From Planctomycetota bacterium (GTDB lineage Bacteria; Planctomycetota; SZUA-567): a stretch of 61,382 nucleotides of DNA. The notes beneath the pieces are model-generated. The model did no database searches and was not told the origin of the DNA. It was given only the letters and a program-made list of their open reading frames with translations. Position 1 is the stretch's first letter, and every line of letters begins with the position of its first letter. Positions 1 to 61,382 of the stretch are shown here, piece after piece. The stretch spans positions 1 through 61,382 of the forward strand of contig JAITQC010000152.1 of NCBI GenBank assembly GCA_031289115.1, written 5' to 3'. Made by a program: the position numbers and the translations under genes.

Positions 1-1
1 C

Positions 2-1183
2 TGGGCGGCGGAACAGGTTCTTACTTCCGGCGATTCCACCGTCCGGGTACCTGGAGTGGCGGACTTGCTCCAGAAAATACTCACCGGAGACACGGGGGCG
101 GTGGGTGGGGTGGCCCAGACTCTACCAACTCTTTCCGGGACCCCGCGTCTGGCCAAGGGGACCGGGGTGGTGGGAAGGGCCAACGCCCTTAAGGAAGCCG
201 AAGCCGAGGCGGCCCCCCCGGCCGCGAGGGGAACGGCCTTCATCCAGGCTGATCCGCGGCTGAACGCGGTTTTAGTCTGGGATTACGAAGACAATTTACC
301 CTTTATCCAAGAAATAGTGGAAAGCCTTGACCAACCCCTGCCGCTGGTGGAAATTCGGGCCGCCATCATTGACATTGAGGCGGGAAAAACCAGTGACCTG
401 GGGATTTCCCTGCGTTACCAGGGTGACAAGGGGCGCTGGGAAAACACCGCTGGCAGTAACCTGGGGAGTTCCTCCTCCCCAGTGGATTTTTCCAACATCA
501 GTGGCAATGGTTTCCAGTACGCCACCATTTACTCCTGGGGCCTGGACCAGTTGATGGCGCGGGTGAGCGCCATGGAGGAGGATGGCAACGCCAATATTCT
601 TAGCCGTCCCTCAGTTCTTACCCAGGACAATATCCAGGCCACTCTGGAGCACACCGAGACCTTTTATGTGCGTCTCCAGGGGGAACGCGAGGTGGATCTC
701 GCCGATATCACCACCGGCCTAACCCTCCGGGTGACCCCGCATGTGATTAACAACGGCGAGGGGGGAGTGCAGCTGGCGGTCTATATCACCGATGGCGACG
801 ACGCCAACTCCAATGTGGACGGCCTACCCCGGGTAAGGCAAAGTAGCATTTCCACCCAGGCCATAGTGCACGAGGGCGAGGCCCTGGTTATCGGGGGTTA
901 CTACAACGAGACCAGGCGCCTTACTGATACCGGGGTTCCCGGGTTGAAAAACATTCCGCTCTTTGGGGCGCTTTTCCGCAACAAGGAAAAGACCAACAAC
1001 AAGAGCGAGCGGTTGTTCGTCCTTTCCCCCCGGATCATCACCCCGGGACAATCGCCTTATGCGCCTGGTAGCGAATCCGAGCGTTCGCTAGATTATAGCC
1101 CCGCCCGCGACCTGCTACAGGGCCCCGCCATGCCGGATCCGGTCCCGGAGAAAAAGCCGGGACGCGGAGGAAAGAAAAGATAA
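2..1183 (+). CDS. sctC: Type III secretion outer-membrane secretin SctC (YscC/InvG family), C-terminal part. The frame is open to the window edge, so the 5' end is missing.
   Basis: Secretin C-domain signature NILSRPSVLTQDNIQATL...LVIGGYY...GVPGLKNIPLFGALFR...ERLFVLSPRII. No stop in this frame between nt 2 and the listed ATG at 56. Followed by sctD as in ysc/psc operons. Confidence 0.9.
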   Translation, partial: WAAEQVLTSGDSTVRVPGVADLLQKILTGDTGAVGGVAQTLPTLSGTPRLAKGTGVVGRANALKEAEAEAAPPAARGTAFIQADPRLNAVLVWDYEDNLPFIQEIVESLDQPLPLVEIRAAIIDIEAGKTSDLGISLRYQGDKGRWENTAGSNLGSSSSPVDFSNISGNGFQYATIYSWGLDQLMARVSAMEEDGNANILSRPSVLTQDNIQATLEHTETFYVRLQGEREVDLADITTGLTLRVTPHVINNGEGGVQLAVYITDGDDANSNVDGLPRVRQSSISTQAIVHEGEALVIGGYYNETRRLTDTGVPGLKNIPLFGALFRNKEKTNNKSERLFVLSPRIITPGQSPYAPGSESERSLDYSPARDLLQGPAMPDPVPEKKPGRGGKKR

Positions 1184-1208
1184 AAGCGCCAGTTTTCCGG
1201 CTTCGGCG

Positions 1209-2855
1209 TTGACCTCGCCCAATGCGTTTCGTCTTGGCCAAAGATTACCCCCGTCTTGGCTGGCTCAAGCTGTTTTTCATTTATCCCGTCCTGGAGAGGT
1301 ATCTCTGGTCTTTACCAATCCGAAAAGGAAGTCTGGCGTGGCTAACGTGCTGGTAAAACTACTGAGCGGAGCACAGAACGGGGCGGAGTTTGTCCTGGAA
1401 CCAGGTAACTACAGCCTGGGTTCCGGCGACGCCGACCTTGTTCTCGCCGACGCCCTGGTTCGCCCGCGGCACGCCCGGCTTATTATTGGGGAAGACGCCT
1501 GCGCCGTAGAACCCCTGGAGGGGGCGGAGGTATGGCTCTCCGGAGTGCTGGTGCGGGAAACCACACCGCTACCGCCTTACGCTGTCCTGACCCTTGGCGG
1601 CGTCAACCTCGCCCTGGGTCCGGAAGGCTTGTGGGAAAAGACGCCAGTGGTGGTGGCGCGTAGCGAGGCGCTTCCGCCCGTTCCTGTGGCGAATGGGGGA
1701 GCGGAAGCCACTCCGCCGCCTGCTAAAAGTGAAGCTCCCCTGCCACCGCCGATTCCGGAAACGCCTTTACTGGCGTCGCCCCGGCCCGGGCGGTCGCGCC
1801 TCGCCTGGTCCCTACTTTTACTACTCTTGACCCTGGTTGTCGTGGTGGCGGCGGGGTATTTTTATTTCCGCTACCGTCCCGCCCCGGATGAACCCCTGCA
1901 TGAAGCCCTGGCTTTGTTACAGGCCTCTGGCTTTGTCGCCATTCCTAACGCCACCACCACCTCCGTCCCCCCGGGGACAGTGGCATTGTCTCGTAACCCG
2001 GCGGGAAGACTGGAAGCCAGGGGCATCCTGCTTACGGCTGGGGAGCGCCAAAAAGCCCTGGCTATTGTCGCGGGCGTGGAAGAGGTGGTAGCGACCCGGC
2101 TCCTGACCCTGGAGACAGAGGTGGCTAAACTGGCTGGCCCGGAGGGCCTTGGCAAGTTTCCCGGCGTCAGCTTGGCTACCGAACCCGGGCGCTTTTCCGC
2201 TTTTCTCAAAGGGTTGGTGGATCGGCCGGAAGACAGCCTGAATGTCTACCGCCTGGTCCGCGAACGTCTCCACCCGCAGATTAGTATCCGCCGCCAACTG
2301 GAATCCTGGAGCGAGACCCGCCGCGAAGCGGAACTGGCGGCCAAGCGAGTGGGAATACCGGGAGCACGTTTTGAACGCGGGCAGGACGGGGTGCGTCTTG
2401 ACGTCCAACCCTGGCCCGAGGCGGCGCAATTGACTGACTTGGCGGAAGAACTGCGGGACCGGCTGGGGGAGGATATGGCAGCCCTTTTCCTGCCCGCCCT
2501 GACGCCCTTGCCGGAGACGCAGGATGAGGTGGCTTTTTTTCCTGAAGCGGACTTCTTCCCGGAGGTGGAGGTGAGGGCGCCCGTGGTTCAGGAAGCGCCG
2601 CCGCCAAGCGAAACAAACGGGTTTACGGATGACAGCGGCGTCTTAGCCGCGACGGCGGAAGGCGCCACGGTGCCGGAGACCATCCTCACGGTGAGCCGCA
2701 TAACCCCAAAGGGTTTTTATGACCAAGCGCAAGAGTTTCACAGTATTGGCGACTATTTGGCACCTGACTTACGGCTAGTCGGCACTTGGCGGCATGGCGT
2801 GGTGCTGGCCCGGGGTGACGAGACAATCTTACTGATGGCGGTAGCGGGCAACTAA
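1209..2855 (+). CDS. sctD: T3SS inner-membrane ring protein SctD (YscD/PrgH-like) with an FHA-like N-terminal domain
   Basis: N-terminal FHA-like segment (VLVKLLSGAQNGAEFVLEPGNYSLGSGDADLVL...RHARL). Pro-rich linker and a single TM (LAWSLLLLLLTLVVVVAAGYFYF), then a large periplasmic part. Sits right after sctC. The listed start is TTG 1209. In-frame GTG 1338, preceded by AAGGAAG, is the more plausible start. Confidence 0.75.
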   Translation: MTSPNAFRLGQRLPPSWLAQAVFHLSRPGEVSLVFTNPKRKSGVANVLVKLLSGAQNGAEFVLEPGNYSLGSGDADLVLADALVRPRHARLIIGEDACAVEPLEGAEVWLSGVLVRETTPLPPYAVLTLGGVNLALGPEGLWEKTPVVVARSEALPPVPVANGGAEATPPPAKSEAPLPPPIPETPLLASPRPGRSRLAWSLLLLLLTLVVVVAAGYFYFRYRPAPDEPLHEALALLQASGFVAIPNATTTSVPPGTVALSRNPAGRLEARGILLTAGERQKALAIVAGVEEVVATRLLTLETEVAKLAGPEGLGKFPGVSLATEPGRFSAFLKGLVDRPEDSLNVYRLVRERLHPQISIRRQLESWSETRREAELAAKRVGIPGARFERGQDGVRLDVQPWPEAAQLTDLAEELRDRLGEDMAALFLPALTPLPETQDEVAFFPEADFFPEVEVRAPVVQEAPPPSETNGFTDDSGVLAATAEGATVPETILTVSRITPKGFYDQAQEFHSIGDYLAPDLRLVGTWRHGVVLARGDETILLMAVAGN

Positions 2856-2869
2856 ATTTATTATTTATA

Positions 2870-2897
2870 TTGACAATATATTTATTATTATTACAAT
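2870..2897 (+). promoter_or_regulatory. Near-consensus sigma70-type promoter (TTGACA-N16-TACAAT) in the AT-rich sctD/needle-operon intergenic island
   Basis: TTGACA at 2870-2875 and TACAAT at 2892-2897. A 15-nt perfect palindrome TATATTGACAATATA (2866-2880) overlaps the -35 box. About 50 nt here are nearly pure A/T in a ~60% GC context. Confidence 0.5.
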
Positions 2898-2944
2898 ATT
2901 TTCCTAGGCGAGGTTTTTCCAGGACTGGCGGGGGAGGTAAGGCC

Positions 2945-3184
2945 ATGGGACTAGAAACAGACATATTGGCAGACGAGTGGAGTCCGCTATCTTTATTGGC
3001 TGCCAATGACGCCGCTGGCTGGCGTACGCTACTGGATGTAATGCAGCAACGCCGGGCGGATTTTAAAACCCAGCTTGACCGAGGAGTCAGCCAGAGCGAG
3101 TTTAAGCAAGGCACGGCCTTGCTGGAAAGTTATGATGCAGCCTTAAAAGGACTGGAACTGGCGTGGAGTCGACGCCATTCCTGA
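2945..3184 (+). CDS. Small helical protein, putative needle co-chaperone (YscE/PscE-like by position)
   Basis: 79 aa from ATG 2945, preceded by GGGAGGTAAGG. Immediately upstream of the needle gene, in the same position as yscE/pscE. Sequence similarity not verified. Confidence 0.4.
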   Translation: MGLETDILADEWSPLSLLAANDAAGWRTLLDVMQQRRADFKTQLDRGVSQSEFKQGTALLESYDAALKGLELAWSRRHS

Positions 3185-3212
3185 ATGGTCTACTTAAAGG
3201 AGGTGAAAAGAC

Positions 3213-3437
3213 ATGGACTTAAATATTCGTAACAGTGTGCTTAATAAAGGCCTTAATTCGATAGACGACACGCAGTCCAATATCGCCAAGGCGCTTGAGG
3301 GAAAAGAAACGCTGACCCAGACGGAATATATCCACCTGCAGCAGGACGTGCAGGCCTACACCAACATGATCTCCCTGATGTCCAATATCCTCAAGGGGCT
3401 TTCGGACACCGACAAGGAAGTTATCCGTAACACCTGA
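3213..3437 (+). CDS. sctF: T3SS needle filament protein SctF (YscF/PrgI/MxiH family)
   Basis: 74 aa helix-turn-helix-sized protein. The C-terminal pattern LQQDVQAYTNMISLMSNILKGLSDTDKEVIRN resembles needle subunit C-termini. AGGAGG SD upstream. Flanked by chaperone-like ORFs. Confidence 0.8.
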   Translation: MDLNIRNSVLNKGLNSIDDTQSNIAKALEGKETLTQTEYIHLQQDVQAYTNMISLMSNILKGLSDTDKEVIRNT

Positions 3438-3465
3438 CCACTCTGGCGTGAGAGAGGAGATAAGC

Positions 3466-3852
3466 ATGGCCTTGTCCCAAGTGGATCGTAGTCTTTTGGC
3501 GCGCATTGGCTTTTTCCTCGCCCGGGACGGCGAGGTGCCGGAGGCGGAAAAACTTTTCCAGGGTTTAGCCGCTTCTGACCCGGCCAAGGATGGCCCGGTG
3601 GTTGGACTGGCGCTTTGCAGCATTATCAAGGGTCGTTTCGAAGACGCCATAAGTAAGCTAGACCAACGTCTAGAAATTGGTAGCGTCATCGGCTCCGCCC
3701 TTTCCCTCTACAAACTGGTGGCCTTGGGTATGTCAGGCCGCCTTTCCGAAGCGCGCCAGCTTAAAATAGAGATGCAGGAAAAGAACTGGGGCGAGGCAGT
3801 GGGGCTAGCGGAAACCCTCCTGGTTGACCTGGAAAAGCGGCAGCCATCCTAA
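3466..3852 (+). CDS. TPR-like needle chaperone (YscG/PscG-like)
   Basis: About 128 aa from ATG 3466 (SD GAGAGGAG). TPR-like helices (EAEKLFQGLAASDPAKDGPVVGLALCSIIKGRFEDAISKL). Sits directly after sctF, as yscG does. Confidence 0.5.
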   Translation: MALSQVDRSLLARIGFFLARDGEVPEAEKLFQGLAASDPAKDGPVVGLALCSIIKGRFEDAISKLDQRLEIGSVIGSALSLYKLVALGMSGRLSEARQLKIEMQEKNWGEAVGLAETLLVDLEKRQPS

Positions 3853-3960
3853 GTGGCTGTAACGGGGGTAGGGGAAAGCTAGCCGAGGAAATGGGGACGA
3901 GGCGGTAACAACGCCCCCCAGGCCCTGGTTTTTTTAGCAGTGTTTTTCGGAGGAACTACC

Positions 3961-4395
3961 ATGAGTCTAGGCATAGATCCCGCCAGTCAACAGGCTTTGC
4001 AAAAAACTAGCGTTGAAGCCACGCCTTCGGCCGGAGCGGCGAGTAAGACACCTGACGCGGCCGGTAGCGGTGAAGTCGAGCGGTTCCAGGCCGCCATGCG
4101 GCCTCCCGAGGCGCAACTAGCTACTAACCAACCCCCGGCGGCGGTGCCACCGGTGGCGGCGCCGGGAAGCGACCTCTCGGTTGGCGACCGTATAATCCAG
4201 GGGATAAGCCGGGTCAGTGACAAGATCCAGACCGACCGGGCGGCGGCGCTCGAGACCATTGGCAAAAATGACCTTACCCAGGCTGACCTCCTCAAGGCCA
4301 ACTTCTCCATGATGGAATCCAGTAACCTGGTGTCCCTGACCAGCAAGGTGGGGGAAAAAATCAGCCAGGGCTTGAAAACACTGCAACAGGGATGA
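3961..4395 (+). CDS. sctI: T3SS inner rod protein SctI (YscI/PrgJ-like)
   Basis: ATG 3961 is preceded by GGAGGAACTACC. Disordered Ala/Pro-rich N-terminus and a conserved-looking C-terminus (LTQADLLKANFSMMESSNLVSLTSKVGEKISQGLKTLQQ). Located before sctJ. Confidence 0.65.
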   Translation: MSLGIDPASQQALQKTSVEATPSAGAASKTPDAAGSGEVERFQAAMRPPEAQLATNQPPAAVPPVAAPGSDLSVGDRIIQGISRVSDKIQTDRAAALETIGKNDLTQADLLKANFSMMESSNLVSLTSKVGEKISQGLKTLQQG

Positions 4396-4404
4396 GGTGA
4401 AGCC

Positions 4405-5154
4405 GTGCTGCGTTCGCTTGCCACCACTGTTTTAGGGTTGATGCTTGGTTTGCTTTTAGCCGGCTGTCAGACCCAGCTTTTCGGCAACCTTAGCGAGAGC
4501 GAGGCCAACGCTGTCCTGGCCGCCCTCCTGGACGCTTCGCTTTCCGCCGAGAAGCGGCTAGGCGAAGAGAACACCTTCGCTGTTTTTGTCGAGGCGGACG
4601 AGTTTGCCCAGGCGGTGCGGGTGGTTGAAGACCAAGCCCTGCCGGGCCGGCGTTACGACGACATGGGCAATGTTTTTGGCAAGGAAGCCATGTTCTCCAC
4701 CCCCTTGGAGGAAAAGGCGCGCTACCTTTACGCCATGCAGGAAGAGTTGGCCCACACGGTGGGGACTATTGACGGCGTGCTGCAGGCCAGGGTGCATTTG
4801 GTGCTGCAGGAAAAGGACCAGTTGGGCCGCGACGTTCAGACGCCCTCGGCGGCGGTGTTTGTCAAGTACCTGGATGACGAGCGCCACGACGCCACCACCC
4901 AGCGCCGGGAAATACGTCGCCTGGTGGCGGCGGCGATCGCCAACCTCGACGAGGAGCGGATAGTGGTGTCTTTCTTCCCTTCCCCGATCCGGAGGCTGCC
5001 ACCGGTCGCCTTGTCCTGGCGCTCCATCCTGGGAGTCAGGGTGGAGGAGGATTCCCTCACCCGGCTAGGAGTTTTTCTGGGTTGTCTCCTGCTTCTTGTC
5101 TTAGTGCTGCTTGGCCTCCTGGTGCGTAGCCATAGCCGGAAAAACCGGCCATGA
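4405..5154 (+). CDS. sctJ: T3SS inner-membrane ring lipoprotein SctJ (YscJ/PrgK/EscJ)
   Basis: Lipobox LLLAGC followed by QTQLFGNLSESEANAVLAALL, typical of the YscJ family. C-terminal TM (VFLGCLLLLVLVLLGLLV). Confidence 0.9.
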   Translation: MLRSLATTVLGLMLGLLLAGCQTQLFGNLSESEANAVLAALLDASLSAEKRLGEENTFAVFVEADEFAQAVRVVEDQALPGRRYDDMGNVFGKEAMFSTPLEEKARYLYAMQEELAHTVGTIDGVLQARVHLVLQEKDQLGRDVQTPSAAVFVKYLDDERHDATTQRREIRRLVAAAIANLDEERIVVSFFPSPIRRLPPVALSWRSILGVRVEEDSLTRLGVFLGCLLLLVLVLLGLLVRSHSRKNRP

Positions 5155-5840
5155 CTCCCGCTATCCTAGTGGCTTTTCACCGCTGGCAGCCCCTGCTTTG
5201 CGACCTGGCGAATGAAATTCACCCCGAACGTTGGCGTCGCCTAGGGTTAGCCGAGCCGGCGGTGGCAAGGCTACTTTCCTCCCCTCGGGCGCGTCAGCGC
5301 CTGTCCAGTAACCTCGCCTGGATTCTTCCCGAAGGGATTGGACAGGAAACCGCTTTGGCCGCCTGGAGGGACTGGGATGTTCCCCTGGCCCTGTTTGCGG
5401 TTCTCCCGGGAGAAAAACTTTGGCAGGCTGGGCTTAAACTGGGGGCGGCTCTGTTTCAGCCCGAGATAGCCCGGCTGGTTCGCCGTTCCGAAGTAGAGGC
5501 TTTCCGCGCCGGAGTGGGCGAGGAAATCCACCTGTTCGCCCTGCGCCAGGCTAGTCGCCTGTGGCGGGGTGGTAGCCTGCCGGGAGTGGAAGAGTTAAAG
5601 GGTGAACTCGCGCCCCGGGTGGCTAGCGTAGCCGCCCTGGCTCTAGGCGCCTGGCTAACTGACCTTCCTCCCGCCTTGGCGGTTCGGGTGGGATTAAAGT
5701 TACCACCCTCCGCCACGGATAATATGGCGCCAGTTGAAAACTGGGCTCCGGAGGTTCGCCAGGCCTGGACCAAGGCCTGGTCGGGTTTTCTCCCGGGGGT
5801 TAGCCAGGTCAGTCCCGTAGAGGGCCGAAAGGACGGATAA
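5151..5840 (+). CDS. sctK: T3SS sorting-platform protein SctK (YscK-like, by position)
   Basis: 229 aa. ATGA overlap with sctJ. Lies between sctJ and sctL exactly as yscK/pscK do. No strong motif recognised. Confidence 0.55.
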   Translation: MTPAILVAFHRWQPLLCDLANEIHPERWRRLGLAEPAVARLLSSPRARQRLSSNLAWILPEGIGQETALAAWRDWDVPLALFAVLPGEKLWQAGLKLGAALFQPEIARLVRRSEVEAFRAGVGEEIHLFALRQASRLWRGGSLPGVEELKGELAPRVASVAALALGAWLTDLPPALAVRVGLKLPPSATDNMAPVENWAPEVRQAWTKAWSGFLPGVSQVSPVEGRKDG

Positions 5841-5845
5841 CCAGC

Positions 5846-6472
5846 ATGGGCATGCTGTCGCTTTTTCCCGAAGGTGGACTGGCGCCGGATCCGGCGGACC
5901 GGATTATCCGGGCTGGCGACTACGCCCAGTTTGTCGCGGCGAGCGAGCTGTTGCAGGCTACCCGGCTCCGGGCGGAGGAGATTATTCGCCAGGCCGAGAC
6001 CGCGGCGGAGGAGTGCCGGAAAAAAGGCTACGCCGATGGAGTTGTGGAAGGCAAGGCGGAGTTGGCCGACCGTCTTTTCGAAGCCGTGTCTGGCTCAGTC
6101 GAGCAACTCTCGTCCATGGAAGGAACCCTGGTCAAGGTGGTGCTCCAGTCGTTAAGAACCATTCTTGGCCAGTTTGACCAAGGCGAACTGGTGACCCAGG
6201 TGGTGCGCCACGCTCTCCGGCTGGTGCGGGACGAAAAAAAGGTAATTCTCCGGGTGTCGAGTGGCGAGGCTGAAACAGTCGAAAAACGCCTGGCCGACCT
6301 GGTCAGCCATTATCCCGGCATGGGGCGGGTGGATGTTGTCGCTGACAGCGCCCTGGCCGCCGGGAGTTGTATTTTGGAAACGGAGATCGGGGTGGTTGAC
6401 GCCTCGCTCGAGCGCCAGCTCGCCAGTATCGAGGACAATTTCCGCCATCATCTGGAGGAGCCAAGGTCCTGA
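5846..6472 (+). CDS. sctL: T3SS stator / ATPase regulator SctL (YscL/HrpE family)
   Basis: 208 aa. N-terminal coiled coil ([24 protein letters not shown]). C-terminal [13 protein letters not shown]...[20 protein letters not shown] is typical of the FliH/SctL family. TGATG overlap with sctN. Confidence 0.8.
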
Positions 6473-7794
6473 TGGCGATTTTCGACCACCTTTCTGACGC
6501 CATGGCCCGCTCCCTTACCGAGTTTTCCCCGGTGGAAGTGCGTGGGCGCGTCACCCAGGTTCTTGGGACCATCATCCGGGCCGTGGTGCCGGGGGTCAAG
6601 GTGGGGGAACTGGTCACCCTCAAGTCGCCGCATGACCAGTCTTGGGAGTTAAAGGCGGAATGTGTTGGCTTCGCCCAGCAGGCGGCTATTCTCACTCCCC
6701 TAGGCGAGTTGTCCGGCATCAGCTCTTCCACCGTGGTCATTAGTTCCGGGCGTGTCCACACCATTCCGGTCACCCCAGCTCTTTTGGGGCGAGTGGTGGA
6801 TGGTTTGGGTAACCCCATTGACGGGTTACCGGCCCCGGTGCCGGAGGCGCAGTACCCAGTCTACGCCCCGCCGCCCAACCCCATGACCCGCCGCATAATT
6901 GACACCCCGCTGCCGCTGGGACTACGGGTGCTGGATGGTTTATTAACCTGTGGCGAAGGACAGCGCCTGGGTATTTTCGCCGCCGCGGGCGGCGGCAAGT
7001 CCACCCTGCTTTCCTGCCTGGTCAAAGGCGCGGCGGTGGATGTGGTGGTCCTAGCCCTTGTTGGTGAACGCGGACGCGAGGTGCGGGAATTCATCGAGCA
7101 CGATCTTGGCCCCGAGGGGATGAAGCGCTCAATTCTGGTGGTGGCGACCTCTGACCGCCCCTCCATGGAGCGCCTGAAGGCGAGTTACGTCGCCACCGCC
7201 ATCGCCGAGTATTTCCGCGACCAAGGCAAGAAAGTCCTCCTCCTGATGGATTCGGTGACCCGTTTTGGCCGGGCGCTACGGGAGATTGGGCTTGCCGCTG
7301 GCGAACCCCCGACCCGGCGCGGTTTTCCCCCCTCGGTTTTCAGTAGCCTTCCTAAACTGATGGAAAGGGCGGGAAACTCCGAAAAGGGTTCCATCACCGC
7401 CCTCTACACCGTGTTGGTCGAGGGTGACGATATGACCGAGCCTATTGCCGACGAGACCCGCTCGATCTTGGATGGGCACATTATTCTCTCGCGCCGGCTG
7501 GGTTCTGCCAACCACTATCCGGCGGTGGATGTCCTGGCCTCGGTCAGCCGCTGCATGACTTCCATTGTCAGCCGCGAACACCAGGTGGCGGCCAGCCGCT
7601 TCCGGCAACTCCTGGCGAAATACAACGAAGTCGAGCTTCTTCTCCAGATTGGCGAGTTCAAGAAAGGCCAGGACGCGCTGGCCGACGAGGCTATCGCCAA
7701 ATACGACCGCCTGAACACTTTTCTCTGCCAGGCGCAGAACGAGCGTAGCGACATGGCGACGGCGGTGGAAGAAATGCGGAAACTGGTTTCCTGA
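6472..7794 (+). CDS. sctN: T3SS ATPase SctN (YscN/InvC)
   Basis: Walker [12 protein letters not shown] and Walker [13 protein letters not shown]1/FliI-like architecture, 440 aa. Confidence 0.97.
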
Positions 7795-8300
7795 TGGCTG
7801 GCTATCCCCTGGCTCCCCTGTTTTCCACCTACGTCTTGCGTGAAGACAGGGCGGAAAGGCAAACCCGGCAGGCCCGGGCAAGCCTGGCGGCGGCGGAACA
7901 GGAGCGGAACAAAGCGACGGCGGAACTGGAGCGTTACCGGCTCTGGCGTCCGGGTGAGGCGGAGCGGCTTTTTTCCGCTATCCGCGGGCGGCATCTGGAA
8001 CAGGATGAGCTTGCCGAATACCATCAGTCCCTGGCTGTCCTTACCCAGGGGGAAATTGAGCGTCAGGACGCGGTGGGAAAAGCGGAGAACGCTGTCCAGG
8101 CGGCGGAAGCGGCGCTTCTAGCCGCCCGGGAGGCGCAGATAGCCGCTGCCCGGGAGCGCCAGAAAATAGCCGAGCACCGGGAAAACTGGAACCGGGAGGA
8201 AGCGTTGCGGCTGGAGCGGGTAGAGGAGGCGGAAGCGGAGGATTTCCCCTATCACCGGGAAACGCTGGAGGAAGGTGAAGACGGGGATAGTCTAGCGTGA
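7794..8300 (+). CDS. sctO: T3SS central stalk protein SctO (YscO-like coiled coil)
   Basis: 168-aa all-coiled-coil Arg/Glu/Ala-rich protein immediately after sctN (TGATG coupling), as YscO/FliJ analogues are. Confidence 0.6.
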   Translation: MAGYPLAPLFSTYVLREDRAERQTRQARASLAAAEQERNKATAELERYRLWRPGEAERLFSAIRGRHLEQDELAEYHQSLAVLTQGEIERQDAVGKAENAVQAAEAALLAAREAQIAAARERQKIAEHRENWNREEALRLERVEEAEAEDFPYHRETLEEGEDGDSLA

Positions 8301-8992
8301 AAGGTTTACCCATGAATATTCCTGACCGGGTTGGGATGGGTGAGAGACAAGAAACCCCCGCCGCCACCCCTGGGGCGCGGCCAGCCTCACCCGCCGCCCG
8401 GGAGCGGTTGGAACAGGCCATGGGTCGGGAAGGTTCCCGGCCAGCGACAGATAAAGGGCGAGGCAAGGGAGAAGCGGAGTCTGACAAGTCTAGCCATGAC
8501 CCCTCCGGGACAGCTTCCGAGAAGGGCGCCCCGTATTCTGGGGGCATGGCGGCTTTACTGGGAAACGCCGGGCGCGCCCTCTTGGCTGGCGGGACGGAAC
8601 CGCGAGCGGCGTCGGCTACCCAGCCAGTCGCCGCCGCCGTTCCGGTCAACTTGGGAGAAATAGTCGACCAGATACTGGTCGCCCAGCCTGGCCCTGACGG
8701 GGGGCAGGAGGTGTCTTTAAAAATCAACCAGCCCTGGCTCCCCGCCACTGAGATAAACCTCCTCCGTAAAGCCGGAGGGGAGCTGGCGGTGGAGTTTCGC
8801 TCCGACCATCCGGACGCCCAGCGTTTTCTCCTCCCCAATCTGGCGGAACTCCGGGGACGCCTGGAGTCGCGTCTGGAAAGCCCGGTGGTGGTGCGCCTGG
8901 CGGAACACGCTGGCAGCAACTCCGGGGGAGCTGATTCAGAGGGCCGCAGCCGTAACCGCTACACTCTTATCGAGGAATTGGGAGATAATTAG
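8297..8992 (+). CDS. sctP: T3SS needle-length regulator / substrate-specificity switch SctP (YscP-like)
   Basis: Disordered Gly/Ala/Pro-rich N-terminal part. The C-terminal globular part (IVDQILVAQPGPDGGQEVSLKINQPWLPATEINLLRKAGGELAVEFRSDHPDAQRFLLPNLAELRGRLES) resembles the T3S4/FliK-C domain. Positioned between sctO and sctQ. An alternative start is ATG 8312. Confidence 0.65.
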   Translation: MKGLPMNIPDRVGMGERQETPAATPGARPASPAARERLEQAMGREGSRPATDKGRGKGEAESDKSSHDPSGTASEKGAPYSGGMAALLGNAGRALLAGGTEPRAASATQPVAAAVPVNLGEIVDQILVAQPGPDGGQEVSLKINQPWLPATEINLLRKAGGELAVEFRSDHPDAQRFLLPNLAELRGRLESRLESPVVVRLAEHAGSNSGGADSEGRSRNRYTLIEELGDN

Positions 8993-9001
8993 GCCACCGG
9001 T

Positions 9002-9997
9002 ATGGTTAATCCCCTGAAATTGCGAAAGCTTAGTCCCGACCTGGCCAGGTTTCATACCCTGGTGCACCGTTACGCCGAGGGCGAGGCTTTTTCCGCTGGC
9101 GGCCGGGAGTGGCGCCTGGCTGCCCAGCCCGAACCTGGTAGCATCCCCTATGGCCCCAGTTTGTATGGTAGTATTGGCCAAAGCGAGTTTGTCCTGTGGT
9201 TAGCCGAACCGGATTGGCGCCTGGCGGTGGAGACAGTACTGGAAGTACCCCTGGAGGCGGTAAGCGCCCTCCCGGATGAACTGGTGGGCGCCGCCCTTGA
9301 CACTTTTACCGGCGACCTCCTGAACCGCCTGGCGGCGGCGACTGGTTTACCCGTGCGTTTGGGACGAGTGGAGAGAAAAGCTTCCCCGCCCCCCTTGACC
9401 GCTTGCCACCTTACCCTGCGGCGTGACGATGACCTGATTCTCCGGGGTGCCCTGGTGGTGGCTGATTCGGAGGGGGAATGCCTGCGGGTGTTAAGGGAAA
9501 AACTGGCCAGCCGGCCGGGGAAAGGAGTCTTACCTTCCGACCTCCGGCTGACTGGGCGGCTAGGTCTTGGGTTAGGGAAAGCCACGCTCGACTCCTTGGC
9601 TACTTTGGCCACTGGCGATGTCGTCCTCGCCCCGGGGGGAGCGGAATGGTTTGTCCTGGTGGAAGAAAGTTTGCGCTTCGCGACTGACTGGAAAAAGGGA
9701 ATTTTAGCGGTGGAAGGAAAAAGTATGGCCAATGTGACGCCTTCGCCCGGGGTGACTCCGGACAGTCTTGATCCCCTGGGAGCGGTTGAGGTAGAGCTCC
9801 AGGCCCAGGTGGGGGTGCTTTCCCTTACCTTGGATGAGCTACGCAAGTTAGCAAGTGGGCAAGTGGTGGAATTCGCCACCCCGGTAGAGTCGCCCGCCAC
9901 CCTGGTGGTGGGTGGAAAAGCTATCGCCAGCGGGGAATTGGTCGATGTTGGCGGACGAGTGGGAGTGCGGATTACCGCCATGGCCACCCCCTCGTAG
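9002..9997 (+). CDS. sctQ: T3SS cytoplasmic ring / sorting platform protein SctQ (YscQ/SpaO)
   Basis: 331 aa. C-terminal SpoA-like domain (VELQAQVGVLSLTLDELRKLASGQVVEF...GGKAIASGELVDVGGRVGVRI). Located before the sctRSTU genes. Confidence 0.85.
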   Translation: MVNPLKLRKLSPDLARFHTLVHRYAEGEAFSAGGREWRLAAQPEPGSIPYGPSLYGSIGQSEFVLWLAEPDWRLAVETVLEVPLEAVSALPDELVGAALDTFTGDLLNRLAAATGLPVRLGRVERKASPPPLTACHLTLRRDDDLILRGALVVADSEGECLRVLREKLASRPGKGVLPSDLRLTGRLGLGLGKATLDSLATLATGDVVLAPGGAEWFVLVEESLRFATDWKKGILAVEGKSMANVTPSPGVTPDSLDPLGAVEVELQAQVGVLSLTLDELRKLASGQVVEFATPVESPATLVVGGKAIASGELVDVGGRVGVRITAMATPS

Positions 9998-10118
9998 CTG
10001 TTAACCCCGCCGCCATCTTCAGCTGGACCGGGTTTAGGGAAACGCTCGCCTGGTGGGGGCACGGGGCGTCATTTTACCAGAGGATGCCCGGGGTAGGGTA
10101 AAAACCGCTGGCTGAAGT

Positions 10119-10724
10119 TTGGGGAAAGAAAGCGCGAGGTCAACCATGTTAGTGGCTAAAGAAGACCTGTCTTTCGCTCCGGCAAAAAACAGCAAAAACC
10201 TGTCGGAAATCTTTAGCGCCAATCTGACCCACCTAAGGCGCCAACTCTTTCCCGGCTGGGGCGGGCAAAAACGCTTCGCCGAGTTTCTCGGTCTCACCCC
10301 TAACGACATTTCCAGTTACAAATATGGCCGCTGTCTTCCTAGTGAAGAGCGCCTGCAGGATATTGCCACGCGTCTAGGGATGACGCCGGAGGATCTTTGC
10401 CGTCCTTTGCCCGGGGTGAAGCAGACTCCCCTGCCGACTGGCAAGACGGAGGATGACGCCGCCCTGGTGGCGGAGGCGGCTTGGCAGGAGCGGGAGGCGG
10501 AACTAAAACATGCCGTCGCCCGTCTGGAAGGGATGGTCGAGGTTCTTCAGGGTCAAAACGAGCAGCAAAACAAGTTGCTCAACCAACTCCAGGAAGCCAA
10601 TTTTGTGCTTCGCGACCTGCTTTACGTGGGGGACGCCCCGGAGGCCAAGCGGCGTCGGGAGGAGATACTGGAGCGGGTTTCTCCGGAAATAATCAAGCTA
10701 GTGCGTCTGTCGGAAGCGTTCTGA
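10119..10724 (+). CDS. XRE-family helix-turn-helix protein with a C-terminal coiled coil, embedded in the T3SS cluster
   Basis: HTH_XRE-like segment LRRQLFPGWGGQKRFAEFLGLTPNDISSYKYGRCLPSEERLQDIATRLGMTPEDL, followed by a coiled coil (LKHAVARLEGMVEVLQGQNEQQNKLLNQLQEANFVL). An alternative start is ATG 10146. Confidence 0.65.
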   Translation: MGKESARSTMLVAKEDLSFAPAKNSKNLSEIFSANLTHLRRQLFPGWGGQKRFAEFLGLTPNDISSYKYGRCLPSEERLQDIATRLGMTPEDLCRPLPGVKQTPLPTGKTEDDAALVAEAAWQEREAELKHAVARLEGMVEVLQGQNEQQNKLLNQLQEANFVLRDLLYVGDAPEAKRRREEILERVSPEIIKLVRLSEAF

Positions 10725-10740
10725 CGGGGGAAGAGGGCTT

Positions 10741-11394
10741 ATGCTGGATGTTGATCCCGTTAGCCTGGTGATCGGGCTTTCCCTCCTGGCGCTCCTGCCT
10801 TTCCTGGCGGTGATGCTGACTAGCTACGTCAAGATGGTGGTGGTCTTCAGTCTTCTTCGTAACGCCCTAGGCGTGCAGCAAATCCCTCCCAACATGGTGA
10901 TGAACAGCCTGGCCATACTCCTTACCCTGTTTGTCATGGCTCCGGTGGGGCAGGCGATGTACCGTCTGGCGGTGGAAAACCCGGGGACTGAGATAAAGGG
11001 CATGGGGGATGTGCGGATAGAAACGCTGGAACGGGTGGGGGCGCCGCTAAAGGCGTTTCTACTTAAGCATTCCAATCCATCCCTAAGGGTCCTTTTTCTC
11101 CAGGCGGCGGAACAACTCTGGGAAAACCCGACTGAACGCCCGACTGACAGCGAAAGCTTTTTCATTCTGGCGCCGTCCTTCATGTTGACTGAACTAAGCG
11201 AGGCTTTCCAAATCGGCTTCCTCCTTTATCTTCCCTTTATCGTGGTGGATTTGGTTATTTCCAACATCCTCCTGGCGATGGGAATGATGATGGTGTCGCC
11301 GATGACCATATCCCTGCCTTTCAAACTGCTTCTTTTTGTGATGATCAATGGCTGGACCAAGGTGGTCGACGGCCTTCTGGCTACTTACCGCTAA
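10741..11394 (+). CDS. sctR: T3SS export apparatus protein SctR (YscR/FliP family)
   Basis: 217 aa polytopic protein. The motif VKMVVVFSLLRNALGVQQIPPNMVMNSLAILLTLFVM is typical of FliP/SctR. Confidence 0.95.
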   Translation: MLDVDPVSLVIGLSLLALLPFLAVMLTSYVKMVVVFSLLRNALGVQQIPPNMVMNSLAILLTLFVMAPVGQAMYRLAVENPGTEIKGMGDVRIETLERVGAPLKAFLLKHSNPSLRVLFLQAAEQLWENPTERPTDSESFFILAPSFMLTELSEAFQIGFLLYLPFIVVDLVISNILLAMGMMMVSPMTISLPFKLLLFVMINGWTKVVDGLLATYR

Positions 11395-11405
11395 GGAAAA
11401 AAGCC

Positions 11406-11675
11406 ATGTCGGAAGCCGAGATACTGTTCATCACCAAGGAGGCGCTGACCCTGGTCCTCATCCTCTCCCTGCCGCCCATTATTGTCGCTTCACTGCTTGG
11501 GGTGGTGGTGAGTCTTATCCAGGCTATTACCCAGGTGCAGGAACAGACTCTTTCTTTCGCCATCAAACTCCTTGGGGTCACCGTCACCCTGGTGGTTACC
11601 GCCACTTGGCTGGGGCGGGAACTCTTGCTTTACGCCAACAATCTTTTTACCAAAGTGGCGACCTTGTCATGGTGA
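11406..11675 (+). CDS. sctS: T3SS export apparatus protein SctS (YscS/FliQ family)
   Basis: 89 aa with two TM helices. LVSLIQAITQVQEQTLSFAIKLLGV matches the FliQ/SctS signature. Confidence 0.9.
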   Translation: MSEAEILFITKEALTLVLILSLPPIIVASLLGVVVSLIQAITQVQEQTLSFAIKLLGVTVTLVVTATWLGRELLLYANNLFTKVATLSW

Positions 11676-11693
11676 GGCTCAGGGTGAGGGGAA

Positions 11694-12503
11694 ATGGCGG
11701 ACATACTCTCTTTCGGGGTTTTAGCTGAGCATTATCTCTGGCTGGTTTCCCTGGCCATGGCCCGGTTGATTCCGATCTTCCAGATTGTCCCTTTTCTGGG
11801 AGGGCGGCACCTGACCACCCTGACCCGGAATTCCCTGGCTTTCGCCCTGGCCCTGTTTCTTCTTCCCTGGTTAAGTAATTTGTCCCCGGCCGGCGGTTAT
11901 GACCTGCAGACCTGCCTCCCTTTACTGGCCAAGGAGGTGGCGCTAGGAACAATTTTCGGCTTTCTTTCCTCCCTCGCCTTTTACGCCGCCGCCGGCGTTG
12001 GTTTCCTGGTGGACAACCAGCGCGGCTTGTCGATGTCGACAATGACCGACCCTTTGGCGGGGGATGATACAACGCCCCTGGGAAGCCTGGCTATGGAAAC
12101 GCTCACCATGGTCTTTATCGCCACCGGCGGGTTGGCCCTTTTTTTCCAGGCTCTCTTGACCACCTACGCCTTCTGGTCCCCGTTCTCTTTCTGGCCCGAC
12201 TGGGGGGCGACTCCGCTTCGGGATCTGGTGCAGGGGCAGTTTTTCTGGTACCTGTCGACCATGGTGACTCTGGCCGCCCCCATGCTTTTAATCTGTTTCC
12301 TGGTGGATTTCGGCATGGGTCTGATGAACCGCTTCGCCCCGCAACTCAATGTGTTTTTCCTGGCTATGCCAGTGAAAAGCGCCCTTTCCATGGCCTTATT
12401 GGTTTTCTACTGGGGGGCGATGCTCCGGGCTCTGGAACGGGAAACGCTACGCCTCCCCATTCTCTGGAACGCCCTGCGACACAGTCTGGTCCTGGATTTA
12501 TAG
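11694..12503 (+). CDS. sctT: T3SS export apparatus protein SctT (YscT/FliR family)
   Basis: 269 aa polytopic membrane protein between sctS and sctU. FliR-like segments (FQIVPFLGGRHL..., NRFAPQLNVFFLAMPVK). Confidence 0.9.
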   Translation: MADILSFGVLAEHYLWLVSLAMARLIPIFQIVPFLGGRHLTTLTRNSLAFALALFLLPWLSNLSPAGGYDLQTCLPLLAKEVALGTIFGFLSSLAFYAAAGVGFLVDNQRGLSMSTMTDPLAGDDTTPLGSLAMETLTMVFIATGGLALFFQALLTTYAFWSPFSFWPDWGATPLRDLVQGQFFWYLSTMVTLAAPMLLICFLVDFGMGLMNRFAPQLNVFFLAMPVKSALSMALLVFYWGAMLRALERETLRLPILWNALRHSLVLDL

Positions 12504-12509
12504 GGGGAG

Positions 12510-13580
12510 GTGTTTGGCGGTATGGCCGAGGACAAGACTGAGGAACCCACTGACAAACACCTCCGGGACGCCAAGGAAGAGGGGCAGGTAGTCAAGAGCC
12601 AGGAAATCTCGGCTACGGCGGTGGTGCTAAGCGTCATTTTATTTGTCTGGCTTGGCTTCGACTGGCTAAACGACAAGTTGAAGGAGCTGCTGTTCCTCAC
12701 CCTGGGGGTTTTCGACCTTCCCTTTTCCGAGGCCTTGAAGACGGTTGGCCAGGCGGCGGTGGAGACCTTCCTGGTTTTGTCGCTAAGCGTTGTCGCTCTG
12801 GCGGCGGTGGCGGGGACGGTTGGCCACCTGGCCCAGACTGGGATCATGTTTGCCTGGAAGGCGGCGACTCCCAAGCTTGACAAGTTAAATCCCAAGCAGT
12901 GGTTTTCCAAGGTTTTTTCCCTGAAAAACCTGGTGGAGTTTCTGCGTTCGCTAGTTAAAATCGGCGTGGTGATCCTGGCCTTCTACCTGTCTTTTGACAA
13001 GGCTTTGCCCCTGCTACTGCGTCTTCCTGACCACAACCTGGACGCCATACCGGTGGTCCTGGGTTTGGTCATGCGGGATACCGCCACCTATTCGATAGCC
13101 GCCTTTGTCGCCATCGCGGCGCTGGACTGGCTTTTCCAGAGATGGCAGTTTCTCAAGGAACACCGCATGAGCAAGGACGAGGTAAAGAAGGAATACAAGG
13201 AGATGGAGGGCGATCCCCAGATCAAGGGACAGCGCCGGCAGTTGCACCAGGAAATGGCTATGGAAGACCGGGCCCAGAGTGTGCGCCAGGCTGATGTGCT
13301 GGTGACTAACCCCACTCACTTGGCTATCGCTATCGAATACAAGTCGGAGAAGAATCCCCTGCCGGTTATCTTGGCTAAAGGGGAGGGGGCCTTGGCAGCC
13401 CGAATGATGAAAATAGCCGCTGAGGCGGGAATACCAGTCATGCGTAACGTTCCCTTGGCGCACGACCTTTGGGAGCAGGGCCAGGAAATGCAATACATTC
13501 CCTCTTCCCTGATTGAATCGGTGGCCGAGGTGCTGGTGTGGCTTAGAGACCTTCGGGAAAGCCAGGGGGGGCAGCTATGA
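12510..13580 (+). CDS. sctU: T3SS autoprotease / substrate-switch protein SctU (YscU/FlhB family)
   Basis: N-terminal KTEEPTDKHLRDAKEEGQV, four TM helices, and the NPTH autocleavage motif (VLVTNPTHLAIAIEY). ATG 12522 is an alternative to the listed GTG 12510. Confidence 0.95.
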   Translation: MFGGMAEDKTEEPTDKHLRDAKEEGQVVKSQEISATAVVLSVILFVWLGFDWLNDKLKELLFLTLGVFDLPFSEALKTVGQAAVETFLVLSLSVVALAAVAGTVGHLAQTGIMFAWKAATPKLDKLNPKQWFSKVFSLKNLVEFLRSLVKIGVVILAFYLSFDKALPLLLRLPDHNLDAIPVVLGLVMRDTATYSIAAFVAIAALDWLFQRWQFLKEHRMSKDEVKKEYKEMEGDPQIKGQRRQLHQEMAMEDRAQSVRQADVLVTNPTHLAIAIEYKSEKNPLPVILAKGEGALAARMMKIAAEAGIPVMRNVPLAHDLWEQGQEMQYIPSSLIESVAEVLVWLRDLRESQGGQL

Positions 13581-14662
13581 CCACGTCAGTCAATTCTTCC
13601 GGTTTTGTCCAGCGCTTTTCTACCGGTCCGGAAGCCAGTTCCGGGGCGGTGGCGAGTCGCGGCGAGTGGAATGGCCTGGCGGTGGAAGTAGCGAATGACC
13701 CCATGAGTCTCCTGCAGGACGCGGCGGAAGAATTGACCTTCGCCGCTAGCGAAACAGTGGAAAAGGATGTTTCCGAACGCAAGAAAGCGGACAAGGGAAA
13801 ACGGATAGACCTGGTGGTGCCTGCGCCAGAGGCGATGGCCAGGCTTAAGGAGGACAAGGCCGAGCAGTTGGCGAAAATGCTCGCCGCCGTCCGCCTAAGC
13901 GGGGGATCCCCGGCCGCCTTTCGGGAAGCGCTTTCCGGATTCACCGACCCCACCGAGCGCCACGCCGCCTTACTCTGGCTGGAAGATGAGTTGGCTGGCG
14001 ACCCGTCCCTGGCGGAACTCGCCCGGGAGGAACGCGTTAAGTTAGAGACGCAGCTGGGGGTGGAGATCCAGGCTGGCTACAATGTGGGCGGGGTGGCCGG
14101 CCCAGAGGATGGTAAGGACTGCTACCGCCGAACCATACTGGGCCGGGACAACATAACCACCCTCCTTGACGATATCCTCGAGCGCTATGGGACAAATGAT
14201 TTTGTCAAGACGGTGGAATTCCTCCGCCAGGCGGTGGGAGCCGACCTTTCCGCCGCCCGACCCTCTATCGACAAGCGCGAGCTGGAAAGCATGAACAACG
14301 ATCTTTACCAGTTGCGGGCCCTGGCTAATTTCACCAATGATTTTACCAGCCAGATCGACCAACTTAGGGAGAAACGCGGGAAAACCCCCCTCCCGGCTGC
14401 GGGAATGGAGACGCTACGCCTCTTGTGCCGGGCCAAGGACCAGCGTCTGGTAATGCTGGACAATTTGGCCGGCACCCTGGAGCTGGAAGGAAAGAGCGAC
14501 CCGACCTATGACGTCCAGGCCCTGACCCGGACCCTGTGGCTAGCCCAACAGCTTCCTCCCAAGCTTTTTGGCGAGGCGGAAAGCCGGGAACGTCTTCTGG
14601 TGGCGGGCCAAAAGATTCTCGACCGCGCTATCGACCTTGAGGAATCCCTGCTGGAGGAGTAA
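13577..14662 (+). CDS. sctW: T3SS gatekeeper SctW (YopN/TyeA-type, single fused polypeptide as in MxiC/InvE/SepL)
   Basis: 361 aa. HrpJ/YopN-like layout (FAASETVEKDVSERKKADKGKR..., VEFLRQAVGADLSAARPS..., NNDLYQLRAL). ATGA overlap with sctU. Followed by a SycN-like chaperone. Confidence 0.8.
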   Translation: MTTSVNSSGFVQRFSTGPEASSGAVASRGEWNGLAVEVANDPMSLLQDAAEELTFAASETVEKDVSERKKADKGKRIDLVVPAPEAMARLKEDKAEQLAKMLAAVRLSGGSPAAFREALSGFTDPTERHAALLWLEDELAGDPSLAELAREERVKLETQLGVEIQAGYNVGGVAGPEDGKDCYRRTILGRDNITTLLDDILERYGTNDFVKTVEFLRQAVGADLSAARPSIDKRELESMNNDLYQLRALANFTNDFTSQIDQLREKRGKTPLPAAGMETLRLLCRAKDQRLVMLDNLAGTLELEGKSDPTYDVQALTRTLWLAQQLPPKLFGEAESRERLLVAGQKILDRAIDLEESLLEE

Positions 14663-15042
14663 TGTCAGACATCTTCTTCTCGACCCTGGCGGATTTCGGG
14701 CGTCGCCTAGGTATTCCTAACCTGACTCCTGGCGCCAACGGGGTGGTGGAATTAAAGGTGGAAAAGCTGGGCCGCTTGCAGCTGGAGCTTGATTCTCCGG
14801 GGGAGGCGGTTTGGTTGACGCTAGCTAGGGAGCGGCCGGCGGGACGGGATGACTTGTCACGGCGGCTTCTTGACCTCTGTCACTGGCGGGAAAACCATCC
14901 CTGGGCTATTTATCCCGGCGCCCGGGGTGGTGAATGGCTTCTCCTGTCCGTCAGGTTGGGAAACCCTGAGTTTGACCTGCCTACCCTGGAAAGGTTACTG
15001 GGTTATCTAGACAACCTGTTTACCCGGGTGGAAGGGAACTAG
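14662..15042 (+). CDS. Class I T3SS chaperone, SycN/CesT-like
   Basis: 126 aa acidic protein. N-terminal FGRRLGIPNLTPGANGVVELKVEKLGRLQLELDSPGEAVWLTLA mirrors the SycN/YscB-type chaperone pattern. TAATG coupling to sctW. Confidence 0.6.
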   Translation: MSDIFFSTLADFGRRLGIPNLTPGANGVVELKVEKLGRLQLELDSPGEAVWLTLARERPAGRDDLSRRLLDLCHWRENHPWAIYPGARGGEWLLLSVRLGNPEFDLPTLERLLGYLDNLFTRVEGN

Positions 15043-15096
15043 CCGAGGCGCGACGAAGGCGCGCCGCCTGCCACTGGCTGGATAAGGATAAGCGTT

Positions 15097-15501
15097 ATGG
15101 CTCTAATAGGCGGTTTCGATCCTTCGCTAGGAGTGCGTCCCCTGGTGGACGGCCGGATGGAGATTGGCCGTAGTAACCTCCCTCTCTCCTCCCAGATGCT
15201 TCCTGACTCCCTGAATGAGTCGGCGACTACCCGGCTGTTTGGCAATCTTTCCGGTTCCTCCCTGCTTGACAGTTTCGCCCCGTTCCTCGCCCTGGAACTG
15301 CGGCACCGCGAGCTTCTTTCCCCCGATGTTTTCTTCGAGTCGCTTGGCGAGGCGGCCGCCGCTTTTCGTCAGGGGGCTGGCGGAGAAGGGGATGGCCAGC
15401 CAAAGGAAGGGCCGCTGGTGGAGGCGGCCCGGGTTCTGGAGGAGATCCTGGGCAATCGCGAGCTATGCGAAATATTACGGAATCTGGTTATGAAGGCCTG
15501 A
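15097..15501 (+). CDS. sctX: YscX/SctX-like secreted export-gate accessory protein (by position and size)
   Basis: 134 aa, between the SycN-like chaperone and the TPR YscY-like gene, just upstream of sctV. This gene order is specific to the Ysc family. Confidence 0.45.
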   Translation: MALIGGFDPSLGVRPLVDGRMEIGRSNLPLSSQMLPDSLNESATTRLFGNLSGSSLLDSFAPFLALELRHRELLSPDVFFESLGEAAAAFRQGAGGEGDGQPKEGPLVEAARVLEEILGNRELCEILRNLVMKA

Positions 15502-15503
15502 CC

Positions 15504-15860
15504 ATGGAAGAACGCGAGTATGAGGCGGTGCAGGTGCTGGCCGAGTTGATGGTCAGATCAGAGAAGTACCAGTTGGCGCGTGACCTTCTCCAGGGTCTTC
15601 TGGAGCTTCGCCCAGATGACCAAAAGGTGCGGCGTAACCTGGTCCATACCCAGCTGGCGCTTAAGGATTACGCCGGGGCCGAACCCCTGGCGCGGGGCCT
15701 GGTGGCAGAGAGCGGGGGGGAAGACAAGGTCCCGGCCCTGTTTTTCCACGCCCACGCTTTGTGGGGACTGGATAAACTGGCGGAGTCGCGAAGCGAGGTG
15801 GAGCTTTACGCTAAGGAACTGGCCAAATACGAAAAACACTTGTCGGCAAAACAGGGGTAA
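15504..15860 (+). CDS. sctY: YscY/SctY-like TPR chaperone
   Basis: About 118 aa from ATG 15504. TPR-like repeats (KYQLARDLLQGLLELRPDDQKVRRNLVHTQLALKDYAGAEPLARGL). Immediately precedes sctV. Confidence 0.5.
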   Translation: MEEREYEAVQVLAELMVRSEKYQLARDLLQGLLELRPDDQKVRRNLVHTQLALKDYAGAEPLARGLVAESGGEDKVPALFFHAHALWGLDKLAESRSEVELYAKELAKYEKHLSAKQG

Positions 15861-15868
15861 GCAAAACG

Positions 15869-17971
15869 ATGTTGAGTCTTGGCGGAGTTATTGGCAAGGT
15901 GACGCGCTACAACGACCTTATCCTGGTGGGGTTGTTGATATTTATTATCGCCCTGATGATCATCCCTCTCCCCACGCCGGTGGTGGACCTTCTTATTGGC
16001 GTCAACCTCGCCATCTCAGTCACCATGATGATGATTTCCCTTTATATTCCCGGCTCTCTCGAGTTCTCGGTTTTCCCCTCGCTACTTCTTTTCACCACCC
16101 TGTTCCGGCTTTCCCTTAACATCACCACCACCCGGCTTATTCTTCTCCACGCCAACGCTGGCGAGATTATCCAAACTTTCGGCGCCTTTGTGGTGGGCGG
16201 CAACCTGATAGTGGGGGCGGTGATATTCCTCATTATCACCATTGTCCAGTTCCTGGTGATCGCCAAGGGGGCGGAGCGGGTGTCGGAAGTCGGGGCCCGG
16301 TTTACCCTGGACGCGATGCCGGGGAAGCAAATGTCGATTGACGCCGACATGCGGGCGGGAAACCTCACGCTTGACGAGGCGCGCCTGCGTCGCGAACTAG
16401 TGCAAAAGGAGAGCCAGCTTTACGGCGCCATGGACGGGGCGATGAAGTTTGTCAAGGGTGACGCTATCGCTGGCCTAATCATCACCGCCCTAAACATTGT
16501 GGGTGGGGTGGGAATAGGCGTTCTCCAACGCGGCATGACGGCGGGCGAGGCAATGACCCGCTATTCGGTTTTGACCATCGGGGACGGGCTGGTTAGCCAG
16601 ATACCGGCTCTCCTTATTTCCATCACCGCCGGCACCATTGTCACCCGGGTGACTAACAGCGATTCGGACAATCTGGGGGGCGATATTGGGCGTCAGTTCC
16701 TGGCGCGGCCCAAGGCGATCATGATCGGCGGAGTTATTATCTTCCTTTTCGCCCTGATTCCCGGCTTTCCCAAGCCGCAACTGTTCGGTCTGGCCTTCCT
16801 GATGCTGGCCCTGGGTTATGGTCTAAAGGAAGTCGCCACCACCCCGCAGGTGGCGGCCACGGAGCGTCTGGAAGAGTCTTTGCGTCCGGCCAGCGATCCG
16901 GGTGGCAAGGACAAGACGGGGCGCGGCGGCAAAGCGGCCGCCACGGTCGAGTCGTTTTCCCTGAGTGTCCCGGTTTTAGTCGACCTCGCTCCCGATATTC
17001 GGGCCCGCTTGAATGTCGAGGAGCTTAACGACGAGGTCATACACCTTCGCCGCGCCCTTTATTTCGATCTGGGCGTGCCTTTCCCTGGCATAAATCTCCG
17101 CTATCTCGACAGTCTCCAGGTTGGCAACTATGTGATCCTCCTGGACGAGGTGCCGGTAACCCGGGGATGGATACGTGAGGGGTCGGTGCTGGTACGGGAA
17201 AAAGCCGAGCACCTGAATGTTTTGGGGTTACCGTACGTGGAGGACAAACCCTTTCTTTCAGGATTGTCCAGCCTATGGGTGGAAACCGGACGCACCATAG
17301 ACCTGGATCGGCTGGGTGTCGCCTGGCTAGGTCCAGTGGAGGTGATTTCCTACCACCTCTCCTTTGTCCTGAAGCGCCACGCCGCCAATTTCCTGGGTAT
17401 CCAAGAGACGCGGCACCTTCTTACCCAGATGGAGGCGAAGTTTCCCGAGTTGGTCAAGGAGACACAGCGCCTGTTGCCCCTGCAGAAGATATCGGATATT
17501 CTGCAGCGTCTAGTGCAGGAGAATGTCTCTATCCGTAATTTCCGGGTGGTTCTGGAAGCCCTGGTGGAATGGGGCGCCAAGGAGAAAGACTCTCTTCTTC
17601 TTACTGAATATGTCCGGGGGACGCTCCGGCGGCAGATTAGTTACCAATACGCCAGTAACAACAACCAACTCCCGGTTTATCTACTCCAGCCTGAGTGCGA
17701 GGAACAGATAAGGGGCGCTATCCGCCAGACCTCCTCGGGAAGCTTTCTCTCCCTGGCGCCTCAGGCCACGGGTAAATTTATTAAGAATCTCCGAAAAGAG
17801 GTGGGCGTGATTGAAAGCCTGGCCAGGCACCCGGTTCTCCTGACTTCCATGGATATCCGGCGCTATGTCAGGAAAATGGTCGAGGGTGAACTGCCGGACC
17901 TGATGGTTTTGTCCTATCAGGAACTGACGCCGGAGATAACAGTCCAACCTCTTGGTAAAATCAGTATGTAG
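15869..17971 (+). CDS. sctV: T3SS export gate SctV (YscV/LcrD/InvA/FlhA family)
   Basis: 700 aa. Conserved FHIPEP-like N-terminal membrane domain (FPSLLLFTTLFRLSLNITTTRLIL, GAERVSEVGARFTLDAMPGKQMSIDAD, AMDGAMKFVKGDAIAG) and a cytoplasmic ring domain. Confidence 0.97.
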   Translation: MLSLGGVIGKVTRYNDLILVGLLIFIIALMIIPLPTPVVDLLIGVNLAISVTMMMISLYIPGSLEFSVFPSLLLFTTLFRLSLNITTTRLILLHANAGEIIQTFGAFVVGGNLIVGAVIFLIITIVQFLVIAKGAERVSEVGARFTLDAMPGKQMSIDADMRAGNLTLDEARLRRELVQKESQLYGAMDGAMKFVKGDAIAGLIITALNIVGGVGIGVLQRGMTAGEAMTRYSVLTIGDGLVSQIPALLISITAGTIVTRVTNSDSDNLGGDIGRQFLARPKAIMIGGVIIFLFALIPGFPKPQLFGLAFLMLALGYGLKEVATTPQVAATERLEESLRPASDPGGKDKTGRGGKAAATVESFSLSVPVLVDLAPDIRARLNVEELNDEVIHLRRALYFDLGVPFPGINLRYLDSLQVGNYVILLDEVPVTRGWIREGSVLVREKAEHLNVLGLPYVEDKPFLSGLSSLWVETGRTIDLDRLGVAWLGPVEVISYHLSFVLKRHAANFLGIQETRHLLTQMEAKFPELVKETQRLLPLQKISDILQRLVQENVSIRNFRVVLEALVEWGAKEKDSLLLTEYVRGTLRRQISYQYASNNNQLPVYLLQPECEEQIRGAIRQTSSGSFLSLAPQATGKFIKNLRKEVGVIESLARHPVLLTSMDIRRYVRKMVEGELPDLMVLSYQELTPEITVQPLGKISM

Positions 17972-18024
17972 GCGAATTGCCCCAGGATTAAAGGCGGCGC
18001 TGTCGGATAGGGAGAACAAAGACC

Positions 18025-18339
18025 ATGAGTGACCTGGAAAAGGAAATCGAAGCTTGTCTTCAGACTAGTGAGAAAGTGCTACGGGAGTCGGAGCGGCTGA
18101 AACTGGATTTTGAACGCGGCAGAGCTAGTCTGGAGGAAGTGAAAAAGGCGAACAACCTGACCGAAGAGAAGCAGCAACGCTTTTTCGCCAGCCTCTCCCC
18201 GGAAGACCAGCGCCGGGTGGCGGAGGAGGAGGAGCTTTTCTCCCAACAACTCCGGCACGATATGGATTTGGCGGTGCAAAATGCCGGGCTCGCCACTGTC
18301 CCAGACGCGAAACGGCGAGGCAAGCGCGACTACCTCTAA
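18025..18339 (+). CDS. Small charged coiled-coil protein of unknown function
   Basis: 104 aa, Glu/Lys/Arg-rich, no TM. Same strand, 53 nt after sctV. No family recognised. Confidence 0.4.
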   Translation: MSDLEKEIEACLQTSEKVLRESERLKLDFERGRASLEEVKKANNLTEEKQQRFFASLSPEDQRRVAEEEELFSQQLRHDMDLAVQNAGLATVPDAKRRGKRDYL

Positions 18340-18468
18340 CCCGGGCGGGGACAATTGCCGCGGCGTAACAACTCCGGAGGCAGTAACTGGGATTCGACGG
18401 GTGGCCGGGTATTAGGCCAGTGCCTTTATTTCCACCCGGCATAAAAGAATAGAAACGAAGCATCGCTT

Positions 18469-19290
18469 ATGCGTTTTCTGGTTTTGTCCCGCGCCGACAT
18501 CATTGTTGTGGTTATGCTTAACCGGCTTTTGCCAGTGCTTGCCCGTCAGCACACGGTGCGGGTCTACCTGTCTGACCGCACTTTTCCGGGAGAGCGGGGC
18601 AGTCCTCCGGCCGACCTCTTCATGCGTAACACCCGGGATATCTGGCTGGATTCGCTTTTTCCCGCCCTTGACCAGCGCCAAACCCGGCCGTTTCCGGCTG
18701 GCGGCAAGGGCCTAATGACTTTCCAGGGGCTTTCCCGCGCTTATGACGTTCCTATGGAGCCACTGGGGGGGGAGGTAACCCCGGCCCAGAACCTGACCCG
18801 TAACGCCGTCAGGGAGTGGCGACCCGACGTCATACTCTCCTGCCGCCATGATTTTATTGTTCCGCATGATGTCTGGTGCCGCGCCCTGGGTGGAGCCTAC
18901 AACACCCACCTAGGTAACCTCCCCGACTACCGCGGACCATCCTGCCTCTTCTGGACCATGTACAACCGCGAGGTGGAAAGCGCCTGCACCTTGCATTGGC
19001 TGGCTGACTTGGTTGACCGGGGGCCGGTGGTGGCCCGTAGCGTCTTTCGTCTGGACTATGGCGAGTCTTTGCTGCATAACATGATAACCGGTTATATGGC
19101 GGGGATTGAAACCTTGCTTAGTCTCCTGCCTCGGCTATCAGCTGGACCCCTCCCAGGCCAACCGCAATCCCCGGGGGTTGGGCGCTACTATCCCCCCCCC
19201 GACCCCGAGACCTACGCCGCTTTCGCCGCCCGGGGAGGAAAGGTGACGGAAGAGCAGGACGTTGAGGACCTCCAGCGCCGCTTCTTCTGA
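18469..19290 (+). CDS. Formyltransferase-family protein (Fmt/ArnA N-domain-like)
   Basis: The motif NTHLGNLPDYRGPSCLFWTMYN resembles the H-x-S-L-LP-x-YRG core of formyl transferases. 273 aa. Confidence 0.5.
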   Translation: MRFLVLSRADIIVVVMLNRLLPVLARQHTVRVYLSDRTFPGERGSPPADLFMRNTRDIWLDSLFPALDQRQTRPFPAGGKGLMTFQGLSRAYDVPMEPLGGEVTPAQNLTRNAVREWRPDVILSCRHDFIVPHDVWCRALGGAYNTHLGNLPDYRGPSCLFWTMYNREVESACTLHWLADLVDRGPVVARSVFRLDYGESLLHNMITGYMAGIETLLSLLPRLSAGPLPGQPQSPGVGRYYPPPDPETYAAFAARGGKVTEEQDVEDLQRRFF

Positions 19291-19400
19291 AAGCCCGGCG
19301 TTTCCCTGGGTAACGGGAGAAACGGCTTTAGGGTTTCTTGCCAGCCACGGGAAGGCGTTTTTCCGACCATTGGCGGTTAAACCGGGGTGAAAACACAACC

Positions 19401-21368
19401 ATGTCGATCAAAGTCAAGTTTACCCTCACCCTGGTCATCCCTCTCGCCTTGCTCGCCCTAGGCACCAGCTTTTTCGCCTTTTTCAATGTCAGCGACGCCA
19501 TGTCAGAGCAGCTGATTGGCAACAGCAACAACTCTATCCGCCTGTCAGTCGACATTGCCAAATCGATGTACAGTAACCTTCTTGAACTCAAAGTGTCCTC
19601 GGCCCTACAGGTGCACGACACCTTGAGTCTTTACGAAAAAATAATCAATAACCTGGGCACAAACGGCGATGGCCTCTTGGACATGGTGGGGAAACTGCCG
19701 ATACCGGTGGGACTCACCATCTGGGCGCTGGGGGAAAATTTTTCCCCCCGAATAATAAACGGCGCCATGCCGGCGGAGCACAACCCCTATTTCCGGTTGG
19801 ACAACCGGGGGCGGCCGGTGCGGGAGGAAATGCTTCGTTTAGCCACCAATGGGGAGACCGCCGCCGCCATGGTGGGTTTTACTGGCGGGGAAGGGAGGCA
19901 GAGGTCTTATTTTGGCAAGCATTTTTACCTCCCGGATTTACAGGTCATACTGGGTTTGTGGGTCGACATCGAGCCTCTGGAAGCGCATCAACGCGAGAAT
20001 TTGGCTAACGCCATAAAGTCGCTACAGGACCTTTTCCGCTCCCTAAAAATCGGTCAGTCCGGTTTTCTCTTCATCACCGACGCCAACGGGAAATTGGTGG
20101 TCGGTCCGGATTCGCCGGAAACGTCCCAAATCATGTTCGGCCCTAACCAGCTTACCAGCCGCCCGCTTTTCGAAGACATCGTTAGCGCCAGTCGCCTGGA
20201 CCAGCAACGGCGGGTTGTTCTCCAGGGAAAAGACGCTTCCCGCCAGGCCTTCATTTACGCGGATTTTATCCCGTCCCTTAAATGGTATGTGGGTGGTGTT
20301 ACCTTTATCGACGAGATCAACCGGCCGGGGCAACGCCTGGCAATTTCCCTGGTGGCCGCGGTTCTGGCAGTCACCCTGGTTTTGGGGGTAGCGGCTTTTT
20401 TCCTGGTGGGACGGGTCACCTCGCCCCTGGGTAAACTGACCCGCTACGCCCGGCAGTTGCCGTCGATGGATTTTATCCGGGAAGACCGGGATCCCCTGCC
20501 TATTCGTGAACTCGCCGCCGGCGGGGGAAGTGACGAGGTGGGTGAACTGTCCCGGGCCTTCCTTTTCATGGACCAGGCTCTGCGGGAGCGGGTGCGCGAG
20601 TTACTCGCCAGCACTAGCCTGCGGGAGCGCCTGGCGGGCGAGTTGGACGCGGCGGCCAAGATACAGTCGGGTTTTCTCCCGAAACCGTTGTCCAAGGAGG
20701 AAACCCGCGGCCGTTTCGCCCTTTCGGGGTTCCTGGTTCCAGCCCGGGAAGTCGGCGGCGACATCTTCGATTATTTTCTTCTCGATGAAGACCGGATTTG
20801 CCTGGTCATCGGCGATGTGGCGGGCAAGGGGGTGCCGGCGGCGCTCTTTATGAACGTGGCCATGGTGAGTGTTCGTTCGGCAGCCATGCAGGCCAAGGGT
20901 CCGGAGGAGGTGATGACCCAGGTCAACCACCATCTCGCCCAAAGCAATCCTAATGACATGTTTATCACCCTTTTCATCGCTTTTCTTGATTTGGCCAGTG
21001 GCGAAATAACCTATGCCAACGGTGGCCACAACCCCCCCCTGGTCCGCTCCCCAGACGGTGGATTGGCAGAGCTCGACCAGCTTTCCGGACCGGTGGTCGG
21101 GGCTTTCGACGGGGTAGAATTTGTCCGTTACCAGGCCAAGTTGACAGCTGGCGACGTCATCCTTCTCTATACCGACGGGGTGAGCGAGGCGATGAATGCC
21201 AAGGGTGAGCTTTTTGGCGAAGACCGTTTGCGCTACGCTTTCGCCAGCTCCCGGGCGGTTGGTCCAGCCGAGTATATCGAGGAGATACGGGAAACGGTGG
21301 AGCGGCACGTGGCGGGAGCCGAGGCTTCCGACGACTTCACCGTCCTTTGCCTCGCTTACGGCGTTTGA
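19401..21368 (+). CDS. Membrane sensor serine phosphatase: periplasmic Cache-like domain, TM, HAMP, then PP2C/SpoIIE (RsbU-like) domain
   Basis: Signal/TM KVKFTLTLVIPLALLALGTSFFAFF, a ~300-aa extracytoplasmic region, and a second TM LAISLVAAVLAVTLVLGVAAFFLV followed by HAMP. PP2C motifs GGDIFDY, VIGDVAGKGVPAALFM, LYTDGVSEA and DDFTVL. ATG 19401 is preferred over the listed 19338. Confidence 0.85.
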   Translation: MSIKVKFTLTLVIPLALLALGTSFFAFFNVSDAMSEQLIGNSNNSIRLSVDIAKSMYSNLLELKVSSALQVHDTLSLYEKIINNLGTNGDGLLDMVGKLPIPVGLTIWALGENFSPRIINGAMPAEHNPYFRLDNRGRPVREEMLRLATNGETAAAMVGFTGGEGRQRSYFGKHFYLPDLQVILGLWVDIEPLEAHQRENLANAIKSLQDLFRSLKIGQSGFLFITDANGKLVVGPDSPETSQIMFGPNQLTSRPLFEDIVSASRLDQQRRVVLQGKDASRQAFIYADFIPSLKWYVGGVTFIDEINRPGQRLAISLVAAVLAVTLVLGVAAFFLVGRVTSPLGKLTRYARQLPSMDFIREDRDPLPIRELAAGGGSDEVGELSRAFLFMDQALRERVRELLASTSLRERLAGELDAAAKIQSGFLPKPLSKEETRGRFALSGFLVPAREVGGDIFDYFLLDEDRICLVIGDVAGKGVPAALFMNVAMVSVRSAAMQAKGPEEVMTQVNHHLAQSNPNDMFITLFIAFLDLASGEITYANGGHNPPLVRSPDGGLAELDQLSGPVVGAFDGVEFVRYQAKLTAGDVILLYTDGVSEAMNAKGELFGEDRLRYAFASSRAVGPAEYIEEIRETVERHVAGAEASDDFTVLCLAYGV

Positions 21369-21589
21369 GGCGTCGCCAGGCCTTTTTACTGGCTTCCGGT
21401 TCTCCCCGCCAGTTTGTCCCGCTGGGTTGACTAGCGGGGGGTGAGAGACCCGCCGGGGACGGCGGGTTAACCTTACTGGTACCGACGATCTTACCTTTTT
21501 CCCAGCCAGTCGGGCAGACGGTTATCTGGACGTAAAGGACGGTTCTTCGCCCTGACCGGCAACTCCGGGAGGACGATTCCTTTTTAAGG

Positions 21590-21618
21590 TTGAAGGCTAT
21601 GGGTTTATCCGGTAGAAT
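21590..21618 (+). promoter_or_regulatory. Putative sigma70 promoter TTGAAG-N17-TAGAAT upstream of the PpiD-like gene
   Basis: TTGAAG at 21590-21595 and TAGAAT at 21613-21618, with a 17-nt spacer. About 80 nt upstream of start codon 21701. Confidence 0.45.
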
Positions 21619-21700
21619 GCTAAACTTTGGGGTAGGTGTCAAGACAGGGTGGCAATGTGCCTTGGTAAGGTTAATGCCTTTAAAATAAAGGGATAATAAC

Positions 21701-23524
21701 GTGTCGATGGAACTTTTCCGCCGGAAACAGAAATTGGTGTTCTGGATTGTAACCATTATCATTGTGCCCTCTTTTGTTTTGGTCTGGGGTTATTCGGGAA
21801 GAGGATCTGCCGAATCCGGGGGTGATCCGGAACTCGCCAGGGTGAATGGCGTCAGCCTTTCGCTAAGCGAATTCCAGCGTTTTCGCCAGCGCCTGACCGC
21901 CGCTATCGGGGAAATACCTTACCAGGTGTCTGGTGCTCCCGAAAACGAGGTGATCCCGGGATTGTGGAGCTATCTCTGGTCCTGGTATATAATTTCCGAG
22001 GCGGAAAAGGCGGAGGTTGGCGCTGCTGACAATTTGGTCGGCACCTATCTGCGAAACACCCATTCAACCGTGGCGGCTCGCTACCGGCAGGATCCCAGCA
22101 GTCTGGAAGCGGCGGTGGAAGCGGCGTGTCTGCGTAACCAAGTCACCCGGGCCGAGTTTATGCGGGGGGTCAAGGAGTGGCTAACCCTGGTGAACTATGT
22201 GGAATTGGATAGCGGTATAATCACTGGCGACCTTGGCTCTGCCTATCTTCTTTACGCCCTGGACCGGGCCGAATTCGACCTGAAGCGTCTAAGGGTAGTC
22301 CCGGATGACGCTACCCGCGAGGCGGCGAAACAGCTGGTGATGGCGAAACCCGAGTCTGAACTCCAGACGGAAGTACGGGCGCGTATCGAAGCTAGCGCCA
22401 GTGACCCGCGGTACCGGCAGGAAGCCAAATGGCGCCTTGCCTATGTCCTGCTCCCCATGATGGAGACAGTCCAGTACACGCCTGACGCCACGGAAATCGA
22501 GGCCAGGTACAACACTGACCGCGATACTATTTACAGCGGCAAAAGCCTGGAAGAGGTTAGGGACGCGGTGGCCGCTAGTCTGGTGCAACAGGAGCGCGAG
22601 CGCTTGACTCTGCGTAACCTCACGGTCGACGTGGATGTTGAGCTACGGCAGTATGGTAACGAGCCGATGGAAAAGCTTCCCTTCCTCACCAAACTTTTGG
22701 AGTACAACGCCAAGGCGGGTGACACTGGCCCGGAACCCCTGACTTCCCGCGAAATCGCGGAAAAAAGTCCGCTCGCCCCGGTCCCGGTTCTCACCGGCCT
22801 GCTTGATATGCTGGACCGTCTTGATCCGGAGTTCCGGGATCGCGAAATCGCCGACTGGAAAGCGGGCTTTATGTTTACCCAGTCTCCCCTGCGGACCGAG
22901 GCGGGTTTCATTCGCCTGAAGCTTTTAGACTACCAGCCGTCCGAACCTAAGCCAGTAGACACCCCGGACGGGACAATAGACCCCAGCCTTTACGAGGCCG
23001 GGCTTACCGACCTGGTGGCGGAACAGGTTGATGTTTTGCTCCGGGAACGGGTTGAGCGTATCCAGCAGGAACTGGCTGAACTTTTGGAAGCCCGCCGTAG
23101 CGACCAGGAGTTTACTGGCGAAGTGGCCAGCCTGTTTGACGCCCTGCCGGTGGAGAGTCTTAATTATCGCGACATCACCGGATCCAACGAAGATTACCAA
23201 AACGCCCGCCTGGGAGTTTACGAGTTTCGCGGTCCCCTGGAGATTCCTGCCGCCAATGGCGGTGGTTGGGAGCTGGTGGTTCTTACCGAGCGGCGCCTGC
23301 CAAATCCGACCGTGTTCCAGGCTGAGGCGATTTCGCTTAGAAACGACTACCTCAATCGTATCCGGGTGGCGGGAATGGGCCGGGTGGGTTATTCCTTCTC
23401 CGGCCAGAGCCTGGTGCAGATGCTCCAGCCCAGTGAAGAGATGTATGAGTCTTTTTGGAACCGGATTGCCAACCAGGACATTGTTCTCAACCGGGAATTC
23501 ATCGTTCCGGGCGGCGAGTCCTGA
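21701..23524 (+). CDS. PpiD/SurA-N-like periplasmic chaperone (membrane-anchored)
   Basis: N-terminus MELFRRKQKLVFWIVTIIIVPSFVLVWG matches the PpiD-type anchor. Long helical periplasmic region. I could not see a clear parvulin motif. Confidence 0.5.
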   Translation: MSMELFRRKQKLVFWIVTIIIVPSFVLVWGYSGRGSAESGGDPELARVNGVSLSLSEFQRFRQRLTAAIGEIPYQVSGAPENEVIPGLWSYLWSWYIISEAEKAEVGAADNLVGTYLRNTHSTVAARYRQDPSSLEAAVEAACLRNQVTRAEFMRGVKEWLTLVNYVELDSGIITGDLGSAYLLYALDRAEFDLKRLRVVPDDATREAAKQLVMAKPESELQTEVRARIEASASDPRYRQEAKWRLAYVLLPMMETVQYTPDATEIEARYNTDRDTIYSGKSLEEVRDAVAASLVQQERERLTLRNLTVDVDVELRQYGNEPMEKLPFLTKLLEYNAKAGDTGPEPLTSREIAEKSPLAPVPVLTGLLDMLDRLDPEFRDREIADWKAGFMFTQSPLRTEAGFIRLKLLDYQPSEPKPVDTPDGTIDPSLYEAGLTDLVAEQVDVLLRERVERIQQELAELLEARRSDQEFTGEVASLFDALPVESLNYRDITGSNEDYQNARLGVYEFRGPLEIPAANGGGWELVVLTERRLPNPTVFQAEAISLRNDYLNRIRVAGMGRVGYSFSGQSLVQMLQPSEEMYESFWNRIANQDIVLNREFIVPGGES

Positions 23525-23690
23525 GCCTGGGTATTCCCGTTGTTAAGCTGGCGCTAAGGTATTATCCTTGACTGCCAGGTTAAGGGCGGTGAGGGAAAAT
23601 GACCAAGTGTCTGGGTGTTCACCCGGACAGTGTTTTGCGGGTGTCCACATCCCCTTTTCTTCCCGGGGGAGTGACAAGTAGGAGAACGAA

Positions 23691-24626
23691 ATGGCGGCTG
23701 AGCTTGAACGGGTGTTTTTGTTGCCGGGAGAATTCCATGTTACCCGCGTGAACTGCAGCATGGCGACTTTATTGGGTAGCTGTGTGGCGGTCTGTTTAAA
23801 AAGCGAAAGTAAACCCTATGCCGCCATGAACCATTTCCTTCTCGCCCACAATCCCGGTGGCGTGGAGGGAGAAAAGGGGCGCTTTGGCGATTCCTCCATT
23901 GAGACCATAGTTGGTCTTATGTCGCGCCTGGACAAGGATGGCAAGATGACGGCCCAGATTTTTGGGGGTGGAGCGGTGGTGGGACACCTCGGGGCTGGTT
24001 CCGACATTGGCAAGAAGAATATCGAGATCGCCCGCACCCTCTTGAAGCGTAAGGGCATACCCATCACCAACGAGGAGGTCGGGGGCACCCAGGGGCGGCG
24101 GATATACTTCGACACCAAGACCAACAAGGTGGTGGTGAAGGTGATAACCAAGACCGAGGAAGGGGCGCGGCTAGAGGAGAAAAGGCGGGATATCGCTAGC
24201 CGGAAAACCCGTGTCCTGGTGGTTGACGATTCTCCCCTGGTCAGGAAAATCCTGGTCCAGGCCATCTCCGGCACTAATGACATGGAAGTGGTGGGGGAGG
24301 CCGGGGACGCCTTCGAGGCGCGTGACAAAATCCTCGAGCTTAACCCCGACGTTATTAGCCTTGATATTATCATGCCCAAACTTGACGGCTTGAAGTTCCT
24401 GAAAACCTTGTCCCAGCACTATCCTAAACCGGTGGTGATCTGCTCCACCATCGCCAAGGACCAGTCGCAGGTGGCGGCCAAGGCCAAGGAGTACGGAGCG
24501 GTGGATGTCATTGACAAGGACACCCTGCACCTTTACCAGGGCCTGCAGGTGGTACAGGCTGCCTATATCCCCAAGATCCGCCAGGCGGCGGGCAAGGTGG
24601 TGCGTAAAATAATGTTTAGCGACTGA
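23691..24626 (+). CDS. cheD: CheD (chemoreceptor glutamine deamidase) fused to a CheB/CheY-type receiver domain
   Basis: N-terminal CheD motifs (ATLLGSCVAVCL, AMNHFLL, IFGGGAV, IGKKNIEIARTLLKRKGIPI, VGGTQGRRIYFDTKTNKV). C-terminal REC domain (RVLVVDDSPLVRKIL...VVGEAGDAFEARDKILELNPDVISLDIIMPKLDGLKFLK...PVVICS). Confidence 0.85.
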   Translation: MAAELERVFLLPGEFHVTRVNCSMATLLGSCVAVCLKSESKPYAAMNHFLLAHNPGGVEGEKGRFGDSSIETIVGLMSRLDKDGKMTAQIFGGGAVVGHLGAGSDIGKKNIEIARTLLKRKGIPITNEEVGGTQGRRIYFDTKTNKVVVKVITKTEEGARLEEKRRDIASRKTRVLVVDDSPLVRKILVQAISGTNDMEVVGEAGDAFEARDKILELNPDVISLDIIMPKLDGLKFLKTLSQHYPKPVVICSTIAKDQSQVAAKAKEYGAVDVIDKDTLHLYQGLQVVQAAYIPKIRQAAGKVVRKIMFSD

Positions 24627-24662
24627 GAATGGATCAGTTCTATTTTGGCTAACGAAACCGCG

Positions 24663-24693
24663 AAAAACCCACTTTTTAAGAAGTGGGTTTTTT
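24663..24693. terminator. Bidirectional rho-independent terminator between convergent cheD-REC and purB
   Basis: Perfect 12-bp stem AAAAACCCACTT / AAGTGGGTTTTT with a 6-nt loop. A-run on the left and T-run on the right. Confidence 0.7.
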
Positions 24694-24984
24694 GTGCGCT
24701 TCACCACCCGGGATTCTGTTTTCTTAATAATAAGGCCTAGTGGTGGTCAATTCTCTGGCCGCTTTCCTCCCGCTTTAACCCCCAGCGCCAGGCGTTACAA
24801 AAAACCACCTATCGATCCGACCCTTTTTTTACCTCTGGCGTAAGCGTGTTCTTAAGCCGGGACAAAGGCCTTACTCGCGTCCGTTTTCGCATAATATCCC
24901 TAGTAATGGCGGGGATCCGGCTGGGCGGCGGGGCGCGGCTTTACCCCTGCCGCTGCCGCCACCGGAGTGTGGGGAAGCGGCGCC

Positions 24985-26430
24985 CTACACTTTCACCGCG
25001 TCACCGATGCTCCCTTTAGCGCCATAGCGCCGGCGCAGAGGCGCCACCTCCTGGCGGATAAACTGCTTGACCTGTTGCGGCGCTCGGCCGATGTAGCGGC
25101 GAGGGTCAAGTATCTGGTCAAGTTCCCCTTGCACCCTGGCGAAGGCGGGGTCAGCGGCGATACGGGCCACCAGGTCGTTCGGGCGGCCCAGGGTTTTTAC
25201 CTCCCGGGCGGCGGCTTGGGAGTGGATACGGATCCGTTCATGTAGTTTCTGCCGGTCTCCCCCCGCCTTTACCGCTGCCATCAGGATGTCTTCGGTAGCT
25301 AGGAAGGGGAGTTCGGCCTGGAGATTCTTCTCGATGATCCGGGGATAGACCACCAGGCCGCTAGTGACGTTGTGGACAAGTTCGAGAATGGCGTCGGCGG
25401 CCAAGAAGGCCTGAGGGAGGGTGAGGCGGCGGTTGGCGGAGTCGTCCAGGGTGCGTTCCAGCCACTGGCCAGACTGGGTGGCGAGGCCATTAAGGGGAAG
25501 GATAGTCAGGAAGCGCGCCAGCGAGCATATCCGTTCCGAACGCATGGGGTTTCTCTTATAAGCCATGGCGGAGGAGCCAACCTGCTTTTTCTCAAAGGGC
25601 TCTTCGATTTCCTTGCGGTGGGCGAGCAGGCGTAGGTCAGTGGCGAACTTGGCGGCGCTTTCCCCGATGCCGGCGAGGCCGGCCAGGATCTGGGAATCAA
25701 GTTTCCGGGTGTAGGTTTGTCCCGTCACCGCCAGGTGGTGGCGAAAGCCCATTTTTTGGCAGACCAACCGGTTCAACTGCTCGCATTTCCGGTGGTCGCC
25801 GGCGAAGAGGGCGAGGAAGCTCGCCTGGGTGCCGGTGGTTCCCACCGCTCCCCGGAGAGGCAGGTGGTCGGCGAGGCGCTCGATTTCCCGGAGGTCGAGA
25901 AGGAAATCCTGGGCCCAGAGGGTGGCGCGTTTCCCCACTGTGGTAGGCTGGGCGGGCTGGAAGTGGGTGAAACCGAGGGTGGGGTGTTCGCGCTCCCGCT
26001 CGGCGAAATCCGCCAGGGCGAAAAGGCAGGCGGCTAGCTTGCCGGCCAGGAGGTGGAGCGCCTCGCGGAAAAGGCAAAGGTCAGCGTTGTCAGTCACGAA
26101 ACAGCTGGTGGCGCCGAGGTGGATGATTGGGGCCGCCTTCTTGGCCACCTGGCCGTAGGCGTGGATGTGGGCCATGACGTCGTGCCGGATTTCGCGCTCG
26201 AATTTTTCCGCCAGGGGAAAGTCAATGTCGGTCAAGTGGGCTTTAAGGTCAGCCACCTGGGCTGAACTCACCGGCAGGCCAAGTTCGTGCTCGCCTTCGG
26301 CCAGGGCCAACCACAGGCGCCGCCAGGTCTCGATCCGCCGGCGAGGAGAAAACAGGGCAGCCATTTCCCGCGAGGCGTAGCGGCTTACCAGCGGGTTGTC
26401 ATAAGTGGCGTAAGGGTCGTTTTTGGGCAT
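24985..26430 (-). CDS. purB: Adenylosuccinate lyase PurB
   Basis: MPKNDPYATYDNPLVSRYAS-EM..., GATSCFVTDN, and SSAMAYKRNPMRSERI (fumarate-lyase signature). ATG 26430 is preferred, because the longer listed ORF runs into rnc. Confidence 0.93.
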   Translation of the reverse strand: MPKNDPYATYDNPLVSRYASREMAALFSPRRRIETWRRLWLALAEGEHELGLPVSSAQVADLKAHLTDIDFPLAEKFEREIRHDVMAHIHAYGQVAKKAAPIIHLGATSCFVTDNADLCLFREALHLLAGKLAACLFALADFAEREREHPTLGFTHFQPAQPTTVGKRATLWAQDFLLDLREIERLADHLPLRGAVGTTGTQASFLALFAGDHRKCEQLNRLVCQKMGFRHHLAVTGQTYTRKLDSQILAGLAGIGESAAKFATDLRLLAHRKEIEEPFEKKQVGSSAMAYKRNPMRSERICSLARFLTILPLNGLATQSGQWLERTLDDSANRRLTLPQAFLAADAILELVHNVTSGLVVYPRIIEKNLQAELPFLATEDILMAAVKAGGDRQKLHERIRIHSQAAAREVKTLGRPNDLVARIAADPAFARVQGELDQILDPRRYIGRAPQQVKQFIRQEVAPLRRRYGAKGSIGDAVKV

Positions 26431-26500
26431 GCTATGGGGTTCCTTCCTGGCGCGGAGGGCCTGGGGTGGCGGTGACGGGTGGGCGTGTCCTCGAGGCCTA

Positions 26501-27424
26501 TTAGTCGTCGCTACTCGCCGGCCTATTCCCGGCTGGCTCGAGCGGGAGGTCTTGTTCTCGCTCCCCATCCTTAAGTTCCAGGTCATCCAGGGCGATCTGG
26601 GCCGCCATCTGCTGGGCCGCCTTTTTGCTGGGACCCCGTCCACGGCCGTATTCCACCCCGTCCACCAGGACCGCCACCTCGAAAAGACAGGCGTGTTCCG
26701 GACCCTCTATCGTCACCACCCGGTAGAGCGGGAGACAGCCAAACTGGTGCTGGACTTTCCGCTGCAGGAGCGACTTGGCGTTGCCGGGGACGCCATGTTC
26801 GGCCAGGAGCGACCTGACCTCGGTGGTCTGGAGGATAAAGTCGCGCACCATCGGGTAGCCGCCATCCAGGTATATTGCCGCCACCACCGCCTCGTAAGTG
26901 TTGGCCTGGAGTGACTCGGGAAGGCTGTCCTTCAACCCTAGGCCCCGGCCGATCCTGAGAAACCGCCGGAGATTCAGACGGCGGAATATCCGGGCCAGGG
27001 CGGGACGGCATACCAGGGCGGACTTGGTCTCGGTCAGAGCCCCCTCGTCCTGGTCGGGATACTGGAGAAACAGGTACTCCCGCACCACCATGTCAAGAAC
27101 GGCGTCGCCGAAAAACTCCAGTCGCTCGTTGTCTTGCATTTTTCCGCTGGTGCTGGAGGAATGGGTCAGGGCTTTAACCAGGAGACGGCGGTCGCGAAAA
27201 GTGTAACCCAGGATTTTTTCGCAGAGGGCGAGGTCGATAACCTCTCCGGCCGCTTTTTTCCGCGGGGGAGGGGGGGAGGCGCTGGACAGCGGGTCAGAGG
27301 GAGCTGGGGTTGTCTCGAGGGTCAGTTCTACCTCGACATCCTCCGCCTCGCCATAGACGTCGACCAAGACGTCGGAGGTTGGAAGCTTATGGTAGTGGCG
27401 TTTCCGGTGGCGGTGCAGACTCAT
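26501..27424 (-). CDS. rnc: Ribonuclease III with an N-terminal low-complexity extension
   Basis: RNase III signature ERLEFFGDAVLD. dsRBD at the C-terminus (KSLLQRKVQ...GPSKKAAQQMAAQIAL). ATG 27424 is preferred, because the listed ORF extends into prmC. Confidence 0.9.
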   Translation of the reverse strand: MSLHRHRKRHYHKLPTSDVLVDVYGEAEDVEVELTLETTPAPSDPLSSASPPPPRKKAAGEVIDLALCEKILGYTFRDRRLLVKALTHSSSTSGKMQDNERLEFFGDAVLDMVVREYLFLQYPDQDEGALTETKSALVCRPALARIFRRLNLRRFLRIGRGLGLKDSLPESLQANTYEAVVAAIYLDGGYPMVRDFILQTTEVRSLLAEHGVPGNAKSLLQRKVQHQFGCLPLYRVVTIEGPEHACLFEVAVLVDGVEYGRGRGPSKKAAQQMAAQIALDDLELKDGEREQDLPLEPAGNRPASSDD

Positions 27425-27521
27425 GGATTGGACCTGATAGCTAGAAAAGGAAAACCGGGAGCCTCTCCCGGGTGGGTTTTCCGTCTTAATAGTCAGTTCG
27501 CCAGCTGGGTTTACCCCCGGG

Positions 27522-28628
27522 TCAGTTTTCCCGTCGGGCGGCAAGCACCCGGGGGTGCCCGGCCGCGTCGTCCTGTATTTCGGGAGGGGCAAAACCGTTT
27601 TGGACCAGGATTTCCGTAACCGCTGGCGCCTGTCCCGCCCCGATCTCCAGGAAAAGGCTACCGCCGGCGGTGAGGCGGGCGGCGGCGCCGGCGATGATGG
27701 CGCGAAAACATTCCAGGCCATCCTCCCCGCCGTAAAGGGCTATTTCCGGGTCAAAACGGCTGACTTCAGGCCAGATCTCTTGGTCGCCCCGGACCAGGTA
27801 GGGGGGGTTTGAGACCACCACGTCGTAGGTTTCCCCGGCCGGGCAGGCGGCGAACCAGCTCCCCTGGTGAAAAGAAATGCGCTCCGCCACATGGCAAGCG
27901 GCGGCGTTAAGCCGGGCGGTGGAAAGCGCCTCCGGCGACACGTCCACCGCCGTCAGGCTGGCGGTTGGGTGACGGTCAGCCAGGGCCACGGCGATGCAAC
28001 CACTGCCGGTTCCAAGGTCGAGGATGGCGATTGCCGGTGGCGCCGGGGTAGGCCCGGCGGGGGCGGCGCGGGGTCCAACCCGGCTAGGGCGCCTAGCGGT
28101 GGCGGGCGCCAAATCGAACCGGGGTTCCCCTTCCCCTTCCCCTTCCCCTTCCTCCTCTTCCTCCTCCTCGCCAGCCTCACCAGCGTAGGCGTCGAGGATG
28201 GCGTCTAGGTCGGCGGTGACTTCTTCCCTCGCCTCTGGCGTTTCCGCCGGCGGCGTATTAGCCAGCGGGGACGCTACGGGCAGGGTCATGGCCAGCACTC
28301 CCTCGACCAGGAGTTCGGTTTCCGGACGGGGGGAAAACACCGCCGGAGTGACTGCCAGGGTGAGACCCATGAACTCGCGCTCGCCCAGAATCCGGCTCAC
28401 CGGTTCGCGGCTGGCGCGGCGGCGCACCATGTCGCGAAACTCCGCCAGGGAGTGGCTGTCAATTGTCTGGTCGAAGGCGGCGTAAAGGTTGATACGGCTT
28501 CCCAGGTGGAGGGCGTGGCTAAGGAGGATTTCGCAGTCGAGCCGGGGATTGGGAACCGCTTTACTGGCTAGGTAACTGGCCGATACCTTCACCAGCTCCA
28601 GAGGCTTCCACTCTTTTTCCTGGCTCAC
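27522..28628 (-). CDS. prmC: Release-factor glutamine N5-methyltransferase PrmC (HemK) with an internal acidic/Pro-rich insertion
   Basis: SAM motif ILDLGTGSGCIAV and catalytic VVSNPPYL. GTGA overlap with the prfA stop. Confidence 0.9.
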   Translation of the reverse strand: MSQEKEWKPLELVKVSASYLASKAVPNPRLDCEILLSHALHLGSRINLYAAFDQTIDSHSLAEFRDMVRRRASREPVSRILGEREFMGLTLAVTPAVFSPRPETELLVEGVLAMTLPVASPLANTPPAETPEAREEVTADLDAILDAYAGEAGEEEEEEEGEGEGEGEPRFDLAPATARRPSRVGPRAAPAGPTPAPPAIAILDLGTGSGCIAVALADRHPTASLTAVDVSPEALSTARLNAAACHVAERISFHQGSWFAACPAGETYDVVVSNPPYLVRGDQEIWPEVSRFDPEIALYGGEDGLECFRAIIAGAAARLTAGGSLFLEIGAGQAPAVTEILVQNGFAPPEIQDDAAGHPRVLAARREN

Positions 28629-29692
28629 CCTTCGAGCTCCTTCTGTCGCCCGTACTCCAGGAGTTCCGCCACCAGTTTGTCAAGCTTGCCTTCGATAATG
28701 TCGGCCAGGGAAAAATTGTGGCCCAAGCGGTGGTCGGTGCAGCGGTCCTGGGGGAAGTTGTAGGTGCGCACCCGTTCCGAACGGTCCCCGGAACCGGTCT
28801 GCTCCCGGCGTTCACTGGCGCGTTTGGCGTCTTCCTCGGCTTTTTTAAGCTCGTAAACGCGGGACCGGATAATCCGCAGGGCTTTTTCCCGGTTCTTGCG
28901 CTGGCTCTTTTCCTCCTGCATGAAGACGGTGAGGCCGGTGGGAAGGTGGGTGATGCGTACCGAGGAGTTGGTGGTGTTGACCGACTGGCCGCCGGGGCCG
29001 GAAGAGGCCTGAATGTCGATTTTCAGTTCCTCCGGGCGGATGTCCACCTCGTACTCCTCAACCTCCCGAAGGACCGCCACCGTGGCGGCGGAAGTGTGGA
29101 TGCGGCCCTGGGTCTCGGTAACCGGCACGCGTTGCACCCGGTGTCCTCCTGCCTCGAGGCGGAGGTCGCGGAAGGCGTTTTCCCCCTCCACTCCCACGAT
29201 CACCTCGCGGAACCCGCCCTTCTCCGAGGGTGACATGGCCATGGGCTCAAACTTCCAGTCCCGGGACTCGGCGAAGTTGCGGTACATGCGGTAGAGGTCG
29301 CCGGCGAACAGGGCCGCCTCGTCTCCTCCGGTGCCAGCCCGTATCTCCACTATGGCGTTACTCTCCTCCTCGATCTTTTTTCCAAACAGGCCGTCCAGAA
29401 GCTGGAGGGAAAGCTCCTCCGTCCGGGCGGTGAGGGCGGGAATCTCCCCCGCCGCCAGTTCCCGGATGTCGGCGTCGCCAGACAGGTCTCCGGCGAGTTC
29501 CTGGTTGTCCTGGATTTCCTTCTCAAGAGCCAGGTATTCCTGGTAGAGGCGCATGACTTTTTGGAGTGAACCGCGTTCACGCATGTAGTCAGCGACCCGC
29601 TGGTCTCCGCCGGGGGCGGAAAGCAACTGGTCGAGCTCGGTGAAACGGGCCAGACGACTGTCCAGCTTTTCTCTAACTTTGGCGTCCAACAT
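28625..29692 (-). CDS. prfA: Peptide chain release factor 1
   Basis: GGQ motif SSGPGGQSVNTT, and PVT in RVPVTETQGRIHTS (RF1-type tripeptide anticodon). ATG 29692 is preferred over TTG 29707. Confidence 0.95.
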   Translation of the reverse strand: MLDAKVREKLDSRLARFTELDQLLSAPGGDQRVADYMRERGSLQKVMRLYQEYLALEKEIQDNQELAGDLSGDADIRELAAGEIPALTARTEELSLQLLDGLFGKKIEEESNAIVEIRAGTGGDEAALFAGDLYRMYRNFAESRDWKFEPMAMSPSEKGGFREVIVGVEGENAFRDLRLEAGGHRVQRVPVTETQGRIHTSAATVAVLREVEEYEVDIRPEELKIDIQASSGPGGQSVNTTNSSVRITHLPTGLTVFMQEEKSQRKNREKALRIIRSRVYELKKAEEDAKRASERREQTGSGDRSERVRTYNFPQDRCTDHRLGHNFSLADIIEGKLDKLVAELLEYGRQKELEG

Positions 29693-29863
29693 GGATGAGG
29701 TTCTCAAAACCAGCCAAGACTCTGCTGTAGGGTGGCCGGGGCGGCGGGTGACCTGGGGCGCCAGTTTAACGTCCCGTCCGGACGGCGGCTAAGAATAAGG
29801 TGAAGGCGGCGGGGTCGGGGGGGCCCGACCCCGCCGCCCCAAAAAACCACTGGCGTTGGCCGC

Positions 29864-30265
29864 TTATTCCGTCTTACTGGAGTCGCCACCTTTCGCCGCC
29901 TTGGCAGCCGGGGTCGCTTTTTCCGCCGACTCGGCTGGCGATTCGGCCCGCCGTGGCAGTCGCCGGGCCGCCTTCTGGCGTTTCTCTTCCTGAATGGCCG
30001 CGGACTGGGTCTGTTTCTTCGACACCTTCTTTTTGGGAGGAAGAAGGGCGGCGGTGGTGGCACCCTCCGCCAGGTTGAAGCGTTTCTGGAATTTCTCGAT
30101 ACGCCCGGCGGTGTCGACAAACTTCTGCTTGCCGGTGAAGAAGGGGTGGCATTCGTTGCAGAGAGCCAAACGAATTTCCTTCTTGGTGGAACGGGTCTTG
30201 AACTCGTTGCCACAGGCGCAGTGAACAGTAACTTCCTCGTAGTGGGGGTGGATCTCGGCTTTCAT
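29864..30265 (-). CDS. rpmE: 50S ribosomal protein L31 with a ~65-aa Lys/Ala-rich C-terminal tail
   Basis: MKAEIHPHY...VHCACGNEF...[28 protein letters not shown] (CxxC Zn-ribbon form), followed by a low-complexity tail. Confidence 0.9.
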
Positions 30266-30402
30266 GGCTCTTTTCCTTTACAGGGGGACCTGACACGTTC
30301 TCCGGGGTCCCCGGGGGTTATGGGACTAGCGCCTGGGGCGGGGTTTCCCACTCCCGGGCGAAAAATTTATTATCCACTGGCGGACAAGCGCTACCGCGCA
30401 GG

Positions 30403-32454
30403 TCAGGAGCGGGCGGAAGTCTTGCTGGAAGTGCCTTTCTCCTCCTGCATGGAGCGCGCCTTCTGCGCCACCTGCTGGGCAATGTTAGCGGGAACCGCCT
30501 CGTAGTGCGAAAGTTCGATGCCGTAGGATCCTTCGCCCTGGGTTATGGCCTTGAGGGTTGAACCGTAGTCAGCCACCTCGGCCAGGGGGGCCTGCGCCTT
30601 TAAGACCTGCATGTCGCCCAACTGGTCCGTGCCGGTGGGTCGGCCGCGGCGGCTGGAGATGTCACCCGAGATGTCGCCGAAGTACTGGGCGGGAAAGACA
30701 ATTTCCAGGTTGACAATTGGCTCCAGAAGCACCGGTTTGCAGCCGGCGACAATTTCCCGGAAACCCATTTCGCCGGCAATCTGGAAGGCGATATCCTTGG
30801 AGTCGACTGGATGCTCCTTGCCGAAGAAAAGCTCAACTACCACGTCCACCAGGGGGAAACCGGCTACCGGACCCTTTTCCAGGGCCTTTTTCACCCCCTT
30901 CTCCACCGAGGGAATGAAGGGACCGGAGATGACGCCGCCGACAATGGCGTTGACAAACTGGAAGCCGCCACCACGCTCGTTTGGCTTGATCCGCAGATGC
31001 ACCTCGCCAAACTGTCCGGCGCCGCCGGATTGTTTTTTGTGGCGGTAACTACCCTCGGACTCGCGGGTGATTGTCTCGAGGTAAGGTATTTTCGGCGGCT
31101 TGGTGTCGAGTTCCATGCCGTAGCGGGTTTTCAGGCGGGAAAGCATGACGTCCAAGTGGACTTGGCTAAGGCCGCGGATAACCTGTTCGCCAGTCTGTTC
31201 GCTACGGGCGAACTGGAAAGTGGGGTCTTCTTCGCAAAGGCGGTGCAGGTTGGCGCCCATCTTCTGCTCGTCGCCGCGGTTCCGGGGTGAAATGGCAAGG
31301 CCGGTCATCGGGGTGGGGAAGGGGGGAGGCGGGAAGCGCAAGTCGCCAGAGTGGTAGACAGTGTCACCGAGGTGGAGGTTGTCTACCTTGGCCACTCCCA
31401 CGATGTCACCGGTGACTGCCTCGGCGATGTCCTCGCGCTTTTCTCCGTTAACCCGCACCAACTGGGCAAACTTCTCCGGACGGCCAGTGCCAGAGACGTT
31501 GGCTTGGGTCTTGGACTCAAGTTTCCCCGAAAACACCCGGAGGAAACAGAGTTTGCCGACATGGGGGTCAGAAACCACCTTGAAAGCCTGGGCCAGGAGG
31601 GGACCGTCCTCCTTCGCTTCCAGGGGAACGGTGTCGGACGAGTCGTTTATCACCAGCAGGCGACGGGAAGCCAGGGGACTCGGGGTGATGGCGACCAAGG
31701 CGTCCATGAGTTCACTCACGCCCAGGTTTTTCTCCGCCGCCAGGTGGAAAACAGGAATCACCGTCCCGGCGAGGATAGCTTTGGGGAGGACGTTCTGGAA
31801 CTCCTCCGGGGAGACATCGCCGTTTTCCAGGTATTTTTCCATCAGGGTGTCGTCCGCCTCAATGGCGCTTTCCTTGACTCGGGCCAAAAGCCCGGCCGCC
31901 TCCGGACCCGGGTTGCCGGCGAGTATGCTGGTCACCCCCTGGAAGCCAGCTCCCTCGCCCTGGGGGATGGTGAAGAGGGCGCATTTGCTGCCGAAAACCT
32001 TCTGGATGTTGGCGAAAACCTCCGGCAGGTTGACGTTTTCCGCGTCGGAACGGGTGATGGCGATGATCTTCCCCAGACCCAGGCGGTTGGCGACGTCCCA
32101 GGCTTTACGGGTCATTAGTTCTATTCCCCGCTGGGCGTTGACGCAGATGACCACGCTGTCGACTCCGGTGAGACCACCAATCATGGCGCCCTGGAAATCC
32201 ATTTGTCCGGGGGTGTCGACCAGGTTTATCTCCCGGCCGGCATGGGTGAGGTGGAGCACGGAGGCGTTGAGGGAATAGCGGTACTCCTTCTCCTCCTTCT
32301 CGTAGTCAGACACGGTGGTGCCATCGCTTATTGACCCCAGACGGCTGATTTGCCCAGCTTTCAGGAGCATGGCTTCGGCCAGGATGGTTTTCCCGCTTCC
32401 CGAATGCCCGGCCAGGGCGATGTTCCGGATATCGGAAGACTTGTATTTCGCCAT
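30403..32454 (-). CDS. Elongation factor G paralog (EF-G2-like translational GTPase)
   Basis: G1 AGHSGSGKT, G3 DTPGQMDF, EF-G domains II-V. The N-terminal pattern resembles EF-G-2 rather than canonical FusA (AHIDAGKTT). Confidence 0.85.
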   Translation of the reverse strand: MAKYKSSDIRNIALAGHSGSGKTILAEAMLLKAGQISRLGSISDGTTVSDYEKEEKEYRYSLNASVLHLTHAGREINLVDTPGQMDFQGAMIGGLTGVDSVVICVNAQRGIELMTRKAWDVANRLGLGKIIAITRSDAENVNLPEVFANIQKVFGSKCALFTIPQGEGAGFQGVTSILAGNPGPEAAGLLARVKESAIEADDTLMEKYLENGDVSPEEFQNVLPKAILAGTVIPVFHLAAEKNLGVSELMDALVAITPSPLASRRLLVINDSSDTVPLEAKEDGPLLAQAFKVVSDPHVGKLCFLRVFSGKLESKTQANVSGTGRPEKFAQLVRVNGEKREDIAEAVTGDIVGVAKVDNLHLGDTVYHSGDLRFPPPPFPTPMTGLAISPRNRGDEQKMGANLHRLCEEDPTFQFARSEQTGEQVIRGLSQVHLDVMLSRLKTRYGMELDTKPPKIPYLETITRESEGSYRHKKQSGGAGQFGEVHLRIKPNERGGGFQFVNAIVGGVISGPFIPSVEKGVKKALEKGPVAGFPLVDVVVELFFGKEHPVDSKDIAFQIAGEMGFREIVAGCKPVLLEPIVNLEIVFPAQYFGDISGDISSRRGRPTGTDQLGDMQVLKAQAPLAEVADYGSTLKAITQGEGSYGIELSHYEAVPANIAQQVAQKARSMQEEKGTSSKTSARS

Positions 32455-32607
32455 AGGAACTCCAGTCGGAAAAAAAAAGATCGGGGTTGCGGCCCCGGAT
32501 CGGAGGATAATAGGGGAATTAAAGATTATATTCCTCTTCCTGCCATCCGCAAGCCTTTTTGGGCCGGCGCCTTCGCCGCCACCGGCCCGACCTGGGGTAG
32601 GCCAGGG

Positions 32608-33645
32608 TCAGAGGACGAAAATGACCTTGTTGTAGGTCATTTGCCGGGAATGCATGCGGGTCAGAATATCCACCCCTTCCTCTAGGGATGGGCGGTGACT
32701 TATCAGGGGAGCGACCTGGAATTCGCGGTCCATGTAGGAAAGAACCCGGCTCCACTCGTCGGTGCCCCGGGGGGTCCAGCGGGAGTTCCAGGTGCCGTGG
32801 ATAGTGAGTTCGCGGCGCAGGATGGAGGAGAATTCCTTTTCGCCGATGGCGAAAGTGCCGTGGATGTTGCCCATGAACACCACCTCGCCGAAATTAGCGG
32901 CGCTTTGGGTCGCCTGGAGGAAAGTGACGGGTAGGCCAATCGCCTCCACCACCCGGTCGGCTCCGCGGCCGCCAGTGGCGTCCCGAATCGCCTGCACCGG
33001 GTCAGCCCCGGCTCCGGAGGGGATGGGGGTGAGACCAAGGGATTGGGCGATAGCGAGCTTCTCAGGATCGATGTCAACGCTGAATACCTGGCGGCAACCA
33101 TTGATTTTAAGCCACTGGCCCACCATGTTGCCGATAGGGCCGGCTCCGTAAACGGCGCCGGTGTCGCCCGGACGCAGGCGCATTTTTCCCACTCCGTGCA
33201 GCGCCACCGCGGCCGGTTCCACCATGGCGGCGTGAACCAAGTCCACATGGTCGGGCACCCGGAGGATGTTTTTCTCCGGCACGTAGAGCTGTTCAGCGAA
33301 GGCGCCGTCCCGGCGGGAGCCAAAATAGTCGTAATGCGAGCAAAGAACATAGTCACCGGTCTGGCAGGCGGGGCAGACGCCGCACCAGAGGAGGGGGAAT
33401 ACCACTACCCGGTCACCGGCCTTGTACTGGCTGCTTCCGGCTGGGTCTTCCACCACGCCGGAGAACTCGTGCCCCATGATCAGTGGGTAGCCATAGGCCC
33501 CTCCGGTGAAACCGCGGGGTAGGTCGGAACCGCAAACCCCGGCCGCCTTTACCCGGATCCCTAGCCAGGCCGGATCGTCCCGGCGGGGCGGGGGTACCTC
33601 CCGGTAACTAAGCCTGGCGTTTTCCTCAAGGACAAGGGCTTTCAT
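32608..33645 (-). CDS. Zinc-dependent medium-chain alcohol/polyol dehydrogenase
   Basis: GVCGSDLP, GHEFSG, structural Zn cysteines CGVCPACQTGDYVLC, and Rossmann GAGPIG. Confidence 0.85.
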   Translation of the reverse strand: MKALVLEENARLSYREVPPPRRDDPAWLGIRVKAAGVCGSDLPRGFTGGAYGYPLIMGHEFSGVVEDPAGSSQYKAGDRVVVFPLLWCGVCPACQTGDYVLCSHYDYFGSRRDGAFAEQLYVPEKNILRVPDHVDLVHAAMVEPAAVALHGVGKMRLRPGDTGAVYGAGPIGNMVGQWLKINGCRQVFSVDIDPEKLAIAQSLGLTPIPSGAGADPVQAIRDATGGRGADRVVEAIGLPVTFLQATQSAANFGEVVFMGNIHGTFAIGEKEFSSILRRELTIHGTWNSRWTPRGTDEWSRVLSYMDREFQVAPLISHRPSLEEGVDILTRMHSRQMTYNKVIFVL

Positions 33646-33702
33646 ACAGTCTCCTCTATACGGGTGAAAATGTCGATGCGTCGGTCCGCCCCCGGGGCGT
33701 GG

Positions 33703-34602
33703 TTAACCCTGACCCGCCTGGGGGGGAGGCGCCTGGCGCCAGCGGAGCCGGGCCTGGAAAAACAGGCCGACCAAGAACATCGCCAGGGCCAGCCACTGTC
33801 CTAGCCGCAAACCCGGGAAAGCGCCAAAGCTATAGCGTAACGGGGTGTCGTCACGCCAGAATTCGATGAAGAAGCGGAACAGGGAATAGCTGAAGATAAA
33901 CCAGAGTACCACCTGTCCGTCGGGATGGGGCCATTTCTTTTCCGCTACGATTAGACTGATGGCGATCAGGAACAGGGCTAGGGCGGAAATGATCTGCGTC
34001 GGGTAAAGATGTATGGGGGGGGAGGTGTCAAGTGGATAACCCAAACTGACCAGAAGGGAGACCCATTCCTCCAGCCAGTTGGCAGCCATTTCATCCTGGT
34101 AGGCCATCGGATAGATCTCGGGGGGGAAGGTTATCCCCAGCGGGAAACCGGCTGGGGCGGGTTTACCCCAACAACAGCCGTTCATGAGGCAGCCGATACG
34201 CCCTAAGCCGATACCGGTAGCCAAGGCGGGGGCGTAGATATCGAGCATTTTGCCGACGGGTATTTTTTTCCAAACCAGATACAGCCACACCATAGGGATG
34301 GCGAGGACCAGTCCACCCTGGAGGGTCAGGCCGCCGTTCCACACGGCGAACCACTCGGCCGGACCGGAGGCGCCCTCATCCGGCAGGTAGTCGATGAGGA
34401 GGAAGGCGAGTCGAGCCCCAACCACACCGGCGATAATGGATATAAGACCGACATCCATGACACTGTCCCGGCTTATCCCCCGGCTCGCCGCTCGCCAGCA
34501 GGCGAGAGCGAGGGCGGCTAGGAACCCGAGCATCAGGAACAGGCCGTACCCATAAACCGGGATACCGTCACCGAGAGGAAGATGGAAAAGAATTCGTTGC
34601 AT
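33703..34602 (-). CDS. lgt: Prolipoprotein diacylglyceryl transferase Lgt
   Basis: Polytopic protein with IPVYGYGLFLMLGF..., GARLAF, GRIGCLMNGCCWG and PTQI motifs. Confidence 0.9.
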   Translation of the reverse strand: MQRILFHLPLGDGIPVYGYGLFLMLGFLAALALACWRAASRGISRDSVMDVGLISIIAGVVGARLAFLLIDYLPDEGASGPAEWFAVWNGGLTLQGGLVLAIPMVWLYLVWKKIPVGKMLDIYAPALATGIGLGRIGCLMNGCCWGKPAPAGFPLGITFPPEIYPMAYQDEMAANWLEEWVSLLVSLGYPLDTSPPIHLYPTQIISALALFLIAISLIVAEKKWPHPDGQVVLWFIFSYSLFRFFIEFWRDDTPLRYSFGAFPGLRLGQWLALAMFLVGLFFQARLRWRQAPPPQAGQG

Positions 34603-34795
34603 CGACTGTCCTTAGTCAAGCGGATGGCGGTTAGCCGCCGGCTGGGTGGAGAGCGTATCCCGGAAAACCGTTGCCCCGCGGCGTAAACACTTCGGGGGGA
34701 ACTGGTCTCCGGTGGAAAGACGGAGAGGAATATCCGGACAGCAACCATCCGGCCATTATCTATATTAGGAATCGGCCGGTGCCAGATGGCAAGCA

Positions 34796-35023
34796 CTATC
34801 CCAAGTGGCTATTAAACTCTTCCATTGTTTTCGCTTCCAGTGATTTAACTAGCATGGTTTCCAGTAAGTTAAAGTCTAGACAGCGTAGCACTTTTTCCTT
34901 GACTGGATTGGGTACCGGGCCAAGGCGGACAGCTAAAATGGTCATAATATTGTTTTGACTACCTTTCAACTTTCCTTTTAGTTCACTCTCAGCCTTGATA
35001 ATATCAATACTGGTAAGGGCCAT
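34796..35023 (-). CDS. Orphan RpnS-like (DUF4351-type C-terminal domain) small protein, 75 aa, about 1 tetrapeptide repeat
   Basis: MALTSIDIIKAESELKG-KLKG-SQNNIMTILAVRLGPVPNPVKEKVLRCLDFNLLETMLVKSLEAKTMEEFNSHLG. ATG 35023 is preceded by AAGAGGAAGGGAAAA. The longer listed ORF (to 35500) reads through the non-coding spacer. Confidence 0.6.
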   Translation of the reverse strand: MALTSIDIIKAESELKGKLKGSQNNIMTILAVRLGPVPNPVKEKVLRCLDFNLLETMLVKSLEAKTMEEFNSHLG

Positions 35024-35503
35024 TTTTCCCTTCCTCTTGAGCAAGTATTGGTGTAATAACGGCGTTTCCAAAGCCGCAAGGCCATCCGCCACGTTAACAA
35101 CTTCCAGTATATATCGGCTGGTTTTGGCGGTAAAGCGCTTTATCCGGAGGCCGGGGTTGGCGGTGGGGTCTGGGGCGCAAAGAGCGCCACCCCGCTGCCT
35201 TATACGCTGGTTGGTCAGTAATGTCCGTATCAGTGGGGGTGAGGATCCTGGGGTCAAAACCAACCCGGAAAAGTTGTCGTTATCCAGGATAGCGCTTGTC
35301 ACTAATAGTTGTCGTGTTTGGTAATGTAATGCCGATGGTGTTACGATAGGCACTGATAATCCTGGACCAGATGCTGACTTCTGATTTGCGATGGGAGAGA
35401 AAAGGACGAGCCAAACAGGAAGATTTGGGGTGAGCTGGAGGCAGGGGAAAAACCCTGCCTCCCGGGTCGGTTTCACGTTCCTCCGAACGGGGGGCGGCAA
35501 TGG

Positions 35504-35755
35504 CTAGCTCAAGTGGCTGGTAAACTCTTCCAGTGTTTTCGCTTTCACTGATTCCACCAGCATGGTTTTCAGTAAGTTAAAGTCTAGACAGTAGAGCACT
35601 TTTTCCTTGACCGGATTGGGTACCGGGCCAAAGCGGACAGCTAAAATAGTCATAATATTGTTTTGACTACCTTCCAACTTTCCTTTCAACTTTCCTTTCA
35701 ACCATCCTTTTAGTTCACTCTCAGCCTTGATAATATCAATACTGGTAAGGGCCAT
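35504..35755 (-). CDS. Orphan RpnS-like small protein, 83 aa, about 3 tetrapeptide repeats
   Basis: MALTSIDIIKAESELKG-WLKGKLKGKLEG-SQNNIMTILAVRFGPVPNPVKEKVLYCLDFNLL... Same SD+ATG context at 35755. Confidence 0.6.
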   Translation of the reverse strand: MALTSIDIIKAESELKGWLKGKLKGKLEGSQNNIMTILAVRFGPVPNPVKEKVLYCLDFNLLKTMLVESVKAKTLEEFTSHLS

Positions 35756-36235
35756 TTTTTCCCTTCCTCTTGAGCAAGTATTGGTGTAATAACTGCGTTT
35801 CCAAAGCTGCAAGGCCATCCGCCATGTTAACAACTTCCAGTATATATCGGCTGGTTTTGTCGGTAAAGCGCTTTATCCGGAGGCCGGGGTTGGCGGTGGG
35901 GTCTGGGGCGCAAAGAGCGCCACCCCGCTGCCTTATACGCTGGGTTGGCCAAGTCTGTTTGTATTTGTAGGGTCGAGGATCCCTGTTTTAAAATCAACCC
36001 GAAAAGTTGTCGTTATCCAGGATAGCGCTTGTCACCAATATTTGTCGTGTTTGGCGATGTAACGCTAGTGGTGTTACGGTAGACACTGGTAATCCTGGAC
36101 CAGATGCTGATTTACGTATTTACGGTGGGAAAGAAAAGGACGGGCCAAACAGGAAGATTTGGGGTGACCGGGAGGCAGGGGAAAAACCCCGCCTCCCGGA
36201 TTGTTTTCACGTTCCTTCAAACGGGGCGATAATGG

Positions 36236-36655
36236 CTAGCTCAAGTGGCTGGTAAACTCATCCATTGTTTTCGCTTCCAGTGATTTAACTAGTATGTTTT
36301 CCAGTAAGTTATAGTCTGGGCAGCGGATAATATTTTCCTTGACCGGAGTGGGTGCCGGGCCAAAGCGTACAGCTAAAACGGTCATAATATTGTTTTGTAT
36401 AGCTTCCAACTTTCCTTCTAACTTTCCTTCAACTTTTTCTTTCAACTCTCCATTCCACTTTCCCTCCAACCATTCTTCCAACCATACTTCCACCTTTCCT
36501 TTCACCTTCCCTTTCACCTCTCCTTCCACCTCTCCTTCCAGCCATTCTACCAACCATTCTTTCAACCATTCTTTCAACCATCCTTCTGTCCAGCCGTCCA
36601 ACCATCTTTTCAGTTCACTCTTAGCCTTGATATCGTCAATGCTGGTAGGAGCCAT
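36236..36655 (-). CDS. Orphan RpnS-like small protein, 139 aa, about 17 tetrapeptide repeats
   Basis: MAPTSIDDIKAKSELKR-(WLDG WTEG WLKE WLKE WLVE WLEG EVEG EVKG KVKG KVEV WLEE WLEG ... KLEG KLE)-AIQNNIMTVLAVRFGPAPTPVKEN... Confidence 0.6.
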   Translation of the reverse strand: MAPTSIDDIKAKSELKRWLDGWTEGWLKEWLKEWLVEWLEGEVEGEVKGKVKGKVEVWLEEWLEGKWNGELKEKVEGKLEGKLEAIQNNIMTVLAVRFGPAPTPVKENIIRCPDYNLLENILVKSLEAKTMDEFTSHLS

Positions 36656-37138
36656 TTTTTTCCTTTCTCTTGAGCAAGTATAGGTGTAATAACGGCGTTT
36701 CTAAAACCTCAAGGCCACCCGCCACGTTGACAACCTCCAGTATATATCGGCCGGTTTTGGCGGTAAAGCGCTTTATCCGGAGGCCGGAGTTGGCGGTGGG
36801 ATAAGGGGCGGATAAGATCGCCACCCAGCTGCTTTATACGCCGAGTTGGTCAGTAATGTCCGTATCAGTGAGGTTGAGGATCCCGGTTTTAAAATCAACC
36901 CGAAAAAGTTGTCGTTATCCAGAATAGCGCTTGTCACTAAAAGTTGTCGTGTTTGGTAATGTAATGCCGGTGGTGTTACGATAGGCACTGATAATCCTGG
37001 ACCAGGTGCTGACTTCTGATTTGCGGCGGGAGAGAAAAGAACGGGCCAAACAGGAAGATTTGGGGTGAGCGGAAGGCAGGGGAAAAACCCCGCTTCCCGG
37101 GTCGGTTTCACGTTCCTTCAAACGGGGGGCGGTAAGCC

Positions 37139-37510
37139 CTAGCTTAAGTGGCTGTTAAACTCTTCCATTGTTTTCGCTTCTGCTGATTTCACCAGCATGG
37201 TTTCTAGTAAGTTAAAGTCGAGACAGCGGAGTACTTTTTCCTTGACCGGAATGGGTGGCGGGCCAAAGCGGACAGCTAAAACGGTCATAATACTGTTTTG
37301 TGTAGATCTCAACTTTTCTTCAACTCTTTCTTCCAACCTTGCTTTCAACCTTTCTTTCAACCTTCCTTCCAACTTTTCTTCCAACCTTCCTTCCAACCAT
37401 TCTTTCAACCATATTTTTACCCTTACTTTTACAAAACCTTCTACAAAACCTTGTACAAAACCTTTCATGTTACTCTCAGCCTTGATATCGTCAATGCTGG
37501 TAGGAGCCAT
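37139..37510 (-). CDS. Orphan RpnS-like small protein, 123 aa, about 13 tetrapeptide repeats
   Basis: MAPTSIDDIKAESNMKG-(FVQG FVEG FVKV RVKI WLKE WLEG RLEE KLEG RLKE RLKA RLEE RVEE KLR)-STQNSIMTVLAVRFGPPPIPVKEKVLRCLDFNLLETMLVKS... ATG 37510 has the same SD context. Confidence 0.6.
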   Translation of the reverse strand: MAPTSIDDIKAESNMKGFVQGFVEGFVKVRVKIWLKEWLEGRLEEKLEGRLKERLKARLEERVEEKLRSTQNSIMTVLAVRFGPPPIPVKEKVLRCLDFNLLETMLVKSAEAKTMEEFNSHLS

Positions 37511-37993
37511 TTTTTCCCTTCCTCTTGAGCAAGTATTGGTGTAATAACGGCGCTTCCAAAGCTGCAAGGCCATCCGCCACGTTAACAACTTCCAGTATAT
37601 ATCGGCTGGTTTTGGCGGTAAAGTGCTTTATCCGGAGACCGGGGTTGGCGATGGGGTCTGGGGCGCAAAGAGCTCCACACCGCTGCCTTATACGCTGGAT
37701 TGGTCAGTAATGTCCGTATCAGTGGGGTAGCGGATTACTGTGTTAAAACCAACCCGGAAAAGTTGTCGTTATCCAGGATAGCGCTTGTCACTAATAGTTG
37801 TCGTGTTTGGTAATGTAATGCCGGTGGTGTTACGATAGACACTGATAATCCTGGACCAGATGCTGATTTACGTATTTACGGTGGGAAAGAAAAGGACGGG
37901 CCAAACAGGAAGATTTGGGGAGACCGGGAGGCAGGGGAAAAACCCCGCCTCCCGGGTTGTTTTCACGTTCCTCCGAACGGGGGGTGGCAAGGG

Positions 37994-38257
37994 CTAGCTC
38001 AAGTGGCTGGTAAATTCTTCCACTGTTTCCGCTTCCAATGATTTAACTAGCATGGTTTCCAGTAAGTTAAAGTCTAGACAGTAGAACACTTTTTCCTTGA
38101 CCGGAATGGGTACCGGGCCAAAGCGGAAAGCTAAAACGGTCATAATGTTGTTTTGTAAAGTTTCCAGCTTTCCTTCCAGCTTTCCTTCCAGCTTTCCTTT
38201 CAACTTTCCTTTCAATTCACTCTTAGTCTTGATATCGTCAATGCTGGTAGCGGACAT
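37994..38257 (-). CDS. Putative intragenic RpnS-like product (87 aa) translated from an internal start of the rpn gene
   Basis: In-frame ATG 38257 is preceded by CAGGAGGAAGGAAAGAAA (strong SD). The product MSATSIDDIKTKSELKG-KLKGKLEGKLEGKLE-TLQNNIMTVLAFRFGPVPIPVKEKVFYCLDFNLL... is collinear with the four orphan ORFs. Confidence 0.5.
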   Translation of the reverse strand: MSATSIDDIKTKSELKGKLKGKLEGKLEGKLETLQNNIMTVLAFRFGPVPIPVKEKVFYCLDFNLLETMLVKSLEAETVEEFTSHLS

Positions 38258-39022
38258 TTTCTTTCCTTCCTCCTGACCAAGTATTGGTATAAAAAACAGC
38301 TTTTCCAAAGCATCAATGCCACCTGCCACGTTGACAACATCCAGTATATATCGGCTGATTTTGGCGGTAAAGCTTTTTATCCGGGAATCAGTTTTGGCCG
38401 AGGCCATGATATTCCCCAACTGGGCAAGGGATTCATTATCCATGGGTGTCTCCAGGCCGTAAGTCTTTAACAGGAGCAAAATTGACTGCAGGAAGGGATG
38501 CCCCTTGCCGAGTAAAACCGGGGTACGAGTCAAATCAACAAACTGATACGGTAAATTGAGAATCCCATTGTCAAAACCAGGAAGAAGTTTACCCCACAAT
38601 CCGCTAATCCCGGGAGGCGCTTTCCAAAGCGCTTTACCGTGGTAGAGGGTAATCACGATGGGATAGGGAAGGGTTTGCGAATATCCTCTTTGGTCTGTAT
38701 CATTCATGTAGTCCACTGATTTGTTGATTGTGTAATGGATATTTCGCAGGCTCATCATGTAGTCTACAGTTGACTGATGTTCAAGAAATATGAATATTGG
38801 TGTGTCGTTACGTAATTGTCCTATATAACAGATGTCTCCTCTCACTTCGATCAAGTCATCGTTAATTATGCACATACTTGCCAATTGAAATGAATCCAAC
38901 TTGACACCATCTACCAGCCAGCTGGGAAGGTAGTGCTCCACCAGGCCCCGGAAAATATCGGGGTAGGCAAAAAAACTCCGCGCCAGACGGTCATGCGGTT
39001 GGTAAATCGAGGTACCACGCAT
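37994..39022 (-). CDS. Full-length Rpn/YhgA-like recombination-promoting PD-(D/E)XK nuclease (putative transposase_31 family) with a DUF4351-type C-terminal domain
   Basis: N-terminal PHDRLARSFFAYPDIFRGLVEHYLP, a nuclease core ...GDICYIG...IFIFLEHQST..., and LPYPIVITLYHG. These align by eye with E. coli RpnA (PHDALFKLFL..., YCLIEHQST, LPMVVPLLFYHG). ATG 39022 lies 6 nt after AGGAG. The 5' two-thirds is clearly AT-richer than its surroundings. Confidence 0.88.
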   Translation of the reverse strand: MRGTSIYQPHDRLARSFFAYPDIFRGLVEHYLPSWLVDGVKLDSFQLASMCIINDDLIEVRGDICYIGQLRNDTPIFIFLEHQSTVDYMMSLRNIHYTINKSVDYMNDTDQRGYSQTLPYPIVITLYHGKALWKAPPGISGLWGKLLPGFDNGILNLPYQFVDLTRTPVLLGKGHPFLQSILLLLKTYGLETPMDNESLAQLGNIMASAKTDSRIKSFTAKISRYILDVVNVAGGIDALEKLFFIPILGQEEGKKMSATSIDDIKTKSELKGKLKGKLEGKLEGKLETLQNNIMTVLAFRFGPVPIPVKEKVFYCLDFNLLETMLVKSLEAETVEEFTSHLS

Positions 39023-39513
39023 TTTCATTCTCCTGTTCATAGAGATAGCTATATATAAATTACAAAAGCTGGATAGCTCCAATAATATGAACCTTTTTAG
39101 AGATGTCAATATATAATCCAAAAAATATTGGCAGGTGGCAACAACATCTTGGCTTGAGGAATGGGATCGCTAGGCTGAGACGCTACTGGCGCCGGAATGT
39201 TTGCCAAGGAAGGATGGTCGTGCCGCCCTAGGTGGCGGCGTGCCCCGCGACGGGTTTTAGCCTGGGTTGGCGCTAGCGTTCTGACGGAGGAGATGCGGGC
39301 GGGGGGAGAAGAGTCAACCTCGGCGGGCTGGGTAAAAGCGCTGCGGGGTTAAGCGATAAGTAGCTGCAACCAATTGAGTGGGGGCGCTATACATTTTAAG
39401 CCGGGGTTTTCCGGCTGAAATTGTCACTTCAAACCGCTGGTATGGCCGATATTAAAGATAGGGCTTGCCCCGTTGATAAACGGGGTGACAAGGAAGATTA
39501 GGAGGACTGCCAA

Positions 39514-40323
39514 TTGGATGGCATGGCGGCAAACAACACGCTTGGGTTTATCCCGGCGATTTGTATGGGGATTATCCAGGGCCTTACCGAGTTTCTCCCG
39601 GTTTCATCCTCCGGACACCTGGCCTTGGCCGGGCATTTCGGTTTGGGAGTGGCGAATCCGCTGTTTTTCGACGCCTACCTCCATATGGCCACCTTACTGG
39701 TGGTTGTCCTGCATTTCCGCCAGGATCTTGCCGATTGTTGGCGCCGGGATCGCTGGGTAATTGGTTATATCCTGCTCGCCACCTTTCCTACCGCGGTTAT
39801 CGGTTTCACCTGCCAGGACTATTTTAAGGCGCTTCGCCAGTCGCCGACCATGATCGCCCTAGGCCTTCTGGTGATTTCCACCACCCTTTCCCTGGCTGAC
39901 CTGGTGCGGGGCGGATTCGCCCTTGAACGGCTAGGAAAATTCGGGGCTTTTTTCCTGGGCCTGTGCCAGGCTCTGGCGCTCGCCCCTGGTATTAGCCGCA
40001 GTGGTATCACCATCTCTGGTGCTATCCTCTGCGGGGTAGAACGGAAAAAGGCTTTCCGTTTCAGCTTCCTCCTAGCTATCCCCGCCATTGCCGGGGCGGT
40101 GGGGTCGGAAGGATTGGTTTTCTGGCAACAGGGGGGAGAGGGTGAGTTGTGGCGATTCCTCTTTTCCTGGGTAAACCTGGCGGCTTTCGCTGTCACGGCG
40201 GGAGTAGGCTACCTTTCCCTGCGTCTTCTCGGACGCCTGGTGGAAGGGGGTAAACTCTCTTGGTTCGCCGCCTATTGTTTCCTGTTGGCGATGCTGGTGC
40301 TGGTCTATTTCAATTACGCCTGA
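39514..40323 (+). CDS. uppP: Undecaprenyl-diphosphate phosphatase UppP (BacA)
   Basis: GIIQGLTEFLPVSSSGHL and PGISRSGITISG motifs. 8-TM protein, 269 aa. Confidence 0.93.
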   Translation: MDGMAANNTLGFIPAICMGIIQGLTEFLPVSSSGHLALAGHFGLGVANPLFFDAYLHMATLLVVVLHFRQDLADCWRRDRWVIGYILLATFPTAVIGFTCQDYFKALRQSPTMIALGLLVISTTLSLADLVRGGFALERLGKFGAFFLGLCQALALAPGISRSGITISGAILCGVERKKAFRFSFLLAIPAIAGAVGSEGLVFWQQGGEGELWRFLFSWVNLAAFAVTAGVGYLSLRLLGRLVEGGKLSWFAAYCFLLAMLVLVYFNYA

Positions 40324-40411
40324 CCCCCGGTGGGTGGGGGAAAGGGATACTCCGGGTGGCGGTGTTTACCCGCCAACCGGTTTTTTACCAGGGGTGACAA
40401 GGCAGGGGGTT

Positions 40412-43123
40412 ATGATGCGTAAAGCTAAGGATGGCGGTGAACTGGAATTGGTGGAGGGCGGAGGCAACCTGTGGTTGCTGGCGGTATTCACCGGTCTGGG
40501 GTTGGCTGGCCTGGGGATTTTCCTTTTCCTCTCCTTCGCCACCGCCGACATCTATCTTGACCCAGCCGATTCGGCACGGCAATGCTGGACCGGATTGGTC
40601 GGGGCCTGGCTATCCTTCTGGGTGTTGGTAACCCTTGGCAAGATCCCCGCGCTGGCTCTGGCGGTCCTGGTGACCGCTTGGGGTGTAAGGGCGGTCCGGG
40701 CGCGCTGCTTTCTAGCCACCTGGCCGCAAGTGTTAGGCGGAGTGGTGGTGGTGGTGGCCCTAGCCATGGGTCTTTGCGCTGTCCGTGACCGTTATGACCT
40801 GGACACAGGTGGCCTCCTGGCTGTCTACGCCTCCCCGCCAGCCTTGCTCTTTTTTGGCAACCGGGGTCTCGCCCTGGTCGCTCTTTTCCTCCTGGTGGCA
40901 GGAGTGCTCCTGGCTTTTGGCGAATTCGCGATTTTCGGGGTAAAAACCACCATCCTGTCGGCCTGGAACAGTTTTTTTGTCAGCCTGGCCTTTTTCCGGC
41001 GCCTGTTAGCCATCATCCGTTTGTTGGCGACCCCCCGCCTGGTAGCCTTGGCTAACGCTGGCGGGACAGGAATGGCCCGGGTCGGGACAGCTAGTGACCC
41101 CACCCGCCCTCTTTCGCGTCCGACCCGGCTGGACAAGGCGAAAACAGATGACTCCGAACCGGCTGGGACGGTTGACGCCGAGGGCGAAGGGCGGGAAGAC
41201 AAGCCCGATCTGTCCAAGGTGTGGCAGCCGCGGGAAAAATTCGTTTCCCGGTTTGTCGACCAGCCGCAGGGGGCGGAAACCCCGCCAGCGCGGGAAGATC
41301 CGGAACCGTGGGTGGTGGCGCCTTCCGAGGAAGTCCCGCTGACGCTCTCCGAAGCCGACTTTCTTCCCGTCCCGGTGACTGGTAAAACCGTACGGCGGGA
41401 TTTTGTCAAGGAACCCCTGAGGGAAGTGGTGGTGGAAAGTGAAGAGCGGGAGGCGCCAGTGGCCCGCCCGGCCGTTCCTTCCAGCCGTCCGGTTGTCCGT
41501 CCCGCCGCTAGCAGCGCACCGGCTGTAAGTAAGGGAATAGAACATTACGAGATACCCCCGCTGGCCATTCTTGACCCGATTCCTCCGCCGGCGGTGGAGA
41601 ATCGAGGAGAGCTGGAGCGCTGCTCCCGCATACTCGAGAAAACCCTGGCCGAGTTCAAAATCGAGGGCCGGGTGGTGCATGTGGAACGCGGACCCCGGGT
41701 CACCCTCTACGAGATTAGCCTCGCCCCGGGCATTCGTCTGAGCAAGGTTACCTCCCTCTCCGACAACCTGGCTATGCAACTCAAAGCCGAGTCGGTGCGT
41801 ATCATCGCCCCCATACCGGGAAAAGACACCATCGGGATAGAAATACCCAATCTCGACAAGGAGCTGGTGGTACTAAAGGAGATAGTCGCCTCGGTAAACC
41901 GCGAGAAACGCCGGCAGGCGCTACCGGTGTGCCTGGGTAAGGACGTTTCTGGCCAGTCCCTGGTGGCTGACCTTACTAAAATGCCGCATCTCCTGATCGC
42001 CGGCGCCACCGGCAGCGGCAAGTCGGTCTGCATCAACTCCATCATCATGTCAATACTTATGTGCTGCCGTCCGGAAGAGACCCAGTTGATCCTCATTGAT
42101 CCCAAGGTGGTGGAACTGTCCCGCTTCAAGGACATACCACACCTGATGAGTCCGGTCATCACCGATATGAAACGGGCGGTGTCGGTACTCGACTGGCTTT
42201 GCCAAAAGATGGACGAGCGTTATGAGCAGATGTCCCAGGTGGCGGTCAACAATATCGCCAAGTTCAACGCTCTGGGTGAAGAGGAGATCCGCCGGCGTCT
42301 GGACGCTTATTCTAGCCTGGAGGAGATTGAGGCTTTTCCCAAGCACTTACCCTACATGGTGGTGATTATTGACGAACTGGCCGACCTCATGATGGTGGCT
42401 GGCAAAGAAGTGGAGCACCATATCACGCGTTTGGCTGCCAAGAGCCGGGCGGTGGGGATACACTTGATACTCGCCACCCAGCGCCCTTCGGTGGATGTCA
42501 TCACCGGTCTTATCAAGGCCAATATGCCTTGCCGCATCGCCTTCCAGGTGGCTAGCCGGGTGGACAGCCGCACTATTCTCGACCAGAACGGGGCCGAGGC
42601 TTTGTTGGGGCAGGGGGATCTCCTCTACCTCCCGCCCGGGGTAGGCAAACTCACGCGTTCGCAGGGCGTCTACGTCTCTGACGAGGAGCTTTTCCGGGTG
42701 GTCGACTTTGTCAAGGCCGAGGCGCTTCCCCAGTATCATCCCGATCTTCTTGGTCCGGTCATTGGTGGCGACCGGGCGGTGGATGTCTCCGAGTTTGACG
42801 AGCTCTTTCTCGAGGCCGGAGAAGCCATTATTGAGAACCAGCGTGGCTCGGTGTCGCTCCTGCAACGGAAATTTGGCATTGGCTACGGTCGAGCCAGCCG
42901 CCTTATCGACCAGTTGGCGGCGGCGGGGGTGCTGGGAGCCTTCCGGGACGGCAAGGCCAGGGAAATCCTCCTCAGTATGGAGGAGTTTGACGCCAAGTTC
43001 CGGGAGTCGGAAGAGGACGATAGTGAGGATGACGGGAAGGGAAGCCTGGCTGGCCTGCGTTTGGACGAGGAGGAACCGTCCGGAACGAACTGGGAGGATG
43101 GAGAAGAGGACGCCGAGGAATAG
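40412..43123 (+). CDS. ftsK: DNA translocase FtsK
   Basis: N-terminal TM helices and a Pro/Glu-rich linker. Motor domain with Walker A LLIAGATGSGKSV, Walker B VVIIDELADLMM and ILATQRPSVDVITG. C-terminal gamma winged helix (SVSLLQRKFGIGYGRASRLIDQL). ATG 40412 is preferred over the listed GTG 40334. Confidence 0.95.
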   Translation: MMRKAKDGGELELVEGGGNLWLLAVFTGLGLAGLGIFLFLSFATADIYLDPADSARQCWTGLVGAWLSFWVLVTLGKIPALALAVLVTAWGVRAVRARCFLATWPQVLGGVVVVVALAMGLCAVRDRYDLDTGGLLAVYASPPALLFFGNRGLALVALFLLVAGVLLAFGEFAIFGVKTTILSAWNSFFVSLAFFRRLLAIIRLLATPRLVALANAGGTGMARVGTASDPTRPLSRPTRLDKAKTDDSEPAGTVDAEGEGREDKPDLSKVWQPREKFVSRFVDQPQGAETPPAREDPEPWVVAPSEEVPLTLSEADFLPVPVTGKTVRRDFVKEPLREVVVESEEREAPVARPAVPSSRPVVRPAASSAPAVSKGIEHYEIPPLAILDPIPPPAVENRGELERCSRILEKTLAEFKIEGRVVHVERGPRVTLYEISLAPGIRLSKVTSLSDNLAMQLKAESVRIIAPIPGKDTIGIEIPNLDKELVVLKEIVASVNREKRRQALPVCLGKDVSGQSLVADLTKMPHLLIAGATGSGKSVCINSIIMSILMCCRPEETQLILIDPKVVELSRFKDIPHLMSPVITDMKRAVSVLDWLCQKMDERYEQMSQVAVNNIAKFNALGEEEIRRRLDAYSSLEEIEAFPKHLPYMVVIIDELADLMMVAGKEVEHHITRLAAKSRAVGIHLILATQRPSVDVITGLIKANMPCRIAFQVASRVDSRTILDQNGAEALLGQGDLLYLPPGVGKLTRSQGVYVSDEELFRVVDFVKAEALPQYHPDLLGPVIGGDRAVDVSEFDELFLEAGEAIIENQRGSVSLLQRKFGIGYGRASRLIDQLAAAGVLGAFRDGKAREILLSMEEFDAKFRESEEDDSEDDGKGSLAGLRLDEEEPSGTNWEDGEEDAEE

Positions 43124-43373
43124 GTGTCAGTCGCCTTCATCATCCAGGTGATGGTTTTCCCAGCTTGTTGCTAAAAATAGCGAAAACGAAGCAATTGGCG
43201 TAGAAGGGTTTGGCAGCGTCGCCCTTAATTTGGCCAAGCCTAGCGGCGCCTGGAACGGCGGGCGACCGGGGTAGGGTGGGTTAACCGAACCAGGATGAAC
43301 TCTTCCGCCGCCTCCTTGCCGCTTCTGGCTGATTCCCAGGTCTCTACGCTCACCGGGTTGTTTTTTGCCGATC

Positions 43374-43406
43374 GCCAAATCGCCAGTTGCCAACTGGCGA
43401 TTTGGC
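43374..43406. repeat. 33-nt perfect palindrome GCCAAATCGCCAGTTG-C-CAACTGGCGATTTGGC in the ftsK/MFS intergenic region
   Basis: Read directly from the sequence: 16-bp arms around one central base, preceded by a T6 run. Confidence 0.85.
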
Positions 43407-43953
43407 TTAAAACCATCAGGTCACTCTTCCTAAAAGGCGCGCATATACTTCATATTTGAAGCGGAAAACCCCGTAAGTCTGGCAATTCAAACTTTAACTT
43501 CCTAGAGATTTCCTTAGTCGCGCCCATGCCCTATTTACCGGATCGCGTATTCTCAGTTAGTCCCACTATTGGTTGCAGTTGTCGAGTGGCGCGGCGTATT
43601 CGCGGGTGCGCTCCACAGGTCTACCAGGCAAGGTGTCGTTCGTAAAAGCGCGGGTGAATGTTATGGGAGGCGGCGTTCTTGATTGTTTACCATTCCGGGC
43701 GAAAAAAGCCCATATTGGTAAGGCCTTGATTGTGCGTGAATACAATACGCCGGTTTCAGACGTACCAAGTATATTTTGCTGGAGGGGTAAATTTTTAGTG
43801 TAGTACTGTACCCCATGACACAAGGTAAGCTCGGGTGGAAAGAATTGTGTCTAGCCAAACCGCAGGGGGCCAGGGGACCCGGTTGGGTCACAGGGTGGGG
43901 ACAGGCGTCTAAGGCTGGTCAGGCGGGGACAAAACTAGGTTCCCGGGTGGCTT

Positions 43954-45267
43954 TCATCCCTGTCCGCCCCCGCCGGGCGGGGGGAAACGCCAGGACAGGG
44001 GAGATATCCGCCCCGGGTCGCTGGCCGGACTCAGGGAAAAGCCGGCCCAGGCCGCGATAGCGGTGCAGGGGATGTAAACCAGGAACGCCAACTGATAGCT
44101 AGATCCGGTGGCGATACCCCTGCCCGCGGCCCAGGCGAGGATGAACCCGGTTAAAATCTGGAGCAAGGCGCCACTGGCGAAACAGCAACTGGCAAGGGCG
44201 CCACTGGCCATGCCAGCCAGGCGGGAACCGAAGAGGTTGCGGGCCGAGGCGTAGACTAGGGCGTTGGGGGCGCTAAGGGCGAACCCTATCGCCAGGGCGA
44301 GCGCCACTAGCGAGGCGTAACTAAGGCGGTCCCCGCCGGCGAGAAGGACCAGTACGCTTGCCAGGGCCAGCAGTCCCGCCATTCCCAACCCCAGGCGGTT
44401 GGAATGCAGACGCTTCTCGACATACCAGGAGAGGACCGGGTTACCGATGATAAAGCCGAGGGAAAAAAGCGACACCACTAGGCCAGAGCGCGCCTCGGAA
44501 AAATGCTGGACATCTCTCAGGTAAGGAGCGGCCCAGAGTCCGATGAAGGACAGGTACATGCCGGACATACCGATGAACCAGGCCGCCAGTTTCCAAAATT
44601 CCCGGTTCCGGAAAAGAATCAGCATACCCTTTCCAAGATCAGTCAGGCTGTCGGGCCGGCGGGGGACGGGGGAAAACCCGAGACTTGGTTCCATTTCAGC
44701 CGACGGCCAGTCGCGGAAAGTGAAGTGGGCGAGGAGAGCGTAGAAGATGGTGGCCGCCGCCACCAGGAAGAAGCCATTCCGCCAACCCCACCTGGCGATT
44801 AGGATCGCCATGGGGGCGGCACCGAGGAAAGCTCCCAGGCCGCCGATGGCGAAAAAGATGGCGGAGAGCATGGGGAAGTCGCCGGCCCGGAACCAGCGGC
44901 TGAAAAAGGTGATGGCGGAGGCGAGGACCACCGACACTCCTAAGCCGGTGAGTATCCGCCCTAGACAGGCGATGGGGAAGGATGTGGCGCTGGCGAAGAC
45001 CAGGCCTCCCACGCCGGAGAGCAGGAACATCAGGGTGATGGTCCGGCGTGGCCCCAGCCACGCGGCGAGCATTCCCGAGAACAGGATGGAGACGCCATAG
45101 GCGTAAAGATAGGAGGAGCCAAGCAGTCCCATGCGGTCAGGGCTTAGTTCAAGGTCACGCATGACATCCTTGGCCGCCACGGTCATTACCATGTTCTGCA
45201 GGAAGGTCACCATGTAGGTGAGGGAGAGGGCGATAAACAGGTAAAACTGGTAGAATCGGACGGGCAT
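43954..45267 (-). CDS. MFS-family transporter
   Basis: 437 aa with about 12 predicted TM helices. MFS-like loop LGPRRTI between TM2 and TM3. Confidence 0.8.
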   Translation of the reverse strand: MPVRFYQFYLFIALSLTYMVTFLQNMVMTVAAKDVMRDLELSPDRMGLLGSSYLYAYGVSILFSGMLAAWLGPRRTITLMFLLSGVGGLVFASATSFPIACLGRILTGLGVSVVLASAITFFSRWFRAGDFPMLSAIFFAIGGLGAFLGAAPMAILIARWGWRNGFFLVAAATIFYALLAHFTFRDWPSAEMEPSLGFSPVPRRPDSLTDLGKGMLILFRNREFWKLAAWFIGMSGMYLSFIGLWAAPYLRDVQHFSEARSGLVVSLFSLGFIIGNPVLSWYVEKRLHSNRLGLGMAGLLALASVLVLLAGGDRLSYASLVALALAIGFALSAPNALVYASARNLFGSRLAGMASGALASCCFASGALLQILTGFILAWAAGRGIATGSSYQLAFLVYIPCTAIAAWAGFSLSPASDPGRISPLSWRFPPPGGGGQG

Positions 45268-45523
45268 GGCTTCCTCCCGGGATGGGACAGGGTGGCCATC
45301 CGGCGTAGAGTAGGGATTCTATCCCCTCCCGGCAGTCTGTCAAGTCCCGCCCCTCGCCTTCCTCTTTTTTCCCACCCCTTTGCCGCGGGGGAGGAAAATA
45401 TTCACAAGCCGGGTGAAATCTGGTAACATAAACACACCCCATCAGCTCCCCCTGCCTTTCGGCTTTTACCGACCTGACTGGAGGGGTTACGGTTTTCCCC
45501 ACCAGCTGCACGAGGAGCCAGGT

Positions 45524-47242
45524 TTGGACATTAAAGACAAGAAACGTATCCTTATCACCGCCGCTCTGCCCTACGCCAACGGGCCCCTCCACATCGGTCA
45601 TATCGCCGGGGCATACCTGCCGGCCGATATTTACACCCGCTACCTACGTTTACAGGGCAGGGAAGCCCATTTTATCTGTGGTTCGGATGAAAACGGGGCA
45701 CCCATCACCTTTAGCGCCCTGAAGGAAAACATCGATCCCCAGGAAGTGATCGACCGTAACACCGCCCGGTTGATCCAGGGTTTCGCCGGCCTTGATATTC
45801 AGTTTTCCCATTATGGCCGTACCCACACGCCTCACCACGCCGAGATTTGCCAGGAATTTTTCCTTCGCCTGCACGAGCGCGGGCATGTGGTGAAGAAGTC
45901 TGGCGAACAAGTATTCTGTACGGTTTGCGGCCGCTTTCTTCCCGACCGTTACGTCGAAGGCGTGTGCCACTATCCCGACTGCTTGTCCCCTGGAGCGCGG
46001 GGCGACCAGTGCGAGAAATGCGGCCGTCCCATCGACGCCACCCGGCTTGGGGATCCGGTCTGCATGGTCTGTAGCACCCTGGGCCGCGAATCGAGAGGCC
46101 ACATCGAGGTGCGCTCGACTGATCACTGGTTTTTCCGCCTCGACAATTTCTCCTCTGACCTACGGGGATACCTGGACCGACACCCGGAATGGCGGGAGTC
46201 GGTCCGTCGCTTCTCCTACGGCCTTCTTGATCAGGGTCTAAGGGAGCGCTCGGTCACCCGCGACATGGAGTGGGGGGTGCCAGTACCCCTGCCGGAGGGG
46301 AAGGGGAAGGTGCTTTATGTCTGGTTTGACGCCCCTATAGGCTACATCACCTTCTCCCGCGAGTATTTCGCCGCCCGGGGGGAGCCGGAGGGTTGGCGGG
46401 ATTTCTGGCAGGACGACAGTAACGGCCTGGTGCACTTCATCGGCAAGGACAACACCGTTTTCCACGCCGTCATTTTCCCCGGCATGCTCCAGGCCCACGG
46501 CGACTACCGCCTTCCCGACAGCGTGGTCGCTAACGAGTTCCTGAACCTGGAGGGTGACAAGATTTCCACCAGCCGCGACTACGCGGTCTGGGTGAACGAC
46601 TATCTCGCCACCTTCCCCCCCGACCCCCTGCGTTACTACCTTACCGCCATCGCCCCCGAGAGCGCCGACGCCGATTTTTCCTGGCGGCAGTTCCAGCAGC
46701 GTAACAACGGCGAACTCGCCGACAACCTGGGCAACTTCATTCAGCGTAACCTCACCTTCTGCCTGAAATATTTCGCCGGGCAGACCCCCCCGCCGGAGGA
46801 GCCAACCCAGGCTGGCAAGGAGGTGCTGCACGAAATCGCACTCGCCCGTCACGATATGGCGGAGGCGCTGGATGATTTCCGTTTCAAAGCCGCTCTGGAA
46901 CGCCTGATGCGCCTGTCGCAGCGGGGCAACCAGTATTTCGCCGAGGAGGAGCCTTGGCGTACCCGCAAGACCGACATGACCAGTTGCGCCCGCACCATGG
47001 GAGTGGGTATCCGGCTGGTAGAGGCTCTCTCTGTCCTTATGGCGCCTTTCCTACCCGGGTCGGCCGGGAAGCTGCGGAATTTCCTCAACCTCCCCGCCCT
47101 GGCGGACGGCGACTGGGAGGCCATGCCGCCACCCGAGGCGCCGGTCGGAACGGCGCGTCAACTTAACGCGGCCCAGGTTCTTTTTCCCAAATTCGACGAT
47201 CTGGTGATACAGCCGCAAATCGACAAGCTGCGGGGGAGTTAG
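45524..47242 (+). CDS. metG: Methionyl-tRNA synthetase (short form, no C-terminal tRNA-binding domain)
   Basis: ILITAALPYANGPLHIGH (HIGH motif), Zn knuckles CTVCGRF...CHYPDC...CEKCG...CMVCS, and a KMSKS-type motif KISTS. TTG 45524, preceded by GAGGAG, is preferred over the listed 45380 start. Confidence 0.93.
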   Translation: MDIKDKKRILITAALPYANGPLHIGHIAGAYLPADIYTRYLRLQGREAHFICGSDENGAPITFSALKENIDPQEVIDRNTARLIQGFAGLDIQFSHYGRTHTPHHAEICQEFFLRLHERGHVVKKSGEQVFCTVCGRFLPDRYVEGVCHYPDCLSPGARGDQCEKCGRPIDATRLGDPVCMVCSTLGRESRGHIEVRSTDHWFFRLDNFSSDLRGYLDRHPEWRESVRRFSYGLLDQGLRERSVTRDMEWGVPVPLPEGKGKVLYVWFDAPIGYITFSREYFAARGEPEGWRDFWQDDSNGLVHFIGKDNTVFHAVIFPGMLQAHGDYRLPDSVVANEFLNLEGDKISTSRDYAVWVNDYLATFPPDPLRYYLTAIAPESADADFSWRQFQQRNNGELADNLGNFIQRNLTFCLKYFAGQTPPPEEPTQAGKEVLHEIALARHDMAEALDDFRFKAALERLMRLSQRGNQYFAEEEPWRTRKTDMTSCARTMGVGIRLVEALSVLMAPFLPGSAGKLRNFLNLPALADGDWEAMPPPEAPVGTARQLNAAQVLFPKFDDLVIQPQIDKLRGS

Positions 47243-48283
47243 ATGTCCGCCCCGCCCGCCATTCTCCTCCGCCTGCCCAACTGGCTGGGGGACACAGTGA
47301 TGGCCCTGCCGGCTCTCCAGCATCTCCGAGAGACTTTTCCGGCGGCCCGGATCCTGGTGGCGGTGCGGCCACCTTTGGCGCTATTCATGGCGGCCCAGGA
47401 AGGAGTGGCGGGGGTGGTGGAGGCCCCGGGCCCTGGCTGGCTGGAACTGGGACGGCACTGCCTGGCGCCAGGTCGGACGCTAGCGGAAATAGACCTCGCC
47501 GTCCTCTTCACCAACTCTTTCGCCAGCGCCTTCTGGACTTGGCGCCTGGGAGCCCGGAGGAGGCTTGGTTATGACCGGGACGGGCGCCGCCTTTTCCTGA
47601 CCCATCCCTTGCCTTGTGGGCGAACGGTGCGACAGTTGCATTGCCTGGACTATTATCTGGCGCTTTCCCAGGCCGCCGCCCGGGTTCTAGGGGTGTCAGC
47701 GGACGCTCCCCCTCCGGAGCGGCTGCCCCGGCCCACTATCGCCGCGGACTGGCGTAGCCAGGCGGAGCGGCTTCTGGGCGAACGCGGGGTAGACAGTCCC
47801 TTTGCCGTCCTCGCTCCCTTTAGCGCCTTTGGCGCGGTGAAAGACTGGCCTTTTGCTTACTACCAGCGCCTGGTCCGGGAATTGTCCGAGCGCCGGGGAC
47901 TCCGGGTTTTGCTAAGCGGTACCGCTAGCCAGGCTGCCCGAGCCCGGGAACTCGCCCAAAGCCACCCCCGGGCCCTGTCGCTCGCCGGGGACACGGACCT
48001 CGGGACCTTCGCCGCTGTTCTGGAACGGGCCGCCCTGTTTGTCGGAGGGGACTCCGGCGGAGCGCACTTGGCCGCCGCTTTGGCCATACCCACCCTGGTT
48101 ATCTTCGGTCTCACCGATCCTTCCCGGACCGGCCAGACTGGACCGCGGGTGGCTATTCTCGGGGGTAAGCCAGGCGAGGAACTCCGGGGTGGCCGCGCCC
48201 GAAGGGTGGCGGCGGAGGAATTGTCCAGCATCGGGGTGGAAACGGTTTGGGAATCCCTGGAAAGCCTGGAAAACGGGAAGTAA
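47243..48283 (+). CDS. GT9-family ADP-heptose:LPS heptosyltransferase (WaaF/RfaF-like)
   Basis: ILLRLPNWLGDTVMALPAL..., GGDSGGAHLAAALAIPTLVIFG. Confidence 0.8.
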   Translation: MSAPPAILLRLPNWLGDTVMALPALQHLRETFPAARILVAVRPPLALFMAAQEGVAGVVEAPGPGWLELGRHCLAPGRTLAEIDLAVLFTNSFASAFWTWRLGARRRLGYDRDGRRLFLTHPLPCGRTVRQLHCLDYYLALSQAAARVLGVSADAPPPERLPRPTIAADWRSQAERLLGERGVDSPFAVLAPFSAFGAVKDWPFAYYQRLVRELSERRGLRVLLSGTASQAARARELAQSHPRALSLAGDTDLGTFAAVLERAALFVGGDSGGAHLAAALAIPTLVIFGLTDPSRTGQTGPRVAILGGKPGEELRGGRARRVAAEELSSIGVETVWESLESLENGK

Positions 48284-48301
48284 AGGCAAGCGAGGGGAAA
48301 T

Positions 48302-49405
48302 ATGTCGGCGGGTGAGTGGGACGGACGGAATTTCCTCATAGTCAGGTTGTCGGCGCTCGGTGACACCGTGCACGCCCTGCCGTTTGCGGCGGCCCTTAGG
48401 GAAGCCTGTCCCAATTCCCGGATCGGCTGGGTGGTGGAGGAGCCGGCCGCTGACCTGGTGGTCGACAACCCCCTCCTGGATTGTTGGCACGTTGTCCCGC
48501 GGGGCTGGCTTAAATCATTCCGGATCATAAAGGAACTGCGCCGAAGCCTACGTAATGAAGAGTACGATGTGGCTTTTGACATCCAGGGCCTGTCGAAAAG
48601 CGCCATCGCCGCCTGGCTTTCCGGGGCGGAATTGCGAGTGGGCTTTATCCGGGGTGAAAGCCGCGAGATCGCCCCCAACCTCGACAACTGTCTGGTACCC
48701 CCCACCGGGGTACACGTGGTGGACAAGGTCCTTTCCCTGCTTAACGCCATCAGCGTCCCCATCCCCCACCGGGGGACATTTATTTTCCCTCCTTTTTCCG
48801 GGGCAGGGGCGCTAGGCCTCCAGTCTTGGCTCGACCAGAATCACCTCCACCCGCAGGAGTTCGCCCTTTTCGGACCCTGGGGATCGTTTAGCTCGAAAAT
48901 CTGGCCCCTGGAGCGTTTCGCCGCCCTGTCCAGCATGCTTTACCAGGAGTGCCACTTGCCAGCCCTAGTCCTAGGGCATGGCGAGGCGGAGCGCCAGGCG
49001 GTCACGGAAATAGCCACTCGCCTGCGGCCGGGATCGTTCATCCTCGCTCCGGAACTCCCCCTGCTCGGGGTGGTGGAGCTCGCCCGGCGGGCCCGGATCT
49101 TTATTGGCAATGACTCCTTCCCCCTCCACGCCGCCGCCGGTGTCGGCTGTCCCTGCCTTGGTCTTTTCGGGGTTACTGACCCGGACCGTCTCGGACCCTA
49201 TAGCGAAAAATCGCGGGTGGTGTATGAGCGGCTGACTATCATGGAAAACGCCCGGGATTACCACCAGCTTGACAAATCCACCCTTTTCGCCCTGGGGGTG
49301 GAAAAGGTCTACCGCGCCTGCCTGGATGTCATGGTGGATGTCACCACCGCCTCCAACGGTTCCTTCTGCAGTCTTTCTGACCGGTTGGCCGGGACGGCTC
49401 TGTAG
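48302..49405 (+). CDS. GT9-family heptosyltransferase (WaaC/RfaC-like)
   Basis: FLIVRLSALGDTVHALPFAAAL...RIGWVVEE, GNDSFPLHAAAGVGCPCLGLFG. Confidence 0.8.
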   Translation: MSAGEWDGRNFLIVRLSALGDTVHALPFAAALREACPNSRIGWVVEEPAADLVVDNPLLDCWHVVPRGWLKSFRIIKELRRSLRNEEYDVAFDIQGLSKSAIAAWLSGAELRVGFIRGESREIAPNLDNCLVPPTGVHVVDKVLSLLNAISVPIPHRGTFIFPPFSGAGALGLQSWLDQNHLHPQEFALFGPWGSFSSKIWPLERFAALSSMLYQECHLPALVLGHGEAERQAVTEIATRLRPGSFILAPELPLLGVVELARRARIFIGNDSFPLHAAAGVGCPCLGLFGVTDPDRLGPYSEKSRVVYERLTIMENARDYHQLDKSTLFALGVEKVYRACLDVMVDVTTASNGSFCSLSDRLAGTAL

Positions 49406-49542
49406 CGAGAATTCCCCCTATCTGGCGCCGGTCTTTGGCGCCTCTCCCCGGGAACGGGGACTTGGTATTTTAGCGTCACGCGCCAGGCGGCGACCGTCGA
49501 CCGCCGGGGTGCCGGGGCATATTTACCTAAGGAGAGTGCGAG

Positions 49543-51075
49543 ATGCTTATCGGAATCGACATTGGAACGGGCGGCACCAAAGCGGTGGTTTTTGACAAGA
49601 AAGGGCGGCTACTGGGACAGGGTTTCAAGGAATACGGTGTCCTCACCCCGGCTCCGGCCTGGGCTGAACAATGGCCGGATGTGTGGCTGGACGGCACGGT
49701 GTCTACCCTCAAGGACGCTTTCCAGGCGTCCGGACTTAAGCCAGGGGACATCCACGCCGTGGCTATTAGTGGTCTCTATGGCGGTTCCGGCATTCCCATC
49801 GACAAGGACAAGAATCCCATCCGCCCTTGCATGATCTGGATGGACCGCCGGGCCCGGAAGGAGACGCAATGGGTCAAGGACAACGTCCCCCTGAAGAAGA
49901 TCTTCGGCATCACCGGCAACTACGTCGACAGTTATTTCGGTTTTACCAAGATGATGTGGCTAAGGAACAACGAGCCGGAAAACTGGAAAAGAGTTTACCA
50001 GTTCTCCACCCCCAAGGACTACATCATCTACCGCCTGACTGGTGAATTGGCGACTGATTACTCCTCGGCTGGCAACATCGGCGGTGTTTTTGACATCCGG
50101 AAAAAAACCTGGTCGCCCGAGATGTGTAAAATCCTCGGCATACCCCAGGCTTACCTGCCGGAGCGGATCACCCGCTCCCATGACGTGGTGGGAAAGTTGA
50201 ACAAGGAGATAGCTGACCTTACCGGGTTACGGGCTGGCACGCCGATAGTCGCTGGCGGCATCGACGCCCCGGTGGCGCAGTTCAGTTGCGGTGTGGTGAC
50301 ACCAGGCGAGCACGTGGCCATGGTGGGAACGTCCATTTGCTGGGGCACGGTGTCTAACGGAGCTAACCTCACCCCTGGCCTTATCAGCTACCCCTACGTG
50401 GTGAACGACGACACCCAGATCTACACCTTTGGCGGCGGCGCCACCTCCGGGGCGATTGTCCGCTGGTTCCGTGACGAGTTTGGTCAGACGGAAAAGGAGT
50501 TCGGGGCCAAGAGCGGCATCGACCCCTACGCCCTGATCGAAATGGAAATGAAGGCGAAAAAGGTTGGCCCCGGCGCCGGCGGCCTGGTGGTTCTCCCCTA
50601 CTTTATGGGTGAGCGTAGCCCCATCTGGGATCCGGATGCCCGGGGCACCATCATCGGCCTCAACCTTCTCCACAGCAAGGCCCACATTTTCCGCGCCTTC
50701 ATGGAGGGGGTGGCCCAGTCGCTACGCCACAACATGGAGGCCGCTACTGAAGCCGGCATCGTTCTTGACAAGAGCTGCTTCATGGTGGGTGGGGCGGCCA
50801 AGTCCGACATCTGGTCGCAGATTTTCGCCGATGTCACCGGTTACCACATCCGCCGCCTGGCCCTGGACGTCGAGGCGCCATTTGGCGACGCCTTCCTTGC
50901 CGGCATGGCCACCGGTGTCTTCAAGAAGGGCGAGGAGATCAAGAAGTGGCTGTCCTTCCGGGAAGAGAACAGGTGCAACCTCCAGAACCACAAACTTTAT
51001 TCGAAGTATTATGACCTTTACAAACGCCTGTACCAGCAGACCAAGGGGATCATGGCGGAAATAGCCGCCCTCTAG
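49543..51075 (+). CDS. FGGY-family carbohydrate kinase (xylulokinase-like)
   Basis: MLIGIDIGTGGTKAVVFD, GGIDAPVAQF, GGGATSGAIVRWF and VGGAAKSDIWSQIFADV. Confidence 0.85.
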   Translation: MLIGIDIGTGGTKAVVFDKKGRLLGQGFKEYGVLTPAPAWAEQWPDVWLDGTVSTLKDAFQASGLKPGDIHAVAISGLYGGSGIPIDKDKNPIRPCMIWMDRRARKETQWVKDNVPLKKIFGITGNYVDSYFGFTKMMWLRNNEPENWKRVYQFSTPKDYIIYRLTGELATDYSSAGNIGGVFDIRKKTWSPEMCKILGIPQAYLPERITRSHDVVGKLNKEIADLTGLRAGTPIVAGGIDAPVAQFSCGVVTPGEHVAMVGTSICWGTVSNGANLTPGLISYPYVVNDDTQIYTFGGGATSGAIVRWFRDEFGQTEKEFGAKSGIDPYALIEMEMKAKKVGPGAGGLVVLPYFMGERSPIWDPDARGTIIGLNLLHSKAHIFRAFMEGVAQSLRHNMEAATEAGIVLDKSCFMVGGAAKSDIWSQIFADVTGYHIRRLALDVEAPFGDAFLAGMATGVFKKGEEIKKWLSFREENRCNLQNHKLYSKYYDLYKRLYQQTKGIMAEIAAL

Positions 51076-51116
51076 GCGCCGGATGGTTTGGCGTTGGAAG
51101 CCTGATGAAAAGCAGA

Positions 51117-51152
51117 GCAGCCGGCCGGGTCTTCCCGGCCGGCTGCTTTTTC
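51117..51152 (+). terminator. Rho-independent terminator after the FGGY kinase gene
   Basis: 13-bp GC stem GCAGCCGGCCGGG / CCCGGCCGGCTGC, loop TCTT, then TTTTT. Confidence 0.8.
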
Positions 51153-51203
51153 TCTTGGCCTAGCGTTTGGCCCGGGCACGGGGGCAGGGAGTTTTTTCCC
51201 TAG

Positions 51204-53167
51204 CTAGCCCAAGTTACCCAGTGAAGAAATTAAGTCCCGATACCAAGGGTCGACCCTAAAAGTTTTGCTGACATTTTTCCAATCCAAAGCGATTTTTCAC
51301 CATTCATTCGGGATCTCCAAATGTAGTCGTTCCAGGAGGATTTGTTGACTTTTCGTGGGAGAACTGACACAGGTTTTTCTTAGGTCTACCCCAGTACGAG
51401 TTGGTATGACCACTTCCAGCATGTCTATTTCTGTCAATTCGCGTAAAACCCGGAGTGGTTCATCACCAAACCCAGCCTGACTGCATAACCGCCCCAAGGC
51501 TTTCCAAAGCACAAAAGACAAGAAGCAGACCAAAATATTCGCCCTGACACGATCTTCCTTTTGCTGCCATAATGGGCGTAGGCAAAGATCGGCTTCGTCT
51601 ATTCTAAACGCGTCCTCTACCATAGTGAGGTGAATGTAGGCTTCCTGCAAATCCTTGGCGTCCCATTTGGTAATGTTTGAGTGAAGAATGTAGTAGCTGT
51701 CCAGAGGCTGGACGTCGACTACCTTTTCCTGGATACGGTGCCATTCTAGACGTGCCCGGCCTTCGTCATCATAAACCTTGGCGAAATAGAAACGCGAGGC
51801 ACGGCTGTTCTTCTCCCGCAGCCTTCCCAGTGACTTGCTAATCGTGTCAGGAGCCCATTTCTTTTTCTCGCAGCGGGTGACCAGTTTAGCCAGGCCTACT
51901 TCCATTTGGCGGGAAAACTTGTCACGCCTGGTGTTTTCATTTTTACCCCGGTCTTGGCTGCGACAAAGGAAAGACACCACGCCGTCTTTGTCAGAGTGGA
52001 TATTTTTCACCGCATCTCCGTCCTGGCCGGAAAACCAATCTTCGACCTGAGAATCAACTTCGCACTTCTTGAGTGGGCTTTTGGGGAAGCCGACTATATA
52101 ACGCCGATTCTCCCGGCTCAAGAACTGCAAATTTTCATCTGACCTCATGTCACGGTCAATTATCCAGATGCGGTCGGATTCTCCATAGCGGGATTCAATC
52201 ACACCGATCATTCCCTGTAGGCTGGTGACATCGGCTTGATTGCCAGGGAAAACTTCGTAACCCAGTGGCCAGCCACCCCGGGTTACCACCAAAGCGACCA
52301 CCACCGGCTGGTAATCAAGCCGGTGCTCGCGATAATAATCCGGGCTGTCTAAGGGACAGGATGCGCTATTTTCTTTAAAATAAGTCGAGGTGATATTGTA
52401 GAACAGTATGTCGTATTCAAGTTTGGCGAGACTGCCGGACTGCTTCTTCAGGAATACCTCCAGGTCTTCCTTTTTCGCCAGTAGATGGTCAAGGCTACGA
52501 TAGATGTGGTCTGCGTCATCTAGTTTTGCCGGCACCCCCAAAAGGTCGGAAAGGGCCGTATTTTTAAAGGCGGGCGGGGCGACAAGCAATTCGGATTCGG
52601 AGGCCGGATTAAGAAAACGGTTGATAACCAGGATCAAGGCGGTCAATGACTGGTCTTTTTCGCTGCTGTCAGAGAAGGTGGATTGGAGGAATTTGTCCAG
52701 TCCAAGTAATTGGATAAGATGCAGGGCGAGCCAAGGGCCACCGAAATCGCGTTTATTTTCTAGACGAATTCCATTGGCGTTTACTTCCATTTTTCCGCTC
52801 TTTCTTCTTCTCGGACAAGGGAAAACAGGTGGCGTTGTTTTTCGGGTGGCTTGGCGTTGGCAGCCGTTAACGCTCCGCGGCGAACTAATCGAGAAGCGAC
52901 CCCAGGATAGAATACGATCCGTTGCCGCGGACCGCTTTCGCTACTAAAGACTTCACCAACTCCCAATAGATGGGGTTTTTTACCATTTTTTAAGGCCGGA
53001 TAGGTTTGATAAACATTACCTGTTTATAATAGCACCAACTTCTATTGAACCCGACCAGTTTTTGCCTACAACGGGTTTTTCGCCAATTTCGCGGTAAAAT
53101 TAGGAATTACTTCCGAAAGAACCACCAAAAAGGCCTAAAAAAAGTTGAGTTGAGTAACTTGGGCTAG
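51204..53167 (-). mobile_element. IS1634/IS4-family insertion sequence (~1.96 kb) bounded by 14-bp inverted repeats
   Basis: CTAGCCCAAGTTAC at 51204-51217 and its exact reverse complement GTAACTTGGGCTAG at 53154-53167. GC content drops inside. Encodes a DDE transposase with IS1634-like N-terminal motifs. Confidence 0.75.
51297..52986 (-). pseudogene. IS1634-like DDE transposase, N-terminal region split over three reading frames
   Basis: The main ORF 51297-52790 (...RDFGGPWLALHLIQLLGLDKFL...) lacks the usual N-terminus. The upstream fragments MVKNPIYWELVKS (ATG 52986) and ...SESGPRQRIVFYPG...KQRHLF... (52781-52966) are in other frames. At least 2 frameshifts lie near homopolymer runs. Confidence 0.6.
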
Positions 53168-53991
53168 TCGGGTTGGGTTGGTTCGGCGGTCAGGAGAAAA
53201 CCGTTGGCGTTTTCCTCCCGGTCCGCCCCGTGGTATTTACCGGTCCTGGCTTCGTTCAGGTAGGTGAAGTCTAGCAGGCGGTAGCCGGACGCCTTGACCA
53301 GCTCCAGCAGTTCCTCGGAAGTGAAGTAATGCAGCCTTAGGTCAAGAACGCCGCGGTATTTGCGCTGCAGGTGGTCGCCAGCGTCCAGGCGTCCCGCCGC
53401 CCGCAGTTTCAGCTCCTGTAGATAAGGGCGGGAGAGGCGGGGAACAAAATTCTGGTAGCGCTTCTCATTGTGGGCGTGGATCACCAGACGGCCGGTTGGC
53501 TGCAGGCGGGAACGGACCAGCCGCAGGAGACGCTGGCGTTCCTCCGGGGAGTAAACCAGTCCCAGGGTGCTAAACATCAGGATGGCGGCGTCAAAAACCA
53601 GGTTTTCCGGTAGCGGCAGCTGGCGGATGTCAGCCTTGACCAGGAGGACCGGTCGAGCGGGGTCTGGAGCGGTGGCGCTCGGCGCCAGGGTGATGTATTG
53701 CCGCGCCAGGCGCTCCCGGGCCTTGTCCAGCATGTGTGGGTTGAGGTCCATTCCCACCGCCAGGCCGCCCTGGCGGGCGACCAGTTCGAGATGGCGCCCG
53801 GTGCCGCAACCCAGGTCCAGTACCAGGTAGTTGTCTCCCGCAGGCCGGGGAAGTTCAAGCGCTGACTCAAGGTAGAGGCAGTCATATTCAAAAAGGGGAT
53901 AGTCGGAAAAATAGTGGTCGTAGGTTTCGGCCAGCTTGGCGTTGTCGAGATAGGCGGCGAGCAGGGGGTCGAAGACGGGGGGGTTGGGCAT
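53164..53991 (-). CDS. Class I SAM-dependent methyltransferase
   Basis: Motif I VLDLGCGTGRHLE, an acidic post-I residue (VGMDLN), 275 aa. Confidence 0.8.
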   Translation of the reverse strand: MPNPPVFDPLLAAYLDNAKLAETYDHYFSDYPLFEYDCLYLESALELPRPAGDNYLVLDLGCGTGRHLELVARQGGLAVGMDLNPHMLDKARERLARQYITLAPSATAPDPARPVLLVKADIRQLPLPENLVFDAAILMFSTLGLVYSPEERQRLLRLVRSRLQPTGRLVIHAHNEKRYQNFVPRLSRPYLQELKLRAAGRLDAGDHLQRKYRGVLDLRLHYFTSEELLELVKASGYRLLDFTYLNEARTGKYHGADREENANGFLLTAEPTQPD

Positions 53992-54199
53992 GCCGACGAG
54001 TCCTTTACGTGAGTCAACGGGTCCAGCCGGAAAGGAACTCCCGGGCCTGGCTGTCGTTCTCGGTTAGGGCTATGGCCCGGACCTGCTGGATAACCTTATC
54101 GACATCCGGCTCGCCTTCCCTGGTCCGGGTGACGCGGCTGATGCGGGGGAAAGCGGAGGGAGTCAGGCTTTCACCGGCGGAGAAGAGTCTCTCCTGGAG

Positions 54200-55912
54200 T
54201 TATTCCCCGGGACGCGGCGGGCTGTAGCGTATCGCTATGTCGACATCCGGGGTGAGGCCGTTTAACATCAGGATCTGGCGGACCAGGTGGTCGATGTTTA
54301 TGGGTTCACCCATGTCGAGGAGGTAGGTGCCGCTTTCCTCCAGGGACGCCGCCATGAGGATAAGGGTCACCGCCTCGGGGATGGCCATGAAGTAGCGGGT
54401 CATTTCCGGGTGGGTGACAGTGACTGGTTTACCCTGCGCGATCTGCCGGCGGATAATCTGCAGAAGGCTGCCGTTGGACCCGAGGACGTTGCCGAAACGC
54501 ACCACTATCGAGCGCATGGTGCTCTGGCGGGACATCGCTTCAGTAAGCCACTCCGCCAGCGCCTTGGAAGCCCCCATGACGCTGGCCGCCTCTACCGCCT
54601 TGTCAGTGGAAACCGCGGTGAGGCTGGTGACGCCGGCCGCCCGGGCGGCAAAGAGGACGTTGGCCGTGCCCAAAACGTTGTTTTTCAGGGCTTCGCAGGG
54701 GTTGTCCTCCATGAGGGGGACGTGCTTGTGGGCAGCGGCGTGGAATACTATCTTCACGCCATTCTCCCGGAGCACCCGTTCCAGGCGGGTCTGGTCGCGG
54801 ATTGACCCCACCACCACCCTTAGGTCAATTCCGGGCCGTTTTTCCCGGAGTTCCTCCGCCAGGAAATAAAGACTGTTTTCGTCAAGGTCGAAAAGGACTA
54901 GCCGGGCGACGCCAGCCGCGGCGATCTGGCGGGACAGTTCGGAACCGATGGAACCGGCCGCCCCGGTGACTAGGACGGTCTGGCCACCAAGGAGCCGCTC
55001 CGCCCGGCCGGGGTCGGAGTCAACCAGTTGCCTTTCCAGGAGAGCCTCGACCCGGATGTTCTCCACCAGGCGAGCGCCGGGGTGGTCCAGCCGGCTGGGG
55101 AAGGAGGGAATGACCTTGAATTTGACACGCTTCGGTCCGCAAATATCTAGTAGCCTCCGGAGGGGTGGGCCGGAAAATTCGGGGATAGCCACCAGTATCT
55201 CGCGCACCCGGAGACGGTCGATAAGGCCGGGAAGGGCGTTAATGTCGCCAAGAACCTTGAGGCCGTGGATCCGCGAACCCCATTTCCCCCGATCATCGTC
55301 AACGAAGCCGACCAGATTGTAACCGTGGCCACGGGTGCGGGAGAGCTCCCGCACCAGGAGTTCGGCGTTGCCGCCGGCACCGTAAACGATGGCTGTCGTC
55401 TCGGCGTTGACTGGCGAGTCGCTGGTGTGGCGCATCTGGTGGAGGAGGTGGATGTATCTGGGAATAAACCTTAAGCCAACGCTACCGAGGAGGGTGAAGG
55501 CGAACTCCATGGCGTAGATGGAACGGGGCGGGGGGGAGGCGAATAGACCTAGGCCGTGTCCGAGGAGGATGAAAAAACCGCTTCCCACCAGGGTTGACCC
55601 GATGATGTTGACTCCCTCGTGCAGGCTGGCGTGCCAGAAGGACCAGCGGTAGGTGTTGGCGACCCAACCCACCAGCCAGCGGATGGCGATTAGCCAGGGG
55701 AGGATGTCAAGGCGGCTGAGGTAGAAGGTGTAGAGGCGGGAACTGTCCCACAGGTCGAAGCGGAGCCAAAAGGAGAGGGAGAGGGAGAAGGAAAACACCA
55801 GCGCGTCCATCAACATAAGTAGCACTATGCGGACGAAACGGTTATCCCAGATTTTGAGGGAGCTCATAACGAAGTCTGGCATGCGGTGGTTGCCCCGCCC
55901 TCCTTCAGTCAA
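54200..55912 (-). CDS. Polysaccharide biosynthesis protein CapD/PglF/WbpM-like (membrane-anchored NDP-sugar 4,6-dehydratase/epimerase), ending at an in-frame TAA within a conserved motif
   Basis: N-terminal TM helices, two Rossmann motifs ([23 protein letters not shown]), and YGASKALAE (catalytic YxxxK). The ORF stops at ...SPPRPGE-TAA. The frame stays open for 61 more codons to 54014. Confidence 0.85.
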
Positions 55913-56678
55913 GGAATCCGGTGAGGGGACTGGAGGCCACCGCCCGCTGGCTCGTTTCCCCCGGCCCGGCGTCCAGGGCGAGGCTGGCCGCCTCCACCGC
56001 CAGGCGGAAGGCCATGGCCATCCGCTCCGGGTCAGCCGCCACCGCCAGGGCGGTGTTGACCAGAACAGCGTCCGCTCCCATTTCTATGGCCTGGGCGGCG
56101 TGGGAGGGGAGGCCTAGTCCGGCGTCCACCACCACCGGCACTCCGGACTGTTCGATGATGATTTCCAGGTTGGCCCGGGTAGTGATGCCGCGGTTGGTGC
56201 CGATGGGGCTTCCCAAGGGCATCACGGTGGCGCAACCGATATCCTCCAGGCGCCGGCAAAGAAGTGGGTCGGCGTTGACGTAGGGTAGGACGATGAAGCC
56301 ATCCTTGACCAGTATCTCGGCCGCCCGGAAAGTCTCGACCGGGTCGGGCAGGAGGTAGTAGGGGTCGGGGGTTACTTCCAGTTTCAGCCAGGCCACTCCC
56401 GAGGCCTCGCGGGCGAGTTGGGCCGCCCGCACCGCCTCGCTGGCGTCACGGGCCCCGGAGGTGTTAGGGAGGAGCTGTATCCGCTTTTGGTCGATGGCGG
56501 CGAGGAGGTCGTCGGCGGGGTTGGCGAGGTCGACTCGCCGCAGGGCGACAGTCACCATCTCGGTTCCCGAGGCCAGAATCGCCCGTTGCATAATTTCAGG
56601 ACTGGAAAACTTCCCGGTTCCCACAAAAAGACGGGAGGAGAATTCCCGGCCCGCGATGGTCAGTTTGCCGCTACGCAT
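55905..56678 (-). CDS. thiG: Thiazole synthase ThiG
   Basis: LKLEV..D...[18 protein letters not shown], and [28 protein letters not shown]-like motifs. 257 aa. Confidence 0.93.
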
Positions 56679-56757
56679 GGCAGGTTCTTTCGCATCATGC
56701 CAGCCGGCGGGTCCAAGGTTTGGCCGGCCGGAAGGGGTTTACGCTGGACGCCAGGGT

Positions 56758-56781
56758 AAAAAACCCCGGCCGGTGCCGGGG
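56758..56781 (-). terminator. Terminator-like hairpin (CCCCGGC-ACCG-GCCGGGG followed by U6 on the minus strand) inside the thiG leader
   Basis: Read on the minus strand it lies ~80 nt upstream of the thiG ATG. It is downstream of a possible TTGACA-N17-ATAATA promoter (56798-56826, minus). Confidence 0.4.
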
Positions 56782-56935
56782 GGGTGACGGGAAAACCTAT
56801 TATCCGGTCCCGGCCTGTTCTGTCAAGGCGGGGAGGAAAATCCCCTTGCTATCTTGACAGGTTCGGCTTCAACTTGTACCGTGGAAAAGGGTGCTGCCGG
56901 TTCGGCCGCCCGAGGGGGATGGCGAAAGGGGAACG

Positions 56936-57556
56936 ATGCGGGAAAACAGTCGGCGTATTCTTGGTATCGACCCGGGTACCTGCCATGTCGGCTATGCCGT
57001 GCTTGAACAGGAGGGGACGCGTCTGGTCCGAGTCGCCTCGGGCGAGATTTCCGGGGGGACAGGGGAGTTGGCCGAGCGTCTAGTGCGGATATACCAGGGA
57101 CTGGTGGAGGTTCTGGAGCGCTGGACACCGGCGGAGGCGGCGGTGGAGACGGTTTTTACCAGCAAAAACCCCAAGACAGCCATCGCCATCGGCGAGGCGC
57201 GCGGGGTGGTGCTCCTGGCGGCGGCCCAGAAAGGCCTCCGGATTTATGGTTATGAACCGGCTCTGGTCAAGCGTACCGTCACCGGGAGCGGCCGGGCCGG
57301 CAAGGAGCAGGTGGGAAACATGGTGGAGGCTCTTCTAGGGTTGTCCTCCTCCGGCTGCGCTAGCGACCACGAGACAGACGCTCTGGCTATCGGCATTACC
57401 CACGCGCTACGTTGCCGCTTTGGTGAGGCTGGGGGAGCGGGTGTGCCACCTAGGCGCGGACGGGCGAGACGGGAACTACCGGAGATGGTACGCCGGCAGT
57501 TGCCGGCGGAAGTCAGGCGTCAGGCGGGGGAGGGCCCCCTGAGGTGGCGGAGTTAG
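56936..57556 (+). CDS. ruvC: Holliday junction resolvase RuvC with an Arg-rich C-terminal tail
   Basis: RILGIDPGTCHVGYAVLE, ETVFTSKNPKTAIAIGEARGV, GSGRAGKEQV and DHETDALAIGITH (catalytic D/E/D/D set). ATG 56936 is preferred over the listed 56891. Confidence 0.9.
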   Translation: MRENSRRILGIDPGTCHVGYAVLEQEGTRLVRVASGEISGGTGELAERLVRIYQGLVEVLERWTPAEAAVETVFTSKNPKTAIAIGEARGVVLLAAAQKGLRIYGYEPALVKRTVTGSGRAGKEQVGNMVEALLGLSSSGCASDHETDALAIGITHALRCRFGEAGGAGVPPRRGRARRELPEMVRRQLPAEVRRQAGEGPLRWRS

Positions 57557-58143
57557 TAATTGGTAAAAACCGGGAGTTCCTCGGGATTAGGCGGGGTGGC
57601 GTCAAAATCGGAGTCGTAGTCGCCAGCCTCCAGGGAGGGTTGTCCAGACGACGGGTTTTCCCCTTCGGCGGGTTGGTTCCTCCGGCGGGTCTGGTCCTGC
57701 TCCCGGCGGGCGGCGTTACGGGCGTTACTGGCGGAGCGTAACTGGCCAGCGCGGGCGAGGACATCGTCAATCTCGTCAGCCAGGTCAACCCGCTCGAGGA
57801 CATAATGCAGGGAGTGCTGGTCGCTAAGACGAGCGGGCAGCAGGACTTCGGAAACGAAGTCGGTCCCCAGACGCTGGTAAGCCGGGGCGTTGACTGGTTC
57901 GCCGACATGGAGAGGGTAGAAGGAAACTTTTTTCCCGTTTTCCAGGTACCCCGGGTGTTCAATCCAGATGTCGTAAACTCCGTAGTGTTTGAAGGGAACG
58001 ACGAAGGGGGTGGTGCCTTTCCACTGCTGGTTCACGGTTATGGATGCCCCGGAGGGTTCGCTGGTGATCACCAAGGCGCGCTCCACGCAACCGGAAAGGG
58101 CGAGGAGGGCTAGGGCAAGGAAAAAGCGGCTTTTTTTCACCAT
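57553..58143 (-). CDS. Lipoprotein with a PEGA-like beta-sandwich domain
   Basis: MVKKSRFFLALALLALSGC lipobox, then ALVITSEPSGASITVNQQWKGTTPFVVPF (PEGA-like). Basic/acidic C-terminal tail. ATG 58143 is preferred over the listed 58413. Confidence 0.6.
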   Translation of the reverse strand: MVKKSRFFLALALLALSGCVERALVITSEPSGASITVNQQWKGTTPFVVPFKHYGVYDIWIEHPGYLENGKKVSFYPLHVGEPVNAPAYQRLGTDFVSEVLLPARLSDQHSLHYVLERVDLADEIDDVLARAGQLRSASNARNAARREQDQTRRRNQPAEGENPSSGQPSLEAGDYDSDFDATPPNPEELPVFTNY

Positions 58144-58594
58144 GGCGGAGGTTTCCCCGGACAATAACTGGGTAGTTGGCCACGGGAGCGAGGGAAAACC
58201 CGGGCTAGCTGACATATATATATGTATGATGATATGTTTCACCCCCCCCTCTGTCAAGCCGGCTCTTGTTTCCGGACCGGTAATTCCGCGGTAACCGTAA
58301 AAACCCGATCGGGCTTTAGGAAAATGCCAGATGATTCTTGATTCTGGACGGCGAAAGGGTAAAATCGTCTTAGGCTTCCACTTGTTTTGAAACGATTTGT
58401 CTCCTGGCGGCAATTAATGGTCCGAAGTCTCCGGTGGCCCCGTCCTGGCCAACGCTTCGGCGAAGGCCGGTTTAACGCCGGATGACAGCGGGCGCCTTTT
58501 TAGGCCCGACCCTGCCAGGGGGAGACGAGGGTTTTGTTTTGTGGTCGTGATGGCGGGAATTTGCAGTGCAACCGGTAATACAAGGGGATTCAAC

Positions 58595-60361
58595 GTGCAG
58601 AGAAAGGTTGGCATCCCAGCCATCCGGCTGGTCTTTGGCGGTGTTATAGTCCTTGCCCTTTCCGGGACGGGGCTGTCCGCCACCGGGGCGAGTTACGACT
58701 GTCCACCCGGAGCCAAGTTCTGTCCGGTGCCAGGGCGCGACAACACACATTTCATCGACACGCATTTCGGGCTTGATGCCTCCACCGGCGAGGTGAGGCG
58801 TTACGAAGGAACCGTCCATCCCGAGGTGGCGAACAATCTTTCCTCCCGGGAGGAGGTTATTTACACCGCTCCCTCCATCACCGTGCAATCGATGGCGAAC
58901 CGCGAGGTGCCCTATCCTGGTGCCAACCCGCTTCCGCCGGCCGAGCGAAGGAAAGTTTCTCCCGCCCCAGACAGTGTGGTGAACCGGACCTCGGAAGTGG
59001 CGGACCAACCGCCTATCCGTTCCCGCCGGGCGACGCCGACGCCGGCGCCAGCGGCGGACAACCCGGACCGAGTGCCCTGGTGGAAAGGTGGCGTGTGGCG
59101 CAACCGGCGTTCCCGCTCAAGCGGGTCGCAAAGCCAGGCCCGCTCCACTTCCCGCAGTACTACCGCCAAACCCCTAGAACCCGATGACCTCTGGGGCGAC
59201 GATGCGGAGTTTGACGGCTACGGCGCCGAGGGTGGTGGTTCAGCCCCCTCCCAGGCCCAGGCCCAACCAGTGGCCGGAACCGAGGTTTCGCCATACAACC
59301 CCTATCCCGCTCCTGCCCCCGTTTCCACCGGGTACGTGACCGAGCCCTACAGCCTTCCCGGTTCGCCGCCGCCAACTTCGCCTTATCCCCAGGGCTACAC
59401 CTATCCCGGCAGCGCCCCCACTTACGACAACACCTATCAGGGCGGTTATTCCCCCCCTCCCGCCGCTCCACCAGCGTCGGGTCCGTTGGTCGCTAGCGCC
59501 CAAGCGCCATGGGAAGCGTACCAGTCCCCCGCGCCTGTACCTCCCCCGCCTTCCCGGGGTGGTCGTGAACGCTTCAACGCCGCGATCCAGATGGTGAAGG
59601 ACGGGCGTTTTTCCGAAGCCAAACCGATACTTCTTAGTGAAACGCTGGCCGAGCCGAATAACGGCGAGGTCTGGCGCTGGCTTGGCGACAGCCAGTACAA
59701 CCTGCTGGAACTGCAGGACGCCATTGGCAGCTACCAGACTAGTCTACGCCTGGCTCCAGACGACTATTACGCCCTACGGGGACAAGGCTTCAGCTACCTT
59801 CACCGCGGCCACGAACTCTGGCGTAAAATGATGCAGGAGCTTTCCCAGGGTGATCGCGACGGAGCGGCCGCCACTTTTTCCCAGGCCCATGAAAACTACA
59901 AATTCTCCCTGGATAGCCTGGGTGAATGCCTTAGGCGCGCCCCCAACGACGATGAAGCCATCTACGGCGAGGCGATGGCGGCCGAGGGTGCTAGCCGCAA
60001 GCTTTACTCCAACGCCATAAGCTACATCAAGCTTGGTCCGGACAACCGCTCCCGGGCCGAACTTTTCGCTGAGAACTGCCTCCAGGTGATCAACCGGGGG
60101 GTGGAACGGGCTTCTGACCGCGCCCGCTCCAAGCCGGGTGAGTCGGGACCGCGGGCCCTTTTGGGCGGTCTTTATCTCCGGAAAGCCATGCTTTACCACC
60201 AGCTGGGCAAGAACGAACTAGCCCTGGCGGAATTGAAGAACTCCTACGGAATACAGCGAACTATCCTGGACGAGATAGACAAGAATAACCTGACCGCCCA
60301 GAAGGGGGTACGGGACTGTGAGACATACTGGACGGAATGGGGTGGGACCGGGCAACTGTGA
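58595..60361 (+). CDS. Secreted protein with a long Pro/Ser/Tyr-rich low-complexity region and a C-terminal TPR domain
   Basis: Signal-like N-terminus (VQRKVGIPAIRLVFGGVIVLALSGTGLSA). About 250 aa of P/S/Y/A-rich sequence. TPR-like helices (EAKPILLSETLAEPNNGEVWRWLGDSQYNLLELQDAIGSYQTSLRLAPDDYYALRGQGF...). GTG 58595 is preceded by AAGGGGA. Confidence 0.6.
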   Translation: MQRKVGIPAIRLVFGGVIVLALSGTGLSATGASYDCPPGAKFCPVPGRDNTHFIDTHFGLDASTGEVRRYEGTVHPEVANNLSSREEVIYTAPSITVQSMANREVPYPGANPLPPAERRKVSPAPDSVVNRTSEVADQPPIRSRRATPTPAPAADNPDRVPWWKGGVWRNRRSRSSGSQSQARSTSRSTTAKPLEPDDLWGDDAEFDGYGAEGGGSAPSQAQAQPVAGTEVSPYNPYPAPAPVSTGYVTEPYSLPGSPPPTSPYPQGYTYPGSAPTYDNTYQGGYSPPPAAPPASGPLVASAQAPWEAYQSPAPVPPPPSRGGRERFNAAIQMVKDGRFSEAKPILLSETLAEPNNGEVWRWLGDSQYNLLELQDAIGSYQTSLRLAPDDYYALRGQGFSYLHRGHELWRKMMQELSQGDRDGAAATFSQAHENYKFSLDSLGECLRRAPNDDEAIYGEAMAAEGASRKLYSNAISYIKLGPDNRSRAELFAENCLQVINRGVERASDRARSKPGESGPRALLGGLYLRKAMLYHQLGKNELALAELKNSYGIQRTILDEIDKNNLTAQKGVRDCETYWTEWGGTGQL

Positions 60362-60409
60362 CTGTGACCAAACTCTCCGGAACGAAGCTCTTTAGATTGG
60401 ATTTTCCCC

Positions 60410-60793
60410 ATGTTGGTTATCAGTAAACCCACCCAGTTCGGTCCCGATGGTCTGGCGGTGCGGGGACAGTGCAACCACGACTCGCCAGGCTGGCAACTCC
60501 GCTGGTTTGAACAGGGCCAGCCCCTGAAAGTGGTCTGGCAGGGTTCTTTCAACACTTGCCGCCATCTCCAGTCGGAGTGTTCTCTCGCCACCACCCTGGA
60601 AGAGGTGGGAGGACGGGTGTCTGAGCTTCTCCGTTCCGACGGTCACGTCAGTTTGGCCAGTCTCCCCACCGATATCTATCCGGCTGCCAAGGATAATGAT
60701 GTGGTTGAGACAGCGCTTCCCCCCCACGAGACAGCTCCGGAGCCAGGCGGACACCACGGCGGAAAACGCCGGCGCCGGAAAAAACGGAAGTGA
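60410..60793 (+). CDS. Hypothetical protein with a poly-basic C-terminus (KRRRRKKRK)
   Basis: ORF only, no family recognised. A terminator-like hairpin with a T10 tract follows at 60877-60905. Confidence 0.3.
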   Translation: MLVISKPTQFGPDGLAVRGQCNHDSPGWQLRWFEQGQPLKVVWQGSFNTCRHLQSECSLATTLEEVGGRVSELLRSDGHVSLASLPTDIYPAAKDNDVVETALPPHETAPEPGGHHGGKRRRRKKRK

Positions 60794-60876
60794 TTCCACC
60801 CTGCACTTTTCCGGGTTGGCCGCGCCTTCCCGGAGTTTTATTTTCCCGGCGGTTTCGCTGGGTTAATGGCTGACTT

Positions 60877-60905
60877 TTTCCCTCCGGGGGAAAGGTTTTT
60901 TTTTT
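60877..60905 (+). terminator. Weak hairpin (TTTCCC-TCCGG-GGGAAA) followed by a T10 tract
   Basis: Read directly from the sequence, between the hypothetical ORF and hydG. Confidence 0.45.
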
Positions 60906-60955
60906 AGCCGGCGCCAGTGGGGCAACCGCGACAGACGCCGAATGGAAAGGGTAAG

Positions 60956-61382
60956 ATGCCTAGCGACAATCGGGGGACAGAGGATAAAGTCGACTTTATC
61001 GACCCGGAAGAAATCGGTAAAACCCTCGCGGCCAACCGGAGGCCCGACCCGGCTCGGGTGCGGGAAATTCTGGCGAAAGCCAGGGAACTTAAGGGCCTAG
61101 ATGACGCCGAAGCGGCGGCTCTCATGCCGGTGTCTGATCCGGAGTTACTGGGGGAAATATTCACCGCCGCCGCGATGGTAAAGGAGACCATCTACGGCCG
61201 GCGAATGGTTCTTTTCGCCCCCCTCTATATTTCCAATCTGTGTGGCAACGAATGCCTGTACTGCGCCTTCCGGGTGCGTAACCAGGAGGTCAGGCGGCGC
61301 ACCCTGAGCCAGGAGGAGATTGCCCTTGAGACTCGCATCCTGATTGAACAGGGACACAAGCGCATCCTGGTGGTGGCGGGTG
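60956..61382 (+). CDS. hydG: [FeFe]-hydrogenase maturase HydG (radical SAM tyrosine lyase; ThiH-related), N-terminal part, running off the window
   Basis: My translation from ATG 60956 gives MPSDNRGTEDKVDFIDPEEIGKTLAANRRPDPARVREILAKARELKGLDDAEAAALM...IYGRRMVLFAPLYISNLCGNECLYCAFRVRN...GHKRILVVAG. It has a Cx3Cx2C radical-SAM cluster motif and a HydG-type N-terminus. A ThiH assignment cannot be fully excluded. Confidence 0.75.
   Translation, partial: MPSDNRGTEDKVDFIDPEEIGKTLAANRRPDPARVREILAKARELKGLDDAEAAALMPVSDPELLGEIFTAAAMVKETIYGRRMVLFAPLYISNLCGNECLYCAFRVRNQEVRRRTLSQEEIALETRILIEQGHKRILVVAG

Follow-up and report, generated by a model that had tools for sequence, protein, structure and literature searches.

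Organization of the locus

The window is an entire metagenomic contig of 61,382 nucleotides, and the locus is known from this single contig. One full-length nuclease gene, rpnL, is followed on the same strand by four tandem units, each containing a short ORF (S1 to S4, referred to below as the orphans), and the whole locus lies in a low-GC island (Table 1). The neighbours of the island are lgt and uppP, one on each side, and the flanks consist of housekeeping genes. No tRNA was found in the island, the Rfam search of the rpn locus returned no matches and the PADLOC run gave no hit for it. The array ends about 12 nt past the S4 stop codon.

Table 1. Features of the rpn locus (positions are those of the window; repeats are of four residues)
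Feature	Position	Strand	Description
rpnL	37994..39022	-	Predicted Rpn/YhgA-like PD-(D/E)XK nuclease, 342 aa, C-terminal DUF4351-type domain; Pfam PF04754
Promoter-like site 5' of rpn	39082..39109	-	TTGACA-16-TATTAT, 11/12 matches
S0	37994..38257	-	Intragenic RpnS candidate, 87 aa, 4 repeats; in-frame SD and ATG at 38257
Internal promoter-like site	38343..38371	-	TTTACC-17-TATACT, 85 nt 5' of the internal ATG
Unit 1	37139..37993	-	Hairpin 37924-37955, spacer, leader ~37511-37655, promoter-like site 37594-37622
S1 ORF	37139-37510	-	123 aa, 13 repeats, unit 1
Unit 2	36236..37138	-	Hairpin 37070-37099, spacer, leader ~36656-36800, promoter-like site 36739-36767
S2 ORF	36236-36655	-	139 aa, 17 repeats, unit 2
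Unit 3	35504..36235	-	Hairpin 36168-36199, spacer, leader ~35756-35900, promoter-like site 35839-35867
S3 ORF	35504-35755	-	83 aa, 3 repeats, unit 3
Unit 4	34796..35503	-	Hairpin 35437-35465, spacer, leader ~35024-35166, promoter-like site 35106-35134
S4 ORF	34796-35023	-	75 aa, 1 repeat, unit 4
Low-GC island	34603..39513	.	Holds the whole rpn locus; ~46% GC vs ~60% in flanks

The nuclease gene and its candidate internal start

The product of rpnL matches Pfam PF04754 (Transposase_31) with E = 8.8e-20 and 71.6 bits (cutoff 21), and partial matches were obtained with both NCBIfam RpnA and TIGR01784. Its nuclease core displays only 26% identity to that of RpnA. Residues D11, D63, E81, Q83 and R93 are aligned with D11, D63, E82, Q84 and R94 of RpnA, which are residues that RpnA needs. 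The product is thus predicted to be an Rpn nuclease with a complete set of catalytic residues, and the assignment of the long ORF to the Rpn/YhgA PD-(D/E)XK nucleases in an earlier note on this DNA holds in the HMM search as well as at the catalytic positions, none of which is lost. The motif AGGAGA is located 7 nt ahead of the rpnL ATG at 39022.

The internal in-frame ATG from which an 87-aa product had been proposed is present and is preceded by CAGGAGGAAGGAAAGAAA; the corresponding Met is conserved across the subfamily in the alignment of relatives. The promoter-like site upstream of it has only 9/12 matches and lies within a stretch that doubles as rpn coding sequence. The 12-nt repeats of S0 are located at 38162-38211. 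In an AlphaFold model of S0 (mean pLDDT 82), one long helix precedes three short ones. The crystal structure of RpnAS was not matched by this model using Foldseek, nor was its entry 7TH0 matched in a profile comparison, and sequence similarity to 7TH0 was detectable in the N-terminal motif only.

Structure of the downstream units

The four direct repeat units of 708-903 bp announced by the earlier note were recovered from the sequence. Direct-repeat families display start-to-start spacings of 708/733, 732/733, 900-903 and 855 nt with a copy-to-copy identity of 85-97% across hundreds of bases, a repeat structure far beyond chance. The ORFs of the units are all collinear with the S0 product (tblastn E 1e-33 to 1e-39), as had been claimed, and all four are intact and end at the same stop. 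Residues of RpnL before ~208 have no counterpart in any unit, so that the nuclease domain is absent from all four, again as described. Each unit begins with a non-coding spacer of ~400 nt, common to the four units only and absent from rpn, whose first element is a 13-bp GC hairpin; in unit 2 this hairpin carries a double, compensatory A-U change.

The possibility that a short-read metagenome assembler strung together strain variants of one stand-alone rpnS gene, or mis-ordered the units, has to be considered for a sequence that spans a whole metagenomic contig and in which identical stretches as long as 83 nt are common to the units; chimeric joins could also mimic the mosaic pattern described below. 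Such an artefact is nevertheless hardly credible. The units are of unequal length and diverge at 10-15% of positions, their shared exact words are shorter than the read length, and assemblers break at such repeats and do not concatenate alleles. Moreover, the array joins unique flanking sequence cleanly at both ends, and arrays of a similar kind are found in assemblies obtained independently.

Homology to rpn starts ~145 nt 5' of each orphan ATG (~135 nt had been stated) and spans the codons for RIKxFTAKxSRYILxVVNVAxG and the SD in all units. Within this leader, the hexamers of the promoter-like site are found at the same offset and, like the SD and the ATG, show no variation among the five copies. 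In units 1-3 the leader is out of the rpn frame with the short ORF; since the frame is broken before the ATG, the conserved protein could be produced there only from the orphan's own start codon. In the earlier note this homology was a reason to propose a possible recombination reservoir. A recombination arm is a poor fit to a segment that is out of frame in three of four units and holds a conserved promoter-like site. The segment more likely represents the internal promoter of rpnS with its leader, a reading suggested by the conservation of the site in 5/5 copies and by the internal transcription start for rpnS reported in E. coli rpn genes.

The S proteins

The five S proteins differ only by whole four-residue repeats and by point changes, and all the differences in ORF length are multiples of 12 nt. 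Each repeat is made of one hydrophobic residue together with charged or Gly residues, and the first one occurs 16 residues after the Met. Comparison of the S set with a DUF4351-type set using hhalign gave a probability of 99% (E = 3e-18), and a DUF4351 match was obtained for 14 of 27 aligned relatives. The five short proteins are therefore predicted to be divergent DUF4351 domains. Their collinearity with S0 and this profile match also agree with the earlier designation of the orphan products as RpnS-like. The S domain matches 8,885 representative proteins; among the best 150 of these, 81 hold 2-4 S modules, and those with several modules are mostly devoid of a nuclease domain.

Selection and recombination

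An omega of ~0.5 was obtained for the short ORFs (binomial p = 0.02 for the orphans only, 0.004 for all five), which suggests moderate purifying selection on the orphan ORFs, a value that may also be termed weak constraint. This bears on a neutral explanation in which the cell has no need of the orphans: unequal recombination, or recombination promoted by Rpn, at the repeat-rich end of the gene would have left them behind so recently that they have not yet decayed. An omega of only ~0.5 leaves room for such debris, as does the 12% chance of encountering no stop codons in the orphans under neutrality (p = 0.12). In addition, spacers and leaders have diverged between units no more than the ORFs (JC distances of 0.03-0.17 and 0.12-0.17, respectively), and recent homogenisation without function could explain why their conservation equals or exceeds that of the ORFs. 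Ready gain and loss of stand-alone rpnSs genes is also documented (Zhong et al. 2023, PMC10400941), and another locus (L012) contains clearly truncated fragments. We nevertheless regard the neutral explanation as unlikely: with a divergence of 10-17%, all four units still have an undamaged ORF, start codon, SD and promoter-like hexamers, there is an excess of synonymous changes, the hairpin displays a compensatory double change and the E. coli counterpart is expressed.

Recombination between units is apparent from 33 informative sites, which fall into 10 runs of three incompatible partitions where 22 were expected; in 200,000 shuffles the number of runs never fell to 10. The block from the ATG to just after the repeats groups units 1 and 2 and units 3 and 4, while the flanks group units 1 and 3 and units 2 and 4. 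S0 is itself a mosaic whose nearest orphan changes from segment to segment. Such a sharp mosaic points to gene conversion, and the exchange of segments between units is considered real on these alignments. Of the recombination reservoir suggested in the earlier note, the recombination of the units stands, while the upstream homology fits poorly as an arm; a role of the array as a reservoir is possible. A programmed switch, in which gene conversion, possibly promoted by RpnL, would copy orphan repeats into rpn in the manner of pilS to pilE and thereby change specificity, goes further. Breakpoints that bracket the variable segment, conserved sequence on either side of this core, the mosaic nature of S0 and the published fusions of an rpn N-terminus to rpnSs, with RpnL as a suggested driver, are compatible with it. 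It is judged quite improbable, given that the cassettes are probably not silent, that conversion tracts including the frameshifted leader of three of four units would inactivate rpn, and that 10-15% divergence between copies implies exchange that is rare on an evolutionary scale.

Proposed organization and origin

The locus is probably an RpnL/RpnS gene-within-a-gene toxin-antitoxin or defence gene accompanied by a four-copy tandem array of stand-alone rpnSs genes of the E. coli ypaA/rpnESs type. Its origin can be summarized as follows. A single partial duplication would have given rise to an rpn-spacer-leader-S arrangement; the unit made of spacer, leader and S would then have been amplified by unequal crossing-over, and the copies diversified by slippage of the 12-nt repeats and by gene conversion. 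Each orphan may form a small transcription unit of its own, yielding a free RpnS variant. Independent expression is plausible because the hexamers, SD and ATG are invariant, the own ATG is required in units 1-3, an internal transcription start is reported for E. coli rpn genes, and RpnESs is produced in E. coli (Zhong et al. 2023, PMC10400941).

According to Zhong et al. (2023, PMC10400941), RpnL is blocked only by an RpnS of equal repeat number, a rule demonstrated with RpnC of E. coli alone. As the resident RpnL has 4 repeats, no orphan should silence it under this rule, and the orphans would not simply add antitoxin dose. They could instead be antitoxins against RpnL proteins with 1, 3, 13 or 17 repeats encoded by paralogues or by plasmid or phage copies, forming an anti-addiction or cross-protection set. 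The distinct repeat number of each orphan, the dependence of RpnS specificity on this number and the apparent capacity for independent expression would suit such trans-acting immunity, which we consider very unlikely all the same: no second rpn is present within the 61-kb contig, no close homologue of the rpnL C-terminal domain was found among 5.8 billion proteins, and the non-repeat parts of the orphans match the resident gene rather than a foreign one. Under the RpnL/RpnS reading, the most likely role of the array is that of a permanent store of length variants. An orphan variant could enter the full-length gene by recombination within the ORF, much as rpnSs is joined to an rpn N-terminus in the E. 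coli fusions, and the specificities of toxin and antitoxin would then change together.

Comparison with known systems

Neisseria pilE/pilS and orphan Rhs/CdiA-CT modules, the analogies proposed in the earlier note, likewise combine tandem variant 3' modules with one full-length expressed gene, conserved flanks around a variable core and exchange between copies. Both fail on defining features. The pilS copies lack promoter, RBS and start codon, whereas the orphans have all three (the first as a promoter-like site) and are probably not silent cassettes; Rhs/CDI orphans consist of a toxin tip and an immunity gene, whereas only the antitoxin/oligomerisation domain is found here; and what varies is the number of repeats, with no novel sequence. 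Tandem rpn arrays and the abundant multi-module DUF4351 proteins correspond to whole-gene duplications or to modules in one polypeptide, unlike the present modules, each of which is a small gene of its own, equipped with start signals and located behind one nuclease gene.

The likeness to the RpnL/RpnS system (RpnA-E, RpnP2), whose literature the earlier note had rendered accurately, includes an N-terminal PD-(D/E)XK nuclease of the Transposase_31 family in which the D, D, E-x-Q and R residues are present, a small C-terminal protein that would start from an internal RBS and ATG, and four-residue repeats that start within the published range of 8-20 residues past the Met; the published layout is thus present. 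That system is anti-phage, whereas the present locus lies outside any defence island and its role is predicted from sequence. Orphan S modules are found near rpn in two other phyla. One locus from Gemmatimonadetes and one from Halochromatium have S-only modules that adjoin rpn genes, and repeat numbers differ there too; the locus L006 contains three full rpn genes and four S-only modules.

The closest counterparts are rpnE-ypaA and rpnC-rpnCSs of E. coli. Free-standing rpnSs copies located behind both rpnE (ypaA) and rpnC, fusions in which rpnSs is joined to the N-terminal part of rpn, for which RpnL itself may be the driver, and rpn arrays arising from tandem direct duplication are all described by Zhong et al. 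(2023, PMC10400941), and the claim that no such arrangement had been described was overstated. As here, a partly duplicated rpn 3' end lies directly downstream on the same strand, is closest to the S part of the resident gene and differs in repeat count by steps of 12 nt or 4 aa (ypaA has one repeat more than RpnES); gain, loss and fusion through recombination are also on record. The differences are that rpnE and rpnC have one copy where four are found here, that ypaA starts 13 nt past the rpnE stop and retains the SD only, whereas the present copies possess a leader with a promoter-like site and a hairpin spacer between neighbours, that repeat numbers extend from 1 to 17, and that the S domain is of DUF4351 type where the E. 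coli proteins match PF27070. Judged from these sequence features, the locus appears to be an enlarged version of the E. coli arrangement and no new kind of system: stand-alone rpnSs beside rpn were already known, and what is new is the copy number and the structure of the units.

Rpn nuclease gene and its internal start

The minus-strand reading frame that the earlier note had taken for an Rpn/YhgA-like nuclease gene is present together with the SD and in-frame ATG inside it, and the HMM check supports the assignment, PF04754 (Transposase_31) being matched above its gathering score. The match spans residues 8-188 of the product, RpnL, and scores 71.6 bits (cutoff 21; E = 8.8e-20), and the same domain is found in 112/112 database homologues. 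The closest of these originate from Planctomycetota MAGs and are named Rpn family recombination-promoting nucleases, with a best identity of 55% (P0001). When RpnL and E. coli RpnA are aligned pairwise, D11/D63/E81/Q83/R93 of RpnL stand opposite D11/D63/E82/Q84/R94 of RpnA, whose mutation abolishes or alters activity (Kingston et al. 2017). The catalytic residues are thus intact, and they are invariant or almost so across the subfamily. The ATG at 39022 is preceded by a strong sigma-70-like site (TTGACA-16-TATTAT) and by the SD AGGAGA.

The in-frame internal ATG at 38257 follows AGGAGGAAGG and is preceded by CAGGAGGAAGG, and its predicted product, S0, has 87 aa. The internal Met is kept in the homologues. 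As the earlier note correctly states, RpnL nucleases of E. coli are toxic, have anti-phage activity and are neutralized by RpnS proteins translated from internal starts; by family membership, RpnL would be a toxic nuclease restrained by S0. The coordinates of the features are collected in the table.

Features of the rpn array in the window, with fragments of one comparison locus
Feature	Position	Strand	Description
rpnL	37994-39022	-	342-aa ORF, Rpn/YhgA-like nuclease
S0	start 38257, end 37994	-	87 aa, 4 repeats
Unit 1	37139-37993	-	from multiple alignment; ends in S1
S1	start 37510	-	unit 1; 123 aa, 13 repeats, intact, collinear with S0
Unit 2	36236-37138	-	from multiple alignment; ends in S2
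S2	start 36655	-	unit 2; 139 aa, 17 repeats, intact, collinear with S0
Unit 3	35504-36235	-	from multiple alignment; ends in S3
S3	start 35755	-	unit 3; 83 aa, 3 repeats, intact, collinear with S0
Unit 4	34796-35503	-	from multiple alignment; ends in S4
S4	start 35023	-	unit 4; 75 aa, 1 repeat, intact, collinear with S0
Hairpin	37924-37955	-	one per unit
Hairpin	37070-37099	-	one per unit; after S1
Hairpin	36168-36199	-	one per unit
Hairpin	35437-35465	-	one per unit
L012 fragments	209-852 and 4878-5246		Halochromatium sp. A10

Two observations concern the homologues. P0002, a protein from a Planctomycetota MAG that is 49% identical to RpnL, ends 15 residues past the conserved internal Met and is devoid of an S domain; it may be a truncation or recombination product. 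Across the three closest homologues, protein conservation is highest in the block corresponding to RpnL residues 205-227 (window ~38342-38410; IMASAKTDSRIKSFTA...YIL). This block coincides with the DNA bearing the internal promoter-like site described below, and the sequence may be under a double constraint.

Organization of the downstream array

Repeat finding detected direct-repeat families in five and four copies, with start-to-start spacings of 708/733, 732/733, 900-903 and 855 nt. Multiple alignment bears out the four downstream units noticed earlier, each with a short ORF (S1-S4, the orphans) collinear with the 87-aa product. RpnL residues before ~208 have no match in any unit, in agreement with the claim that the units are without a nuclease domain, and no further copy of the rpn or S modules occurs in the rest of the 61-kb window. 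The rpn homology upstream of each orphan ATG, referred to as the leader, covers rpn codons ~208-255 and extends over ~145 nt, compared with the ~135 nt initially claimed.

On the minus strand, each unit is composed of a hairpin, a spacer, the leader and the short ORF. The hairpin lies ~40 nt after the preceding stop codon and is a GC-rich stem of 13 bp, CCGGGAGGCGGGG-UUUUU-CCCCUGCCUCCCGG. The copy following S1 displays a compensatory double change (GGAGG>GGAAG / CCUCC>CCUUC) relative to the other copies and another copy a G-U to A-U change, which hints that the stem itself is maintained. A classic intrinsic terminator was rejected because there is no U tract. Integron attC sites were rejected as well, since both an integrase and the GTTRRRY core are missing and homology between the units extends over their full length.

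The spacer, ~400 nt in all, is common only to the four units, where it is 85-92% identical. It contains no conserved ORF and has no Pfam match, and no Rfam match was obtained within 34000-40000 of the window. A coding function was rejected on the grounds of this lack of Pfam match and of reading frames broken in two units, and a mobile element because terminal inverted repeats are lacking and the window contains the spacer nowhere outside the array. The array stops ~12 nt past the S4 stop codon, where no spacer is found. Such an end fits an origin in two steps, in which one partial duplication would have created the arrangement rpn-spacer-leader-S and unequal crossing-over would then have multiplied the spacer, leader and S unit.

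Since the array is read from a single metagenomic contig, it might in principle be the product of mis-assembly. This is unlikely, as the exact words common to the units do not exceed 83 nt, the length of the longest one.

S proteins and their repeats

The S proteins carry 4-aa repeats of the KGKL/EGKL/EWLK type from residue 16, and TRF detected the matching 12-nt tandem repeats; the length differences among all S ORFs are multiples of 12 nt. In the published RpnS rule, repeats of 4 aa made of one hydrophobic residue and three charged/Gly residues are located 8-20 residues after the Met, in variable number (Zhong et al. 2023, PMC10400941). The repeats of the S proteins conform to this rule in type, start position and variable number.

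In some species, DUF4351 is the annotation given to stand-alone RpnS proteins (Zhong et al. 2023, PMC10400941), and the short ORFs were checked against this model (PF14261). The direct Pfam scan is sub-threshold (E = 0.009 for S4, no match for S0-S3), and the relationship appears in the profile-profile comparison: aligning the profile built from the five S proteins to DUF4351-type relatives gave an hhalign probability of 99% (E = 3.4e-18), PF14261 itself being matched by 14 of the 27 aligned relatives (best 2.4e-20). The orphans are 71-78% identical to S0, compared with only ~41% for the C-terminal domain of the nearest external homologue.

The RpnS fold as represented by PDB 7TH0 is a small helical bundle whose long first helix dimerizes. 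The AlphaFold model of S0 (pLDDT 82) displays a long helix at residues 4-46 followed by three short helices; that of S2 is of low confidence (pLDDT 63). A Foldseek search of the PDB with the S0 model returned no match with E < 1, and when the window proteins were compared with the PDB by sequence and by profile, RpnAS was not recovered. Direct hhalign comparison with the 49-residue RpnAS sequence of crystal structure 7TH0 gave a probability of 3.6%.

Promoter-like signals and reading frame of the leader

The leader contains a promoter-like sequence, TTTACC-17-TATACT, identified by consensus match only, whose -10 hexamer ends 82-85 nt ahead of the ATG, with the SD in between. The promoter-like hexamers, SD and ATG are identical in 5/5 copies. 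An internal transcription start giving a short, more abundant transcript exists in E. coli rpn genes.

In units 1-3, two 1-nt deletions shift the old rpn frame off the S ORF, and the shifted frame stops seven codons past the ATG. Given these broken frames, the conserved orphan protein can be made only from the orphan's own ATG. Moreover, rpn would be inactivated by a crossover falling within the upstream portion of a unit 1-3 leader. Taken together, the conserved hexamers, SD and ATG, the frame breaks, the rpn-inactivating crossovers and the internal transcription start of E. coli designate the leader as a putative promoter and 5' UTR. We read it as a duplicated rpnS promoter with its 5' UTR rather than as homology retained so that modules can be swapped.

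The leader of unit 4 carries three 1-nt deletions that restore the frame and create a read-through ORF of 234 aa at 34796-35500. This ORF is probably spurious as a gene: the portion derived from the spacer is without homologues and is interrupted in the other units, and the frame results from a net deletion of 3 nt. Gene callers disagree on where the orphans start, giving S4, for instance, 98 and 168 aa.

Selection and recombination between units

One rival explanation holds that the orphans are neutral debris. Over the 67 non-repeat codons of the S ORFs, pairwise dN/dS ranges from 0.26 to 0.71, and omega is ~0.5 when changes are counted against the consensus. The synonymous excess is significant for all five copies (p = 0.004) and for the orphans alone (p = 0.02). 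The lack of stop codons (p = 0.12) is weak evidence taken alone.

The 33 parsimony-informative sites among the four units back all three possible 2+2 partitions (14, 12 and 7 sites) and do so in blocks. The spacer and the extreme 3' end group unit 1 with unit 3 and unit 2 with unit 4; between the ATG and a point shortly after the repeats, unit 1 groups with unit 2 and unit 3 with unit 4. The sites form 10 runs where 22.2 would be expected; in 200,000 shuffles so low a number never arose. S0 is itself a mosaic: its 5' end is nearest to units 1 and 2, the middle of its C-terminal domain to unit 3 and its end to unit 2. Both the partition blocks and the mosaic S0 imply that the units have exchanged segments, and the breakpoints bracket the variable part. 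The cassettes may therefore form a recombination reservoir, as the earlier note suggested; the leader, however, makes a poor homology arm, being promoter-like and, in units 1-3, frameshifted.

Genomic context and searches for relatives

The rpn locus forms a low-GC island of ~4.9 kb (34603-39513; ~46% versus ~60% GC) inserted between lgt and uppP/ftsK, with housekeeping genes as neighbours. The island has no tRNA, integrase, terminal repeats or adjoining defence genes, and PADLOC returned no model match at the locus. S1 was found on no other contig, and no relative was retrieved in a first genome scan, two metagenome scans and a scan of viral contigs. Searching 5.8 billion proteins with the repeat-free S domain returned only the proteins of the window, and profile searches of the protein database with the S module gave no close homologue outside this contig.

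Proposed function of the array

Each orphan is probably a small transcription unit of its own, making a length variant of RpnS. In E. coli, RpnL is blocked only by an RpnS with the same repeat number (Zhong et al. 2023, PMC10400941). Under this rule, orphans with 1, 3, 13 and 17 repeats should not silence a resident RpnL with 4 repeats, and by analogy they should not be simply extra antitoxin. A rival explanation assigns them a role in trans-immunity against other RpnL proteins. We favour a standing pool of variants, which unequal crossing-over, 12-nt slippage and gene conversion would have produced and from which recombination inside the ORF could re-key the full-length rpn gene. It is improbable, in our judgment, that the array is a programmed diversity generator in which expressed cassettes would hand repeat segments over to the one full-length rpn gene through gene conversion, perhaps with RpnL, a recombination-promoting nuclease, as the trigger. 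If this were true, the lineage could re-key its RpnL/RpnS pair, from 1 to 17 repeats, against phage counter-measures, and the logic of antigenic variation would be applied to an immune effector.

Zhong et al. 2023 (PMC10400941) left as questions the mechanism by which the 12-nt repeats gain and lose copies, the reason for the existence of stand-alone rpnSs genes and whether RpnL drives rearrangements. Here, five length variants of one RpnS (1, 3, 4, 13 and 17 repeats) lie side by side behind one nuclease gene, with clear traces of exchange. The locus therefore constitutes a natural test bed for the same-repeat-number specificity rule and for orphans feeding variation into the toxin gene.

Comparison with known systems

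The earlier note had likened the units to pilS cassettes and to orphan Rhs/CDI modules, and neither analogy holds. In a rival reading, the array would be a dedicated pilS-like switching system; the silent donors of pilE/pilS, however, are without promoter, RBS and start codon, whereas all four units keep an SD, an ATG and a promoter-like site. Orphan Rhs/CdiA-CT modules consist of a variable toxin tip and a cognate immunity gene behind a fragment of conserved core, while the units contain no nuclease or toxin domain and no second gene.

Nor is the arrangement undescribed, as had been supposed. Stand-alone genes rpnESs (= ypaA) and rpnCSs are located downstream of rpnE and rpnC; each E. coli rpnSs copy arose from its own upstream rpn gene, and synthesis in E. 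coli was shown for RpnESs only (Zhong et al. 2023, PMC10400941). The same authors described rpn arrays formed by tandem duplication and speculated that RpnL may drive such events. The orphans resemble rpnSs in being separate ORFs, downstream, on the same strand and most similar to the resident S0. In E. coli K-12 (L015, 11905-13002), ypaA begins 13 nt past the rpnE stop codon and has one extra 12-nt repeat; its upstream homology to rpnE is limited to the SD, whereas the orphans keep a leader of ~145 nt. Among 5,421 E. coli genomes, 1-4 matching places were found per genome (median 2), with match lengths differing by multiples of 12.

Related arrangements occur in other phyla. A Gemmatimonadetes MAG (L006, JAJEBS010000205, 1156-7020) has three full-length rpn genes accompanied by an S-only ORF (2602-3036) and by a 351-aa ORF in which three S-like modules are fused, and the four copies in which repeats were counted all differ in 4-aa repeat number. 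In the Halochromatium sp. A10 MAG (L012), a 3' rpn fragment located 2.1 kb downstream of the full rpn gene has fewer repeats and still includes ~70 codons preceding the internal Met. Upstream of the full gene there are two shorter C-terminal fragments.

With the repeat-free S domain as query, a full HMM search matched 8,885 representative proteins. Among the best 150 matches, 81 have two to four S modules, and only ~9 resemble a full-length Rpn. Short proteins with 2-4 tandem DUF4351-like modules and no nuclease domain (P0130-P0275) are very common among the best matches, P0133 being an almost exact internal duplication; a literature search yielded no paper discussing such proteins. Together with the present locus, their abundance suggests that RpnS modules, whether free or multiplied, make up a general layer of Rpn biology that has escaped study.

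The rpnSs phenomenon thus reaches beyond Enterobacteria and can amplify into arrays. What is new compared with the known cases is the presence of four separate copies behind one nuclease gene, each with its own promoter-like leader and hairpin, the range of 1-17 repeats and the signal of recombination between units.
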